Below, one piece after another: positions 1-64,000 of a stretch of 64,000 nucleotides of DNA (position 1 is its first letter; every line of letters starts with the position of its first letter). Source of the stretch: Candidatus Bathyarchaeota archaeon (GTDB lineage Archaea > Thermoproteota > Bathyarchaeia > Bathyarchaeales > DTEX01); NCBI GenBank assembly GCA_963714275.1, contig CAVQNT010000003.1:222034-286033 (forward strand). Direction: 5' to 3'. Made by a program: the position numbers and the translations under genes. Under the pieces are notes generated by a model, which saw nothing but the letters and a program-made list of their open reading frames with translations, was not told where the DNA came from and did not search any database.

Positions 1-196
1 CGAGGTCGTTGGCTAAAACCTCGGCGACGACGGTTTTTCCTATTCCAGGCGACCCGTAAATGAAGAGGGCTCTTTTTTTAGGCGGTTTCCTGTCCCACTC
101 GTGAACCCATTTCAGAATCTTGTCTTTCGCTATTTGGTTTCCGACAACCTCAGCTAAGGTTTTTGGTTTGTACTTTATGGTCCACGGGACGAACAA
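1..196 (-). CDS. rfcL: Replication factor C large subunit, N-terminal part (runs off window)
   Basis: Manual translation from TTG at 196 gives MFVPWTIKYKPKTLAEVVGN and later ALFIYGSPGIGKT (Walker A); directly downstream of rfcS. Confidence 0.9.
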   Translation of the reverse strand, partial: MFVPWTIKYKPKTLAEVVGNQIAKDKILKWVHEWDRKPPKKRALFIYGSPGIGKTVVAEVLANDL

Positions 197-202
197 TTCT
201 TA

Positions 203-1170
203 TTATCCTCTTTTTATTTCGGCTCCTGCCTCAACCAGTTTTGCCAGCAACGCGCTAAGCTGGATTTCCTCGTTTGAGCCCTGCAGCAGGCGGAAGTCCG
301 CTTCGCCAATGACTTCGGCGAGCTTTACTTTCCACTTATCAGGGATGCTGAGCCTGAAGGTTTCGCTGTGAATTTGACCGATTATGTCGGTTCCAGCCAG
401 TCCATACTTTAGAAGCATGTCTCTGAGCTTTTTCGGGCTTCAACGAAATCTCCGCTCAACGCCGTTAACAGCATTTCCTGCACGTCCACCGGGTTTGCCC
501 TACCGACGACTGAGTAAACGGTTTCTTCGTCTATGGGTTTACCGATTGACGCTGCCGTCTGAAGAATGTTCGTGACTCTTCTCAGGTCTCCGCCGCTTAT
601 TTCCAGAATCGCTTCAAGCCCGTCATCCTTGATTGTTAAGCCTTCGTTATCGGTGATGCGTTTAATCCAGTTAACTGCGTGTTCCCGAGGCAAGTAGGTG
701 AACCTGAAAGGCGCACATCTTGACTGGATGGGTTCAATAATTTTTCCGCTGTAGTTCGCGATGAGGATGAACCGTGCGGTTTCCGTATATCGCTCCATAG
801 TTCGCCTTAAGGCTTGTTGAGCGTCACCGGTCATGTTGTCGGCTTCGTCGAGGATGAGAACCTTGAAGCTAACCTCACCGATGAACTTGGTCCTCGCAAA
901 GGTCTTCACGGTTTCCCGCACAACGTTTATGCCTCTTTCGTCGCTGGCGTTCAGTTCCATCACGTAATCACGGTAGCTCGGTCCGTAGAGGTCGCGGGCT
1001 AGGCACAGGGCAGCCGTGGTTTTTCCTGTTCCTGGCGGTCCAGCGAAGATGCAGTGGGGGACGTTTTGGGCTTTGACAAAGCTTTTGAGTCTGTTGACGA
1101 TTTGTTCTTGGTCTACTATGTCGATAAGCGAGTGAGGACGGTACTTTTCTGTCCACATTTCATAACTCAA
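203..1170 (-). CDS. rfcS: Replication factor C small subunit (frameshift near 426-432)
   Basis: WTEKYRP, GPPGTGKT, ELNASDERG, DEAD and SRC motifs; C-terminus continues in ORF 203..418. Confidence 0.95.
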
Positions 1171-1326
1171 CGTAGGGCACCTTGACCTTAAGAGTCAATA
1201 TTCGTTTTGAAATATGCCGTAGGACGCTATTAAGTCTTAGATTTTCTGGGTTGCGTTCTGTCCGTTCTTAAGTAATATTTATAACGTGGTTATAGTATTT
1301 TGTGTTTGAAGAGAGGAGGTTGCATC

Positions 1327-1869
1327 ATGAGCGAGTATGCAGTTATTTTGGTCGACATGTTGAACGATTTTGTTTCGGGAAGCCTGAAGTGCGACAGAGC
1401 CCAGCACATAATTCCCAATTTGAGGAGGCTGGTTGAAGCTGCACGGCGGAACGGCGTAGATGTGGTTTACAGTAACGACTCTCATTACCCTCAGGACCAC
1501 GAGGTTGTTGCACGGTGGGGCAGCCATGCGATTAAGGGCACGGAGGGAGCTGAGGTGATTTCGGAGCTGAAGCCGGAGGCGAAGGACTACGTTGTTGACA
1601 AGAGGACTTATAGCGGTTTCTACGAAACTGGTTTAGACCCTTTGTTGAGAAGTTTAGGCGTGAAAACCGTCGTTCTGACTGGTTTACATACGAACATGTG
1701 TGTTAGGCACACTGCTGCGGACGCCTTTTTCCGGGGCTACAAAATCATTGTAGCGATAGACGGCGTGGAAGCCTTCACTCAGGAAGATCAAGAAAGCGGG
1801 ATAAAGTATCTAGAATATGTCTACAATGCTGAGCTAAAGACAACAAATGAGATCATAAAAAAATTCTAA
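1327..1869 (+). CDS. Isochorismatase-family cysteine hydrolase (nicotinamidase-like)
   Basis: VDMLNDF, DSH, KRTYSGF and NMCVRHTA catalytic motifs. Confidence 0.9.
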   Translation: MSEYAVILVDMLNDFVSGSLKCDRAQHIIPNLRRLVEAARRNGVDVVYSNDSHYPQDHEVVARWGSHAIKGTEGAEVISELKPEAKDYVVDKRTYSGFYETGLDPLLRSLGVKTVVLTGLHTNMCVRHTAADAFFRGYKIIVAIDGVEAFTQEDQESGIKYLEYVYNAELKTTNEIIKKF

Positions 1870-2204
1870 AAAGTTTCGTTTGTCTTGTCGAAGCCATTCT
1901 TCTGAGTCTGTCAGCTTATTTAAGAAAAATATTTTTTTCATTTAGTGAGGATGCGGGTTCTACTGTCTGTTTTGTTCAACAACCGAATTTCAATTTTGAA
2001 CAACACACAGCATCGTTAAAGACCTGCTCTGTTGTGTGTGACAATAGGTTTTTCCGTTTGCATGACAATAGCCATCTATACAGAAAAATAAGGTCTGTTT
2101 TGTGGCGCAAAAGGCTGTTTTCCGTGAGGGTATAGGTATTTAAGGGTCGATTTCTTTCTCTATTCCAATTAAATCAGCAAAAACAGCGTTAACGTGGTTG
2201 GTCT

Positions 2205-2510
2205 TTGGGTAAAAAGAAGGTCATAAGCGAGGAGAACCTGAGCGATCTGATTCTCCCCGAAACAACGGACGTGTTTGGGATAGCCGCCAAGCTGCTGGGC
2301 AACGACCGCGTTTTTGTTAAATGCCAAGATGGTCTCGAAAGGGTTTGCCGAATCCGTGGGAAAATGAAGCGCCGCGTCTGGATAAGAATCAATGACATCG
2401 TTCTTGTCAGCCCGTGGGATTTCCAGTCCAAGCAACGTGGCGACATTATTTGGCGTTACACTAGGGGTCAGTCTGATTATCTGCGGAGAAGAGGTCTGCT
2501 TAAGATTTAA
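2205..2510 (+). CDS. eif1a: Translation initiation factor aIF-1A
   Basis: RVCRIRGKMKRRVWI, PWDFQ and GDIIWRY motifs; conserved position before RIO1. Confidence 0.95.
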   Translation: MGKKKVISEENLSDLILPETTDVFGIAAKLLGNDRVFVKCQDGLERVCRIRGKMKRRVWIRINDIVLVSPWDFQSKQRGDIIWRYTRGQSDYLRRRGLLKI

Positions 2511-2557
2511 CGGGCACTGCGTTAAGGGGGTTTTTTGAGGCGTCTATCAAAGTCAGA

Positions 2558-3342
2558 GTGAGGAAGAAGCTTGAACGCCAAGAAAAATCCTACGAAACCA
2601 CGCAGCTCATGAAAGAGAAAAGAAGCGAAGAATACGACGCTCTTGAGGAAGTTTTTGACCGTCCTACCTTGATGACGGTCTACGGACTCATGAACCGGGG
2701 TGAAATCCAAGAAATCCACGGAGCCGTTAAAGCTGGAAAAGAATCCAAGACTTTACTGGGGAACAAGATCAAACGGCGAAACGATCGCAATAAAAATTTT
2801 CTTAACCTTGTCCGCCGAGTTCCGTAAAGGCATGCTCATGTACATATCAGGCGATCCAAGATTCACGCATATCAAGAGGGACCCCCGAAGTATCATTTAC
2901 ACTTGGGCGAGGAAAGAGTACCGAAACCTGTCCGAGGCTTATGCGGCTAAGGTTCGGGTTCCCCAACCCTTTACTGTAGAGAACAACGTGCTTATAATGG
3001 AGTTCATCGGAAAAAGCGGGAAAAGTGCACCTCTGCTCAGAGAAACGGAGACTCCAGAATCCTCAGCGAACCTACGGTAAGCTGCTCAAGTACGTGGAAA
3101 GGCTCTACAAAAAGGCGAGACTCGTCCATGGGGACCTAAGCGAATACAATGTCATGATTTGGAAGGGTGAACCCGTAGTCTTCGACATGTCCCAAGCCGT
3201 CAACGTGAAACATCCGAACGCTCTTAAACTGCTGGAAAGAGACTTGGAGAACCTGAACCGATACTTTAATAGAATCGGCGTAGACGTAACTTCAACCGAA
3301 CGAACCTTTAGGAGGATCACTAGTGTCACAGCTGTTCGTTAA
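2558..3342 (+). CDS. rio1: RIO1 serine/threonine kinase (two frameshifts, near 2750 and 3051; start approximate)
   Basis: GKES, AIKIF, WARKEYRNL, LVHGDLSEYN and DMSQAV spread across three overlapping ORFs. Confidence 0.92.
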
Positions 3343-3907
3343 GATTCCGCGCGACAGAATCGGAGCCCTCATCGGACCCGAAGGTGAAGCCAAACAAAAC
3401 ATAGAAGACCAGCTTCAAGTTGAGCTCCAAATTGACAGCCAAACCGGAGATGTTACCATAAACCTCGACAAAGACGTTCAGGACCCGTCGTTGCTGTTTA
3501 AAGCCAAAGACTACGTGTTGGCTGTGGGACGAGGGTTTTCACCTGACCGCGCCTACAAGCTGCTCCAAGACGAGGAAAACATGCTTACAGTTATCGACTT
3601 AAGGGAAATTTTCGGAAGGTCAGACTCAGACATCCAACGTGTGAAAAGCAGAATCATCGGTAAGGAAGGCAAAACCCGAAAAGTCATTGAGGAACTTTCT
3701 GAAACCTCAATCTCAGTTTACGGGCACACGATCTCCATAATAGGCGGGGTGGAACAATCCGAAATCGCCCGCGAAGCCGTCAACATGTTCATTAAAGGAA
3801 GCCAACACGCCACAGTTTACAAGTACCTCCAAAGAAAAAAGCAGGACCTCAAAAAGAGACGCCTCGAACTTTGGGAAGACAGCACTCTTTTCCCAGCTGA
3901 AACTTGA
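3323..3907 (+). CDS. KH-domain pre-rRNA processing protein (Dim2/Pno1 family)
   Basis: Two KH-type loops (IGPEG, IIGKEGK) and GRGFS; conserved position after RIO1. Confidence 0.92.
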   Translation: MSQLFVKIPRDRIGALIGPEGEAKQNIEDQLQVELQIDSQTGDVTINLDKDVQDPSLLFKAKDYVLAVGRGFSPDRAYKLLQDEENMLTVIDLREIFGRSDSDIQRVKSRIIGKEGKTRKVIEELSETSISVYGHTISIIGGVEQSEIAREAVNMFIKGSQHATVYKYLQRKKQDLKKRRLELWEDSTLFPAET

Positions 3908-4008
3908 ACTGAGCTGTAGATTGCTTATATAGTAGCTTCCAAGTTAATTTAGCTGAACCGTTTAAAAAATAACTCACTTAAGCATCAAACCACAGGAGGT
4001 TTCCAGAA

Positions 4009-5821
4009 ATCTCAGAGACCTTCCAAGAAATTAGCCCCGCGGACTTTTTTTACCGCAACAGGGAAATCGCTGGCTTCACTAACCCAGCTCGGGCTATATT
4101 TGCCGCGATAAGGGAACTCGTCGAGAACTCTATGGATGCAACCGAAGCTGTAGGCATCCTTCCGGACGTCTACATTCGGCTGACGATGGATGGACAAAAC
4201 GGGACTAACGAAACATACACGCTCAGAGTTATGGACAACGGCTCAGGAATCCCCGCTCACCAGATGCCCCTTGCGCTTGGACAGTTTCTTTTCAGCTCGA
4301 AGTACAAGCTGAAGCAGGCTCGTGGAACCTTCGGGCTGGGCGGAACCATGACGATTCTTTACGGTCAGATAACGACGAACAAGCCTGTGATTGTCTTTTC
4401 AAGCACGGGAACCAGCCGAATCGTCGAATACAGGCTTATGATTGACATCGAGAGAAACCGCCCAATCATTCTTGACCGCAAGATTCACGTGAATCCCTCG
4501 AAAGATGGCGAAAGGTGGCATGGAACAATCGTTGAGCTTCACCTTGAAGGAAGCTATGCACAAGCCAGCGCAAAGGTCCTCGAGTACATCAAACAGACAG
4601 CCATAGTTAATCCCTACGCGAACATCACCTTCATCGACCCGAAGGGAAAATTCTACAAGTTTTATAGAACCATAACCGAGATTCCTCCGCCTCCAAGAGA
4701 AACCGACCCGCATCCGCACGGAGTAGACGTGGAAACCATACAGAGAATCATCAGGTCTACCAACACGCGGAACATGCACGACTTCATGCGGAAAAACTTC
4801 CACAGAGTCGGAGAAAAAACAGCCACAGAATTCCTCAAAGTAACCAACATCCCAGAAAAAACGAATCCAAAACGGCTGAGACCCGAAGAAATCGTGACGC
4901 TTGTCCAAAAAATGAAGGACTTCGAAGGCTTCCTGCCCCCGGACGCTGCGTGCCTGTCACCGCTTGGAGAAGAACTGCTCAGAGCAGGAGTCTTGAAGGA
5001 GCTTGAACCCGAGTTCGTGGCAGTTCGCCGAAGAAACCCAGCGACCTATTTAGGTCATCCGTTTATTGTCGAAATCGCTATCAGCTTACGGGGGAAAAGT
5101 TCCAGCAAAAGACGAGGTTCTGCTTTACAGATTCGCCAACAAGATTCCCTTGGTTTACGACGAGTCAGGCGACGTTTGCTGGAGAATAGTGAGGTCGGTG
5201 AACTGGAGAAGATACAACGTCGCACCGAACATGCCGGTCGCGGTGCTCATACACCTATGCAGCACAAAAATCCCGTACAAAACCGTAGGCAAAGAAATAA
5301 TATCAGACCAAGCTGAAGTCAGCAAAGAAATCCTCAACGCAATCAGAGAAGTAGCACGGGAACTCGCCCTCTACCTGTCCCGTAAAGAACGTGTCAGACG
5401 GCAGGTCAGAAGGCTAAACGTTTTCGCAAGGTACCTTCCAAAAATCGCCCAGTTCTCAGCAGGACTCAACGGAATCGAAAAGCCGCCTGAAACGGACAGG
5501 CTCTACAGAAGCCAGCAGGTCTTCAAGGACCTAACAACAAAAGACGAGTTCACGGACAGCGAACCGTTCGATTCAAGGCTTTACAGAACAGTACTTGTTC
5601 ACATAGCAAACAAGCATGAAGCCAACGCCGTGAACATCAAGGTGCTCGGGTTATCTGGTTCGCAGTGGACGGATCTAATCCCAGAATCCACGCTTACCTC
5701 AGGGTCTGAGCTCTACGAGACTCTTAAGGGCAACTTTAAGCAAGTTAAGGTTCAAGTAAAATCGTCAAAGCCTGGAAAGGAAGGCTTGATAGAGGCATAT
5801 GTTGATGGCGTAAGCGAATAA
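4009..5821 (+). CDS. top6B: DNA topoisomerase VI subunit B (frameshift near 5082; extra C-terminal domain)
   Basis: ISPADFFYRN, RELVENSMDA, DNGSGI and RGTFGLG GHKL motifs, PHPHG, RFANKIPL. The frame extends upstream of the called ORF to an ATC at 4009 behind GGAGG. Confidence 0.95.
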
Positions 5822-5850
5822 CAAAAATAGAATCAGAAGGTTGTTGAATC

Positions 5851-6942
5851 ATGTTAAAAGAAAATATCAAAAAATCCGTTGTTGAAAGGAAAGGCATCGT
5901 GCAGAAAAGCCTCGAAGTTCTTGGAGTTAAGTTCTGCAAAGAAATAGACCAAGGCGTTTTCCCTTGGGTTGAGATGAAAAGCCGCTCCACGGACAACATT
6001 TTCTATAGTCCCGATTACAGGCAGTACATTTTGGGCGACAAAACCGTCCGTAGAAGCGCGCGGGTCATCTCGCACCTTCGCCCGTTCACGCAGATGGTTT
6101 GGACAGCCTACTTCGTCCACGAGCTGCTGCAGCAGAAGAAAACCAGCACGCTTCGAGACGTTTACTACTCAGCTCAAGCCTACGACATGGCTTTCCAGGA
6201 CCAGTCGGAATCAGACAACATAATAACTGACCTGGAAACAACTGTTGAGTCCCCAAGAGAGTCCTTCAACGTTTTCCCAGAAGAAAGGTCAGCTGTGTTC
6301 GGGGACCTAACCATCCAATACACCGTTCCAGGATACGAGAACAGGAGAACCAACCTCGCCTCGCACCCGGACGGAATGATGATTGGACCCGCGCTTACCG
6401 AGTCGCAGTTTGTCGAAACCAGCGCTGACAAGGTTATCGTGATAGAGAAAGGCGCCATGTTCACCCGGTTCGTTGAAGAAAGAGTGTACGAAAAATTCAA
6501 CTCAATCCTCATCTACACAGCAGGCCAAGCCCCCCGGTCAACAAGGTACTTCATCCGCAGACTGAACCGAGAGCTCGGATTGCCCGTTTACATTTTCAGC
6601 GACGCCGACCCGTGGGGCATGCACATAGCCATGGTCATAATTTCAGGCTCAGCTAACGCAGCGCACCTGAGGGAGCTGACGACGCCTGATGCGAAGTGGG
6701 CGGGAGTCTGGGCGACGGACATAGTTAACTACAAGTTGCCCAGTCAGCAGCTGAACGAGATAGACGTGAAACGCCTGAAAGAGCTGAAGGACGACCCAAG
6801 ATACACAGGCGGGCTGTGGCAGAGAGAAATCGACGCCTTCGTCGAGATGAAGAAGAAGTGTGAGCTTGAAGCCTTCTCCCGCTACGGGCTGACGCACATC
6901 GTGGACAAGTACCTGCCTGAAAGGCTCAGTGAACTCGGTTAG
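5851..6942 (+). CDS. top6A: DNA topoisomerase VI subunit A
   Basis: STLRDVYY (catalytic Tyr region), IEK, DADPWG Toprim motif and ELEA. Confidence 0.96.
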   Translation: MLKENIKKSVVERKGIVQKSLEVLGVKFCKEIDQGVFPWVEMKSRSTDNIFYSPDYRQYILGDKTVRRSARVISHLRPFTQMVWTAYFVHELLQQKKTSTLRDVYYSAQAYDMAFQDQSESDNIITDLETTVESPRESFNVFPEERSAVFGDLTIQYTVPGYENRRTNLASHPDGMMIGPALTESQFVETSADKVIVIEKGAMFTRFVEERVYEKFNSILIYTAGQAPRSTRYFIRRLNRELGLPVYIFSDADPWGMHIAMVIISGSANAAHLRELTTPDAKWAGVWATDIVNYKLPSQQLNEIDVKRLKELKDDPRYTGGLWQREIDAFVEMKKKCELEAFSRYGLTHIVDKYLPERLSELG

Positions 6943-7011
6943 CAAAGCTTATAGACTGAAACCGCATCAAACCATTTACAACATTATTAGTACACGTGGA
7001 GGCTGGAACGC

Positions 7012-7212
7012 ATGAGCAAGTCAATACCAAAATTCGGAGTCGTTTTCGCCGAAAAAGTCCTCGGCATCCTGCTTTTCGCCATAGGCATAGTTTTGTCCTA
7101 CGAAACGTACGGAAATAAGGCGGTTGCTGGAACTTTGGGGTCCATCTTCCTCATAATAGGCATCATCATGGCAGCCTTCGGCATAATACTGATTCTAGCA
7201 AAAACCGAATAG
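7012..7212 (+). CDS. Small membrane protein (2 TM)
   Basis: Two hydrophobic helices; GGAGG upstream. Confidence 0.7.
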   Translation: MSKSIPKFGVVFAEKVLGILLFAIGIVLSYETYGNKAVAGTLGSIFLIIGIIMAAFGIILILAKTE

Positions 7213-7387
7213 TTAGCATCGAATTTTTCTGGATATAAGAATATTTATCTTCGCTAACTACTATTCATTTTACTGAATTTATCTATTTTCGTGGATCGGT
7301 CTTGGATCTCTTTTTCTTTTATCCCAAACGTAATTTCAACAGATTCAAGCGATCTTTGACAAGTTGAGTTTGTTTACCTTTTCAATA

Positions 7388-8402
7388 TTAGTCTCCCGGC
7401 CTGATTTCTTGGCGAAGAAACAGCATGTAGGATGAGGCGAAGCAGACGACTAAACAGACAGCTATCGCTGCTATTTGCGGCCAAGTTGCCATAAGTCCTT
7501 GAGCTGAAATCCAAAGCTCGGAATGGGGTACCGCCGCCTTGGCCTCCAATAAACCCGAATCCTCCGCCTCCTCTTGTGCCGAGAATCGCTGAGTCTGCTT
7601 CATTGTAGAGGTACGCTGGCGAGATCCTTTGAATATTAGTTTGGGTGGCGGACTGTGATTGCATACGCGCTAGATATTCTTGTGTTTGCGTTTGGTTGAA
7701 TCCTCCGGGTCTCGTTTGGTTAAATCCTCCGGGGTTGTTGGATCCTCCGCCTGGGTTGAATCCTGAAGGCAGTTGGATAGGTGCTAGTATGTTGGCTACG
7801 AGCATTGCGATGATTGTGATGACGATTGAGAAGAATAGCCATGTGGCGACAGACATGAGTATCGAAGTCGTTGTTTTCTTCGTCACGATTGAGTACACTA
7901 GGCCTAAGGCAAGCCAAAAAGACAAATAAAGTATTGTCAGCAGTGCAAACACTGTTATCCTTGAAATAGCTTCAAGGTCTGGACCAAACCCTAGAATGGG
8001 TATCGCCACACCTGACATAATGCCTATTGTGCTTCCTGTTAATAGTGAAAGAGCAGCTATTCCTGCAAGAAACTTGCCGTTGAGGACAGAGTCTCTGTAT
8101 ATTGGCTGAGAGAGAAGTACTGAGAGGCTGCCGCTTGTTTTCTCCTTGTTTATGGCGTCGAAGCCCAAGGATAACCCGATAATTGGTCCAAAGAAGACCA
8201 TCAGGGTTGTGAAAGGAAAGCCATTCGTAGCACCAGAAAAGATTGCTACGAAGCCTGCACTGGTGTTCTCTTTTATGTACTCAGCACCTTGGTATGCCGA
8301 TAAAGTCGATAAAACTATTATCAAAGTGAAGAACACCATGTAACGTTTACTTCCCAGATTGTCTACGAGTTCTTTTCTACAAACAGTTAACAAACCCGCC
8401 AT
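7388..8402 (-). CDS. ABC-2 type transporter permease (frameshift near 7505)
   Basis: GFDAINKEKTSGSL..LSQPIYR..GKF signature; last TM helix lies in ORF 7388..7603. Confidence 0.9.
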
Positions 8403-8404
8403 CT

Positions 8405-9343
8405 TTAATCCTCCTCCTTATAGTATTTGAGGAAAATTTCCTCCAAGTCATACTCCTTTTGCTTCATCATCAGAATTGTTGAAGCATGCTTCATGATTAT
8501 CTCTGAAACTTCTTTTGAATTGTTGCGTTCCATGTGTACATGAAGCTTATTACCTTCTTGTTCAACAAGGGTTACGCCATCAATGCTTTTAATATCCCGA
8601 ATTAGGTCGGGACTTATCTTTGTCAACTCGAATTCGATGGTAATCTGCTCTTTACCTGACAATTTGCCAGACAAGTTCTCTATTGTATCCGCGGCCACGA
8701 GTTTCCCTCCACGAATGATGCCTACCCTCTGACAGGTTTGCTGGACCTCATGCAACAAGTGCGAGGACAAGAATATAGTGAGATCTTGTTCCTTGTTCAG
8801 CCTGAACATGATATCCCTTACATCTTTTGTGCCTTGAGGGTCCAACCCGATTGTTGGTTCATCAAAGAAGGCGACTTTAGGCTTTCTTATCAGCACCTCA
8901 GCAATCCCTAATCGCTGCTTCATTCCCCGAGAAAACTTTTCTACCTTAGTGTCAACCCACTTTGTTAAGTCTACAACCTCAAGAAACTCCTTAATTCTCT
9001 TCTCTCTTTCAGGTTTCGGGATATCATTCAATTGAGCGATATATTCGAGGTTTTGTCTTGCGGTTAAGTCTCCATAATAGCCAGCGCCTTCCGGTAGTAT
9101 TCCAGCAACCGTTCTTACCTTTCTTGAATCTTTGACGATGTCGTAACCAGTGACTATAGCTGTTCCTGAAGTCGGCATTGAAAGCCCCATTAACATAAGA
9201 AGCGTCGTGGTTTTTCCAGCTCCGTTTGGGCCTAGAAAACCAAATATTTCTCCCTCGTAGACCATTAGATTCAGATGGTCAACTGCTTTGACGTTTCCGT
9301 AGTTTTTTACAAGTTCCTCGGTTTGTATCATAGGTTTGCTCAT
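8405..9343 (-). CDS. ABC transporter ATP-binding protein
   Basis: GPNGAGKTT, FSRGMKQR, FFDEPT and SSH motifs. Confidence 0.95.
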   Translation of the reverse strand: MSKPMIQTEELVKNYGNVKAVDHLNLMVYEGEIFGFLGPNGAGKTTTLLMLMGLSMPTSGTAIVTGYDIVKDSRKVRTVAGILPEGAGYYGDLTARQNLEYIAQLNDIPKPEREKRIKEFLEVVDLTKWVDTKVEKFSRGMKQRLGIAEVLIRKPKVAFFDEPTIGLDPQGTKDVRDIMFRLNKEQDLTIFLSSHLLHEVQQTCQRVGIIRGGKLVAADTIENLSGKLSGKEQITIEFELTKISPDLIRDIKSIDGVTLVEQEGNKLHVHMERNNSKEVSEIIMKHASTILMMKQKEYDLEEIFLKYYKEED

Positions 9344-9347
9344 TTTT

Positions 9348-10898
9348 TCACCTTCTCTTAAACTTCAAGAATACTAAGACAAGAGCGACTACGAATATGG
9401 CAGCCACGCCAATTCCATATAATCCCCACTCAGTCGAAGTCGTAACCGTAAACCTTACCTGAACTTGATCCGACTCAACCTGGTCGCTTAAGCCCGTCAA
9501 GGTAACCATGTAATCTCCTGTAACTGCGTCTCCAGGTGCCGTTATAACCACGCTGAACGTAGAAGACTCGCTTGATCCGAGAACGTCAACCTTTGTGGGG
9601 CTAATTGAGGAATCCCAGTCTGTTGGAACCTCGACGTTTAGACTGACACCTGTGACAGAGGATTGCCCTGTGTTCGTAACTGTTGCCGTGAACGACGTGG
9701 TTCCTCCGGCAGTTATACTTGTCAGAAGTGTTGAAGTCTCCAAGCCTAGAGCATAAGAGCCGACGATTGTAGCATTCAGGTTCATCTCCGCGTAGATATC
9801 ACCGTTTTCTGATTTGATTTGAACAGGTATTTGGTATGTGCTGATATTAGCTGCGCTTGGAGGAGTTGCCTCAATAACTAAATCCTCAGATTCCCCAGCT
9901 GCCATGTAAATCCTCGAAATTTCTAACGTTCCAGATTTGAAAACCACCGTCCAATCAGTAGGAGGCTCAACAGATAACAATAGAAGCTTATCCGTATCAC
10001 CTGAGTTTGTTATCGTGATTGGGTACTGCACGACTTTTCCCGCTTCAACCGTTACATCCGGAAATTTCGTGGTGACCCTGACCTCATCAACACCCTTTAC
10101 AGGTAACTGTTGAGATTCCGAGAATGCGTAGACAACGTTGCTGGGACCTAAATAACTAACCTCCACAGTCAAAGGTAGGATTTTTCCTTTCGTACCTGTA
10201 GGCACATCTATCTGTAAAGGCAAAGTAATATTATCTCCAGGCTTAAGGTCATCCAAAAACTTAGCATTATCTAATTTCGCTTCAAATTCCGCTGATGTAC
10301 TGCTTGAATAAACTTTTAGTATCTTAATGTTCTTTGCGACTGCATCACCATCGTTGGATAACAGCAGCGAAATCTGTTGTTTGCCTTCATACAAGTTTTC
10401 ATTTAATACATTCACGTCTATGTTAGGTTTCCCCGTAACTTCAAATGTTACCTCTAATTCGTCAAGACAAAAAAAAGATATTCTAGTGACATAGAATTCA
10501 ATGTTAAGGTCAGCTGTGTAATTGCCTTTTTCTAGATCACGAATTATGAATATTGGGAATTCCAGCTTTACTAAAGATCCTGTGGATATGGCTCCAGTAT
10601 AGTATGTAATGGCCTTGTCTCCGCCTCCTACAGCTTCAAAGCTGTTTGGGAGGGAAAGATTGGCTTCAATGTTTGAGATAGAATAAGTTGATTCGTACAT
10701 GAGGACAACAGTTAAGGTGGCAACGTCTCCTGGAGATACCTCTATCTGTTGGTTGGTTCCCCAATAAGCCTTGACAAATGTGAAATAGCCACTCACTACC
10801 AATTTGTCGGATTTAACAGGTGCAGTTAAAACAGGTACAGTGAAAATTGTTAATGTGATAAGAATCAAAATGGCACATGACAATCTAAATTTTTTCAT
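9348..10898 (-). CDS. Secreted multi-Ig-like surface protein (COG1361/COG1470, NEW3-like) with C-terminal TM anchor
   Basis: Signal peptide, repeated beta-sandwich motifs (ITNSG, VTNTG, P..W) and C-terminal TM followed by KFKRR. Confidence 0.8.
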   Translation of the reverse strand: MKKFRLSCAILILITLTIFTVPVLTAPVKSDKLVVSGYFTFVKAYWGTNQQIEVSPGDVATLTVVLMYESTYSISNIEANLSLPNSFEAVGGGDKAITYYTGAISTGSLVKLEFPIFIIRDLEKGNYTADLNIEFYVTRISFFCLDELEVTFEVTGKPNIDVNVLNENLYEGKQQISLLLSNDGDAVAKNIKILKVYSSSTSAEFEAKLDNAKFLDDLKPGDNITLPLQIDVPTGTKGKILPLTVEVSYLGPSNVVYAFSESQQLPVKGVDEVRVTTKFPDVTVEAGKVVQYPITITNSGDTDKLLLLSVEPPTDWTVVFKSGTLEISRIYMAAGESEDLVIEATPPSAANISTYQIPVQIKSENGDIYAEMNLNATIVGSYALGLETSTLLTSITAGGTTSFTATVTNTGQSSVTGVSLNVEVPTDWDSSISPTKVDVLGSSESSTFSVVITAPGDAVTGDYMVTLTGLSDQVESDQVQVRFTVTTSTEWGLYGIGVAAIFVVALVLVFLKFKRR

Positions 10899-10951
10899 TT
10901 AACAATTGTCTCCGTTTTTTCAAGGATCATTGATTCATGACTTAAAGTGTC

Positions 10952-10966
10952 TTTCAGAATTATGCC
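10952..10966 (-). promoter_or_regulatory. Operator-like motif copy A, directly upstream of BRE/TATA of the ABC operon
   Basis: GGCATAATTCTGAAA followed by TATA-like CTTTAAG (10941-10947, minus strand). Confidence 0.6.
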
Positions 10967-11282
10967 AAACTCTTCTAAGCGCTCTCGTCAATACACCCAT
11001 ACAGTTCATTTCTTCTGGATTTTTTTTACCCAGAAGAGGGTTTTATTTCGGATTCGGTACACTGGCTGCAACATTATTTACACTCCAATTGTCGCATTGT
11101 TCATCGTGATGGTCATAGCCAAAATATCCAGCTCATTCTCAATGTCTTCACTTTTGCAGCCTTCATTACCACATATAGTAAAAAAGGGACCACGATTGTC
11201 GTTGGTTTCTAGACTTAAGCTTTGTGCCATTTCATACACACCCTCTTCATGGGCTTATTCAAGAAGAAGAGAAAAAATAATA

Positions 11283-11305
11283 AAAGGATTTTTCAAAATT
11301 ATGCC
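11283..11305 (-). promoter_or_regulatory. Operator-like motif copy B with BRE/TATA
   Basis: GGCATAATTTTGAAAAATCCTTT, identical over 23 bp to copy C. Confidence 0.6.
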
Positions 11306-11378
11306 TAAATCTATACATAATTGTGCTCGAAGATAGTAAAATTTGTTGCAGGAAAGAATTTGGGTTGATATAAGCCTT

Positions 11379-11945
11379 TTAGTATTTTACGCTGAGATAG
11401 ACTAGAATAGAGAGTGCTACGCACGCAAAAAGGTCCGGCAGCATGGCGAAAGGTCCGAGACCAGAGGCGCGGAAACCGAAGGGCCACTGTAAAATTGGGT
11501 TGGACGTAATGGTGTAGAGAAGCAGAATTGTTGAGAATATTATTAATCCAATTGTGAAGCTTGACTTGGTCCTGCGGTATATGTCAATATATGTGAACAA
11601 AAGAATTATTACGAGAGTTATGTTTACCGTGGAGATCACTGTTTTGATTGTGTAGAACAGTTCTATGTCTCCAGGAGGAGACGGCTGAATCCCCCACTCT
11701 GCCAATCTTGCATTAATGGCCATTCCAATTTCTTCTAGGCTAGCACCATTTCTTCTCATGCTTTCTATGAGCTGCTCAATTTCGATTCTGTGTTCTTCAG
11801 AAAGGTTTAAGCGTTCCCACCCTTGGCGTTCCAGCGGAGAACCAAAAGGCGCGTTAATAGCCCAAATAGTGGCAAGTAGCGCCACCACTACTAAGGTCAC
11901 TAGAATAAACAATATTCTATAGTCTCGGTTCATCATGAGGCTCAT
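11379..11945 (-). CDS. Membrane protein co-encoded with ArsR-like regulator
   Basis: About four TM segments and a helical loop insert; start overlaps the regulator stop. Confidence 0.75.
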   Translation of the reverse strand: MSLMMNRDYRILFILVTLVVVALLATIWAINAPFGSPLERQGWERLNLSEEHRIEIEQLIESMRRNGASLEEIGMAINARLAEWGIQPSPPGDIELFYTIKTVISTVNITLVIILLFTYIDIYRRTKSSFTIGLIIFSTILLLYTITSNPILQWPFGFRASGLGPFAMLPDLFACVALSILVYLSVKY

Positions 11946-12265
11946 TTGTTTTCCTCCCTTTTTTCTTTTTTCCCAAATCTTTCCCAAATCTCTTCAAACA
12001 CTACGTAATTTAATTCCATTTCTGGGGACAGAAAATACGTAAGACCGTACCTGTCTCCAGCGGAAACAATTATTCTGTTCTTCTCTAAGACTTTTAGATG
12101 GTGCCTTATCGTCCGATAGTCCATTTCAATAAGGTTCGCCAACTGATTCGCATTTTTCGGAGTTTCCTTCAGAGCCAAAATTATTTGGGCGCGGCTGACT
12201 CCTCCTCTAGTGCCAGCTATGAGCCATCCTAGAACATATTTCAGTGGGCGAGCGTCATAGGACAT
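11942..12265 (-). CDS. ArsR-family winged-helix transcriptional regulator
   Basis: GTRGG.SRAQII..L...PKNANQLA..MDYRTIRHHLKVL archaeal ArsR-like pattern. Confidence 0.88.
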   Translation of the reverse strand: MSYDARPLKYVLGWLIAGTRGGVSRAQIILALKETPKNANQLANLIEMDYRTIRHHLKVLEKNRIIVSAGDRYGLTYFLSPEMELNYVVFEEIWERFGKKEKREENK

Positions 12266-12432
12266 TCGTACAGCTCCGAAAGAGTGAGGTATGGGAATTA
12301 TGTTTCTACTGAATTTATTTAGGTTATGGTAATAATAAATTCCCTTGTTATTAGGAGTTTAAGACTTGAAATAAAAGCCCATTTTTTCAGTCTAAAAACA
12401 CGTCTATTTCATAACGTTAATAATTGGATTAT

Positions 12433-12455
12433 GGCATAATTTTGAAAAATCCTTT
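12433..12455 (+). promoter_or_regulatory. Operator-like motif copy C upstream of HtrA protease
   Basis: GGCATAATTTTGAAAAATCCTTT followed by AATA (TATA box). Confidence 0.6.
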
Positions 12456-12493
12456 AATAACCATGGGTCGCTGTAAAAAATGAGGATTGGACC

Positions 12494-13735
12494 TTGGAAA
12501 CTTCCCCAAAACCGAAAATGAAAGTTTTTGTAGCTATTTTGGTTATCACCGCAGTCGCAGGACTTCTTGTTGGAGGCTGGCTTGGCTATTTTATTAGTAG
12601 CTCAACAGCTTCCGAAAGGATTGATGTCCTACAAAATGAATTGACGACGCTTCAACAACAAGTTCAGACCCTTCAAATAGTGAATAAAGTCACTTACCAG
12701 AATATTACTTATATTTTAGGAGAGAATGTTTCTCTTTCTCGACTGTACGAGCGAATCGAAAATTCCATCGTTGTGATACGAGGGCTGATATTGGAATACG
12801 ATATCTTTAGGCGTCCCTATTACACTCAAATTCAAGGAACAGGATTCGTCTACAACTTCTCTGGAGAAATGGTGATTCTCACAAACTACCATGTGGTGGG
12901 TGGCGCAATCAACGTCACAGTAACATTCGTGAACGGAAACGGGTACACCGCTTCAGTGTTGGGTTCAGATCCTTACGCGGACCTTGCAGTGCTTTCAACC
13001 GATGCGCCGTACAGTGAGTATAGTCCGCTTGAAATCGTTAACTCGTCGACCCTAATGGTTGGTGAACCAGTATTGACGGTCGGCAACCCGTATGGACTAG
13101 CAGGATCAATAACTACCGGGATAGTAAGTGCGATGGGCAGAACAATAACTGAGGAAGCGTCAGGTTCCTACGCAATAGCCGACGTTATTCAGACAACAGC
13201 TTTATTGAACCCAGGCAATTCAGGGGGTCCACTTCTGGACTACAAAGGCCAAGTCGTAGGCATAACAACAGCCATCGTAAGCGGTTCGCAGGGATTGAGC
13301 TTCGCAATTCCCTCAAACACAATATTACGTGAAATTGATTCCCTCATGTCAACGGGCTCTTACAATAAGCATTCGTGGCTGGGCGTAGCTGGGGCAGACA
13401 TGACCTATGAAATCGCAGAAGCAATGAACACCAACGTAACTTACGGATGGCTAATAACTCAAGTTACGAGCAATGGACCAGCGGACAACGCGGGTTTACG
13501 GGGCGGAACAAAACAAGTTGTGGTCGCTGGAGAATACGTCATAATTGGTGGCGACGTGATAAAAGCAGTCGACGGAACAAGAATTACGAGCATGGACGAC
13601 CTCTTAACTTATTTGGAAACATACACTGTGCCGGGACAAACAATCAACATGACGATAGTGAGAAACAACCAGATAATCACACTTCAGGTTGAATTAGGAA
13701 CACGACCTTTACTGAGCTCAGCTAGAATATTATGA
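12494..13735 (+). CDS. htrA: HtrA/DegP-family serine protease with PDZ domain
   Basis: TNYHVV, DLAVL and NPGNSGGPL triad motifs; N-terminal TM; C-terminal PDZ (GPA..AGL, GDVI). Confidence 0.93.
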   Translation: METSPKPKMKVFVAILVITAVAGLLVGGWLGYFISSSTASERIDVLQNELTTLQQQVQTLQIVNKVTYQNITYILGENVSLSRLYERIENSIVVIRGLILEYDIFRRPYYTQIQGTGFVYNFSGEMVILTNYHVVGGAINVTVTFVNGNGYTASVLGSDPYADLAVLSTDAPYSEYSPLEIVNSSTLMVGEPVLTVGNPYGLAGSITTGIVSAMGRTITEEASGSYAIADVIQTTALLNPGNSGGPLLDYKGQVVGITTAIVSGSQGLSFAIPSNTILREIDSLMSTGSYNKHSWLGVAGADMTYEIAEAMNTNVTYGWLITQVTSNGPADNAGLRGGTKQVVVAGEYVIIGGDVIKAVDGTRITSMDDLLTYLETYTVPGQTINMTIVRNNQIITLQVELGTRPLLSSARIL

Positions 13736-13917
13736 ATTTAATGACTTTTTTAGAACAAATTCACGACTATAATCGTTAAAATGGTACAAGCAAAAACCGG
13801 ATAATTGTTGTAGTCTAGATTCGTCGTTAAAGACAACTTGGTTTCTTCTTTTTTGGAAAAGCGTTATCTTCATTGTACGTGAAAGATATTAGCGGTTCAA
13901 AGTTTAAAGGTGAAAAC

Positions 13918-14680
13918 ATGACTCAGAACATTGTTTCATGTCGCCCTGCGAGTTATGGAAGATATCAAGACAAATCGTATGAGCATTTGATAAAGATTGG
14001 CATACGCCATGTTGAGTTGCCAATGCCGAAGATTCAAGATGTAAACAAAGTCCGCGAAGAGCTAGATAAGCACGGTTTGTCTGTCGCAAGCCTCGAGTCT
14101 CCCTGCAACATCCAGAATGAAAACGTAAAAGAAGAATTCAAGACCGCTATTGGAATAGCTAAAGAATTCAAGGCAAAAAGGATGTTCGTGAGCGTTCACG
14201 CTGACAAACTTGAAAAGAAAACCGCCTACGAGAGACTAAGAAAACTGGGCGACCTAGCAGCAGAGAAAGGACTCATCATTGTTCTTGAGACCCACCCGGA
14301 CTTGGTTACAAACGGCAACGTGTGCCTTCAAACCATGAAGGGCATAGACCACCCCAACGTGAAGGTAAACTACGATACTGCTAACATGCTACTTTTACAA
14401 CGAAGCCATCGATGACTTAGAGGAAATGAAGAAAATCCTAGACTACATTGAAGGCGTCCATCTGAAAGACACAAACGGAAAATACCAAACATGGCATTTC
14501 CCAGCTCTCGGCGAAGGAATCATAAACTTTGCTGAAATCCGTGGATTGCTCAACAAACGAGGCTTCTACGGACCGTTCACGATAGAGATTGAAGGAATCA
14601 AAGGTGAAAACCTCTCCCTCGCTCAGACACTTGAAAGAATGGAGAAATCCGTAAAGCACCTAAGAAAATGCGGATTCTAA
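13918..14680 (+). CDS. Sugar phosphate isomerase/epimerase, TIM barrel (frameshift near 14388)
   Basis: LETH, NYDTAN, VHLKD, GEG.INF and IEIE metal-binding motifs. Confidence 0.85.
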
Positions 14681-14787
14681 ACTACATCAATCAAATTTAC
14701 TCTATATCTTTGAGCTCACAGAAAAAAAATAGTTAATCGTTAGTTAAGCGGTGATGAGAGAAGCGATTAACAACCTTTATGATAAAA

Positions 14788-14923
14788 TGGCGCCGCCGGA
14801 CGGACTCGAACCGTCGACCTTCGAGTTAACAGCTTCAGCCTCAAAGACACATCGTCTGAGAGTCCGTTGCTCTACCGAACTGAGCTCACGCCCAAACGCC
14901 GTTTACGGTGAATGAACGGCGGC
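14788..14923 (-). tRNA. tRNA-Asn(GTT) with two introns (8/9: 14887-14915; about 30/31: 14834-14863), CCA encoded
   Basis: Acceptor stem GCCGCCG/CGGCGGC, D-arm GCTC..GAGC, anticodon loop CTGTTAA, T-arm GACGGTTCGAGTCCGTC; removing two BHB-bounded inserts restores a cloverleaf. Confidence 0.9.
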
Positions 14924-15055
14924 TCAATTGGCTCGTTTTTCAGCGGCGCATTTTAGTCTGAAAACTGCACGCTGTATTTAAAGCTTAAGCCCTCGTTCGC
15001 AGGGAAAATTCTTAAGTAAGAATCAAACCGAATAATAACTTGAGGAAAGCCTAAA

Positions 15056-15133
15056 GGGCCCGTAGCTCAGTACGGCTAGAGCGCCAGGCTCATAACCTGT
15101 TGGTCCCTGGTTCAAATCCGGGCGGGCCCACCA
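15056..15133 (+). tRNA. tRNA with CAT anticodon, probably tRNA-Ile2 (agmatidine type)
   Basis: Cloverleaf with CTCATAA loop; GGGCCCG acceptor stem is typical of archaeal Ile rather than Met tRNAs; CCA encoded. Confidence 0.85.
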
Positions 15134-15195
15134 TAATTTTTCTATCAAAATCTTTGACGGACATATGAAAATGGTATATGTTGAGTTTATGCTTT

Positions 15196-15762
15196 CTAAC
15201 TTTTTATCTGCTCAGCCTTCCACTCTTCTTTAAGTAATGAATAATATGCATCATCTCGGTATTGTCCTTCGAAGACGCTGTTTTGGCGTAGGACACTTTC
15301 CTTTTTGAAACCCAGTCTTAGAGTAAGTCTTTGTGATCGGATATTCTCAGAGTCGATTTCGGCTTGAATTTTGTTTAAATCCATGCTTTCAAAACCATAC
15401 TTCAGAACTGCACGAAGCGCCTCCGTCATGATTCCTTGCCTCCAAAAAACAGGATTCAGGTCGTACCCAATTTCACCTCGGCGCTCAATTTTCCACCAGT
15501 GGGTGAAGCCGCAGGTTCCAATCAGTCTGTGGTTGCCTTTCATGACGATTCCCCAGCGGATTCCACTGTTTTCTTTAAATGGTATAATACAGTAAAGTTC
15601 AAGTTCCTCCCGAGATGCGTCAAGATTTTTTGGTCCCGGGAAACAGCAGCCATTCACGATTTCTATGATGTTGAAATGGCGGAAATAGAACTCCGCGTCA
15701 TCAAGCGTTAACTCACGTAGAACCAGCCTATCTGTCTCTAACTGAGGAAACCTCATGTCCAT
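15196..15762 (-). CDS. GNAT acetyltransferase, RimJ/RimL family
   Basis: LETDRLVLR, GEIGY, FWRQGIMTEAL and N..S..L..RLGF motifs. Confidence 0.9.
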   Translation of the reverse strand: MDMRFPQLETDRLVLRELTLDDAEFYFRHFNIIEIVNGCCFPGPKNLDASREELELYCIIPFKENSGIRWGIVMKGNHRLIGTCGFTHWWKIERRGEIGYDLNPVFWRQGIMTEALRAVLKYGFESMDLNKIQAEIDSENIRSQRLTLRLGFKKESVLRQNSVFEGQYRDDAYYSLLKEEWKAEQIKS

Positions 15763-15795
15763 TAGCCTACTGACAAAAAGCGGTAATCAGAAATT

Positions 15796-17778
15796 TTAGG
15801 CTGGTCCTTTGTATCCAACACTATCTTTTAGGATTTGGACGGACTCTGGGTTCATTAGGGTCGTTATGTCGCCTATCGGTTGGTTCGTCGTCAAAGCCTT
15901 AAGGATTCGCCGCATGATTTTTCCGCTTCGGGTCTTCGGTAAGTCGTCCACAAGCACAATCCTTTCAGGCCTAGCTGTGGGACCGATGACCTCGGAAACC
16001 TTCTTCTTCAGCTCATCCTCCAGCTGAGGTGAACTCTTGAATCCCGCCTTCAAAGCGACAAAAGCAACCGGAACCTCGCCCTTAATATCGTGGGGCGCAG
16101 CGACCACCGCGCATTCAGCCACAGCCTGATGCTGGGCAATAGCGTTCTCAACCTCCGCCGTGGAAAGCCTGTGACCTGCAACCTTCATAACATCGTCCAC
16201 TCTGCCCGTGATGCGGAAGTTTCCCATCTGGTCGTGGACGAAGGCTCCGTCGCTGGTGTAGTAGGATCTGTCCCCGTAAACGCCGAAGTACTGCTGCTTG
16301 AACCTGTCAGGATCTTTGTAGACCGTTCTCAGCATACCCGGAGCGAATGGCGGCTTTTGAACTAGGAAGCCTCCTTCCCCGATGTTTGTTGGTTTGCCTT
16401 CTTCCGTTAGAACCGCGAACTTTGTTCCGGGGAAGGGTCTACCCGCGACAGTCGGTATGAAGGGTCCGATTCCAGGCAACGAGTTGATCAGGGTTGCGCC
16501 GGTTTCGGTTTGCCACCATGTGTCGATCACGGGGCATCTTCCTCCGCCTATGGTGTTGAGGTACCACAGCCAAGCGTCTTCGTTGATTGGTTCGCCGACT
16601 GTGCCGAGGATTCTGATGCTGCTTAAGTCGTGCTTCTTCACTAGTTCGTCACCGAGTCTCATGAGCATTCTGATCGCTGTCGGAGCCGTGTAGAAGACGG
16701 TCACCGCGTATTTCTCGACGATCTGCCACCACCTGTCTGGAGCTGGATAGTCAGGGGCTCCCTCGTAAATCAGGGTTGTGACGCCGTTCATGAAGGGTCC
16801 GTAACAATTGTAGGTGTGACCCGTGATCCAACCGATGTCGGCGGTGCACCAGAAAACGTCTTCGTCGTGAAGATCGAAGTCCCACTTAGTTGTCCAGTAA
16901 GCCTGAACAGCGTATCCGCCTAAGTGGTGTTCGATGCCCTTCGGTTTGCCTGTTGTCCCGCTCGTGTAAAGAATGAAGAGCATGTCTTCGCTGTCCATGA
17001 CCTCAGGCTCGTAGTAGAGGTCAGCCTTCTCCATCAGCTCGTGCCACCATTTGTCTCGCCCCTTGACCCAGTTTATCTCGTTTCCAAGCCGCTTAACGAC
17101 AATAACATCCTTGATTTTTGTGCCTGCGGCGCCGATGTCAGCGTTCTCTTTAAGGTTAACTGGCTTTCCCCTTCTGTAATAGCCGTCCACTGTGACGAGA
17201 ACCTTGGCTTCAGCATCAATCATCCTTTCACGCACGGACTGCCCGCTGAAAGCTGAAAAAACGACGCTGTGAACCGCGCCTATCCGCGCACAAGCCAACA
17301 TGGCGATTTGAACTTCGGGAATCATGGGCAGGTAGATGCCGACTCTGTCACCTTTTTTCACGCCTAGGCTTTTCAGAACATTCGCGAACTTGTTTACTTC
17401 TCTGTAAAGGTCTTGGAAAGTTAGGACTCGGGGCTGCTCGTAGAGCGGTTCAGGTTCCCAAATCAAAGCAGCCTTGTTCCTTTTCCAATCCAAAACGTGT
17501 CTGTCCACGGAGTTATAGCAGATGTTAAGTTTCCCACCGACAAACCACTGATAGAAAGGCGGATTCTCCTTGTAGGTTTCGGTCCAATCCTTGAACCATG
17601 TAATGCCTTCTTTCGCAAGTTTGCCCCACCAAGCGACAGGGTCCTTCGCTGCCTCCGCGTAAATGGACTCATCATTTACCCACGCCCGTTTCTTTAGTCC
17701 TTCAGTAGGCCAAAAAACGTTCTTTTTCTTGGAATCCTCAACAATCCATTTGACAGGTTTCAGCTTCATATCCGACAC
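15796..17778 (-). CDS. acs: AMP-forming acetyl-CoA synthetase
   Basis: [25 protein letters not shown] and PKTRSGK motifs. Confidence 0.95.
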
Positions 17779-17913
17779 GCTCAGTTAAAGACGTATTGGC
17801 GGTTCATAATGTTATGAAAGATATAAACCTTTTTCAGTAAAAAATGATTAAAACAACTAACGCTTTTTAAAAAAAGAAAAAATTAAGATAATGACATCTT
17901 TCTGGACAATGGT

Positions 17914-19813
17914 TTATATGAAGTCTGCGAGTGTTGTTTTGGGTTCTTCGTCGAAAGACAAGTTCATGGGCTTGAAGGTTTGGTTAAGCGCGGTTCTAAG
18001 GTTCCTAACGTAGTCGTCCATGTTCACTTCGCGAGAATCCCTCACAAGCTCAACAGGCTTCACGCTGAACATTTTTCCATGGTAGCTGAAGGGCTTAACC
18101 TTCACGAACGAGACCGCCTCTCCTAAACGGACCTCTTTCTGCCTGTCCGCGAGCTGAACAGCGCACTGGTATGGTTGATGATAAAAGTCATCGCCGCTGG
18201 GTTTCTCGGAAACATCAAAATGCAACTTAACTGTGTAGACTAAGTCTTCAAGCGGAACCTTCCCGGACTGGAGATTCGTGATGGCACGTTTAACAATTCC
18301 TCTAATGTTTTCTTTGGCTGCCTCAAACTCCGTCCAGTTCCTCGCAGCGACCAGTTCTTTCACGCAGTCCATGAACACGTTCCTAATGAAAAGAGGCGAA
18401 TTGGACTTTATGGCTGTCAACCCCTTAACGTCAGCGGTCCCGTCCTTCATGATTCCGAAGTACGCTTTCATGGCTCTAGGCAAAACGCAGACAGAATAAA
18501 CCTTGTCAACAGCAAGGTCCAAACGAAGGTCTTTTTTTACCCTTCGAATAAGGTTGCTAATGTTAGCTTCAGATGGACCGTCCAAGAAAAGGGAATCCGT
18601 GTCCCCATAAAGCGGCTTTAAACCTTCCTCTTCGGCTATGTGCCAGCTTTGACGCAAGGCATGTCTGCCATAAGCGGTTATCGATTCCGCGAGAGTCGGC
18701 TGAGCCAAACCGTGAATTCTCACAGTGACCCCATAGCTTGCGACCAAAATGAGTTTAAGAAGCCTTGACGCCGCCTCAGACTAGATGCCTCTCCTCGTTT
18801 GAAACTGAGGTGTCTCTGGATAACGGCTTAAACCAGTGTATACGGAGGTCTTTTAATGCGCCGGTTAGTATTGAGTAGATTCCTCGTCTTTTCTTGCACA
18901 CGTGATGTTTTTCGCCTGGAACCTGATTCTCAACGCATTCCTCGTGGTCGCAGTCAACGGTTTCGTACGATAAGTTATAAGCGTCAATCAAGCTTGGATA
19001 AAGACTTTCAAAATCCACAACCACCGTATCAAAGTATGTTCCAGCTTTAGGCTGAAACGTTAAGGCTCCAGGAACGCCGCGTACGGTTTGTCCTTTTCGA
19101 AGCTCAGACGACCTAGGAATCAGAACGTTCTTCCTACGTAAGTAAAAATGCAGAATGGACCTTATCCAAGTGCTCACTTGACGGTTAGAAAAAGCCTCAG
19201 GCAAAGGCAGGTTCGCAACCCTCGACAAAAGAAAAGCCAAGTAAACCTTTTCGTAATCAACAGTCTCGGTGACCCCGAACTCCTTTAACGGAACTTGCGG
19301 TACAGGCTGGGAACAAAGCGTGAACCAGTGCTCCAGCATCTCGTACTTTTGTGGATCAGCCACTTTGATGTCTGAAAATTTTTCGTTGAACCTTTCCTCT
19401 AGGGAGCCACTGACCTTCCATGCAGGTTTAATTTTGCCCCCTTCCAGATTGTAGGGCGCACTAAAAACTAAGCCATGGTCATAAACGTAACTGAGCAGGT
19501 ACGGAATTCGGTCTTCCCACTTCTCTTCGAAAAGCTTGGAGGCTGCTACAAGCTGCGCTGAATCATCGGCTTCCACACGAGTCATCATCCGCTTTTCGTC
19601 TGAAAAAAGGTCTGTCTTCTCAACCGTGCATGTTTTAACACTCATGCTTTGAAGGATTACCTCGTCTTTGCTGGTGAGTGGGCTGTGTAAAAGAAAGAAC
19701 GGCTTATAGGCATCATCTTTAATCTTCTGCGTCGCCCCCGTTAAACCATTAAGGACATGCAATGTTATTACGTTTTTATCCGATGAACCGTTCAACAAAT
19801 AGTGAAGACTCAA
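17914..19813 (-). CDS. polB: Family B DNA polymerase, PolB1-like, lacking the exonuclease domain (frameshift near 18780)
   Basis: DFESLYPS, YNLSYET, KLILVASYG, YGDTDS and K.YFG motifs; about 630 aa when joined. Confidence 0.88.
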
Positions 19814-19877
19814 ACCAATCAGCCTACCATAAGGTTAAGGTAAGACAAATATTAAACAATTTAAAACCAAACATAGG

Positions 19878-19951
19878 TGGGCCGAGCCGGATTCGAACCA
19901 GCGATCTTCGCCGTGTGAGGGCGACGTCCTAACCAGCTAGACTATCGGCCC
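19878..19951 (-). tRNA. tRNA-Val(CAC)
   Basis: Cloverleaf GGGCCGA...TCGGCCC-A with anticodon loop CTCACAC. Confidence 0.93.
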
Positions 19952-20068
19952 GAACATGTCTTTTTATGGTGTTCTGCCTTTTTTGTTTTACACTTTTTGT
20001 GTGTTTTTAGGTTTTTGGCTTTTTAACATCATCCGTTGTTTGTTGGAAACCATAACGCTTATAAGAAC

Positions 20069-20114
20069 GTAAACCATTTACGTAAATGGTTTACATATAA
20101 TGTAAACGGTTTAC
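20069..20114. promoter_or_regulatory. Three GTAAA-N3-TTTAC palindromic sites downstream of a TATA box
   Basis: Perfect 26-bp palindrome GTAAACCATTTACGTAAATGGTTTAC (20069-20094) plus GTAAACGGTTTAC (20102-20114); TATA CTTATAAG at 20058-20065. Confidence 0.75.
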
Positions 20115-20132
20115 ATAACGAAGAGAACAAAG

Positions 20133-20702
20133 ATGAATGAAAAAGAAGAATGGAAAGACACGTACAAAAAAACCATCCAAGACTGGAAAGAACAATACAA
20201 CAAAGCGATCGAAGACTGGAAAATAAAAATGGGAGACGTAAAGCAGCATGTCAGGTCAAACATACCAGAGGGCGCAATCCATGTAGATGTTCCTATGCCT
20301 ATGCCTATGCCTTCCCAATTTCAATTTCACACCGGAAGATCAAACGTTATTGCTTCGCGCATCGGCGACGAGGAACTACGGTCCATTGACTTGCTAGTTG
20401 AGGTGGGGCTCTTCGAAACCCGGTCAGAAGCCGTAGCGTACCTTGTGAGGGAAGGAGTCAAAGCACGTAAAGACATACTCGGCAAAGTTACATCAGCCCT
20501 TGAAGACATTCGGAAGCTACGGAAAGAAGCTGAAGAGCAAGTCGCAGACCTACGAAAAAATGTTGTTATGACAGAACCCCAAGAATCCGAAAAACCTGAA
20601 GACCAGAGCAGAATGTGCCTGAAATGCGGGAAGGATTTATCGGAGCTTCCTGAAGGCATAGCGATCTGTCCGTATTGTGGCACAAAAGTCAAAAAAGACT
20701 AA
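20133..20702 (+). CDS. Ribbon-helix-helix protein with coiled coils and C-terminal double CxxC zinc ribbon
   Basis: NVIASRI...IDLLVEVGLFETRSEAVAYLVREG (RHH), CLKC and CPYCG. Confidence 0.8.
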   Translation: MNEKEEWKDTYKKTIQDWKEQYNKAIEDWKIKMGDVKQHVRSNIPEGAIHVDVPMPMPMPSQFQFHTGRSNVIASRIGDEELRSIDLLVEVGLFETRSEAVAYLVREGVKARKDILGKVTSALEDIRKLRKEAEEQVADLRKNVVMTEPQESEKPEDQSRMCLKCGKDLSELPEGIAICPYCGTKVKKD

Positions 20703-20895
20703 ACACGCAAGCAATCTGGCACATTCCATTTCTTTTTTTATTTTTTTGGGGGACATTCTTTTTTGGCTAAATTAAGGAGTTGTGGCACCGAAACCTTTAT
20801 TAATTCGCCTTTTATCAAATATAATTTGATGAAAATAAAAATTAATTCAAAATGCATAAAATTAAATTCGATGTCTCAAAGAGGTGACAAATAAA

Positions 20896-21009
20896 ATGTT
20901 CAGAATAAAATTATGTAATGTAACAAAAGAATACGCAAAAATGGCGTTAACCGTCATCGGAAGCGTCACCATAGGATACGTCTTATTCTTCATACTGGCT
21001 TTACTCTAA
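20896..21009 (+). CDS. 37-aa single-TM small protein (not in the ORF track)
   Basis: GAGGTGA ribosome site, then MFRIKLCNVTKEYAKMALTVIGSVTIGYVLFFILALL; AT-rich promoter upstream. Confidence 0.55.
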   Translation: MFRIKLCNVTKEYAKMALTVIGSVTIGYVLFFILALL

Positions 21010-21063
21010 GCAGCAGTTAGGCGAAAAGACTAAATTTGGGCTCCCATTTCTTTCAAAGCGTAA

Positions 21064-21138
21064 GGGCCCGTAGCCTAGCCAGGATGGGGCGTCGGCCTCC
21101 TAAGCCGATGGTCCTGGGTTCAAATCCCAGCGGGCCCG
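21064..21138 (+). tRNA. tRNA-Arg(CCT)
   Basis: Cloverleaf with anticodon loop CTCCTAA and T-loop GGTTCAAATC. Confidence 0.93.
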
Positions 21139-21190
21139 CTATCCGTGGCGTATTCCTGTTATTAACTTGCGACTTTTTTGGGGATAGATT

Positions 21191-21616
21191 TTATGTTGAC
21201 TGTTCGGGCTCCACTATGACTGCTGTTCCTGTGGCTGAGATGACGATAACGCTTAGAAGGTCGGAAGACTCCATGTCCAGACCGATGACTGCGTTTGCGC
21301 CCATTTGTTGGGCTTGCTCCCTCATCCGCTGTATGGCTTCGACTCTGGCCTTCTCAATCTCGTAGGTGAAGGCTGAAACTTCTCCTCCGACCATCGATTG
21401 TATGCCCGCCACGAATTTTCCGCCTACTCCACGGGTCCTAGCTGTCATGCCCGTTACAACTCCAAGGATTTTTTTTACCTTGTAGCCTGGCATGGTAGGC
21501 GTGGTCGCCACAAGAAACTCTGTTGATGCAGGTTGTGAACCGACCGTTGCTCCGCAGCTTGTGCAGAATTTTGTTCCTTCAGGCATTTGTGCCCCACATT
21601 TTTGGCAGAAAGGCAT
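21191..21616 (-). CDS. Zinc-ribbon plus YbjQ/heavy-metal-binding domain protein
   Basis: FCQKCG..FCTSCG followed by a YbjQ-like region (GGEV, A..MGANAVIG). Confidence 0.85.
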   Translation of the reverse strand: MPFCQKCGAQMPEGTKFCTSCGATVGSQPASTEFLVATTPTMPGYKVKKILGVVTGMTARTRGVGGKFVAGIQSMVGGEVSAFTYEIEKARVEAIQRMREQAQQMGANAVIGLDMESSDLLSVIVISATGTAVIVEPEQST

Positions 21617-21663
21617 CCATACTCACCTAGAACATTTTTGTTTCACTAAACATATATGCGTTT

Positions 21664-22104
21664 TCAGATGTCGAGGATGAACTTTAAAACGACTTTACCG
21701 GGGGCTTCATTAACCTCCATGCGGTGATAAGTAACAGCTTTCACGCCGACCTTCTGCCTGTGCCTTTCAGGATCATATGGTTCGCCGTAAACCTTTGCTT
21801 CGAACCTGAAGCCGTCTTTGACTTGTTGAATTCTGTGGATTCTAAACTTTGAAAAAAGTATTCCTTCCACCTCGAACATTACGAGAAGCCGTTCAAGCCA
21901 ATCGTAAAGCAGAGCCTGCTTGTCCGTGCCCTTTGCCGCAACGGTTTTTTCGTTTAAGGGTCCTATGGCTTTTGTGTCAGTCATAGTTTCAAACATGGCC
22001 AGAGCCGCGTTCTCGAAGGCTTCAGCCAAGTCCTCGCCGTAGGCAGCGATGTAAGCGTCTGCTGTGTGCTCGAGGAACTCGAATCCCTTCTTTTTTTTGG
22101 GCAT
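21664..22104 (-). CDS. Archease (RtcB cofactor)
   Basis: FEFLEHTAD, VKAVTYH and C-terminal LDI. Confidence 0.93.
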   Translation of the reverse strand: MPKKKKGFEFLEHTADAYIAAYGEDLAEAFENAALAMFETMTDTKAIGPLNEKTVAAKGTDKQALLYDWLERLLVMFEVEGILFSKFRIHRIQQVKDGFRFEAKVYGEPYDPERHRQKVGVKAVTYHRMEVNEAPGKVVLKFILDI

Positions 22105-22274
22105 GGGCGTGAACCCTCGCATCTTAATGTTTGTACTTTTTTTGGCGTTGCATTAGTGACTCGGAAACCAAACGTTAAAGTTGAGTCTTCATAATGGGCT
22201 TGTGAGACAATATTTATGTTACAGACCGTTATAAAAGTAAACTACAGTACCATTAAAGACGACAACGAAAGGAG

Positions 22275-22879
22275 ATGTCAAAAAAATACCCAGCGTACTC
22301 GTAACGTATGATTCGCAGTCAGGAAACACCGAAAAAGCGGCAGTTCTGGTAGCTGAGGGCGCAAGGCAAGTAGATGGAATCGACTGCGTCCTCAAAAGGG
22401 TTGACGAAGTTTCCTTAGACGATCTCTCGAAAGCGGACGGAATAATCGTCGGGTCACCGACCTACTATGGAACCATGAGCGCAAAAATCAAGGCGCTTCT
22501 TGACAAAAGCGTTGAGCTTCACGGCAAGCTTCAGGGAAAGGTCGGAGCTGCCTTCACTTCTTCCGGAGGAACCGCGACAGGCGCAGAAACCACGATACTT
22601 TCAATACTGCAGGGGCTCTTAATTCACGGCATGATTGTTCAAGGCTCGCCACACGCTCAACACTATGGATTAGCAGTGGTTGGGGCACCAAAAGAGAAAG
22701 ACAAGGACATGTGCATAGAATTCGGAGCCAGAATATCAAAGCTAACAATAAAAATAGCTGAGCAGAGAATAGCTAAAAACATCCATACTATTTTTGTTTT
22801 ATCCAAGTTTCATCGATTTTTTACAGAAACCACTATCTTTTTGTTTTTCTGGATTATTGCGAACCCGTCTTTTGCATGA
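22275..22879 (+). CDS. WrbA-like flavodoxin / NAD(P)H oxidoreductase (5' end out of frame, probably A-run indel)
   Basis: YDSQSGNTEK upstream of the called ORF, GSPTYYG and GKVGAAFTS. Confidence 0.82.
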
Positions 22880-22979
22880 TGCTGGTTACAGGATTCAAAA
22901 ATCTTTTACATAGCCTCAGACATAATTTTAAGATATTATAAAAGAAAATAATTGATTGCTGTTGCGCGTTGGGGTTGTT

Positions 22980-24251
22980 ATGAAAGCTGTTGTCTTGGCA
23001 GCTGGCGAGGGTCAAAGGCTGCGTCCTCTCACTTGCACCCGTCCTAAACACATGATCCAAGTGACTGGAAAACCGCTTCTTGAGCATCTCCTTTCCGCAT
23101 TGAAAGAGGCGGGTTTAACGGACATTGTGATGGTTGTCAACTACAAAGCTGAACGAATACAAAAATACTTCAAAGACGGAAAAAATTTTGGCTTAAAAAT
23201 CGAGTATGCCAACCAAAAAGAGATGAAGGGGACAGCTAACGCCTTCGGCATGGCGGAAAATCATGTAAAAGGCGACTTCGTGGCGGTTTATGGGGACCTA
23301 CTCGTTACTTCTGACATAATTAAAGCAGCTCTCAAACTGCACAAAAAAGAAAAGCCAGCCGTAACAATGACTATCCTGCACATTGAAAGACCCGAAGAAT
23401 ACGGTGTCATAAAGGTTGATGGAAGCAGAATAACAGGAATCGTAGAAAAGCCTTCAGCGGAAGTTGCGGCGGGAAACCCGATTAATGCGGGAGTCTACGT
23501 GTTCTCTCCCGAAATCTTCGAAGCCATAAAACTAACAAAAAATTCTCCAAGAGGCGAACAGGAAATTACTGACTCGGTCCGAATGCTTATCGAGGCTGAT
23601 AGAAAGGTAGTTGCAGCTGAAATTTCAGGCAAAGAGTGGCGTGATGTTGGGAGACCTTGGGACCTTCTGGAAGCGAATGCCCATGTGCTTACAAAGACTA
23701 AACCCGAAATATTGGGCGAAGTCGAAGAAAACGTGCATCTTGCTGACTCCGTGTTCGTCGCTGAACATGCCAGAATCCGTTCAGGATCCTACATTGAGGG
23801 TCCAACTTACATTGGCGAAGGCAGCGACATCGGACCAAACTGCTACATCAGACCCTACACGAGCATAGGCAAGGGCGTCCGCGTCGGAAACGCCTGCGAA
23901 ATTAAAAACTGCATCATAATGGACAAAACTCACATTGGGCACCTTTCTTATATCGGCGATAGCGTCATCGGAGAAGACTGCAACATCGGTGCGGGAACAA
24001 TCACCGCGAACCTTAGGTTAGACGTTAAACCAGTCAAGATGGTTATAAGGGACGAGATTATTGATTCGGGAAGGTTAAAATTGGGCGTAATGATGGGCGA
24101 CGATGTGAAGACAGGAGTTGGAACGCTGCTGATGCCGGGCGTCAAGATTGGCTGCAACAGTTGGGTTGGACCGAATGTCATTGTAAACCGTGATGTACCA
24201 CCATACACAATCCTGATTGTTGACCAACAGCTCAGCCAAATAAGCCATTAG
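22980..24251 (+). CDS. glmU: Bifunctional sugar-1-phosphate nucleotidyltransferase/acetyltransferase (archaeal GlmU)
   Basis: LAAGEGQRLRPLT..RPK, VEKP, hexapeptide repeats and HLSYIGDS. Confidence 0.9.
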   Translation: MKAVVLAAGEGQRLRPLTCTRPKHMIQVTGKPLLEHLLSALKEAGLTDIVMVVNYKAERIQKYFKDGKNFGLKIEYANQKEMKGTANAFGMAENHVKGDFVAVYGDLLVTSDIIKAALKLHKKEKPAVTMTILHIERPEEYGVIKVDGSRITGIVEKPSAEVAAGNPINAGVYVFSPEIFEAIKLTKNSPRGEQEITDSVRMLIEADRKVVAAEISGKEWRDVGRPWDLLEANAHVLTKTKPEILGEVEENVHLADSVFVAEHARIRSGSYIEGPTYIGEGSDIGPNCYIRPYTSIGKGVRVGNACEIKNCIIMDKTHIGHLSYIGDSVIGEDCNIGAGTITANLRLDVKPVKMVIRDEIIDSGRLKLGVMMGDDVKTGVGTLLMPGVKIGCNSWVGPNVIVNRDVPPYTILIVDQQLSQISH

Positions 24252-24319
24252 TCGTTTACATTTTCCACAAGAATAGGGAAAGGTAATAAGGCTGATTTCC
24301 TGAGAATACTCTTGGACTG

Positions 24320-24751
24320 ATGCAGATGTCTGTGGCTGAAAGAAAATACGTTAACGAAGTTGCGTCTCTCATAGACAGGAACATCATAGTCATCACAACT
24401 GATAACAAAACATACACCGGAACCTTGCTAGGCGTAAACACGGAAAACCTCAGTCTTGTCCTCGGAAACGCGAAAGATCCTGAAGGCAAAGTCATCCCGA
24501 AAGCTGTGATAAGCGGAAGCATGGTTGCCCAAATCTTGTCGGTTGAGAAAGCCTTCGACCTTAGCGGACTTGCGAAAAGGCTTGAAAGAGTGTTCCCGCG
24601 GATGGTGAAGCTCTACGAAAAAGAAGGTTTCATCTGGGTCATGGACCGCGTCAAGGTAACAGAACAAGGCGTTGTTGAAGGCTCTGGACCCGCGGCCGAA
24701 AGGGTACAAAAAGTCCATTCGCAATTCATAAGCGAAGCCAAAGGAGAATAG
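24320..24751 (+). CDS. Sm-like protein with C-terminal domain (SmAP3 type)
   Basis: Sm fold followed by a C-terminal domain (V.E.GVVEGSGPAAER). Confidence 0.85.
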   Translation: MQMSVAERKYVNEVASLIDRNIIVITTDNKTYTGTLLGVNTENLSLVLGNAKDPEGKVIPKAVISGSMVAQILSVEKAFDLSGLAKRLERVFPRMVKLYEKEGFIWVMDRVKVTEQGVVEGSGPAAERVQKVHSQFISEAKGE

Positions 24752-24888
24752 ACGTACAAATATACCGAGACATGAATGCATGCTTAGTTTACACTATTTT
24801 TTGTCAACAATGAAGTCATCCAGAATCACGGATCCAAAGACGAGATTATCAGTGAATTCATGTTAATTCGGGATTTCAATGGTTTTAT

Positions 24889-26211
24889 TTAGAAACCTTT
24901 TAGGTATTTTGATTCTGCCTTGAACATTTCGTCGACCATGCTGCGAATTTCGTCTATCGATAACAGGGCGCTGGTTAACGGGTCCATGAGGATGGCTTGA
25001 AAAGCCAAGTTCTTGTCTTTTTCAACTGCAGCTAAGACTCCTAGCCCCTGAACGTTGATGTTTGTCCTGTTCAGGGCTGCGCACTGAGGAGGCAGTTTAC
25101 CTACGTAACACGGGTGGATTCCGTTCTTGTCAATCAGGCATGGAACCTCGACGCAACTGCCCTGAGGCAGATTCGTAATTAACCCGTTGTTTTTTACGTT
25201 GCCATTTATCTGCGTCAGCACTCCGGTTTCCATCGCGTAAATTATGCCTGAACAGTACTCGCCGCTTCTTCGGAGCGGAATTACCTCGTCGCTTTTTATT
25301 ATGCGCCTCATCTCTTCGTCCTGTCTCTTGCGTCCTTCACCCATATTTAGGGATCTGCCAGTTGGATCCGAGAGCTTGAACCTTTCGAAAAGCTCTGGGT
25401 TCTTCCTGAAGTACGGAACATACTCTGACATGTGCTGGCTTGACTCGGTGTTAAAGAACCCAAAAGCCTTGAAAATTTCTGCACGAACGATGTCAGGTCC
25501 AGCCCAATGAGCGTCTGGCTTCGAGTAAACTTTCGGGTCCTTAAATTTCTCCCTCAAAAGCGGGTATGCGTCTTCCCCACGCCACTTGAATTCTAAAAAC
25601 CAAGCCATGTGGTTTATGCCTGCAACCCAGTACGAAACCTCGTTGAACGGTGCCCCGATGTATCTGGACAATTCGGCAGCTGTTCCCTGCACGCTGTGGC
25701 ATAAGCCCACGTTTTTAATGCGTGTATAATCGTTCATTGCCCAGCAGAGCATAGCCATAGGGTTCGTGTAATTAATCAACAAAGCCTCTGGGCAAACGTC
25801 TTCCATGTCGTGACAAATGTCCAGAAGAACGGGAATGTGGCGAAGCCCATAGAACACTCCTCCCGGACCAATCGTGTCGCCGATGCCCTGTTTCACGCCG
25901 TACTTTGCGGGTATCATAAGGTCCGGAACATTCACTTCTAATCCTCCGACTCTAATGGAAACAATGACGTAGTCAGCTCCTTCAAGGACGGTTCTGCGGT
26001 CAGTGGTTGACTCCAACTTGGTTTCCAGACCGTGTTGCTTAACGAGCTTCTTGGCGAACGCTGTTGTCATGTCTAAAGCTTCTTTGTTGATGTCCATTAG
26101 AGAAAGAGTGCAGCTTCTAAACTCTGGGTAGGACAGAAAGTCCGTGATTAAGTTCCTCGAAAAAACGTGACTTCCAGCACCGATAATGACAATTTTGGTC
26201 AAAGCTAACAC
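24889..26211 (-). CDS. melA: GH4 alpha-galactosidase/alpha-glucosidase
   Basis: IIGAGS, DTIGPGG, NYTNP, GLCHS and GINH motifs. Confidence 0.9.
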   Translation of the reverse strand: MLALTKIVIIGAGSHVFSRNLITDFLSYPEFRSCTLSLMDINKEALDMTTAFAKKLVKQHGLETKLESTTDRRTVLEGADYVIVSIRVGGLEVNVPDLMIPAKYGVKQGIGDTIGPGGVFYGLRHIPVLLDICHDMEDVCPEALLINYTNPMAMLCWAMNDYTRIKNVGLCHSVQGTAAELSRYIGAPFNEVSYWVAGINHMAWFLEFKWRGEDAYPLLREKFKDPKVYSKPDAHWAGPDIVRAEIFKAFGFFNTESSQHMSEYVPYFRKNPELFERFKLSDPTGRSLNMGEGRKRQDEEMRRIIKSDEVIPLRRSGEYCSGIIYAMETGVLTQINGNVKNNGLITNLPQGSCVEVPCLIDKNGIHPCYVGKLPPQCAALNRTNINVQGLGVLAAVEKDKNLAFQAILMDPLTSALLSIDEIRSMVDEMFKAESKYLKGF

Positions 26212-26298
26212 CTAACCAGAATTATATGATATATAATGCTTAATTCACTTGTGCTGTCTTAGGTCCACTTGGGCATCATGAAACAATACTTTGGGTTT

Positions 26299-27049
26299 CT
26301 AGATGAACCATTCAGGCTTCAGTTCTTCCTTCCTCTGTTCTTTGGCTAAGGCTCCAAAATCGAAGGGTGAAAGAAAATCAGCCAGCTCCTCAGCGTCCCT
26401 CAGGTCTTCAAAATCAAGCTTCAACCCTAAAGGCGCAGAGACCGCCTTCAAAACCGCCTTTGCAGCTTCCATGTCTAAACTAGTTCCCTGAGTCTCAGCC
26501 AACAAGCAGAAGCCTTTCATTTCGCGGAGGGCTGCTAATCCTACAAGGAGACCAGCTATGCCATAGATTTCTCCGCCCAATTTTTGGGCGCCAAGGTTTG
26601 CTACTTCATGTGCGGTTTCAATGTCTGAGGCTGCGAAATAAAGTGTTGGCTCGTTCACTTTTCGTCCCGGTCTGTAGCCGCCTAAAGTGATGACGTAACG
26701 GCAGCCTAAGACTTTTTGCTGTGTCCAGTATGCTTCCGCAGAGTTCGTATTGTCCGCGTCGCGTTAAAGCTTGGGTGTTTCCGTATAGAAGGATCAGGTC
26801 TCGGCTGCACTTGTCGTCTGCTTTATGGTAATACATGTGGCAAAAAGGAGACTTCAGTGAACCGCCCTTGTCGGTTACTGAGACGTCGGGAAAAGAAGCA
26901 GACTTGACTTCGGCAAAAAATTTTGCACCAAGCTTTCGGATTAGGTAGGCTACTGCAATGTTTGCCACAAGCCCTATTCCGGGAAGACCCTCAAGCAACA
27001 CAGGGTCCTCGAGTTCAGGCTTTTCCGCCTGTCTAATAATGCAAGCCAT
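26299..27049 (-). CDS. PAC2-family proteasome assembly chaperone (frameshift near 26711)
   Basis: EGLPGIGLVA, ITLGGY and G.IYGIAGLLVG motifs. Confidence 0.87.
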
Positions 27050-27119
27050 GTTTACGGCACCTTAGGTTAAAGATGATTTCGACCTCAAAAAGGCTTTCGA
27101 TTTTAAGCTATGTAAGAAT

Positions 27120-27800
27120 TCAATGTTCGCAGCTCAGAGGAAAATATTCCCCGGTGAACGGTTTTCTTCTGTTCATGCATCTTTCTCTTGGACAATACTG
27201 GCAAGCATCATACTCTTGACGGGTTGCTGCGAGGATTCCGGAGACAGATTTTCTTGGAACCATCAGAAAACTGGGTGAGAGGTTTACTCCAACATTTTTT
27301 TGTGGGTCAAGAACTTCGAATAGAACCTTCTGTTGGTCGATGCCGAAAAGCTTGCCTGTTCCTGTACCTGGGCTGAAACCAGAAACGTTTCCTCCCAAAG
27401 TTTCTTCTACACGGGCTTTAACGTAAGTAGAGGTTTGTTTGAGGGCATAGTCGCCGGTCTGTTCAAGAACCCAGGCGTTGAGGATGCTCGTTTTTCCTTG
27501 CTTGGAAGCTTCTTGTTCGAGGTTTTCGCCTATTGTGGCAACGAATAATGCGATGGTTTGTCCCAGTTCAAGCGTGTCAGAAAGGATTATGCTCTGAACG
27601 TATTGTCCAGAATCTAACAAAACCCGTGTTTCTTTGATGGCTTTGACCTTGGCAAACGTGTAAACTGCCCGAGGACTAATCATCCCAAGACCTTTTTCGA
27701 TAATCGATTTTGCCTCTTGCTGCTTTTGCGTTCCGATTTTAAGAGTCTGAAAAACGTCATCAACGCAAATTTTTATAGGTAAAGGGTCAACGACGATCAT
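27120..27800 (-). CDS. Vitamin B12-dependent methionine synthase activation-domain-like protein
   Basis: FVATIG, FSPG, QQ.LF, GV.LS.SFLM.PRKSVSG and C-terminal CxxC..C. Confidence 0.85.
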   Translation of the reverse strand: MIVVDPLPIKICVDDVFQTLKIGTQKQQEAKSIIEKGLGMISPRAVYTFAKVKAIKETRVLLDSGQYVQSIILSDTLELGQTIALFVATIGENLEQEASKQGKTSILNAWVLEQTGDYALKQTSTYVKARVEETLGGNVSGFSPGTGTGKLFGIDQQKVLFEVLDPQKNVGVNLSPSFLMVPRKSVSGILAATRQEYDACQYCPRERCMNRRKPFTGEYFPLSCEH

Positions 27801-27946
27801 CGGGGATTCAGCCTTAACGCTTGTTGGTTTAATCTTTCAGAAGCGTTGAAGAATTTAAACATTGCATCAAGCCAATGCGGACGTTCTATTTTCCGCATAA
27901 CATAAATTCAGAGAAGGACAAACAATGCTGGATAGGTGAGTAGTGT

Positions 27947-28801
27947 ATGTTCAAGAATCTCAATCTTGGGGCACTGGGTCTTAAAGCTTCATTTTTTGAG
28001 GCTGTTGACTTGGCTAAAATCGGCGGATTCCAAGGCTTGGACATTGATATCTTCGAAATGGAAGGCATACTCAAAACAAAATCCGCTGAAGACGTAAAAA
28101 ACGTGCTTAAACAGAAAAAACTGAAACTGGGAGGCTGGGGGCTAGCGGTTGATTTCCGAAAGGGCGACGAGACCTTCCAGAAGGACCTTGACAAGCTCCC
28201 GTCCCTCGCTACAGTAGCAAAAAACGTGGAATGTTTCAGGATTTTTACGTGGATTATGCCTTGCTCGGACACATTGCCCTTCGAAGAACACTTTAGTCTG
28301 CATGTTGAAAGGCTTAAAGCAATGGCTGAAATTCTGGACGATTACGGGTGCGTTTTGGGACTTGAATTCGTCGGACCTAAGACTTCTCGGCTTAACCGCA
28401 AACATGAGTTCATCCACACGATGGACGGCATCCTAAAGCTGCGCGACGCCATGAAAGCTAAAAACGTTGGGCTTCTGCTGGACTGCTGGCACTGGTACAC
28501 TTCCCACGCGACGGTTGACCAGATTAAACGGCTTAAAAGCAACGATGTGGTCTACGTGCACGTTAACGATGCGCCCTCGGGAATTCAGGTTGACGAACAA
28601 GTAGACTGGGTCAGACGGTTGCCCGGGGAAACAGGGGTAATCGACATCGGGGGATTCCTGAAAGTTCTGAAACAGATCGGCTACGATGGACCAGTAACGC
28701 CGGAGCCTTTCGACAAAAGTCTTGCTGAAATGTCAGTTCAAGAGGCAGTTAAAAAAGTCGGCAAATCAATGGATAAGGTCTGGAAACAAGCGAAAATCTA
28801 A
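27947..28801 (+). CDS. Sugar phosphate isomerase/epimerase, TIM barrel
   Basis: LEFVGP, LLLDCWHW, VHVND, RRLPGETG and TPEPF motifs. Confidence 0.88.
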   Translation: MFKNLNLGALGLKASFFEAVDLAKIGGFQGLDIDIFEMEGILKTKSAEDVKNVLKQKKLKLGGWGLAVDFRKGDETFQKDLDKLPSLATVAKNVECFRIFTWIMPCSDTLPFEEHFSLHVERLKAMAEILDDYGCVLGLEFVGPKTSRLNRKHEFIHTMDGILKLRDAMKAKNVGLLLDCWHWYTSHATVDQIKRLKSNDVVYVHVNDAPSGIQVDEQVDWVRRLPGETGVIDIGGFLKVLKQIGYDGPVTPEPFDKSLAEMSVQEAVKKVGKSMDKVWKQAKI

Positions 28802-28862
28802 CTGCCTTTTAAAATTTTTATAATTCGTATTTCGAGCACCTTCTGACATTCATGTTTCTTAG

Positions 28863-29192
28863 TTAAGCTGGCGGAAAATAGTTTTTCAACAACGGTTCGA
28901 AGGCTTCCTGCGTTCTTGGTCCCAAGGCGCAGGCGTCGAAGTCTTTCTCGGCGATTGTTGCTAGGCAGTATTCTTTCGAGCAGAAGATTTCGGACATGAA
29001 GGTGGAGCGGCTGCCTGACTCGTCGACCAAGTATACGACGTTGGGTTCGAAGTCGCCAAGGTCCAAGTATATCGGGTCAGGGTGGGGAAACTGGTCGTGG
29101 GTGGCTCGGTAGTGCCTACGAATTTCTGAGGCTACATCCGATTTGGCTTGACCAATCACGAATGTCCCGCATTTTCGGCAGACAGACTGCAA
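28863..29192 (-). CDS. Hypothetical protein with N-terminal C2H2-like zinc site
   Basis: CRKC...HYRATH pattern; TTG start. Confidence 0.6.
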   Translation of the reverse strand: MQSVCRKCGTFVIGQAKSDVASEIRRHYRATHDQFPHPDPIYLDLGDFEPNVVYLVDESGSRSTFMSEIFCSKEYCLATIAEKDFDACALGPRTQEAFEPLLKNYFPPA

Positions 29193-29253
29193 ATGGCATA
29201 AATGTTAAAATAACAGCAGCTAACTTAAAAATTTTGACCCAAAAGCTAGCTAG

Positions 29254-29957
29254 CTAACATTCCACCATCTTCGGAAGCTTCTTGGCTTCTGCAACACTGC
29301 TCTCGGCTTCCTTGGGCAACGGAGCTATGCCATCGAAGCCTGTCCTTTCAACATAATCAATAAGCATGGCTCTTAACTTTTCGGGGTCCCATTTTGCCAT
29401 CTTCTCTATCGTGTCCACGCCTGCATCATAGTAGAGTCGTGCGCGGATGCCTTTTACTCCTTGAAGCCGCGCCAAGTCTGAAAGTTTAACAATCTCCAGA
29501 ACGGCTTCAGCGGGTACTCCAGTTTTTTCATGAGTTCTTCTCTTGCCTCGTGCGTTCGTCCCGCCTCAAGCATTTCTTTTACGTTTCGAATGCCTAGAAC
29601 TGCAAACTTCTCAACAAGCGCCGGGTTGATCCCGCGAAAATTTCTTAATGGAAAAGGCGTCGGTGTGATTCTCTGATTTCTCAATCTTCCAGCGAGATTC
29701 CGCATTTCTTCGTTTATGGTATAGTCATAGAAGTAGCATACACTATGCAGATAGTTTTTAGCGGAGCCTCTTTTCTTTTCTTCAACATATGAAACGAATG
29801 CTTCAAGGGCTTCAGGAGTTGCCTTGTCAATTTCCTCGCAGTCTCGTTGCTCTCGCAGGTATCGCTCGAACTCAGCCACCTGCGTAACAACATGCTTGGC
29901 TACGCTTTGAGACCTCCCACCCTTTTTCAAGAATTTTGCAAATGCATCCTCATTCAA
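29254..29957 (-). CDS. DUF4332-like helix-hairpin-helix protein (frameshift near 29522)
   Basis: FRGINP..KFAVLGI, then SDLARLQGVKGIRARLYYDAGVDT. Confidence 0.75.
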
Positions 29958-30178
29958 AGGACTCACTTCCACCGCCCCATTATGCAAGGGCCTAGTTCTT
30001 TTAAGACTTGTTCTTAACACAAAACGGATCAAAACAAAGAACAATGGAGAGTTGCAGGAGACATTTCCACATGGTTTAGAGTTTACATCTTCCCGCATTA
30101 TGGAAATAATTTTCATTTGAGTTATAGGTTAATGCAGATTCCGAGAAATTGGACTTCGACCCATTGACCATGGAATAG

Positions 30179-30251
30179 TAGCCCGGGAGAGATTCGAACT
30201 CTCGTCAGAGGCTCCAGAGGCCCCGATGCTTGGCCACTACACCACCGGGCT
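30179..30251 (-). tRNA. tRNA-Gln(CTG)
   Basis: A1-U72 acceptor stem AGCCCGG/CCGGGCT and anticodon loop CTCTGGA. Confidence 0.93.
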
Positions 30252-30330
30252 TAAATATCGAGCTTCTAACCTACAAAAAAATAAGATTGTACAGAAGAAT
30301 ATATTATTTCTTTTTCGTTTATGCAGCTGT

Positions 30331-30789
30331 TTACCTGTGTCTTCTTCTGCTTTTGAACGGGCGTGCTTCCGAGAGTTCCCACGGGATCTGGATGTGCGTT
30401 TTTTCTGAAAGGTTGTTTTTCGTGTTGACTTCAGGGATTTCTTTGTCTATTTTCGCTACGCGGTTGCCTCTGCCCACGTTCAGCCTCAGTGAGCCTTTGA
30501 CGAGTGTTGTGTAGCCGCCTTTCATTTCGATGACGTCGTTGGCTTTGAACATTCGGATCTGGTCGTCCCAAAGGGTCAGAATTACGGATCCAGTTTCGTC
30601 GCCGACTATGGCTTCAGCAATCAAGTGTTGCCTCGTGTCTCTTTTCGACGGAATACCCCTGGAAGAACCAATGCTTAAAATTTTGATGGTTAAATTTAAG
30701 TTTTGAAGGTTAGGTATCAAGCTGACAACTTTTGTTTGTTCCTCGATTGTCACGCCCACTTTGAACACTTCAAAGTCTTGTAGGGGCAT
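30331..30789 (-). CDS. Single OB-fold ssDNA-binding protein (crenarchaeal SSB/RPA-like)
   Basis: VGDETGSVILTLWD, GY...KG.LRLNVG and a basic tail. Confidence 0.85.
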   Translation of the reverse strand: MPLQDFEVFKVGVTIEEQTKVVSLIPNLQNLNLTIKILSIGSSRGIPSKRDTRQHLIAEAIVGDETGSVILTLWDDQIRMFKANDVIEMKGGYTTLVKGSLRLNVGRGNRVAKIDKEIPEVNTKNNLSEKTHIQIPWELSEARPFKSRRRHR

Positions 30790-30822
30790 CTCCTTATTAA
30801 GATGAATGGTGAAACAGCGGAA

Positions 30823-31966
30823 TCAAGATTCGAAAGAAGCGACGTAGTCGTTCCGTTTTTGCCTAATTTCGAGTACGATTTCCTTTGCCTTTTTGTAGGC
30901 GTCCTCCGCTTCGCTTTGGGACACGTCCTCAAGGTCAAACGCGTCAACCGCTCTTTCATAGATGTCGGGATGCGAAAGACCCGAATTTTTCAGCCTTTGG
31001 AAAAGGTAAGTAAAGTCGAACCGTTCCCCCTTTAAGGTGGAAAGCAGCCAAACATAATTCTCGAGCATGCTGATTGAGGCGCGGAACAGGTAGTGGGCTG
31101 CTTCTTCATACAGGCTGTCATTTATCAACGTGTTAGCACGGGTCTGCATGCCTTTGAGGAAACTTTCCCTGCAGTAATAGTTCAGGTCGTTCTTTACCTT
31201 GACGTGTATGGATTCGATTTTTGAGGAATTATCTTCAACGAAGCTGATGACGTTTTGCCACATGTCAGAAACGGAGCCTAACATGCCATCCGTGTCCTGT
31301 TTGCTGAGTCTGTTCAATCCAGCCATGTCGAGGTAATCCTCGTAAAACTCGTTTTTACCGAGTCTGATCGTTGCGGACTCCAGCATCCTAAGGTAACGGC
31401 TGTTCGAATAAGGTTTCCTCGCGACCTCCAAAAGAATCCTCATAACCGCGGCGAGGCTAAAAACCGCGCTGACCTTTGCACTTTGAAAATCATTCCTGTT
31501 GAGGGCTGCAACAACCCTGCTTAGGTAAGTGTCAGACTGCATGACGTAGTCCCCGATCCGCATCTCCGCCCGTTCAAGCGAATAATAGTTCTTTGCCATC
31601 AGGTTCTTCAGCTACCGCGAACTTGCCGTTACGGTCAAAAAGGACTTGAGCCTCGAAAAGTTTCTGGTCGATTTCGGGAGGAATCTGCCTCAAAACCCAC
31701 TTCGTGGGCACATAATCCAAGTCCAGAAAGACGTTTTCAAGTTCAGCGCGTTCCACATACTCGTAACTGAAGTCTCTTTCGTCCACGATGAGGAGGTCAA
31801 CGTCGCTGCTTAACGAAGCGTCTCCTCGGCTCCAACTGCCAAAAAGTCCAACGCCTACAACGGACTCTCTGGTCTCCAAGTCCTTCAATAACCGTTCAAG
31901 GACTTCTCGGGAGTTTTCAGGTAACCTTTCCAAACCGTTTCCCCCAGACAACCCTAAATTACCCAT
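30823..31966 (-). CDS. Nucleotidyltransferase-domain protein with helical C-terminal region (frameshift near 31610)
   Basis: LFGSWSRG...SDVDLL minimal NTase motif; the two ORFs overlap. Confidence 0.78.
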
Positions 31967-32235
31967 AATACCCTAATATAAATATCTGGGTCTATGACGG
32001 GAAATAATCATTCTTTACGTGAATCATTCTAATGATATAATCGGCTCTGGCGAAGTACTGATCTAACATTTACTTGAAAAACCGAAAGATTTATATATTA
32101 AAACAAATCCCTAAAGGAGGGACGCGAACTGATGAACTTGCCCCGATTCTGAACTTATGTTAAGAATCGTGTTTTGCGAGGTTCTTAAGTCAACAATACT
32201 CAATTTCGCATATCATTTAAAGGTGGAAAAAAAAT

Positions 32236-33180
32236 TTGGAAAAGAAAAAGAATCCAACACGCCCTCAACAGCTGATGGTCAACAAGTGCCCAGAATGTGA
32301 GAGCTCAAACCTCGTTCACGATTACGATTCTGGCGAAACCATCTGCGGAAGTTGCGGTCTCGTCGTCCAAGACGTCATGATGGACGAAGGACCAGAATGG
32401 CGGGCGTTCACGCAGGAAGAAAAAGAATCCCGAAGCCGTGTCGGCATACCAACCTCTTACTCAGTTCACGATAAAGGACTTTCAACGTCAATAGACAGGA
32501 TAGACCGAGACGCATTCGGACGCAAGCTGCCGTTGTCAACAAGGCTCCAGATGTGGCGACTCAGAAAGTGGCAAATAAGATCCCGCGTACACTCATCAAT
32601 CGACAGAAACCTTGCCCAAGCCATGACCGAACTCGACAGGCTGTCCGACAAGGTTTCAGCACCAGCCACCGTAAAGGAAAAAGCAGCCCTGATCTACCGC
32701 AAAGCTCTGGATGAAGGATTAGTACGTGGAAGATCAATTGCCGCCATCGCTGCGGCTTCTCTTTACGCTGCCTGCAGAACAACGGGCACGCCTAGAAACC
32801 TCCGCGAAATTTCTGAAGCAAGCCTCGTAGACAAGAAGGACGTTGCCAGATGCTACAGGCTGCTGCTTAGGAAGCTCGATTTCCGTATGCCGATTGCTGA
32901 TCCGCTCATTTACTTGACAAAGATTGCCCAAAGATCCAACATTTCAGGCCACATCCAATCTGACGCCGCAAGAATCATTAACGAAGCAAAGATCTTGCAC
33001 GCCTCAGCGGGGAAAGACCCCATGGGACTTGCAGCCGCCGCGCTCTACATTGCCTGCAAACAAGCTGGCGAAAAGAAAACCCAAAAGGAAATTGCTGACG
33101 CTGCGGGCGTAACTGAAGTAACCGTGAGAAACCGGTTCAAAAACCTTAAAAGGCAACTGAGGCTGGAACTCCCCGACTAG
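32236..33180 (+). CDS. tfb: Transcription initiation factor IIB
   Basis: CPEC..CGSCG zinc ribbon, PEWRAF, two cyclin repeats and VTEVTVRNR. Confidence 0.97.
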   Translation: MEKKKNPTRPQQLMVNKCPECESSNLVHDYDSGETICGSCGLVVQDVMMDEGPEWRAFTQEEKESRSRVGIPTSYSVHDKGLSTSIDRIDRDAFGRKLPLSTRLQMWRLRKWQIRSRVHSSIDRNLAQAMTELDRLSDKVSAPATVKEKAALIYRKALDEGLVRGRSIAAIAAASLYAACRTTGTPRNLREISEASLVDKKDVARCYRLLLRKLDFRMPIADPLIYLTKIAQRSNISGHIQSDAARIINEAKILHASAGKDPMGLAAAALYIACKQAGEKKTQKEIADAAGVTEVTVRNRFKNLKRQLRLELPD

Positions 33181-33229
33181 CCAGTCTTAGATTAGCCTTA
33201 ATTTTTTTTAACAAAATTATGTTCAGTAG

Positions 33230-35307
33230 TTATTCATATTCTATTGTTAACATACGGAATGTCCGCAACTTTGGGACTTTCATACTCACGTATTCCCCTT
33301 TTTGTTTGAACGGAATGGTCCTGCCGTTTGGTTGAGACGATATTTTTAGGGTTTTTCCTTTAACCCTTACTTTTAATTGAACATTGTTGACTGGTATGTT
33401 CGGCATTCCGATTTCGGATTGAAAGTTAACAATGTTGACCAGGTATCTTCTTTCGTCAGGCTTGTGAAACAAGACGATTTCTGTGCATCCAGGGGTTACG
33501 GCTTCGAAGGAGAAAGGTTCTTTGGCTAAGAATCTTATGATGTTCGCAATTATGTTTCTGTGCTTAATCGATTTAGTGGCGAATGTTTCTATTGATGCTG
33601 ATGACCAAAGTATGTTTCCTTTTTTAAACTTTTTGTAGATCATCGCAGGAAAATCCGTAGGGATTCCTGGCGGGTTAGAATGGATGGACGCAAACTTTGT
33701 GGAATCATCAGGATTAGTGTAAGGTAACGTAATTGTCGCTAACGCGTCCTTTTTCGGTTCATGATTGACTTTTATTTGCGAATCTGAAATTGACAATGGA
33801 TGTTTTCCCGTGATCTCCGGGAAGAGCGTTTTACCCTTCGATGTTGGCGAAATGTAGGTTGTCTTTTCCTGTGTTTCTTCCAAAGCAGAAACGTCAAACA
33901 TTTCTGACAGTTTCGATTTCAACGAAAACTTACTAGCGTATACACTTCCTCCAGCAGCCACATAATTTTTCATGGCGTCCGCTTCCTCGTCAGACAATCT
34001 CAGAATATTCGGCAACATCACAACTTGGTGGCGCGATAACTCATCCAGATTCTTCTCGGTGATGACGCCGAAGGGAATGTGTTCGGTTCTCAACGTTTCT
34101 ACGCAGCCTAACGCTGCGTCCACATGCGGCAGAGTTCGGGCATATTCTTCGAGGACCTCTGGCGAAGGCTTTTTCCCATTCTCGGCAAAGTTCATCTTAG
34201 AGTTAAAACTGAAATAAATTGCAACGTCTTGGCAGAGTTCTCCTCCTAGATATTTTTCGTAATTACTTATTTCGTTGTATATGTCGCCTATGATGCGGTA
34301 TCTTCTTTTTTCCAAAGTGCCTGTCGGATCGATGGCGTCAATGATTAAGAATGCACCGTTGTGGGCGATTGTCAGGAAAGCTTGGGCTTCAATCAGTTCC
34401 TTAGGTTTCATCGTAGTGTGGTCATGCAGTCGGGGAAAACAGATCGAAGTGGAAAACGCGAATGGCATGTTTCGGGTAAGATTAAGAAAAAGTTTACAGA
34501 CGAAAGATTGCTGTAAGGCTCCACCATAAAAATCGCCATCAACAAAATCACACTGTTCCGCTAAAAGGGAAGTTACGCCGTAACTCCATTTGGCAGGCAG
34601 AGTTGAGGTTTGATGCTCAACCGTGGCTTTGGGCTTGTATTTTTTGACCGCGGAAGTAACCACCGCCGCAAACTCGCTAGCCATACTTCCCGTTTATTCT
34701 GAAACTTAGTCCAGTACGGATCGTCCCAATTGATTGTCGCGGGAAGATTATCTCCTTCTTCCTGCATGTACCTTTTTTTGCAGTTTGGGCAATAGCAGAC
34801 AACAGGCCAGAACGTCATGTCGAAGAAGATTCCTTCAAAATCGTAGTATCGGCACAGTTCCCCGATTTGGTCTAAAACAAACTTTCGGTATTCAGAGTTG
34901 GGGCAGCAGACACCGTAGCGTCCGTCTTGTCCCGGTTTTTCTCTCGACGTTTTTCCGTTTACGTCCATTATTCGCCATTCGGGATGCTGTTCGTAAGCCC
35001 AGTTGTTATAGATTAAGCTGTAATAAATGATTACGTCGATCCCTTCTTTGTGGCATAAGCCGATTACGGAGCCGAGGAAGTCTTTTCCCTTCAGTTCCCT
35101 GTGCATGTGACCCGTCTTTGTTGGCCAGTAACAGTAGCCCACATGCGAGTTTGCGTAAACCATGGCTGATTTTACGTTTGCGACTTTTAACATTTCCACG
35201 TATTTTTTCGGGTCAAGTTGAGACAGGAACCCTTCGTCCCAGTCCTCGATGTGCATGTCCACAAGGGTTCTTCGATAGCTGTCCCTGAACCACGCTTTCT
35301 CCTTCAT
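33230..35307 (-). CDS. Glycoside hydrolase-like protein (alpha-fucosidase/GH42-like TIM barrel plus trimerisation domain; frameshift near 34678)
   Basis: RRTLVDMHI, ANSHVG.CYWPTK, CPNS.YR and GIFFDM motifs; C-terminal class I GAT-like domain. Confidence 0.75.
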
Positions 35308-35466
35308 AGTTCTTCCCGCTGGATGACCATAATTTAGGCATGAAAATTAATAAGATTTCCACTTCGCCCTTAAAGGCGCATCACACAATTGAAAGCGTTT
35401 CTTCAAAAACAATTTGCTTTCGTTTGTCTGTAACCGAAAAAGCTGATTCAGGCTAATGCTGTCTGA

Positions 35467-35679
35467 CTATTCAGTTTTGGATTGGTCCTCTTTGTCTTCT
35501 TCGAGCTCCAGAATGACGGGTCCCACGTAACCACAGTCATAGCATACGTACTGTTTCGGGGTCAGCCACATGTCAAACTTGCTTGAAAGTTTAATGTTTG
35601 CACTTCCGCATCTGGGGTAGACTTCAACCTTCACGGGTCGTTGACGCCGCGTAGCGGTCTTTCCACGCGTGGAACTCAA
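35467..35679 (-). CDS. Small zinc-ribbon protein
   Basis: PRCGS...YVCYDCGYVGP. Confidence 0.65.
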   Translation of the reverse strand: MSSTRGKTATRRQRPVKVEVYPRCGSANIKLSSKFDMWLTPKQYVCYDCGYVGPVILELEEDKEDQSKTE

Positions 35680-35717
35680 CTCTTGAGGCTTCCTTAACCT
35701 ACGGGCTTCTTTGGATT

Positions 35718-36026
35718 CTATTGTACTTCAATATTCTCTATAGGGTATCCTGTTTGGACAAGGAAGATGTTTACTCTCTCTCTCTGGTCGCCTTGAAGAA
35801 GAATCTGGCCGTTCTTTGCCGTTCCGCCACACGCGCAGAAGGTCTTCATTTTTTGTGCAAGTCTACTCAAGTTTGTTTCTTTGTTGTCCAGTCCTTCTAT
35901 GATGGTTATGGATCTGCGGTATTTTCGTGTTTCCGTGCGAACAAAAATTTTCTGTTGTTCTTTACTGATTTCGCCACAAACACAAATGTCCTTCGGAAGC
36001 CCGCATATCGGACATATTTCAACCAT
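35718..36026 (-). CDS. sui1: Translation initiation factor aIF-1 (SUI1)
   Basis: CPICGLPKDICVC, CACGGTAK and LQGD motifs. Confidence 0.95.
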   Translation of the reverse strand: MVEICPICGLPKDICVCGEISKEQQKIFVRTETRKYRRSITIIEGLDNKETNLSRLAQKMKTFCACGGTAKNGQILLQGDQRERVNIFLVQTGYPIENIEVQ

Positions 36027-36108
36027 TATTTTTTTCTAGGCTCCTTGTATGGCTAAACACAACAATAAATTTGGGCATATTTAAGACTTTAGGAAAGTGT
36101 CATTTGGC

Positions 36109-37317
36109 TTATTCTGAGGAAGGAAGATGGCTGAGCTGGCTTAAAACAAAGTTATGCATGTCCTTAGGGCTCAGCAAATCAGCTACTATCCTGCCATTCA
36201 TAACAAGCGGTTCAAGTAAAGCCACGGTCTCGCTGTTGCACACTGGGCATTTCGACTTAGGTTCAGAAAAAGGCAAGACAGCGTCAACGAAACATGACGG
36301 GCACCGCCAAACCTGTTTTTTGCCACTAAGTTTTCCTCGTTTGGCTGCAAGTTTTCCTTCAACTTCCACAATGTCCAACGCGAAATCCACAGTCGAAGCG
36401 TTGCTGATTGACGTTCCAACCCCGAAAGCATCTGCACCAGCTTCGCCAAGAGTTTTCACGCTCTTTTCATCCAGCCCACCTGAAACAAAAATTTTAACAT
36501 GCTTGAAGCCTCGGACATCCAGTTCCCATCTGACCTCCCGAACTATCTCAGCGAGGTCGCCCTTCCTCGACCGAGGCGTATCAAGACGGACAGCTGCTAA
36601 ACGGTCCTTCAAAACTTCAGCAGCCATTATCGCTTCAGCCTTCTCGTCATAATAGGTGTCTACAAGGCACACTCTAGGCACTTCTGGAGAAATCACCTCG
36701 TCGAAGGCCTTCCAAGCCGCAACCTGTCCGCCCATCACTATGATGAGAGCATGAGGCATCGTTCCACTCGGTTCAATCCCAACTGTCTCAGCACCAATAA
36801 GGCTTGAGACCCCGTCAAGTCCACCTATATACGAGGCTCTGTCAAGCATAGGAGCAATCGCGGGATGCATCCTCCTTACACCGAAGGCTAGAACAGGCTT
36901 GTCTTTCGCAGCTAACCGTATTCGGGCTGATTTTGTAGCCACACCTGTAGACTGGCATACCAGACCAAGCATAGGCGTTTCTAAGACGCAAAACTCGCCG
37001 TAAGGTCCTTCGACGAACATGACGGGTTCCCTGAAGCCCCTTCGGTCGTGGGAAAAGAAGATGGTTCCTTCACGCATCGCATAAACGTTCACCGGGTATC
37101 CCTGATAAAGGCGTGCGACCTCTTCGGTCCCGCATAAGACTCCCCAAGGCCAATTTTCTGGAAGGCTGCCCGTCGTAACCTCAGCGACAACGTGCAATTT
37201 GTCCTTCCCTTTTGCCTTTAGAATCTGTCTGGTCCGTTCAAAATATATGTCGGTGGTCTTCCCCTGCTTGATTTCTTCATCATTTGCAGTGTGAAAAAGC
37301 CGCATAATCCTCACCAA
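36109..37317 (-). CDS. pncB: Nicotinate phosphoribosyltransferase
   Basis: TDIYF, FGVRR, GTMPH, VRLDT, SGGL and FGVGT motifs. Confidence 0.93.
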   Translation of the reverse strand: MVRIMRLFHTANDEEIKQGKTTDIYFERTRQILKAKGKDKLHVVAEVTTGSLPENWPWGVLCGTEEVARLYQGYPVNVYAMREGTIFFSHDRRGFREPVMFVEGPYGEFCVLETPMLGLVCQSTGVATKSARIRLAAKDKPVLAFGVRRMHPAIAPMLDRASYIGGLDGVSSLIGAETVGIEPSGTMPHALIIVMGGQVAAWKAFDEVISPEVPRVCLVDTYYDEKAEAIMAAEVLKDRLAAVRLDTPRSRKGDLAEIVREVRWELDVRGFKHVKIFVSGGLDEKSVKTLGEAGADAFGVGTSISNASTVDFALDIVEVEGKLAAKRGKLSGKKQVWRCPSCFVDAVLPFSEPKSKCPVCNSETVALLEPLVMNGRIVADLLSPKDMHNFVLSQLSHLPSSE

Positions 37318-37455
37318 TAATAAATTAGTGCAGAACGAATAAGAAACCTTTTCGCTATGCCTATTTAAGATATCTTAATCAAACGTGTCTTAAGAATAAC
37401 TAATGGATGATGTTGAGAACATCACTTTGGTATGAGCAAAAATACTTGATGGCAC

Positions 37456-38030
37456 TCAAGAACTTGAAGCATCGTCTGCCTTAAGCTTTTTCAGCAACCA
37501 AGCCAAATTCTTTCCAAAGTTTTTAACGGTGTTGATTCCTTCTTCGTCTGTTAGGACGTCTCCCTTCGAGCGTCCGAAGGTAATGTTCCAATATGATGAG
37601 CCAGGAACAATCATCTCCTGGATCATGAAGAAGAACATTAGTTGAGCGAAGGTGAAGTTTTGTCCACTCTGCGTGCCACAACAATCGGTCCGCCAACCTT
37701 GTATCTCAAGGGCTTTCCATGCTTTGAATAAAATCTGCTGATGAGGCTGACGATTTGTGGTGAAGCTGCACCATAATAAACGGGGGAAGCAAGAATTATG
37801 CCGTCAGCCTCCACTATCTTAGCATAAATAACCTCAAAGTCATCCGAAAAATGGCATTTACCAGTCTCCAAGCAACCTCGACAGCCGTCGCAAGCTTCAA
37901 TCTTCTTGCCTGCTAGGCTGATTAGTTCGGTTTCAATTCCTTCTTTTTGTATTTCTTCTAATGCTATGTTAGTCAGTATCTCGGTGTTTCCGCCTGGTCT
38001 TGCACTGCCAACGATGCCTACAACTTTCAT
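37456..38030 (-). CDS. Iron-sulfur flavoprotein / flavodoxin family (frameshift near 37667)
   Basis: GSARPGGNT, CDGCRGC...C, ASPVYYG and GSSYWN. Confidence 0.87.
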
Positions 38031-38089
38031 TATTGATCCGTCCTGATTTTTGTAAAAGACCACTAAACCTAAGAAAGATTATAGGTTCC

Positions 38090-39010
38090 CTATGCTTCTC
38101 CGCAAAGCGTTGATACTCGTTTCCAGTTCTGGTCTGCCCATTGCTTGAGAGCTTCAAGGTCTTTCTGGAACTGTGGCTGGAACAAATGCCTAAATCGTCC
38201 CTGCGGCTGAAGGAATTCAACGATTGGCTTCGGGTTCGGCACCTTGATGTTCAGCTTGTATTTGCCTTTTTCAACTTCGTAAACTGGCCAGTAACGGGTT
38301 TGAACAGCGAGTCTTGCCAGTTCGATGCTTTTTTCAGAATCGTGCCTCATGCCAAGCGGACAAGGCGAAAACACGTGCAGGACAGCTGGACCCTTAACCT
38401 CTAAGCCTTTTTGGACCTTGGTTATGTAGTCGTTCCAGTACGCAGGCGAAGCGGTCGCAGCATAATCGATTCCGTGGGCTACGCAGATTCCGATGAAGTC
38501 TTTTTTGAACTCCGGTTTGCCGGGAATCTTGGTTCCAGCTGGGCTGGTTGTTGTTGCAGCTCCATGCGGGGTTGCTCCGGACCTTTGGATGCCAGTGTTC
38601 ATGTACGCTTCGTTGTCGTAGCAAATGTACAGGAAGTCGTGACCTCTTTCAAGGGCTCCAGAGAGAGCTTGGATTCCGATGTCGAAGGTTCCGCCGTCCC
38701 CTCCGAACGCGATGATGTCAACGTCCTTGTTCCAAGCGTTCCTCCTAGCCATGGCTTTGTAGGCGGCCTCAATTCCTGAAGCAACAGCTGCAGCGTTTTC
38801 GAAGGCAACGTGAACCCATGGAATGTTCCACGACGTGAACGGGTAAATTGTCGACGCGACCTCAAGGCATCCCGTAGCGTTAACCGCCACTGTGGGTTTT
38901 CTTAAAGCCTTAAGGGTCATCCTCGCTATGATTCCTGCTCCGCATCCAGCGCAAAGTCTGTGCCCGGACGTAAACTTTTCTTCGGTTGTTAGTTCTTGCA
39001 GTTTAACCAT
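38090..39010 (-). CDS. porB: Pyruvate/2-oxoacid:ferredoxin oxidoreductase beta subunit
   Basis: GHRLCAGC, GGDGG..DIG, DNEAYMNTG and SPCP. Confidence 0.93.
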   Translation of the reverse strand: MVKLQELTTEEKFTSGHRLCAGCGAGIIARMTLKALRKPTVAVNATGCLEVASTIYPFTSWNIPWVHVAFENAAAVASGIEAAYKAMARRNAWNKDVDIIAFGGDGGTFDIGIQALSGALERGHDFLYICYDNEAYMNTGIQRSGATPHGAATTTSPAGTKIPGKPEFKKDFIGICVAHGIDYAATASPAYWNDYITKVQKGLEVKGPAVLHVFSPCPLGMRHDSEKSIELARLAVQTRYWPVYEVEKGKYKLNIKVPNPKPIVEFLQPQGRFRHLFQPQFQKDLEALKQWADQNWKRVSTLCGEA

Positions 39011-40189
39011 TATTCTCTCACTCCAACGAACTTTAACGGTTCCTTAACCGCTCCGGTCTTTGCGACTTCGAGGGCTTCGTTAAAGATTGCCTCAATGTCA
39101 GAAGGCGTGATGTCTCTTCCCCCCAGCCCATAGACAATGTTGAATGCCTTAAGTTTCTTCCCGTTTTCGAAAAGTGTCGATAAAGTATCGCTGCCCAAGG
39201 CGCCGTAAGGAGCACCGGGACTGTAAGCACGGTCCAAAACCGCTATTGCTTTAAGTTTCTCCATGGCTTTCAACAGTTGTTCAGACGGGAAGGGTCTGTA
39301 AACCCAAGGTTTTATGACACCCACCTTTTTGTCTTGGCTGCGGAGTTCTTTGGCGACTGCCTTCGCTGTTCCAGCTGTGCTTCCTAGGCAGAGGATTGCT
39401 GCTTCAGCGTCTTCGAGACCGTAGGTGTCTATGTAGCTGTATTTTTTGCCAGTTAAGGTTTCGAACTCCTTGTTGACCTTGTTTATGACTTTAAACGTTT
39501 GTTCGAGGGCTTCTGCTTGTTGACGTTTCGTCTCGAAATAGTAGTCAGTGAAACACAACGCTCCAATCGTGACTGGTTTATCCGGGTTGCAGCTCAACAT
39601 TTGGTTTCCTTACTGAAAGAAACTTATCTACATCTTTGTCATCGTAGACCTCAACTCTTTCTAACGCGTGCGTCAAGATGAAACCGTCAATGTTCACGGT
39701 CACAGGAAGCAAAACATCGTGGTCCTCAGCAATCCTGAACGACTGCAACACCCAGTCGTAGGCTTCCTGCGCGTTTTCGCAGTAAATCTGTATCCAACCG
39801 CAGTCTCTTGAACCCATCATGTCCGAATGGTCGCCATGAATGTTGATCGGAGCGGAAAGCGCCCGGTTCGCGACTCCCATGACGATTGGGCATCGAAGAC
39901 CAGAAGCGATGTAGAGCATTTCATGCATCAAAGCCAGCCCTTGGCTTGAAGAGGCTGTGAAAACCCTTGCGCCTGTTAGGCTTGAACCTATGCAGGCGGA
40001 CATTGCTGAGTGTTCAGATTCTACGCAGACGAATTCGGAGTGAACTTCGCCGTTGTGGACGTATTCGCTGAAGGCTTCCACAATTATCGTTTGGGGAGTA
40101 ATCGGGTATGCTGCTACGACGTCCACTTTACTTTGTTTGGCAGCGTAGGCTATAGCTTCATCGCCCGTTAAACCCATTACTTGAGCCAT
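39010..40189 (-). CDS. porA: Pyruvate/2-oxoacid:ferredoxin oxidoreductase alpha subunit (frameshift near 39590)
   Basis: YPITPQT, ESEHSA, SSQGL, RPFP and GLGGRD. Confidence 0.93.
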
Positions 40190-40190
40190 T

Positions 40191-40496
40191 TTACCTTTTC
40201 TCCTCCGTCATTGTTATTGCTTTAACAGGACATTCGTTGGCGCATATGCCACAGCCTTTACAGTAATCGTAGTTAACGTCAACAAACTTTTCCTTCCTGA
40301 TAATAGCAGCGTCAGGGCAGAAAATCCAGCAGAGAAGACAGTTTATGCATTTACCTTGGTCAACATTCGGTTTAAAGGCACGCCAGTCCCCGGTTTTATA
40401 TTTCATCGCAGAACCCGGTTCGAAAAGTATTCCGCCTATGGGCATCGACTTCCATCCTGGTTTAGCTGTTTTACTCAACGCTTGTTGCCTCCTCAT
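40191..40496 (-). CDS. porD: 2-oxoacid:ferredoxin oxidoreductase delta subunit (2x[4Fe-4S]; start approximate)
   Basis: TGDWR, CINCLLC..CP and CKGCGIC..CP. Confidence 0.92.
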   Translation of the reverse strand: MRRQQALSKTAKPGWKSMPIGGILFEPGSAMKYKTGDWRAFKPNVDQGKCINCLLCWIFCPDAAIIRKEKFVDVNYDYCKGCGICANECPVKAITMTEEKR

Positions 40497-41028
40497 AGAC
40501 TCTCTTTATGACTGCAACGTTCTTTTCTCCAACGGCGCCTGGAAAACGTTCCTTAACAACCTTGTCTAGGGATTCCATTTTCACGAGTGGAGACGCTTTG
40601 ACAAGGGCTCCGAGCATCGCCGTGTTATAGATTGGTCTACCCAAAACATCGAGGGCGATCCTTACAGCATTTACCGTGTAGACCTTGGCTTTTTCAATTT
40701 TCAAAGACTGTTTCAGTTCAGCCACAGTTTTTTCCGTGTTCGCCACAACAATTCCGTCCTTCACCAATCCTCCGGTAACGTCAACCGTGCCAATCAGTGT
40801 AGGGTCAACTATGACCACGATGTCAGGAGTGTAAATGTGGCTGTGAATGGTTATCGGTTCGTCAGAAATTCGCGTATACCCAGTCACAGGTGCCCCCCTC
40901 CGCTCAGGACCGAACTCGGGAAAAGCCTGAACGTACTTTCCGTCGAGAAGAGCCGCGTATGCTAATAAACGGCTAACGGTGACGATGCCTTGTCCGCCTC
41001 TGCCGTGCCATCGAACTTCAACCAGCAA
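40471..41028 (-). CDS. porG: 2-oxoacid:ferredoxin oxidoreductase gamma subunit
   Basis: HGRGGQG and FGPERRGAP. Confidence 0.93.
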   Translation of the reverse strand: MLVEVRWHGRGGQGIVTVSRLLAYAALLDGKYVQAFPEFGPERRGAPVTGYTRISDEPITIHSHIYTPDIVVIVDPTLIGTVDVTGGLVKDGIVVANTEKTVAELKQSLKIEKAKVYTVNAVRIALDVLGRPIYNTAMLGALVKASPLVKMESLDKVVKERFPGAVGEKNVAVIKRVYEEATSVE

Positions 41029-41097
41029 CCGTATGCCTCCGTAAAAACTATTTCAAATTAAATTTGTGGTATTTTCATTAGAAAGGAGCTTATAACT

Positions 41098-42273
41098 CTA
41101 CCTAAAGTTCCCATCCGACGACGAAGGTTTTCTGAAAAGTAGCTGAACAAAAATAACAGCCAAGCTAAGAAAGAATCCGAAAAGGTAAGGAGCAGTAATT
41201 GAAAATTCCGACACAATTCCTCCGATTAATGGACCAGCAAAATATCCGAAACCTAATAAGCTTTCAAAAATCCCAGCAGCACGACCTCTCGAGGTTTCCC
41301 ACCTTCCTAAAACTAAAGCTATTGAAGCAGCGTAAGCCAAACCTCCTCCAACGCCAATTAGGGTAAAACAAAGCACATAAAGAGGAAAAGTGTTGCTGAG
41401 GGCTGTCAAAAGTGAAGCCACGCCGAGGAACAGCGAGCCAAGAAGAAATAAGCCTGTTTTTCCAATTTTGGATTCTAATCTATTCGACTGGCTGAAAGTA
41501 ACGACTCTAGCCGCTCCGAAAGCGAACATTATCCAGCCTATGTTGAGGGCTGAGATTTCAAGTTCAGACGCGTACGCTGGGAAAAGGGTCAGGGCTATGC
41601 CTTCCACAGAGGAGAAAAGAAAGATGGATGCAATCACAGAAACGAGTGGATACTTTTTGTTTTCAGCATTTTTCGGTTTAACCTCAACATGAATTTTTGG
41701 CTCAGGTTTCTTCTCTGGTTCTTTCAGTATAATGAGGCTTAATGCTCCGAAAATGGTTGATAAAAACAAAGAGAAAATGAATGGCGCCTTAATTGACCAA
41801 ACTGTAATCAAAAAACCTCCGACAAGGGGACCAATGACCATGGCTGATCCCCATGAGAGGTTGAACCTTCTCAGCGTCTCCTCAAGCCCTAGTTCACCTG
41901 AGTCCGCTAATAGGGATTCAACAGCAGGCCAGAAGATGGCAACGGACGACCACTCTAAAATCTTGACGAAAACAAGCATGGATGCTTCCTCAGTGAAATA
42001 ATACAAAAGGCATGAACAACCGTATAGAACCAACGCAGCGAAAACAAAGACTCTTCTTCTCATCCTGTCGCACAATGTTCCTGCTACAAATGGCAGAAAT
42101 GAGTAGACCAAGCCTCCGGCTGAGCCGATTAATCCAACCAGCAATATTGAGGCTTTTAGAGATTCAGCGTAGATCGGGACGGTTACGGTGACTGCGCCTA
42201 CCATCATTTGGCATGTGAAAGAGACCACGAAGAGAAACGTCAAAGAGCCTTTTTTTAGGCTGTAATTGCCCAC
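41098..42273 (-). CDS. MFS transporter
   Basis: About 12 TM segments; G.LCDRM.RR motif A. Confidence 0.88.
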   Translation of the reverse strand: MGNYSLKKGSLTFLFVVSFTCQMMVGAVTVTVPIYAESLKASILLVGLIGSAGGLVYSFLPFVAGTLCDRMRRRVFVFAALVLYGCSCLLYYFTEEASMLVFVKILEWSSVAIFWPAVESLLADSGELGLEETLRRFNLSWGSAMVIGPLVGGFLITVWSIKAPFIFSLFLSTIFGALSLIILKEPEKKPEPKIHVEVKPKNAENKKYPLVSVIASIFLFSSVEGIALTLFPAYASELEISALNIGWIMFAFGAARVVTFSQSNRLESKIGKTGLFLLGSLFLGVASLLTALSNTFPLYVLCFTLIGVGGGLAYAASIALVLGRWETSRGRAAGIFESLLGFGYFAGPLIGGIVSEFSITAPYLFGFFLSLAVIFVQLLFRKPSSSDGNFR

Positions 42274-42407
42274 GGTATCACATCGAATGGAAGGATAACT
42301 GTGGACTAATAAAAAATCCTATCGTATAAAATGAACACAATCAATGTTAAGCATGAATTCAAAAGACAAAAAAAACTAAACAAAAAAGGGGGTTGGGGAA
42401 TTACGGT

Positions 42408-44076
42408 TTAGTCGAATTCTCCGCCGCTGCCATATTCGCCTCCACCCATGCCTCCTGAGCCTCCAGGACCTCCAGGCGGAGTTGGTGGAGCCTTCATTTT
42501 GCTAGCAGCGATAATGTCGTCGATCTTCAGTATCATACAGGCTGCTTCTGTGGCTGACTTTATGATTTGTTTCTTGACAGCTAACGGCTCGTAGACGTTC
42601 TGTTTTTCCATGTCGCTGATTTTGTTTTCGAACACGTCGACGCCTGCCCACTTTTCGCCTTTTTCGTGCCGAGCTCTAAGGTCTGACACTATGTCAATCG
42701 GATCGAGCCCTGCGTTCTCACCGAGAGTCGTAGGCACACTTTCAACCGCGTCAGCGTAGCCCAAAACAGCTAATTGTTCCCTTCCAGGTAGTGTTTCAGC
42801 GAATTCTCTGAGAGCTCTAGCAACTTCTACTTCAGGTGAGCCACCGCCGACCACTATCTTAGGTTCCTGGACAACATCTCGGACTACACAAAGGGCGTCG
42901 TGGATGGATCTCTCTGCTTCGTCAACGATTCTTTCGGTTCCTCCGCGGATCAGTATAGCCACCGAACGGGGATTCTTGCATCCCTCAATAAACGTCATTT
43001 TGTCGTCGCCGATTTTTCTTTCCTCGACAATCGCAGCGTAGCCTAGATCTTTCTTTGTCATGTCCTGCAGGTTAGAAACTACTTTTCCTCCTGTGGCTTT
43101 AGCCAGCTTTTCCATGTCGGATTTCTTTGCTCTTCTTATAGCTACGATTCCTTTTCTGAGCTAAGAAGTGTTGGACCATGTCGTCTATGCCTTTTTGGCA
43201 AATCACGACGTTCGCTTCGGTTGCAGCTACCTTTTCGACCATGTCTCTGAGCATGTTTTCTTCTTCGTGGAGGAAGGCTTCCATCTGCTCTGGGGTTTCA
43301 ATGTTGATTTTGGCGTCAAACTCTGTTTTTTCTACTTCAAGTGCCATGTCTAACAGCGCGATTTTGGCTTTTTCGACACGTTTAGGCATGCCTGGATGGA
43401 CAACTTCCTTGTCTATAACTAAGCCTTTAATAAGTTTGGTGTCTGTGATTGATTCGCCAGGTTTCTTTTCAACCATGATGTCGTCTAGGTCCGCTCTGTA
43501 TTCTCCTCCGACCTTTTGTGCCACGTAAAGAATGGCGTCTACTGCTATGTCTGCCAGCATGTCGCGGTTTTCAGCCACTAGCTTACTTGCCATCGACGTC
43601 ATGGCAACTTTCTTTAATGGTTCTTTGTCGAGTGGTGATACTTGAATGGCAATTTTCTCTAGGGTCTCTAATGCTTTGTCAGCGGCTTTTCGGTAACCGT
43701 CTATTACCACGGTTGGATGAACGTTCTTGTTCAGAAGGTCCTCTGCCTTTGAGAGGAGTTCTCCAGCAACAATCACTGCTGTTGTTGTTCCGTCGCCGAC
43801 CTCGTCGTCTTGGGTCTTGGCAACCTCAACCATCATCTTTGCAGACTGGATGCTCGACATCAATTTCATCAAGTATGGTTCTTCCGTCACTGGTTATAGT
43901 AACGTCGCCCAGCTGTCAACAAGCATCTTGTCCATTCCTTTTGGTCCTAAAGTACTTTTCACAGCTTCCGCGATTACCTTAGCAGCCATGATGTTCGAGT
44001 GCAGTGCTTCTTTTCCCCTTGATCTTGAAGACCCCTCCTTCATTATTAAAACAGGTACTCCCTGTGTTGCAGCCAT
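42408..44076 (-). CDS. ths: Thermosome (group II chaperonin) subunit, split by three indels
   Basis: [29 protein letters not shown] and a GGM-rich tail. Confidence 0.95.
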
Positions 44077-44282
44077 AAAGATTCCTCTAATAACTTTTTT
44101 GTAACATAAAGAAAAATCCACGAAAATATATACTTTTCGTAGACAAACAGCAAAATCCCAATAAAGAACGTTTTTTTATAGAATTTTGAAAGAAACCGTT
44201 ATGTTAAAGTTAAGCAGCTGAGCTGTAAAGGAAGAAAACAAAGAAGATCGTTAAACTCAATTATTGTGACGTGTGTTGAGCC

Positions 44283-45558
44283 TTGAACTCTAGAGAACGC
44301 GTGTCGCTTGCATTGAACCATCAAGAACCAGACCGTGTCCCCCTTGATTTAGGTGCAAGCGCAGTCACTGGAATGCATGTGAGCACTGTCTATGCTTTGA
44401 GGCAAGCCTTGAAGCTGGACCCGCCTGAAACGCCTGTGATGGTCGTTGAACCTTACCAGATGCTGGGAGAGATAGCTCCCGACTTGATTAAAGCTTTAGG
44501 TGTTGACGTTGTTGGGTTAAGCAGCAAAGTAACAATGTTTGGATTCAGGAACGAGGGCTGGAAACGTTGGAGGCTGTCCGACGGAACTCCCGTTGTGGTT
44601 CCAGATAGATTCAACACGGCGCCTGATGCTGAAGGCAATGTCATGATGTATCCTCAGGGCGACAAGTCTGTGCCTCCATGTGCGAGAATGCCGAAAAACG
44701 GATTCTACTGCGACGCCCTTGACAGACAAAAACCGATCGACTGGGTAAACTTGGACGCATCTGATAATTTGGAGGAGTTCAGCTCCATTTCGAACGAAGA
44801 ACTAACCTATTATAGGAACGAGGCTGAGCGACTTTATGCGGAAACGGATAAAGTGTATATTTGCTGGTTTTGGCGGAACAGCTTTGGCGACATAGCCTCT
44901 TGTGCCAGGTCTGCAACTAAAGAATCCTAAGGGAATCAGAGGCGTCAAGGAATGGTACATGTGCCACGTTAGACGACCCGACTACATCCTGCAAGTCTTT
45001 GAACGCCAATGTGAAGTAGCGCTGAAAAATTTTGAAAAATTGTTTAAGGCTGTAGGAAACAAAGTTGCAGCAGTGTTTATTACGGGAACAGACTTTGGAA
45101 CCCAAAAGGGTCCCTTCATGTCAAATATTTCATATAGAAGGTTCTATAAGCCTTTTCATAAACGAATTAACGATTGGGTCCACGAAAACACTTCTTGGAA
45201 GACGTTCATGCATTCGTGCGGTTCCATAGAGCCGTTAATCACTGATATTATTGGGGCTGGATTCGACATTTTGAATCCTGTGCAAACCTCTGCCTCGAAT
45301 ATGGATCCTCGCATGCTTAAAGCCAAATATGGAGATAAGATAGTTTTTTGGGGTGGCGGAGTTGATACACAAAAAATTCTTCCCTTTGGCACGCCTAACC
45401 AAGTGAAAAAGGAAGTCCAGCAGCGTATCAGTATCTTTGCACCTGAAGGAGGTTTTATTTTCAACACCATCCACAATGTGCAGCCTAGAATACCAATTAA
45501 GAACGTCCTAGCAATGTATGATGCTGTTCGAAATTTTGGTTGGTACCGAATGAAGTAG
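44283..45558 (+). CDS. Uroporphyrinogen decarboxylase-family methyltransferase (MtaA/CmuA-like; indels near 44850-44900)
   Basis: HQEPDRVPLD, DFGTQ.GP, HSCG, NPVQ, FWGGGVD and HNVQ motifs. Confidence 0.87.
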
Positions 45559-45579
45559 GAATTTTTTGTTTGATTTTTT

Positions 45580-46609
45580 TTAATATGCGGTTTTTTCCCA
45601 TTTGCCCGTTTTCATGGATTTGTATCCAACGTCTAAGATGACGTTGCAGATGTATCCGTCTCTGAAGTTTTCTCTAGGCATCACTCCTTTTTGGACACAT
45701 TCAACAAAGTGCCGCATCTCCTCATGGTAGCCATAGGTTCGAGCCTCATCCACGCATGGAATGACCCAGCCCTTATCCATCTCAGCCTTCTCCACTACAT
45801 AACCGGTGCTTTCAAGCGTAAACACATTGATTGGCGTTCCACGGGTTACGTCTGTGAAGATGACGCCTTTAGAGCCGTAAACCTCGTTTCTCAGGTCTAA
45901 GCCTCCACGCGAGGACCAGCTGACCTCAGCTTGACCTAACTGTTTGCCTTCAAACTTGACCATGAGCAAGGCGTTGTCCTCGCATTTAATGTTGTGAACC
46001 AAGGTTTCTCCCCAAGCCAAAGCCTCAACAGCTTTTACGTCTTTGCCGATGAAGTACCGTGAAGCAGCAACGCAGTGGCAGCCCATGTCCAATAATGCTC
46101 CTCCACCAGACAAGGCTGGGTCCCAGAACCATTCTGAGTGAGGACCATAATGAGCTTCACGAGACCTAACCCAGAAAACGTTGCCTATTCCTCCGCGTTC
46201 AATAATATCCCTAGCCTTCGTAACAGCGGGGCTGAAAACCTCGGTTTCCGCGTACCCGTGAAGTACACCTGCTTTTTCAGCTGCGTCCAACATGGTTTTT
46301 GCTTCTTGCGCATTTCGAGCTAATGGTTTAGTACAGACCACGTTCTTCCCTGACTTGCAAGCTCAGAATTGCTGCTTCTTTATGAACGAAGTTAGGCAAG
46401 GCTATAATGACTAAGTCAACCTCGGGGTTTTCCGCCACCTTAGCCATGTCAGTAGTCCACTTCGGAATTTTCCATTCCTTGGCGAATGACTTTGCATGTT
46501 CCTCTTTTTGTGAGTAATTCACAATAACTTCTTGGTTGGGAACATCCTTCAGCCCGTTCATGTAGAACGTTGCTACAAAACCGGAACCTAACAAGCCCAA
46601 TTTAATCAT
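45580..46609 (-). CDS. Gfo/Idh/MocA oxidoreductase (frameshift near 46350)
   Basis: GSGFVA Rossmann motif, CTKPL and GGGALLDMGCH. Confidence 0.88.
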
Positions 46610-46950
46610 TTACAAACCTCCAACAATAATTTAATTATAAAGCAATATTTTATTAGAAAAAATTTATATATTTTCCATCATTAAAGATTCTGCTCAAATA
46701 GATATTGAGTTTGGTTTTAAAAGCCTTATCGGGCAAAATTTGTTCAGTTCGTAAAGGAAAATTCTGGCAAAAGCTGGAATGATTTCGTAAGACCTTGATT
46801 GAGCTGACTAAGCTATAGACACAGTTCCCTTAAATTTCTTTCAAACAAAGAAAACATCCGATATGAAGATCATGCAGCATACACTGCTAGACTAGAGAAC
46901 TATATCTTAATTAATTTCCATTCTGATAGTGAGCTATAGGAAGATTTGAG

Positions 46951-47621
46951 ATGGATAAGATAGATTTCAGGTTAGGTCAGGTAAATGCAGTGTTAGAGAT
47001 ACCTCCATTCTTTGTTAATTTTGATAAGAGAGCCTTCAGCTCAATGATGACAAGAGTAAAGAAGAGAGGTAGGAAAGCTCTGTTCTATGTTTACATTACT
47101 AGAAGTAACCAGTTGTCCAAGTGCACTTCTTCTGAAAGCTTTACATCCTGACATCTTTATTCCTGAAACTATTAAGATAGATAAAGAGGAAATGGACAAA
47201 GCAGAGGTCAACAGACTTCATAGAGTCTTTTAAGAAGCTAGAAACAGAATGGTCTTACTCAGGTAAAGGTCTCTGGGAGAAAACATTCTACAAATGCTGT
47301 AAGGTTATTATGGTATTGATCATAGGAGATGACAGGTGGACGGTAAGACCAATGGTATCTAAGGAAACTATTTTAGGATATGGTGTTGAAATACCTGTAG
47401 ATAAAGCACTTTGTGATAGTTTCCTCCAAGAGTTACATAATGATGAAAATATAGATCTAGAGATGCATGAACATGTTGATAACAGACATTACCACTTTAC
47501 GGTCTATTCCATTGACAGATTCATAAGTCTAGTTAAGAACTGGGATTATTATTTTTCACATAAAGAAAGGTGGAAGATGAGCATAAAGATAGAAGCTATT
47601 AGATTCTGCAGAGTCTTCTAA
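46951..47621 (+). CDS. Hypothetical protein in fragments, AT-rich
   Basis: Co-linear ORFs 46951..47151 and 47310..47621 with coding-like sequence between them; base composition differs from the flanks. Confidence 0.5.
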
Positions 47622-47914
47622 TGGTTATTGCCTAGCTCAGCTAGTTCTATCCTTCTATGTGGTTTGAGGATTGAAAAAGGCTGACCCTAGATGTCCAGTA
47701 TGCGGTTCAACATTGCGTAGGCAGGGACAGGCAGGTTTTATTTGTCCGAATCCCCGGATGTGAAGTGATTAAGGTTCAATTCGACAGAAATTTTAATGTA
47801 AAAAGAGTCTTCAAAAAAGGTCTTTCGTCATTGCCCAAGTTTGGCAAAGATTTTTCGTAGCTTTTATACATTGCAGACCTCAACAAAGAACTATATAATT
47901 GACAGAACTTAAAC

Positions 47915-48004
47915 TCAGCTACTAAGTAGAATTATTCTTCCTTTAGGAAGGCTTCCTTCAAGCATCTCGTCTAAGCCCTTAATCCCAGTAGAAACTCTAT
48001 CCAT
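47915..48004 (-). pseudogene. N-terminal remnant of a KaiC/RadA-type ATPase
   Basis: MDRVSTGIKGLDEMLEGSLPKGRIILLSS then stop, immediately before where Walker A would be. Confidence 0.7.
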
Positions 48005-48309
48005 ATATTTTCACACTTCTTACTTGTTATTTAATATTAATGTTTATTATAATATTCTTGACGGAAAAAGTTTTCATGTTTGAAGCTTTGCGACTTGGTT
48101 TGATGATTTCTTATGTTGTTTATTTCTTATCATTGGCTAGCTTATAGTAAAATAAGTGTTAAAAATTTTATATTCAGGTTCAAGTCAAATAATGGTTCAT
48201 CATGGAGGAGTTGACAGAACAACAGCAACTTATTTTGTACAAAAAGATGTAGTAGAAAATCCAATTCGTACAAAATGATACGTTAATTGCATATGAAGGT
48301 AAAAAAGTT

Positions 48310-48963
48310 TTGAAAAATATCAACGCTACAAGAGCAGCTGCCTCAACATTAGGCGTTCTTGTGGGACTGGCCGGTGTAGAACATGGTTTCTTTGAAATGC
48401 TTCAAGGTAATGTTACGCCAAGCGACATAATGATAGAAGCCATTGGTCCAGCGCAGAGGTTTTGGGAGTATGGAACTGAACGTGCTTTGACAATTATTCC
48501 TAACTTTTTTGTAACGGGTATCCTCGCAATAATCGTCGGCCTCTTAGTCACAATATGGGCGGGTGTGTTTATTGATAGGAAGTATGGCGCTTGGGTCTTG
48601 ATGCTTCTCTTAATCATACTGTGGTTAGTTGGAGGAGGCTTTGGACCAATATTCATGTCAATATTTGCTAGTGTCACCGCAACCAGGATAAATAAGCCGT
48701 TAAAGTGGTGGCGTGCACATCTCCCTGTTAACTTAAAGGGCTTCCTTGCCAAGTTATGGCCGTGGTCTATAATCGCCTTCGTGTTACTGTTTTTAATTTC
48801 CGTTGAAATTGCAATCTTCGGGTATCCTTTATTGTGGTTCTTTAGTGCAAACATCACGTACGATATTCAATATACTTTTGGTTACATCATGGTTGGATTT
48901 ATGCCAGTTTCCATCCTTACTGCATTTGCATACGATATTCAGAAACAGACCGATTCAAACTGA
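48310..48963 (+). CDS. Integral membrane hypothetical protein
   Basis: About six TM helices; G.EHG..E motif. Confidence 0.75.
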   Translation: MKNINATRAAASTLGVLVGLAGVEHGFFEMLQGNVTPSDIMIEAIGPAQRFWEYGTERALTIIPNFFVTGILAIIVGLLVTIWAGVFIDRKYGAWVLMLLLIILWLVGGGFGPIFMSIFASVTATRINKPLKWWRAHLPVNLKGFLAKLWPWSIIAFVLLFLISVEIAIFGYPLLWFFSANITYDIQYTFGYIMVGFMPVSILTAFAYDIQKQTDSN

Positions 48964-49002
48964 AAGATGTAGCACCTGTACTAGTATGATTCTTATTGTT
49001 GC

Positions 49003-49798
49003 TTATTTCCTGTCATTTTTTCGGTATTTTACTCGTGCTACAAGCCAACCGACAGCAAAACCTATCATAAGTAGAATCAGTAACGCTCCGATAAAGCCGG
49101 CTAAAAGCATCGGCTGAGAAAGTATGAAGCTTAAATGCTAGATTGAGTGTTTCCTGCCAATGCTCGGAGGTATATTTTGAAACTACTTCTGAATGTGTTG
49201 ATATGTATTCTGAGACTATTTCAGGATTGTTTGAGATAAATTCAGAAACAAGTTCTGGATTTTCGGTTAATATCTGTGAAACGACTTCGAGATTTTTTGA
49301 GATATAGTCTGATATCAATGTAACATTTTTTGATATGAATTGTGTTATGAGCTCTGGATGATCAGACATATAGGATGTGACGAGTTCGGGATTCTCAGAA
49401 ATGTAGTCTGAGACAACTTGCGGATTTTCCGATAAATAGTCAGAAATGATCGTTGGATTTGCTGATATGTAATCCATAATTAATGTTGAGTTTTCCGAAA
49501 GGTAATCATAGATCAGTTCGGGATTATCGGAGATGTAGTCCAAAACAATTGTGGGATTCGCTGAGAGGAAATTTGTTACGACAATAGGGTTGGAATAAAG
49601 ATAATCGGAGATGAATGTTTCGTTCTCTAAAATATAATCTGTCACAAGAGCATTGTAGATTTCAGGATGTTGAAGTAAATAGTTTTTTACCATTTCTTCA
49701 TCCATTTGTGCGTTGACTATTTCCACGTTGGTTTTATTGACAACTAGAAAGGATAACAGCAAACCACAGATTAAAACAACCTTCACTATCTTGTTCAA
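49003..49798 (-). CDS. Membrane-anchored surface protein with about 16 tandem 11-aa repeats (frameshift near 49135 hides the TM anchor)
   Basis: Signal peptide; repeat consensus [VI]SDY[IL]SENPE[LIV]; the alternative frame gives LLAGFIGALLILLMIGFAVGWLVARVKYRKNDRK. Confidence 0.8.
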
Positions 49799-50013
49799 TT
49801 TTATTCTCCCATTTTTTTTAGGTTAAGTTGTGGTTATTGAGAGAAAGTAATAGATTACAGAGTCAAAAACATTACTAAGGCAAGGACGACCTGCAAGTGC
49901 TTACTATATCCGACTTTATGGCATTTTGTTAAGAGTTTGGGCTAATTTATGAAACGCGAGCTCAAAATGGTTTATACGAAAGAGAAGGTTCAGGGCATTA
50001 AGGTGAAACAGTT

Positions 50014-51473
50014 TCATGCTTGTATCTTCACAATAGTCACTGAATGAGGATTAAGCACAACAGCGCATTCGCATTTTTCGACCTTTACTAAGGCTTTCTC
50101 GATTCTGACCTTATCAGGCGTGTCAAACGTGTTCCGATCATTAGGAGACTCGCCTGCAACAAACTGCGCAGAGCCCATTTTAGGTTTGAAGCCTCTAAAG
50201 GACACTCTTAAGCTTCGCGGGTTCAGCCTCATGCCTGTTCACTATGTGTAAGTAAAGAGTTTTGCATGTCTTCCGTCATGGTTGCGGACAAATCCACGAA
50301 AGGAACGTGTTCCCCAAGTTCGCTGACAAAATAGGAAGGCGCATCGACGACTGACTTGAGCACAAGACTACCTGTGCTTTCTCCGTACAACTTGAAAACC
50401 AGGTATTGAGGCGACAAAACCATACGACCATCGTCAGACGTAAGGATCAAAGGCAGAACATTTACGGTTTGGGCAAACCCCCCTATAGGCACCTTGTTGC
50501 AGAGCCTCTGAAGCGCGTTTAAAACTCCGCCGGTGAAGACGGCGTCGCCGATGTTTGTCATCTGTTCAAGTAAAGGTTCCTTGGCTTCAGGATACCAGAC
50601 GTTCCATTCGTCGAAGGCGAGCTTAATTTCACGTTTCACGCCATACCTGTGTCTCGCAGATTGAACAAGGTTATAGATGGCGGTTAGCCTTTGTTCTATG
50701 TTCACTGGGATTGCAGCCAGCTCCTTGTATGGTTTGGCGCCTCCGATGTAGATGTGAATTGAAAGATAGTCAAAGTATTCCCCCGCATTCTTAACCATGT
50801 TTAAGTTCCATTCTGGATCTTCGCAGCCGACTGCTACTAGTTTGATGTTTGGGTCGACTTTACGCATTTCGTTTGCGAACTCTATTGTTTTACGGGCGCA
50901 TTCAGCTCCGTCTACATTGAATCCGATCTGCCAATTACCGTAAAGCTCGTCCCCTATTCCCCATAGCTTAACTCCATAAGGTTCATGGTGACCGAGGCTG
51001 CGTCTAAGAGATGCATACTGTGTGTTTGTGGATGAGTTGCAGTATTCAACCCACTGAGCTGCTTCCTCCGGTGTTCCATTTCCTGCGTTTACAACCACGA
51101 AAGGCTCAGTGTTCACAAGCCTGCACCATTGCATGAACTCGTCGGTTCCGAAAGTGTTTGGTTCTTCCGCTCCCCAAGCCATATCGAAACGTGTAGGTCT
51201 TTTCCAATTTCCAACACCGTCACCCCAATGATAGCCTGAAGAGAAGTTTCCGCCTGGCCACCTCACGATTGCTGGTTTAATCTCCTTAACTGCTTCCAAT
51301 ACATCGAGGCGAAAACCGTTCACGTTAGGTATTTTCGAGTCTTCGCCTACCCAGATTCCGCCGTTAATACATCTGCCTAGGTGCTCTATGAACTGTCCAT
51401 AACAACGTTTGTCAAGCTTACCTAATGGCGCTCCCGCGTCAATAAAACCTTTACATTCCATAAAACCACACAC
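50014..51473 (-). CDS. abfA: GH51 alpha-L-arabinofuranosidase (frameshifted C-terminus)
   Basis: YGQFIEHLGR, RWPGGN, DEWNVW and AQTVN motifs. Confidence 0.9.
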
Positions 51474-51632
51474 TATACATCCTAATTATGCAGTAGCTCG
51501 GTATAAAATAATTTAAGACCTATGCCATCAACAATTTCGGAGAATCTGGCTAGCTAATTATCAATAATAAAAATAGAATAAAAAAATTCTTAAACAGAAA
51601 AAGAATCGGCGATTTTTTTGTTTGTTAAATAC

Positions 51633-51794
51633 CTAAGTATTTATAGGAGGGACCAATCGTAAACCAGCGTGTTCTAGCTCAACTAAAGTTTCCAAGGTAA
51701 GTTTAGTTCCTCCGTTCTCCATAATGATATGAAGAGCCTTCTGCCTAATGTAATCTTTAGGGTCAAAGCTTCCAGACTGCCCGTACATTGCCAT
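51633..51794 (-). CDS. 53-aa hypothetical protein directly downstream of ftsZ (not in the ORF track)
   Basis: MAMYGQSGSFDPKDYIRQKALHIIMENGGTKLTLETLVELEHAGLRLVPPINT; GGTGA site at the start. Confidence 0.6.
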   Translation of the reverse strand: MAMYGQSGSFDPKDYIRQKALHIIMENGGTKLTLETLVELEHAGLRLVPPINT

Positions 51795-51811
51795 CACCGT
51801 ATATGAAGTGT

Positions 51812-52892
51812 CTATCCAAAGATTCTGCTGAAGAATCCTTTCTTAGGTTTAGTTTGCGTTTCAAGCTCAACCTCAAGCGGCGTTCCAAGGGTTCCTTTCA
51901 CTGCACCGAAGGCCGAAAGCTCTTCCACCAAGAACGGGCTGTCCACTCCTGCAAGGACCACGGATGCACGTACGGTGCCTTGCAATCCATTACTTATTCT
52001 AGCGCCCCATGAGACTTTTGCAGATGGCGAAATTCTTTCGATAACGAGTTCTCCAGCTCGGTTGATGTCTTCAAGGGTCATGTCAGCTCCTCCCTCAATG
52101 TGGACAAGTGCGCCTTCAGATTTTCTAATTTCACCTATGTCGAGAAGCTGGTTGGATAATGCCTTGTCAACCGCAGTCTCTACCTTTATGTCTCCCTGAC
52201 CTTCTCCGAACCCTATTGCGCATACACCGCTCTCCATCATGATAGCCTTAAAGTCCGCAAAGTCAAGGTTCACAAGGCTCGGAACAGATATCGTCTCGGA
52301 AACGTTCTTAATGAAGCTTGCAACCAACTCGTTGGCAACTCCGAAAGCTCCTTCTAGAGGTAGTGTGCCTGCAACTTTTCTCAGCCGATTGTTGTCCAAA
52401 ACGATTACAGCGTCGCATTCCTCAACAAAGCGTGCAAGTCCCTCCTTGGCTTTCACTAGTCTTGCTCTTTCTACTTGAAAAGGAATTGTAACCACACCTA
52501 ATGTAACTGCGCCAAAGTCCTTAGCTGATTTTCGCTATGACTGGTGCTGCGCCTGTTCCTGTTCCTCCTCCGAAGCCTGCTGTTAAGATGGCCAGTCCTG
52601 TTCCTGCTAAAAGCTGCTTAATCTCATTTTGATTTTCCTCGGCTGATTTTGCTCCTTTCTCGGGGAATCCTCCGCATCCGAGACCGCCTGTTGCGTTGTA
52701 GCCGATCAGCAGTCTTTTGTCAGCTTTGGTTATGTTTAAGTGTTGGGCGTCGCTGTTGAGTGCGTAGATTGAGGCACCTGCTACTTCTTTTTGTTTCATC
52801 CATGAGACAATGTTGCATCCTGCTCCTCCGATGCCTAATACAGCTATTGATGGAACGGTTTCTCTAGCAATATCCTCTATGCTTTTCTCCAT
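51812..52892 (-). CDS. ftsZ: Cell division protein FtsZ (frameshift near 52525)
   Basis: GIGGAGCN, GFGGGTGTG tubulin signature, PF..E, LDNNRL and NLDFAD T7 loop. Confidence 0.93.
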
Positions 52893-53037
52893 GAATGTCC
52901 CTCTAAAAACGTATTGAATAGCCCTAAAGCCATAAATCAGTTATTAAGGTCTAAACGGTGTTTTAATTATACAATCTTAGAAGAGATTCAATTCAAATAG
53001 TCGAATCCTTGAATAATCTTACAGATTTCCAGCCAGT

Positions 53038-53226
53038 TTATGAACTATCACAAAGCCTGTTTTCGGCTATGGCTTGGAGGCAAATCCTCATTTCGTCAAG
53101 CACCTCCTTTACCCAGGCTACTAGTTTCTCTTGTTCTGCTTTTTCGATCTGATGGTTGTTAAGGGTGTCCAGCCTTTCGTTGAGCTTGTTGTAGATTCTT
53201 TCAAGGTCTTCATACAGTTCTGGCAT
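53038..53226 (-). CDS. Small helical/coiled-coil hypothetical protein upstream of ftsZ
   Basis: 62-aa ORF with heptad pattern; TATA-like TATAAG upstream. Confidence 0.6.
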   Translation of the reverse strand: MPELYEDLERIYNKLNERLDTLNNHQIEKAEQEKLVAWVKEVLDEMRICLQAIAENRLCDSS

Positions 53227-53345
53227 TCGGCATCAGTTCTTTTTTCTTTATAGGGCGTATAAGTACCGAGGAAACAAAGTTAAGATGATTAATTATTTAT
53301 CAAAAAACTGTGTCCACAATTGTTTTTGATTATGGGTTCCCATTT

Positions 53346-54822
53346 TTATTTATTATAGCCCAAAACCTTAGCCAAGATTGCAGTTATTCTTTTCCCAACT
53401 ATTTGCCCCAAAAGTTGAACATCAGATTCGTTGAAAACCTTAAGAAACCTGATGCAGCCAATGTATACAGCAGCGCCTATGAAGACGTAGACTGGAAAAA
53501 GGACCAGGCTGTAGCGAACTTGCTGGACAGCTAAAACTACTACTGCCATTATGATTGATGAAATGAGCGCCTTGAACATTGCTTTTTTGTCAATTTTTAT
53601 TCTTACGATTTTTGAAAGGAAGAACATCGTTAATAGAAGTGTAACCAGAAGGGACACTCCTCTCATGGCAGCGAGTCCATTTAAGCCTGAAACCCAGATT
53701 AGTGGCAACAGACCTAGACTTAATAATACTGGAACAAGGCTGAGAAGTAAAAAGGTTTTTGTCTTCTCGTAGATTACAAGCAGACCAGTGAATGCGGGAA
53801 GCAACCCGTAAACCAGCCCAAAAACCGCCAATATTGCCAGAACACTCCATCCTGACTCGTACTGTTGACCTGCGAAAAGCGTGATCACGGGATTTGCTGT
53901 TGAGAGAAGCCCAAGTGCCAACGGGAAAATTATGAGTATAGTGTATCTGGTTGCCCTTTTAATGCCTAAGGCTATTGCCTCGTGGTCCTTTTTTCCGTAA
54001 GCCATGCCGTAGAAGGGGTAAAGGGCTGATCCAAGGGCTGTAGCCAACGCGGCTAACACGGTGAAAGCCTGGTAGCTTACATTGTAGATTCCTAAGTCTG
54101 TTAGAGGAAGGAAAGCCAGAATTATGACTCGGTCATACCACATGTAAATAAAAGAGACTATTGCAGTCACGAAGAGCGGCCAAGAAAACTTTAGGATGCC
54201 TGGGATTAAACTAACTCCTTGACTGAACATTTTTTCTCCACGCTTTAGAAGTCCGATGGAAGCAGTAGTGTAAAGAAGACAGCAGGACCAAATCGCCTGT
54301 TATCCATCCTATCACAGTGCCGTAGAATCCGTAGCCGCTCATTAAGAGAAACACGATGACAAGCCACCTTACAATAGTTGAGGAGATGGCTGAAACTGCG
54401 AGTCTTCTCATGCGCCCTGCTCCTAAAAGGATGCCGTTGAGAACAGGAGTGAAGGCTAAAATGAAACAGTCAAGAGTGGCCAGTCTGACAAGGTCATATC
54501 TGCCTGATTGGCTGAAAAGAACAGAAGACACGTTTGCTGAAAAAATGAACAGAACCAAACAAGGCAGAAGAGTTGCTGGAATCTTAATAATAAAAGCTCC
54601 CAAAATATGGGCAGACACATCTTCACCTCGACCTTTAAGTTCAGACACGAACTTAGGCAGTGAGGAAGCAAGCCCAAAATCAAAGACCGACTGGACGAAT
54701 GAGTTGACAAGGGTTAATGCAGTCAGCATCCCCATCTGTTCTTGGGTAATTACCCTTGCCAAGTAGGTGAGTCCGAATATGCCAATTAGGGTTGTGAACA
54801 TGGTTTGGAGGGTTAGGTACAT
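53346..54822 (-). CDS. Oligosaccharide flippase (Wzx/MOP family; frameshifted)
   Basis: Multi-TM; DFGL...LPKFVSE, DR.II..FL...LGIY and LYP motifs. Confidence 0.87.
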
Positions 54823-55103
54823 TGACCCTGTAGTACGTCTGAAGCTTCCACTGTTCTTACCTTGTCCTTTTGATCAGCTTTTTTAAATACCCTTTTTAAA
54901 CGGTTATTCTGAGAGGGATTCCTTGTACGATTAACTAATATTCATTGTAATGTTAACGCCTCAATGTTGCCTTAATAAGAATTAAGGATTCTGAACCTTC
55001 CGTCCATGTATGTATTTATCGTCTAGAACATTAACATTAATTTTATATACATAACATAAAGACCTATCTTCTAGAATTGTACCCTAGGTTGCATTATGGA
55101 TAG

Positions 55104-55562
55104 ATGAGAATAATGGCAGGTTTGATAAAGAATTTTTCTTCTCGGGTTCTGAGCCAGTCTGAGGTGAAGGCTGAGATATGGAACCTTGTCCAACCAGAAC
55201 GCGGTTCGCTGGAGAAGCTGAAACGGCTTTCAATTCGTAGTGGAGTTTGGTTTAGGGTTTTGAACTGGAAACAACGAAGGCTCTTGGACCTTGTAGTGAA
55301 GATGGTGGACAGGATCCGTAGCTCTCTTCTTCTGGGGATTCTAGGTCCCTTGGTGAGTAGGTTGCTTGTAGCCATTGGCGGAGACGATAGAACTGGGGCA
55401 TTGGTTTTGATGGGAAAAGGTGCTTATGACATGATGAGGGGGGTTGCTGAGAAGATTGTTGCAGTCGCCCAAAAATGGGGAAACAAGTCCGCCAACAAAT
55501 GGTTGGATGAGGCTTTTCTAAAATTTCTCGTTGTCATGAACCTTCCAGAAAACATAAAATGA
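55104..55562 (+). CDS. Basic hypothetical protein
   Basis: 152-aa ORF with GVWFRVL and WGNKSA.KW segments; no function recognised. Confidence 0.6.
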   Translation: MRIMAGLIKNFSSRVLSQSEVKAEIWNLVQPERGSLEKLKRLSIRSGVWFRVLNWKQRRLLDLVVKMVDRIRSSLLLGILGPLVSRLLVAIGGDDRTGALVLMGKGAYDMMRGVAEKIVAVAQKWGNKSANKWLDEAFLKFLVVMNLPENIK

Positions 55563-55963
55563 TGGGGAGAAGATTAATGAGGTCGCTGAATAGACGGATT
55601 CTGCGCTGGCTCATCATTTTTAACTTGCTCGCATTGACTGCCGCATTCGCTGATTACGCGACCACAAGATATTGCTTGTCACTAATGACCGAATGTGTTG
55701 ACCGAGTATACAAAAACGGGTATAGTAGTCACATGGAGTATAATGGAGTCTATATTTATGAGGCGAATGGCGACATCGTAAGTAACAGTTTGTTCTGGGC
55801 GCTGTTGCTGTACTCGTCAGTCAGCATTATCTTCGCGTTCATCGTTAAAATGAGCAATCAGGAACATTGGCGCCTGCACCTGTTCATTTGGACCTGTTTT
55901 GTTTTTGTAACTTGGCTTCCAGCAATCAATAATATTGCGGTATTGTTGTTAGCCACGTTATAG
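55559..55963 (+). CDS. Membrane hypothetical protein
   Basis: Three TM helices; D..TT and EAN motifs. Confidence 0.6.
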   Translation: MMGRRLMRSLNRRILRWLIIFNLLALTAAFADYATTRYCLSLMTECVDRVYKNGYSSHMEYNGVYIYEANGDIVSNSLFWALLLYSSVSIIFAFIVKMSNQEHWRLHLFIWTCFVFVTWLPAINNIAVLLLATL

Positions 55964-55993
55964 GCTTTTTTTATCGTGAAAGATTGTGAAGCT

Positions 55994-56044
55994 ATGAAAA
56001 TATCTATTGTCCTAGGCACCCGTCCTGAACGCGAATTTGGATAA
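55994..56044 (+). pseudogene. 5' remnant of a wecB gene
   Basis: MKISIVLGTRPE then loss of similarity; compare [12 protein letters not shown] at 56827. Confidence 0.7.
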
Positions 56045-56130
56045 TATTGGAATCTTCGTCGGGGATGTCATGTTTTTGGTGAAAATCTTATATTCCCCAT
56101 TCGCGTTATTTTTTGGTGCTGTGGAGTGAA

Positions 56131-56368
56131 ATGGTGGAAGTAGTGGTGAAGGAAGTGGATTCTCAAGGCCGCATATCCATTCCAGTCCGGTGGAGGATGG
56201 GATGGAAATCTCGCAAGTTGGTGCTGATAAGGCGAGAAGACAGAATCGAGTTGTGCCCTATCGAATCCATGCCTCCTTCAGAGTCTGTTCGACTCGATTG
56301 AGGTATCTGAAAGCGTGGATTTCGTTAATCCGCACTCTGTTAAGAAGGCATTGTCGGAGTTACGTTAG
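56131..56368 (+). CDS. vapB: AbrB/MazE-type antitoxin (frameshift near 56284)
   Basis: KEVDSQGRISIP..WR; coupled to a PIN gene. Confidence 0.85.
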
Positions 56369-56830
56369 TGTTGAGGTTTGTGGACTCTAACGTTTTCCTC
56401 CATGCTTTCCTTGTCCCTCGAAGGTCGTTGACGGAAGAGGAGAAGTACGTCAAGGACGAAGTTAAGGGGATCGTGAAGGGGATTGAGGAAGGCGAAGAGG
56501 TGGTTACGTCAACGGTTCACTTGTCAGAGGTGGTTAACATAGTGGAGTCTGGGTTGAGTCTTCAGAAGTCTCTGGGGTTTCTCGCTTGGGCCGTGACAAG
56601 CGACAATGTTAAAGTTCACCCGGTTACGTTGCAGGATTATGAAGTCTGCTTTGCCACTTGCGAAGGATAACGATGTAAGCTTAAACGATGCTCTAGCGTA
56701 CTCGTTTATGGTTGCTGATGGAATCAAAGAAATTTACTCTTTTGATAGACACTTCGACAATCTTAAGGACATCGCAAGGCTGCCGGAACCATTTCTTTCA
56801 TCAACGCGGAATAAGCGACCTAAGATTTGA
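56368..56830 (+). CDS. vapC: VapC PIN-domain toxin (frameshift near 56645)
   Basis: [15 protein letters not shown] and YSFDRHFD acidic PIN residues. Confidence 0.88.
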
Positions 56831-57909
56831 AGACCGCAATCATTCTGGGAACCCGCCCTGAAATCATTAAGTTTTCGCCCATCATCAGGGAATGCAAAAA
56901 GCAGAAATTGGATTATTTTATTCTGCACACTGGACAACACTACTCGTATAATATGGACCATGTCTTCTTTGAGCAGCTTGAGTTCCCTGAGGCTCGATAC
57001 AACCTTGATGTTGGTTCTGGCACTCATGCTGAGCAGACGGGGAAGATGCTCATCGGCATCGAGAAGGTCCTTGTTGCAGAGAAGCCTGATGTTGTCTTGG
57101 TTGAAGGGGACACTAACACAGTGTTGGCAGGCGCCTTAGCAGCTGTGAAGCTTAGGCATTAAGGTTGGACATGTGGAAGCTGGCTTAAGAAGTGACGACA
57201 GACAGATGCCTGAGGAGATCAACCGTGTCCTTGCTGATCATTGTTCAGATCTGCTTTTTGCTCCAACTGAAAAGTCTAAGGCAATTCTATTAAGCGAAGG
57301 TATATCTGAGGACAAGGTTTTCGTGACTGGGAACACTGTTGTTGATGCTGTTATTCAGAATCTTGAGCTAGCAGAGAAAAAGGCTTCTGCGCTTAATCAT
57401 CTAGGTTTGGGGAAAGATAGTTTTTTCTTGGCTACAGTTCATCGGCAGGAAAATGTGGACAACGAAGACAGGTTTCGCGGCATACTTAAAGGCTTAGAAA
57501 TGGTTGAAGCAAAGTTTGGGTTGCCCGTTGTCTATCCCATTCACCCAAGGGCTAGGAAACAGTTGAAAGCTTTCCAGATTGCGTTAAAGGGCTTGACGCT
57601 TGTTGAGCCTTTGGATTACCTGAGCTTTCTGCAGCTTGAGAGCCAGACGCCAGGCTTGTTTTGACGGATTCTGGTGGAGTGCAAGAAGAAACCTGCATCT
57701 TAAAGGTTCCATGCGTGACACTGCGATACAACACTGAAAGGCCTGAAACCTTGGATGTAGGCTCAAACGTTTTGGCTGGAACCAATCCCGAAGAGATTGT
57801 TAAGAAGGCTGCGAAGATGCTGGATGCGAAGAGGGATTGGGTGAACCCGTTTGGAGATGGGAGAGCGGGGGAGAGAATTGCTGGAACTTTAAGGGGTAAG
57901 TTTGGTTGA
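56827..57909 (+). CDS. wecB: UDP-N-acetylglucosamine 2-epimerase (two frameshifts)
   Basis: [37 protein letters not shown] and GDG motifs. Confidence 0.93.
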
Positions 57910-57927
57910 GGCAAGGTTTTTATCGTT

Positions 57928-57946
57928 GTACTACGTTTAGTAGTAC
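57928..57946. promoter_or_regulatory. Inverted repeat operator of the second vapBC promoter
   Basis: GTACTAC-N5-GTAGTAC between a TTTTTAT box and the antitoxin start. Confidence 0.65.
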
Positions 57947-57956
57947 GGTGGTTTAG

Positions 57957-58190
57957 GTGGAGAAAGTTAAGGTGACGAGGAAGTATCAGGTCACAATCCC
58001 AAAGGCAGTTAGAGAAAGCATAGGTGTTAAGGTGGGGGATGAGTTGTTGGTTAGCGGGAGTGAACGGAGAATAGTCTTCGAAAAACCGGTGGACCTTGAG
58101 GAATTGGCTGGAGCATGGGTTCATGTTGAGAGCACAGATGGGTTCATGGAAAACGTGAAAACGATGTGGAAGACTTGGAAAGTGAAGTGA
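57957..58190 (+). CDS. vapB: AbrB/MazE-type antitoxin
   Basis: KVTRKYQVTIPKAVRE.IG.KVGD. Confidence 0.9.
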   Translation: MEKVKVTRKYQVTIPKAVRESIGVKVGDELLVSGSERRIVFEKPVDLEELAGAWVHVESTDGFMENVKTMWKTWKVK

Positions 58191-58609
58191 TATTCGACAC
58201 AGATGTAATAATTGACTACTTGAAGAGGAGGCCTGACCCAGACGCCAAACGGTTGTTCCATGAGGTTAAGGCGAATAAGATGACTGCCCATATGAGTCCC
58301 ATAACGGTTTTTGAGTTGTGTCGTGGAGCAAGGCTCTCACCAGAACCTGAGAGAAGGCTTGAAGAAGTAAAAATCCTCCGGTCCTACGTGAATGTCTTAC
58401 CATTCGATGCGGAAACCGCGGATAAGGCTTCAGAGATTTGTGTTTCTCTGGAAACGAGTGGAGAGCCGCTTGAAATACGAGATCTATTCATTGCTGCTTC
58501 AGCAATAATGCACGGGATTCCGCTAATCACCAGAAACATTTCGCACTTCAAGAGGGTTCCAGACTTAAGAGCGGTTACTCCAAGCGATTTGTTAGCCAAG
58601 CAGGGTTGA
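58166..58609 (+). CDS. vapC: VapC PIN-domain toxin
   Basis: FDTDVIID, T.FEL, DLFIAA and TRN..HF. Confidence 0.9.
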   Translation: MEDLESEVIFDTDVIIDYLKRRPDPDAKRLFHEVKANKMTAHMSPITVFELCRGARLSPEPERRLEEVKILRSYVNVLPFDAETADKASEICVSLETSGEPLEIRDLFIAASAIMHGIPLITRNISHFKRVPDLRAVTPSDLLAKQG

Positions 58610-58776
58610 GCTGAGCTCAGCTAGAATTTATTAACAATTCCCTATTAACAGGCCAAAATTCGTAATTGAAAAGTAGGTTTCTTGACGAAAGACAGTAAAG
58701 GCTGAGTCGAGCTAATTATGGGAGTTCTGATATTGATGATTATTGGTAGCCTTTTCTTGTGATTGCTATCCCCAGA

Positions 58777-59154
58777 TTATTCTTTGAGTTTCTCTCGTAT
58801 TATGTTTAGAAGTCTTTCGGGATCGACAGGTTTCTCAAGGTAACCATTTGCCCCAAGGTTCAAGCTTTCTATTGCGTTCTCCAAGGCAGCATAACCTGTG
58901 ATCATTATCGTTTTCATCCGTGGCGTCCCCATTTCCATGTCTTTCAGTAATCTTGTTCCCTTTATGTCTGGAAGCCGAATGTCTATTAAAGCTAGGTCAT
59001 AACGTTCTTTCTTTGTTTTCTCGACAGCTTCACATCCGGACTCAGCAGTATCAACAGTATATCCTTTTGCCTTTAGAATCTGTGCAATAGATCTGAGAAT
59101 TGCCGTGTCATCATCCACTATTAGGATTCTAGCCCTTGAGATGATGGGAGACAA
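58777..59154 (-). CDS. Single-domain response regulator receiver
   Basis: IVDDD, LIDIRLPD (phospho-Asp), ITG and KP. Confidence 0.92.
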   Translation of the reverse strand: MSPIISRARILIVDDDTAILRSIAQILKAKGYTVDTAESGCEAVEKTKKERYDLALIDIRLPDIKGTRLLKDMEMGTPRMKTIMITGYAALENAIESLNLGANGYLEKPVDPERLLNIIREKLKE

Positions 59155-59207
59155 GTATTCCCTCCTAACCAGCAGGATTTCTGCCCTTGTACCCGACGAA
59201 CATAATG

Positions 59208-59585
59208 TTAGGTATTGTTAAACTGACGAGTTAGGTTGACTATTGACTGTGGGGTTAATCCTAGTGCTTGACCTAGTTCTCTGTAGGTTGTTGTGATTCC
59301 AAGTTTCTTGCTTGCTACATAAATCGCTGCGCCTACAATCGTTCTTGTCGCACGATGGTGCATAAAATGCTTTTTTTCGCTGTTTTCGACTATTTTCATA
59401 GCTGTAGCAGAAAGCATGCTAAGACGTAGATTAATATCCAGATCCGAATTAGGCAGGTTAATAACGCCTTTTTGGTATAGGCGGTCGACTGCATCGGGAA
59501 AATCGATCAAGTGAATAAGTTCTATTATTTCGCTTGATCTTTGAAAGGTTATGTTCTCTTTTTTTTCTGTCATCGTTGTCGCCAA
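59208..59585 (-). CDS. Truncated TFB-like protein (single C-terminal cyclin/HTH repeat)
   Basis: VGAAIYVASKKLGITTTYRELGQALGLTPQSI parallels AAAALYIACKQAGEKKTQKEIADAAGVTEVTV of the TFB at 32236. Confidence 0.65.
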   Translation of the reverse strand: MATTMTEKKENITFQRSSEIIELIHLIDFPDAVDRLYQKGVINLPNSDLDINLRLSMLSATAMKIVENSEKKHFMHHRATRTIVGAAIYVASKKLGITTTYRELGQALGLTPQSIVNLTRQFNNT

Positions 59586-59761
59586 TTTACATGTGGAACC
59601 AGATACCGAGTAGCAGTTGCATTATTGTATATACAATTATTCGATACTCTCAAATAAATCTTTTCCCGAGGCTGACTAAGAAATGGACAGCTGTAGATCA
59701 GTCTGCGAAAGTTAGCATAGGCAAAAGTGAATAGTTGCTACGATGTGTGTCAAGAATTGAT

Positions 59762-60556
59762 CTAGCCCAGACGCGCGTTAGCCAATCCAAGCTGGTCAGC
59801 GATCTCAGCCAATTCCGTGTTTAGTGGATGTTCACTAGATACCAATATTTGTTTTTCTGGATCTAGGAAATCACAGTAGCAAGGAATCACTGCAATGACA
59901 AGTTTTCGAAGAATTTCTGGCAGTCGATTCATAAACCTATCTTTCGAATGCTCAGACCATTGTTCTCTATCTGGAAAGACTTTGTTCAAAACGATCTTGG
60001 CTTTGTCTTCAAAAAGGTCTTCATACTCTCTGAACAAGTTGGCTAAGCCTTGCAGGTCTAAACTATCTTGTGTTGAGACGAAAACTACAGTGTCAGACGA
60101 CACAATAGTATTTAATGAAGAATAGTGAACACCTGGACCATTATCATATATTATTATTGGATTATTGAGATCCCTTTCAAGGCTTTTTTTTAGATGGAAG
60201 AGATTACGCAATGCTTTCGCTTCCCAATTCCTGCTTTTTGCTGACATTTCTTCGATTGCAGAAATGGAAGGGTCTGCTGAACCTATCAGTAGTTTTCCCT
60301 TCGTCCCAAACTTGTCTCCCAGATCAAAAAGCATATCTTGTGGTTGACAACGTGAATCCAGAAATTCATTGACATATTGTTTAACTGGCTTTCCGGCAGA
60401 ATTTTTGAAGACATGGAAAAAGTGAGGAGCTCTGAAATCCATATCTATTGCTACCGTGTCGACTCCGCTTAAAGCCTAGGGAGAATGCAAGATTCGTGAC
60501 AATGGTGGTCTTGCCTGTTCCACCTCTTGATGAACAAAACGAGACTACATGTGTCA
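59762..60556 (-). CDS. MinD/ParA-family ATPase (frameshift near 60475)
   Basis: Upstream frame gives SSRGGTGKTT (deviant Walker A), then IDMDFRAP, DNGPG and LNKV. Confidence 0.85.
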
Positions 60557-60558
60557 CT

Positions 60559-61011
60559 CTAAATCACCTTTGCAGGCAGGGAGCGTTTCAATCTAAAATA
60601 TGTCTTCCTACCTATTCTCCTCTTTTCCAGGTAACCAAGCCTTGTAAGCTGGTTTGCATAAGCGCTTTCCATGGCTCTCTTTCTCTTAGTTTCCTTTGAA
60701 ATCTCGTCTGCCGTAGTTTCCCCGATCCTTGCTACTGTAATAACAGTCTTGCGAAGAGAACTCGGTAGCGAAAGTAAAACGAGAACGTCAGGAAGGGAGT
60801 CGAGAGCCTCGGCACTTTCGAGCGAGGTATTTGCTTTGCTGAGGTGTTGTTGTAATTCCTTTTGGGTTTCAAGTATTTTGTCGACAGAAGCTTGGATGTT
60901 GTCGACCTTTGATTTCAATATTTTGAGATCCTTGAGTATGTCGGTTTCTGGCGCTTTCATATCTGGCAGCATTCCAGTAATTTCTTCACTTATGTATATC
61001 TGTATATACAT
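60559..61011 (-). CDS. Coiled-coil plus winged-helix DNA-binding protein
   Basis: N-terminal heptads; LPSSLRKT..GETTADEIS..TKR.RA.ESAY.NQL..GYL...R.GRK.YF. Confidence 0.8.
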   Translation of the reverse strand: MYIQIYISEEITGMLPDMKAPETDILKDLKILKSKVDNIQASVDKILETQKELQQHLSKANTSLESAEALDSLPDVLVLLSLPSSLRKTVITVARIGETTADEISKETKRKRAMESAYANQLTRLGYLEKRRIGRKTYFRLKRSLPAKVI

Positions 61012-61354
61012 ATAAACTTAAAGACTGGTGTCTGACAGTGAAAAAGGGGACGAATCTTAGATAATGCTGCAATGCCATCATTGAAGCTAAAGGTGAAAAT
61101 ATCACCGAAGGGTCAGAAACGGGGATTTAGTCACTCCAAAGCCGATTACATGCTTCTCCACTCCTTTTACTAGTGTCACCAACTCGACGTAGACATAGTA
61201 GTCTTTGAACCTCCATCCTGATATGGAGTTTATATGCATGAAGGCGTCCTATGCGCGGGCGTGAATGTTCTCTCATGCCTTATTACCGATGAATGTTTGA
61301 ATTTTTAAATGTTTTAAGTAAGATTAATCTTCCAGTTTCCTCCTGATTCTGTTC

Positions 61355-62293
61355 ATGTCTGTAGGTGGAAATTTGTGGGGTGAAAGGAAAAAGGCTGCAA
61401 TAAGGATAAGGGCAAAGATATTAGCAGCGATTAGGTCATGGTTTAAGAAACATGACTACGTTGAAGTTCAAGGGCCAATAATAATCCCTGCGATAGGGAA
61501 TTGGTCTAACTATGTTGAGGTGAAGTATCCCGGTAAGAAAGCTTATCTTGGGCATGGATTGCAGCCATATGCTAACATTTTGATGACGAATATTGGGAAA
61601 ATCTATGCCATAAGTCCAGCCTTCAGGTCGGCTGAAGTGGAGAGTGGAGACATCTAGTAGAATACTGGCAAATAGAAGCAGAAATCCCGCAGCGTGACCT
61701 GAATTGCATCATTGGGACTCAAGAACAGCTTCTGAGCTATGTTTGTCAGAGCCTTTCTAAAGAAGCTGAGAGAAGAGTTGGAGATCGTACAACGCGATGT
61801 CAAAGATCTGAGTAAGATTCACCCACCTTTTCCACTGCTAACTTATGACGACGCTATAAAGCTGCTGCAAGAAGAAGGTGTTGATGTTCAATGGGGAACA
61901 ACATTAGATTGGGATCATGAAAAGCACCTAAGTCTCCGGTTTGGCCAGCCCTTCTTCATCTCGGAATTTCCAATCGGGATCGAGACTTTTTTCTTCCAAC
62001 AGCACCCTCAGAAACCAGAGGCGACTCTATCCGTAGATCTCTTTGCGCCAGAAGGTTATGGGGAAATCTCCACAGGAGGACAACCAGTTTTCAGAAAAGA
62101 AGAGTTGCAGAGAAAGATGAAAGAAGAGCAAATAGGGTCCAATGAACAGGAATGGTACATGCAACTCAATGAAGAAATTCCCTACTCAGGGTTCGCGATG
62201 GGAGTAGAAAGGTTAACTCAGTGGATCTGCAAACTTGAACATATAAAAGAGGCGTCAGCCTTCCCAAGGTTGCTAGGCGATATTTATCCTTGA
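61355..62293 (+). CDS. AsnRS/AspRS-like class IIb catalytic domain without anticodon-binding domain (two or more indels)
   Basis: Motif 1 (YVEVQGP), motif 2 (FR..E..RHLVEYWQIEAE, bridged manually), VDLFAPEGYGEI, motif 3 (GFAMGVERL) and FPR; no OB-fold. Confidence 0.85.
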
Positions 62294-63488
62294 TTTGATG
62301 AGTGTCTCATTTTTCTCTTGACGAGAGAGATGTAGGACTTCAGGCGAATTCTTTCGCGGAAATCTCGTTGTAACAGTTCTGGGGCGAATAATAGCGGTAT
62401 GTTCGAGAGAAATATCAACAAGCAACTGATAATGGAAGCAACCGTCAAAGGAATGTTGGAGAGTTGAGAACCGAAAAGAGACCCTATGCCCGTGGCGAAA
62501 TAATAGATTACTAATCCAATGGAATACATGCGGAGGTGTGTTTCGGCGTTGGCAAGGTCTCCCCAGACTACAAATAGATACAAGGTTAGAAAAATCCCCC
62601 ATGTTAGACCAATTCCGATATATGACAAATAGAAAAGTTCATAGCTTTGTGCCAATCCTGAAATTGCTGACTAATACCGTACAAGATAAGTCCAGTGACC
62701 AGAGATGGTCTCCTTCCAACAAAATCTGCCATTAGCCCACCTAAGAGAGCTCCAATGCTGCCTCCTACAACCTGTAGTGTCAGCAGCAACGCCACAGAAT
62801 TCAGATTGAATTGATGTGAAACATGAAGAGAAATAGTGTTCCCTAAAGTTGCATTAATCACAGAGAAAGCTAACCATGGAATTGAGTAAAGCAGAACCGT
62901 CCTCTTTCCAGTATATCTCTCCAAGTCTCTTCTTCCTGATTGTATCGTTTCTCTCTTTGGACGCAAAAATAGGACTGCCATCATTTGCCCAGTCTAGAAT
63001 GACAGAGAGTATCAATGTCACGGAGAAATCTACATTTTCCAACTGAAGCATACACTAACGGGAAAATTAGTAGAGAAATGAACCCAAGCAAGCCCCGACA
63101 TTCGTCCTCTTTCCTCAGGTACTGTTTTCTCCCAAAACAATGCAAAAAGTGCTAGTTGACCTATGCCAAAGACAGCTCCAGGGAGAAGAAAAATCGCTAT
63201 TCTCAATATGGCGTTTGGGATCAGGGTAAGGTGATTAGGATTGTTCCTACAGAGGAGAACATTGACCACGTTGCAACTAGAGAGGTCTTGGAAACGCGTT
63301 GCATGAGAAAGCAAGTGAGTATTGTTCCAAAGGACACAGAAAAACAGAGGAACCCATACCAACTCAGCAAGGTCTCATTAGATTCTCCAACAATGTAACT
63401 CAAGATTCTGTACGAAAGAATATGGTACCAGGTAAAAAAAGAGAAAGAGGGGTATCGCCAAACCTGCTAAGTCGCGCTTGTCAATCAA
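62284..63488 (-). CDS. MFS-type transporter (several frameshifts)
   Basis: GLMADFVGRR motif A, PEERGR and multiple TM segments across four or more ORF fragments. Confidence 0.75.
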
Positions 63489-63598
63489 ATCCCGCTTAGA
63501 AAGACTTCCACTCGGAATCACGCCTTTATTTGTTCTATACCTAGGAAAGAATAAAGTCTTTGTGTCAAAATTTATAAGGATAGAGAATACATTTTGTT

Positions 63599-63832
63599 AT
63601 GGTAAGTATGAAAAACCTTAAGAATAGAATAGCAGAAGTCTCGCAGTATCTTCAACGCTTGATGGAGCCTGACGTTTTTCCAGAAGTTCAGAATGCTGTG
63701 GAAAGAAAGGACAAAAACCTTCTTGTAAGAGTATGTAGAAAAATCGAGATACCCATAGTATATGTACCGATCATAACATCACTGCTGCTCTCAGTCAGTC
63801 CCCAGCAAAAATGGCCAACGCCACAGACCTAA
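63599..63832 (+). CDS. 77-aa hypothetical protein, divergent from the MFS gene
   Basis: Own TATA (TTTATAAG near 63570); amphipathic helical N-terminus and QQKWPTPQT tail. Confidence 0.7.
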   Translation: MVSMKNLKNRIAEVSQYLQRLMEPDVFPEVQNAVERKDKNLLVRVCRKIEIPIVYVPIITSLLLSVSPQQKWPTPQT

Positions 63833-63837
63833 GGTAC

Positions 63838-64000
63838 TCAGAACTGCAAGTTCGAAAGCGTTTCCAAAAAAATCTTCGACTGTGCCTGCAGAAGGAACTC
63901 CAACAACTTCGTAGCGTTGTTGGCTCGCAACTTAGATAGTTCCTTATCGCCCTTTTGTTTTAACTTTTCGAGAAGACGAACGGTATGTTCAGTCGCGTTG
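63838..64000 (-). CDS. C-terminal end of an unidentified ORF entering from beyond the window
   Basis: Open frame NATEHTVRLLEKLKQ...LSNLQF then TGA. Confidence 0.4.
   Translation of the reverse strand, partial: NATEHTVRLLEKLKQKGDKELSKLRANNATKLLEFLLQAQSKIFLETLSNLQF

Follow-up and report, generated by a model that had tools for sequence, protein, structure and literature searches.

The ligase encoded in the window, by which we mean the whole 64,000-nucleotide stretch of DNA analyzed here, represents a new, well-populated family of stand-alone aminoacyl-tRNA synthetase (aaRS) cores. Alignment and phylogeny show the family to be distinct and to have arisen from an asparaginyl-tRNA synthetase (AsnRS) of Bathyarchaeia through loss of its anticodon-binding domain; the ligase gene belongs to a conserved accessory module. 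The strict co-inheritance of the ligase with genes for an MFS-type membrane protein, a small protein (p77), and a polyprenyl-synthase-like protein points to a pathway, not yet described, that would modify peptides or proteins instead of serving protein synthesis.

Stand-alone aaRS cores have been recruited outside translation repeatedly, as exemplified by AS-A, EpmA, and the carrier-protein ligases. To our knowledge, peptide signals, RiPP-like products, and protein prenyl lipidation are hardly known from this uncultured archaeal lineage. No description of the ligase family or the module was found in the literature as represented by listings and the opening parts of abstracts, and an archaeal RiPP preprint (10.1101/2024.10.07.616454) is without the words Bathyarchae, prenyl, synthetase, ComQ, and MFS.

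Table 1. Features of the ligase locus, in window coordinates
Feature	Position	Strand	Remarks
ParA/MinD-like P-loop ATPase	59762..60557	-	Frameshifted in window; 40% identity over 232 aa
Coiled-coil + winged-helix (TrmB-like) HTH protein	60559..61011	-	43–65% identity to module HTH proteins
Ligase: class IIb catalytic core of AsnRS origin, no anticodon-binding domain	61355..62293	+	About 313 aa read through
MFS-type membrane protein	62284..63521	-	At least 4 frame pieces in window; about 405 aa in relatives
Small protein p77	63599..63832	+	Likely start ATG 63608, giving 74 aa
Polyprenyl-synthase-like gene, 3′ end (last ~53 codons)	63838..64000	-	5′-open ORF, converges on p77

An interrupted ligase gene

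Translated in a single frame, the ligase gene yields an N-terminal part (100 aa), stops, and a C-terminal part (184 aa). Between these parts, the -1 frame stays open and encodes the motif-2 core RHLVEYWQIEAEIP; the locus is therefore read as a single class IIb core that two 1-nt indels, at about 61644 and about 61768, divide into three frame pieces. Pfam PF00152 spans the three pieces in order (profile positions 16–105, 110–147, and 140–306 of 308). The first-pass annotation, which had proposed from the sequence an anticodon-less AsnRS-like ligase beside an MFS transporter and a small protein, called for these indels to be repaired, and the repair is found in related contigs that are 96–97% alike and come from three runs in three studies: they carry one additional base after 61644 and lack one at 61768/9, compensating indels that restore the ligase frame. 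The same contigs have further indels at 62670, 63035, and 63093 within the MFS gene. In other parts of the window, the essential genes RIO1 and topoisomerase VI-B are likewise split. Given the compensating indels in relatives and the split essential genes, the ligase frame breaks most likely arose in assembly and do not reflect decay.

It is hardly credible, by comparison, that the ligase and MFS genes are a decaying pseudogene pair whose frameshifts are real in the window genome. Such a pair would account for the frameshifts (two in the ligase gene, three or more in the MFS gene) and for the departure of the window ligase at 11 of 130 columns conserved at 90% or more (the family median is 3). 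However, besides the compensating indels and the split essential genes, 8 of the 11 departing columns recur in P0001, an intact ligase relative of 312 aa that is 90% identical to the window ligase, and other family members depart at up to 21 columns.

A catalytic core with an altered amino-acid pocket

The ligase core matches PF00152 at E 2.9e-55 and has the features of a class II aaRS core; its closest PDB match is the Pyrococcus horikoshii AsnRS 1x54. Residue 11 of P0001 aligns with residue 130 of 1x54, so that no anticodon-binding domain is present, and neither the Pfam search, which gives only PF00152, nor the family lengths of 312–314 aa reveal an N-terminal OB-fold anticodon-binding domain. 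The earlier description of the product as a class IIb catalytic core and nothing else is thus upheld by both the profile match and the alignment, as is its observation that three elements gripping Asp or Asn are altered: where AsnRS 1x54 reads VEGGATLF, YLSQSAQLY, and GEIIGGSQRE, the window reads AIGNWSNY, YLGHGLQPY, and GEISTGGQP.

These changes are conserved across a large family rather than scattered as in random decay. Among 112 aligned members (P. horikoshii AsnRS numbering), E168 has become Gly in 110, S188 Gly in 111, A189 Leu in 111, and L191 Pro in 102, while E228 is retained in 111. R364, the Arg of GGSQR in 1x54, which we take to be the residue that binds the Asn side chain, is replaced in 107 of the 112 members, by Met (75), Pro (28, including the window), Ile (3), or Leu (1), such that Met or Pro occupies the position in 103 and Arg persists in 5.

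The elements that handle ATP present a different picture. The window ligase has motif 3 (GVER) together with the Asp of VDL and the Glu of GEI, as the first-pass annotation had noted; the motif-2 Glu that it also counted as kept is in fact Ala in the window and in P0001 (FRSA / FRPA). This Glu of FRAE is found in 109 of the 112 family members, as is the motif-2 Arg (R91), and RHL (R99, H100, L101), the GYGE Glu, and the motif-3 residues G279, F280, G283, E285, and R286 occur in all 112. Judged by these alignments, the family is shown to keep every element predicted to serve ATP binding and adenylate formation, with an amino-acid pocket that is changed yet strongly conserved. A near-invariant Gln of the family is His in the window ligase and Arg in P0001; taken together with the motif-2 Ala, this substitution means that ligase activity could be weakened in the lineage of the window.

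Descent and class assignment

Relatives of the ligase number 214 at E ≤ 1e-10, most of them 312–314 aa long. In the tree, the family forms one clade (37 rows, SH-aLRT 100) nested among the Bathyarchaeia AsnRS, whereas five AS-AR-like proteins of related genomes, so labeled by their length and motifs, form a clade of their own (100) near the AspRS outgroup. The phylogeny that had been proposed as a check thus places the ligase outside the AS-AR-like paralogues and apart from ordinary AsnRS. Profile scores agree with this placement. P0001 scores 235.3 bits against the NCBIfam AsnRS model NF003037 (cut-off 414) and 205 against TIGR00457 (342.6), and the ligase orthologue of locus L138 reaches 251.7 bits against the AsnRS cut-off of 414; the AS-AR models NF005052/53/54/55 give P0001 192.2 versus 368, 46 versus 322, 126.3 versus 309, and 47.7 versus 389, and the EpmA/PoxA model TIGR00462 gives 52.2 versus 286.9. 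The C-terminal piece of the ligase matches AS-AR 3p8t at 4.5e-9 versus 6e-43 for AsnRS 1x54.

The ligase is not a housekeeping gene: the window genome also has a full AsnRS, and the ligase family was found in none of the six same-genus genomes searched. A scan of genome contigs with the ligase alignment gave, among the matches listed, ordinary AsnRS at 34–45% identity, of no use for synteny. Public records, where they name these proteins at all, call them 'asparagine--tRNA ligase' or 'asparaginyl-tRNA synthetase'; as a rule for annotation, AsnRS-like genes of about 313 aa that lie by the MFS/p77 pair should count as neither AsnRS nor asparagine synthetase when metabolism is reconstructed.

The ligase shares the architecture of AS-AR, its AsnRS-like core having no anticodon domain; NF005052 (asparagine synthetase A) is the third-best NCBIfam model for P0001 at 192 bits, and the Glu matching AsnRS E228 is retained. 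It is nonetheless improbable that the ligase makes asparagine, or some other amino-acid amide, in the manner of AS-A/AS-AR, with ammonia attacking an adenylated carboxylate. P0001 stays below the NF005052 cut-off (192 versus 368); the ligase is separated in the tree from AS-AR-like paralogues of related genomes that keep the Arg (GEAISGGERE), which is gone in 107 of the 112 ligases; the gene occurs in only about 3% of sampled species and always alongside the module; and the window genome already has Asn_synthase-domain genes.

A conserved accessory module

The module comprises seven genes, in the general order ligase, MFS, p77, polyprenyl-synthase-like, HTH, ParA-like, and PadR. The ligase and MFS genes converge, as do the p77 and polyprenyl-synthase-like genes, and the HTH gene is followed in the same direction by the ParA-like gene and, variably, a PadR gene. 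Orientations thus alternate, and the genes do not form one operon. The 3′ ends of the ligase and MFS genes overlap in 22 of the 23 loci measured; the HTH gene diverges from the ligase in the window and from the synthase-like gene in most loci.

Linkage was counted in 68 metagenome loci anchored on p77 and is given as present among testable: MFS 54/55, ligase 36/37, synthase-like 57/58, HTH 38/39, ParA-like 25/26, and PadR 17/23. The linkage of ligase, MFS, and small protein is thus tight in other genomes, and stronger than the first-pass annotation had proposed; that annotation missed the synthase-like gene and the HTH/ParA-like pair at 59762–61011. None of the outcomes that it had named as fatal to its reading (placement with AS-AR or AsnRS, an unconserved pocket, unlinked genes) was encountered. 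Of 11 loci compared directly, L023 lies at a contig edge and L147 has a truncated ordinary AsnRS without the module; the module is present in all 9 fetched loci with a family ligase and flanking room. The ligase and p77, the latter by strong matches, occur in an identical set of 12 genomes among 401 of Bathyarchaeia, a module frequency of about 3% of sampled species, and p77 was not found in the same-genus genomes sampled. One locus (L198) has MFS, p77, and synthase-like genes without a ligase and another (L145) has the module without the synthase-like gene, and neither enzyme is therefore obligatory.

The MFS gene ends at about 63521, tblastn with relatives covering 62287–63485. Its window piece scores 35.2 bits against PF07690 and the intact L138 orthologue 36.5, versus a gathering cut-off of 33.4, and the family carries the conserved motif G..ADffGRr. 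The TrmB match of the HTH protein is weak (E 0.005). The ParA-like protein has CbiA/AAA_31/ParA domain matches and the conserved motifs HSSRGGTGKT and C-Y-C. No conserved protease or sensor kinase is found among the conserved families of the module, PADLOC gave two chance-level matches only on the seven module proteins, and a search of viral contigs with p77 gave no match. Among the sequencing runs listed, none is of RNA, and the shares in DNA runs are all small (≤0.17).

The motif-2 loop of class IIb enzymes contacts the tRNA acceptor end, and in the ligase family this loop (FRAEKLRT.RHL) is well conserved, as would be expected of a minimal tRNA-charging enzyme whose core aminoacylates the acceptor stem, possibly supplying a non-standard amino acid to tRNA-dependent tailoring. 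The absence of the anticodon-binding domain argues against such a role, as do the loci themselves: no tRNA gene lies in or beside the five scanned for tRNA, no Rfam family was found in the three scanned for Rfam, and no aminoacyl-tRNA-using transferase is recognizable in the module (Pfam/NCBIfam on the seven proteins; conserved families). We regard tRNA charging as very improbable.

The small protein p77

The 77-aa open reading frame singled out by the first-pass annotation is real and conserved in relatives, with its likely start at the internal ATG of Table 1. The relatives are 73–77 aa long; mean column identity in the N-terminal domain is 65%, A33, D38, C46, and P52 are invariant, and K71 and P73 nearly so. 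An AF2 model (pLDDT 85.8) predicts a four-helix domain (helices 7–64) followed by a tail with pLDDT <70. The window tail reads P-x-Q-K-W-P and then four variable residues, and the family tail has a conserved K-[W/Y]-P and then 3–4 hypervariable residues. The aromatic residue sits 5–6 residues from the C-terminus; it is Trp in most listed tails and Tyr in 10 of 58 distinct endings, in several sub-clades. The QQKWP tail had been recognized earlier, whereas the conserved motif and the hypervariable end had been overlooked.

The proposed likeness to a Nif11-type leader is not supported, with no Pfam match at E ≤ 0.1 and no fold match; more broadly, kinship of p77 with Nif11, ComX, or carrier proteins found no support, there being no Pfam or NCBIfam match at E ≤ 0.1. 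Searches of the model with Foldseek against the PDB and with VIA-align wide gave nothing above chance (best Z 5.4), and a Protein Atlas search with p77 gave no usable match. Co-folding of the ligase with p77 (score 0.25, mark 0.32) gives no verdict either way. Ligases with a Gln-Pro pocket pair with 4-residue p77 tails and those with Gln-Met with 3-residue tails, a pairing that follows the tree and is therefore not independent evidence.

The polyprenyl-synthase-like gene

The segment 63838–64000 matches residues 289–337 of an isoprenyl-diphosphate-synthase (IDS)-like family by tblastn (E 8e-7). Window and contig end together here, so that the rest of the gene is lost, and the remainder had no match elsewhere in the window genome with the query used. 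In relatives, the protein is modeled (AF2 pLDDT 91.2) with a trans-IDS fold, TM 0.78–0.81 to 1wy0. Its first Asp-rich motif (FARM) reads W-D-D-x-x-D, with D91 and D95 invariant, and its second is reduced to [K/N/Q]-D-F. The basic N-terminal motif, which in canonical synthases binds isopentenyl diphosphate, is mostly lost.

In ComQ-family peptide prenyltransferases, the first Asp-rich motif is reported to be intact and the second degenerate (PMC5331326; bioRxiv 10.64898/2026.08.29.745113), and the synthase-like protein has the structural signature of the ComQ type, a trans-IDS fold with the first motif kept and the second degenerate. Ord1 (PDB 9v4g-i), the one prenyltransferase of this kind encountered in the PDB, falls behind many GGPP/polyprenyl synthases, at 8e-10 versus 2e-24 by sequence and at ranks 37–40 by fold; the nearer relatives of the synthase-like protein are thus archaeal GGPP synthases, ahead of Ord1.

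A proposed pathway and its alternatives

Tentatively, and with rather less than even confidence, we propose that the module may modify the flexible C-terminal tail of p77, or a peptide released from p77. The synthase-like enzyme would prenylate the conserved Trp/Tyr of the tail, following the logic of ComQ and ComX. The ligase would use ATP to convert a substrate other than Asn into its acyl- or aminoacyl-AMP and would then hand the acyl group to an amine, for which the near-invariant tail Lys of p77 is the best candidate; such acylation would follow the logic of EpmA and EF-P, in which a stand-alone class II core acylates a protein Lys. The MFS protein would export the product or import the substrate, and the HTH, ParA-like, and PadR proteins would be regulators. 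The ligase, MFS, p77, and FARM-only synthase-like genes constitute a cloneable four-gene unit testable for a new post-translational modification.

Several features sit uneasily with tail modification. A minority of p77 tails carry Tyr, not Trp, and all characterized trans-IDS-like peptide prenyltransferases are reported to act on Trp (PMC13290415). Archaeal GGPP synthases, not Ord1, are the closer kin of the synthase-like protein; p77 has no ComX or Nif11 Pfam match; the module has no conserved protease or sensor kinase and is not a single operon; and L198 lacks the ligase and L145 the synthase-like gene.

The ligase and MFS genes always form a converging pair with overlapping 3′ ends, and the minimal conserved core is MFS plus p77 (L198, L145). 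Both facts would suit a small-molecule pathway in which the ligase, by itself or jointly with the synthase-like enzyme, produces a metabolite from an amino acid, such as an amide or prenylated amino-acid conjugate, that the MFS protein moves out or in, p77 being a regulator, chaperone, or transporter accessory and not the substrate. Such a pathway is also consistent with Ord1, a trans-IDS-like enzyme that prenylates free tryptophan (PMC13290415; PDB 9v4g-i), and with the N-terminal domain of p77 (mean column identity 65%), which is far more conserved than that of ComX, a region reported to have no obvious conserved sequence (PMC5331326). We nevertheless consider it doubtful: a folded domain with a disordered, motif-bearing, hypervariable tail resembles a modified or recognized peptide, and a purely regulatory role would leave the K-[W/Y]-P motif unexplained.

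Within the tail-modification reading, a more specific scenario can be drawn, which in its entirety is unlikely. The module would be horizontally mobile; a recruited archaeal IDS homologue would prenylate the Trp/Tyr of the p77 tail and a tRNA-independent, AsnRS-derived ligase would aminoacylate the adjoining Lys; and the peptide would be released and exported by the MFS protein, its hypervariable last residues giving strain-specific 'pherotypes'. If true, this would constitute the first ComX-like signaling or antagonism peptide in archaea and the third independent instance in which an aaRS core became an aminoacyl ligase for proteins or peptides.

Comparison with known systems

Like AS-AR (PDB 3p8t/1nnh; NF005052-55), the ligase is a stand-alone AsnRS-like class II core of similar length and predicted to be adenylate-forming. 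Unlike AS-AR, its clade is nested in Bathyarchaeia AsnRS, the AS-AR-like paralogues lying near the AspRS outgroup; its Arg has given way to Met/Pro; it falls below all four NCBIfam cut-offs; and it is a fixed part of a module of seven genes.

EpmA/PoxA, a core of LysRS descent, attaches beta-lysine to a lysine of the protein EF-P. The ligase shares with it the state of an aaRS catalytic core without an anticodon domain, would by analogy acylate a Lys of a protein partner, and is strictly co-inherited with a small candidate partner protein bearing a near-invariant Lys. However, the ligase is derived from AsnRS and not LysRS, p77 is not EF-P, and the candidate Lys of p77 lies, unlike that of EF-P, in a disordered C-terminal tail.

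The amino acid:[carrier protein] ligases are SerRS-like cores that load carrier proteins. They too combine a truncated class II aaRS homologue with a nearby helical protein of about 80 aa. They differ in their parent synthetase, and p77 has no carrier-protein Pfam match, no carrier-protein fold among the matches listed (best Z 5.4), and no conserved Ser in a DS motif.

A formal parallel to the p77 side of the module is offered by ComQ/ComX (StheQ/StheX, PalQ), where a synthase-like protein whose first Asp-rich motif is intact and whose second is degenerate likewise adjoins a precursor-sized protein (73 aa in the module). ComX is described as 53–73 aa long and highly variable in sequence, with its Trp third or fourth from the end (PMC5331326, PMC4008528), and p77 similarly has a conserved aromatic residue near the C-terminus within a hypervariable tail. 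Since p77 has no ComX family match at E ≤ 0.1 (Pfam), the likeness is one of form only; sequence homology to ComX was not detected, and Tyr replaces Trp in some tails. A census of com loci reports none outside Firmicutes (PMC4008528). Unlike the comQXPA operon, the archaeal module has converging p77 and synthase-like genes, dispenses with the ComP/ComA pair, and adds a ligase and an MFS protein.

Conservation of the gene neighborhood

The main new result of this analysis is the conservation of the neighborhood in which a short, AsnRS-derived ligase is encoded. In a class sample of 401 Bathyarchaeia species genomes, family-type short ligases occur in at least 11, namely, the window's own, four at 53–57% identity, and six at 43–47% identity to P0001, a relative of 312 aa that is 90% identical to the window ligase and has an intact frame. 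Eleven loci of related genomes were compared (L023 plus ten extracted regions), and the neighbors and their order agree in nine: ligase (+), MFS protein (−), small protein (+), a 340-aa gene (−), HTH protein (+), ParA/MinD-like ATPase (+), and often a PadR-like protein (+). The linkage of ligase, MFS gene, and small protein across Bathyarchaeia, raised in the first-pass annotation, is borne out in these nine loci. Of the other two, L023 lies at a contig edge and retains the ligase, HTH, and ParA-like genes only, and L147 (genome G095) lacks the module. The window itself has the HTH/ParA pair upstream of the ligase, on its other side, as do L023 and L161, and holds only the last ~53 codons of the 340-aa, synthase-like gene, which is cut by the contig end.

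The distribution of the small protein (p77) closely follows that of the ligase. Its profile gave strong matches in 12 of the 401 Bathyarchaeia genomes, 11 of which are ligase genomes; in the twelfth, 65% complete, the small protein is preceded at the contig edge by the final 37 codons of a ligase. Within the genus, searches of six genomes recovered no member of the ligase family, and p77 was likewise not detected in the same-genus genomes sampled; a phylum-wide sample of 401 genomes yielded p77 in only two, both in the window's order. A metagenome contig scan anchored on the small protein recovered 68 loci, in which, wherever the contig reaches far enough for a gene to be testable, the MFS gene is present in 54/55, the ligase in 36/37, the synthase-like gene in 57/58, the HTH gene in 38/39, the ParA-like gene in 25/26, and PadR in 17/23. 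The two exceptions are L198, where the MFS, small protein, and synthase-like genes are present and the ligase is absent, and L145, without the synthase-like gene. The ligase is co-inherited obligately with the MFS protein and the tailed small protein, and nearly always with the synthase-like gene. Among flanking-gene families, no further conserved family surrounds the module, and its members include no protease or sensor kinase.

Several features of the locus merit separate description (table). The convergent ligase and MFS genes share a few bases at their 3′ ends in the window and in 22 of 23 other loci; the small protein and synthase-like genes, likewise convergent, overlap by a few bases or lie at most 14 nt apart in 21 of 22. 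Although the orientations of the four biosynthetic genes alternate, their order is preserved, an unusual arrangement for genes inherited together. The ParA/MinD-like ATPase (26 loci) has a deviant Walker A motif, HSSRGGTGKT, and, close to its C-terminal third, a conserved C-Y-C, possibly a site for a metal or cluster. A receiver-only response regulator is encoded three genes from the window ligase; a 52%-identical one lies directly upstream of the ligase in L141 (L141:2-301), and the remaining ten loci of that comparison showed none. An ORF with a single TFIIB cyclin repeat occupies the PadR-like gene's usual place in the window, which yielded no PadR homologue. The translations of two small, overlapping ORFs (77 and 147 aa) contain motifs suggestive of an antitoxin of the AbrB/SpoVT type and, after it, a toxin with a PIN domain. 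In 4 of 28 long loci (L140:2144-3361, L197:3-656, L198:4207-5361, and L207:2561-3583), a family of ~385-aa proteins lies next to the module.

Features of the window discussed in the text
Feature	Position	Strand	Remark
RIO1 kinase	2700-3342		split
Topoisomerase VI subunit B	4132-5821		split
Further split genes	44283-45558 (URO-D-like); 53346-54822 (polysaccharide synthesis); 33230-35307 (perhaps GHL6-type glycosidase)		
Two overlapping small ORFs	57957-58609	+	
Response regulator	58777-59154	−	PF00072, 2.3e-31
TFIIB cyclin-repeat ORF	59208-59585	−	125 aa; PF00382, 4.6e-6
ParA/MinD-like ATPase	59762-60557		
Ligase	61355-62293	+	more than one frame
Ligase/MFS 3′ overlap	62284-62293		

Reading frames and probable assembly indels

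The ligase frame runs for 100 codons before stops intervene; from 61739 it is open again for 184 codons. The intervening gap is open in the neighboring frame, where it encodes the heart of class II motif 2, RHLVEYWQIEAEIP, and PF00152 covers the three pieces in order (profile 16–105, 110–147, and 140–306; Pfam); the gene therefore encodes one catalytic core interrupted by two compensating 1-nt indels. The repair of these indels called for at first pass was addressed by comparing Logan contigs of four public runs with 61300–63900, the fourth run being without depth across both break points. Contigs 96–97% alike, from three runs of three studies, have one additional base after 61644 and one fewer at 61768/61769, exactly the two ligase break points, and their MFS gene differs by further indels, at 62670, 63035, and 63093. 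Because the indels compensate, the relatives' genes are intact. The frameshifts in the window's ligase and MFS genes are best read as assembly errors; they may instead be a strain-specific lesion. That the ligase is a pseudogene, as its broken frame might suggest, fits the evidence less well and is highly improbable.

Other conserved genes in the window are likewise broken into adjoining ORFs; they encode topoisomerase VI subunit B, RIO1 kinase, a URO-D-like protein, a protein of polysaccharide synthesis, and perhaps a glycosidase of the GHL6 type. For topoisomerase VI subunit B and RIO1, the two halves correspond to successive stretches of a single Pfam profile; matching or scanning covered one piece of each of the others. 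The assembly looks indel-rich, and gene counts and "pseudogenes" of this genome consequently need care.

Origin and active site of the ligase

Of 319 candidates found with the C-terminal piece of the ligase, 214 proteins reached E ≤ 1e-10; among the 120 matches listed, most are 312–314 aa, at 52–90% identity. Public names of family members are "asparagine--tRNA ligase," "asparaginyl-tRNA synthetase," and "amino acid--tRNA ligase-related protein." The closest solved structure to P0001 is Pyrococcus horikoshii AsnRS (1x54, 1.8e-64), and the alignment starts at AsnRS residue 130, past the anticodon-binding domain, in agreement with the earlier description of a catalytic core only. No NCBIfam model reached its cut-off (AsnRS 235 vs. 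414, asparagine synthetase A 192 vs. 368, EpmA 52 vs. 287). The window genome also encodes a full AsnRS (437-aa frame, 44% identity) and an AspRS. That the ligase is a minimal tRNA-charging enzyme is very improbable and accords less well with the evidence.

The phylogeny was inferred from 98 rows by IQ-TREE quick search (LG+G4, SH-aLRT support only). The family was represented by the window protein (its pieces joined, with X marking each of the two breaks), 26 of 112 full-length members, and 10 verified-cluster ligases; the other rows were every second Bathyarchaeia AsnRS locus, loci of a genome-contig profile scan (the first eight, then every third), five AS-AR-like paralogues, and the AsnRS and AspRS of the window genome. 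A single clade (support 100, stem 0.44) nested among Bathyarchaeia AsnRS contains all 37 rows of the family, and AS-AR-like proteins form a separate clade adjoining the AspRS outgroup, so that the tree proposed at first pass sets the two apart. The match of the ligase C-terminal piece to the solved asparagine synthetase A of archaea (3p8t) reaches only 4.5e-9, and genes with Asn_synthase domains are present in the window genome; an asparagine synthetase is an improbable identity for the ligase and fits the evidence less well.

Five loci (L024–L028, in genomes G026, G032, G029, G033, and G025 of related families) encode a second short AsnRS/AspRS-like paralogue of ~330 aa with GEAISGGERE, the Arg being kept. 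These form their own clade near the AspRS outgroup in the 98-row tree and are probably true AS-AR-type asparagine synthetases; ligase searches detected no module-type ligase in the five genomes. A 315-aa AsnRS-like frame, L147 (G095:C3:48759-49676), has no module around it and nests among ordinary Bathyarchaeia AsnRS. It is probably a truncated or mis-started ordinary AsnRS, and length alone therefore cannot mark the new family.

Residues were counted across the 112 full-length members in P. horikoshii AsnRS numbering. The ATP-handling elements are kept throughout the family, as was claimed for the window protein: the motif-2 Arg in 109, RHL in 112, the DL Asp in 110, and the GYGE Glu and motif 3 G..G.ER in all 112. 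The amino acid pocket is rebuilt, with E168 of the flipping loop replaced by Gly (110/112), S188 by Gly (111/112), A189 by Leu (111/112), L191 by Pro (102/112), and L193 by Ala (99/112). The reported loss of the side-chain-binding Arg extends across the family: R364 of GGSQR is retained in just 5, with Met in its place in 75, Pro in 28, and Ile/Leu in 4. E228, which we take to be the other residue binding the Asn side chain in AsnRS, is retained in 111. Since these positions have changed alike, the alignment indicates a different pocket under purifying selection, not decay. The window ligase and P0001 belong to a Gln-Pro sub-branch in which the motif-2 Glu is replaced by Ala and a near-invariant Gln by His/Arg, and the window ligase has 11 deviations at 130 conserved columns (family median 3, maximum 21). 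At the sequence level, the ligase is established as a class II core of the predicted adenylate-forming type, without tRNA-anticodon recognition and with a conserved pocket predicted to be non-Asn.

The portions of the literature consulted (listings and abstract openings, plus text look-ups) contain no description of the ligase family or the module. The family would take its place among aaRS-core paralogues working outside translation, with a genuine possibility of its being something more.

The small protein, its putative modification, and known systems

An alignment of sixty p77 sequences has a mean column identity of 65%, with A33, D38, C46, and P52 unchanged throughout and K71 and P73 nearly so. 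An AlphaFold2 model has four helices (residues 7–64, pLDDT above 90) and a low-confidence tail, P-[E/D/Q/N]-Q-K-[W/Y]-P, followed by three residues without consensus or, in the window's sub-branch, by four final residues, x-P-x-x. No family (Pfam, NCBIfam), fold, or Atlas match to p77 was found.

The 340-aa protein is a polyprenyl-synthetase homologue (PF00348, 5.9e-12). Its first Asp-rich motif is kept (W-D-D-x-x-D; D91 and D95 invariant), the second has one Asp left ([K/N/Q]-D-F), and the basic N-terminal motif that characterizes chain-elongating synthases is reduced to W-R. The model is confident (pLDDT 91.2), and the best fold match is P. horikoshii GGPP synthase (TM 0.78–0.81).

We tentatively favor modification of the small protein's tail by the ligase and the synthase-like enzyme, with MFS transport and dedicated regulators, although as a whole this scheme falls somewhat short of an even chance. 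The tail would be the workpiece, and its aromatic residue would be prenylated by the synthase-like enzyme. The ligase may hand on its activated acyl group to an amine, the neighboring Lys being the most plausible acceptor, by analogy with EpmA, which acylates EF-P. The MFS protein would carry the product or precursor across the membrane, and the HTH, ParA-like, and PadR proteins might regulate from divergent promoters. The main rival, which we consider unlikely, is that the genes make up a pathway for a small molecule and that p77 is not a substrate.

The ComQ/ComX system offers a parallel. ComQ-family peptide prenyltransferases have a conserved first motif and a "pseudo" second one (PMC5331326; bioRxiv 10.64898/2026.08.29.745113), and ComX precursors are 53–73 aa with very variable sequences, the prenylated Trp lying third to fourth from the C-terminus, or fifth from the end in the six-residue natto pheromone (PMC5331326; PMC4008528). 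A com-locus census reports none outside Firmicutes (PMC4008528), and characterized trans-IDS-like prenyltransferases all act on Trp (PMC13290415), whereas some p77 tails have Tyr. The synthase-like protein stands closer to archaeal synthases than to the single trans-IDS-like prenyltransferase encountered in the PDB, Ord1. Like ComQ, it combines an intact first Asp-rich motif with a degenerate second, and the resemblance of the module to ComQ/ComX appears clear as a likeness of form.
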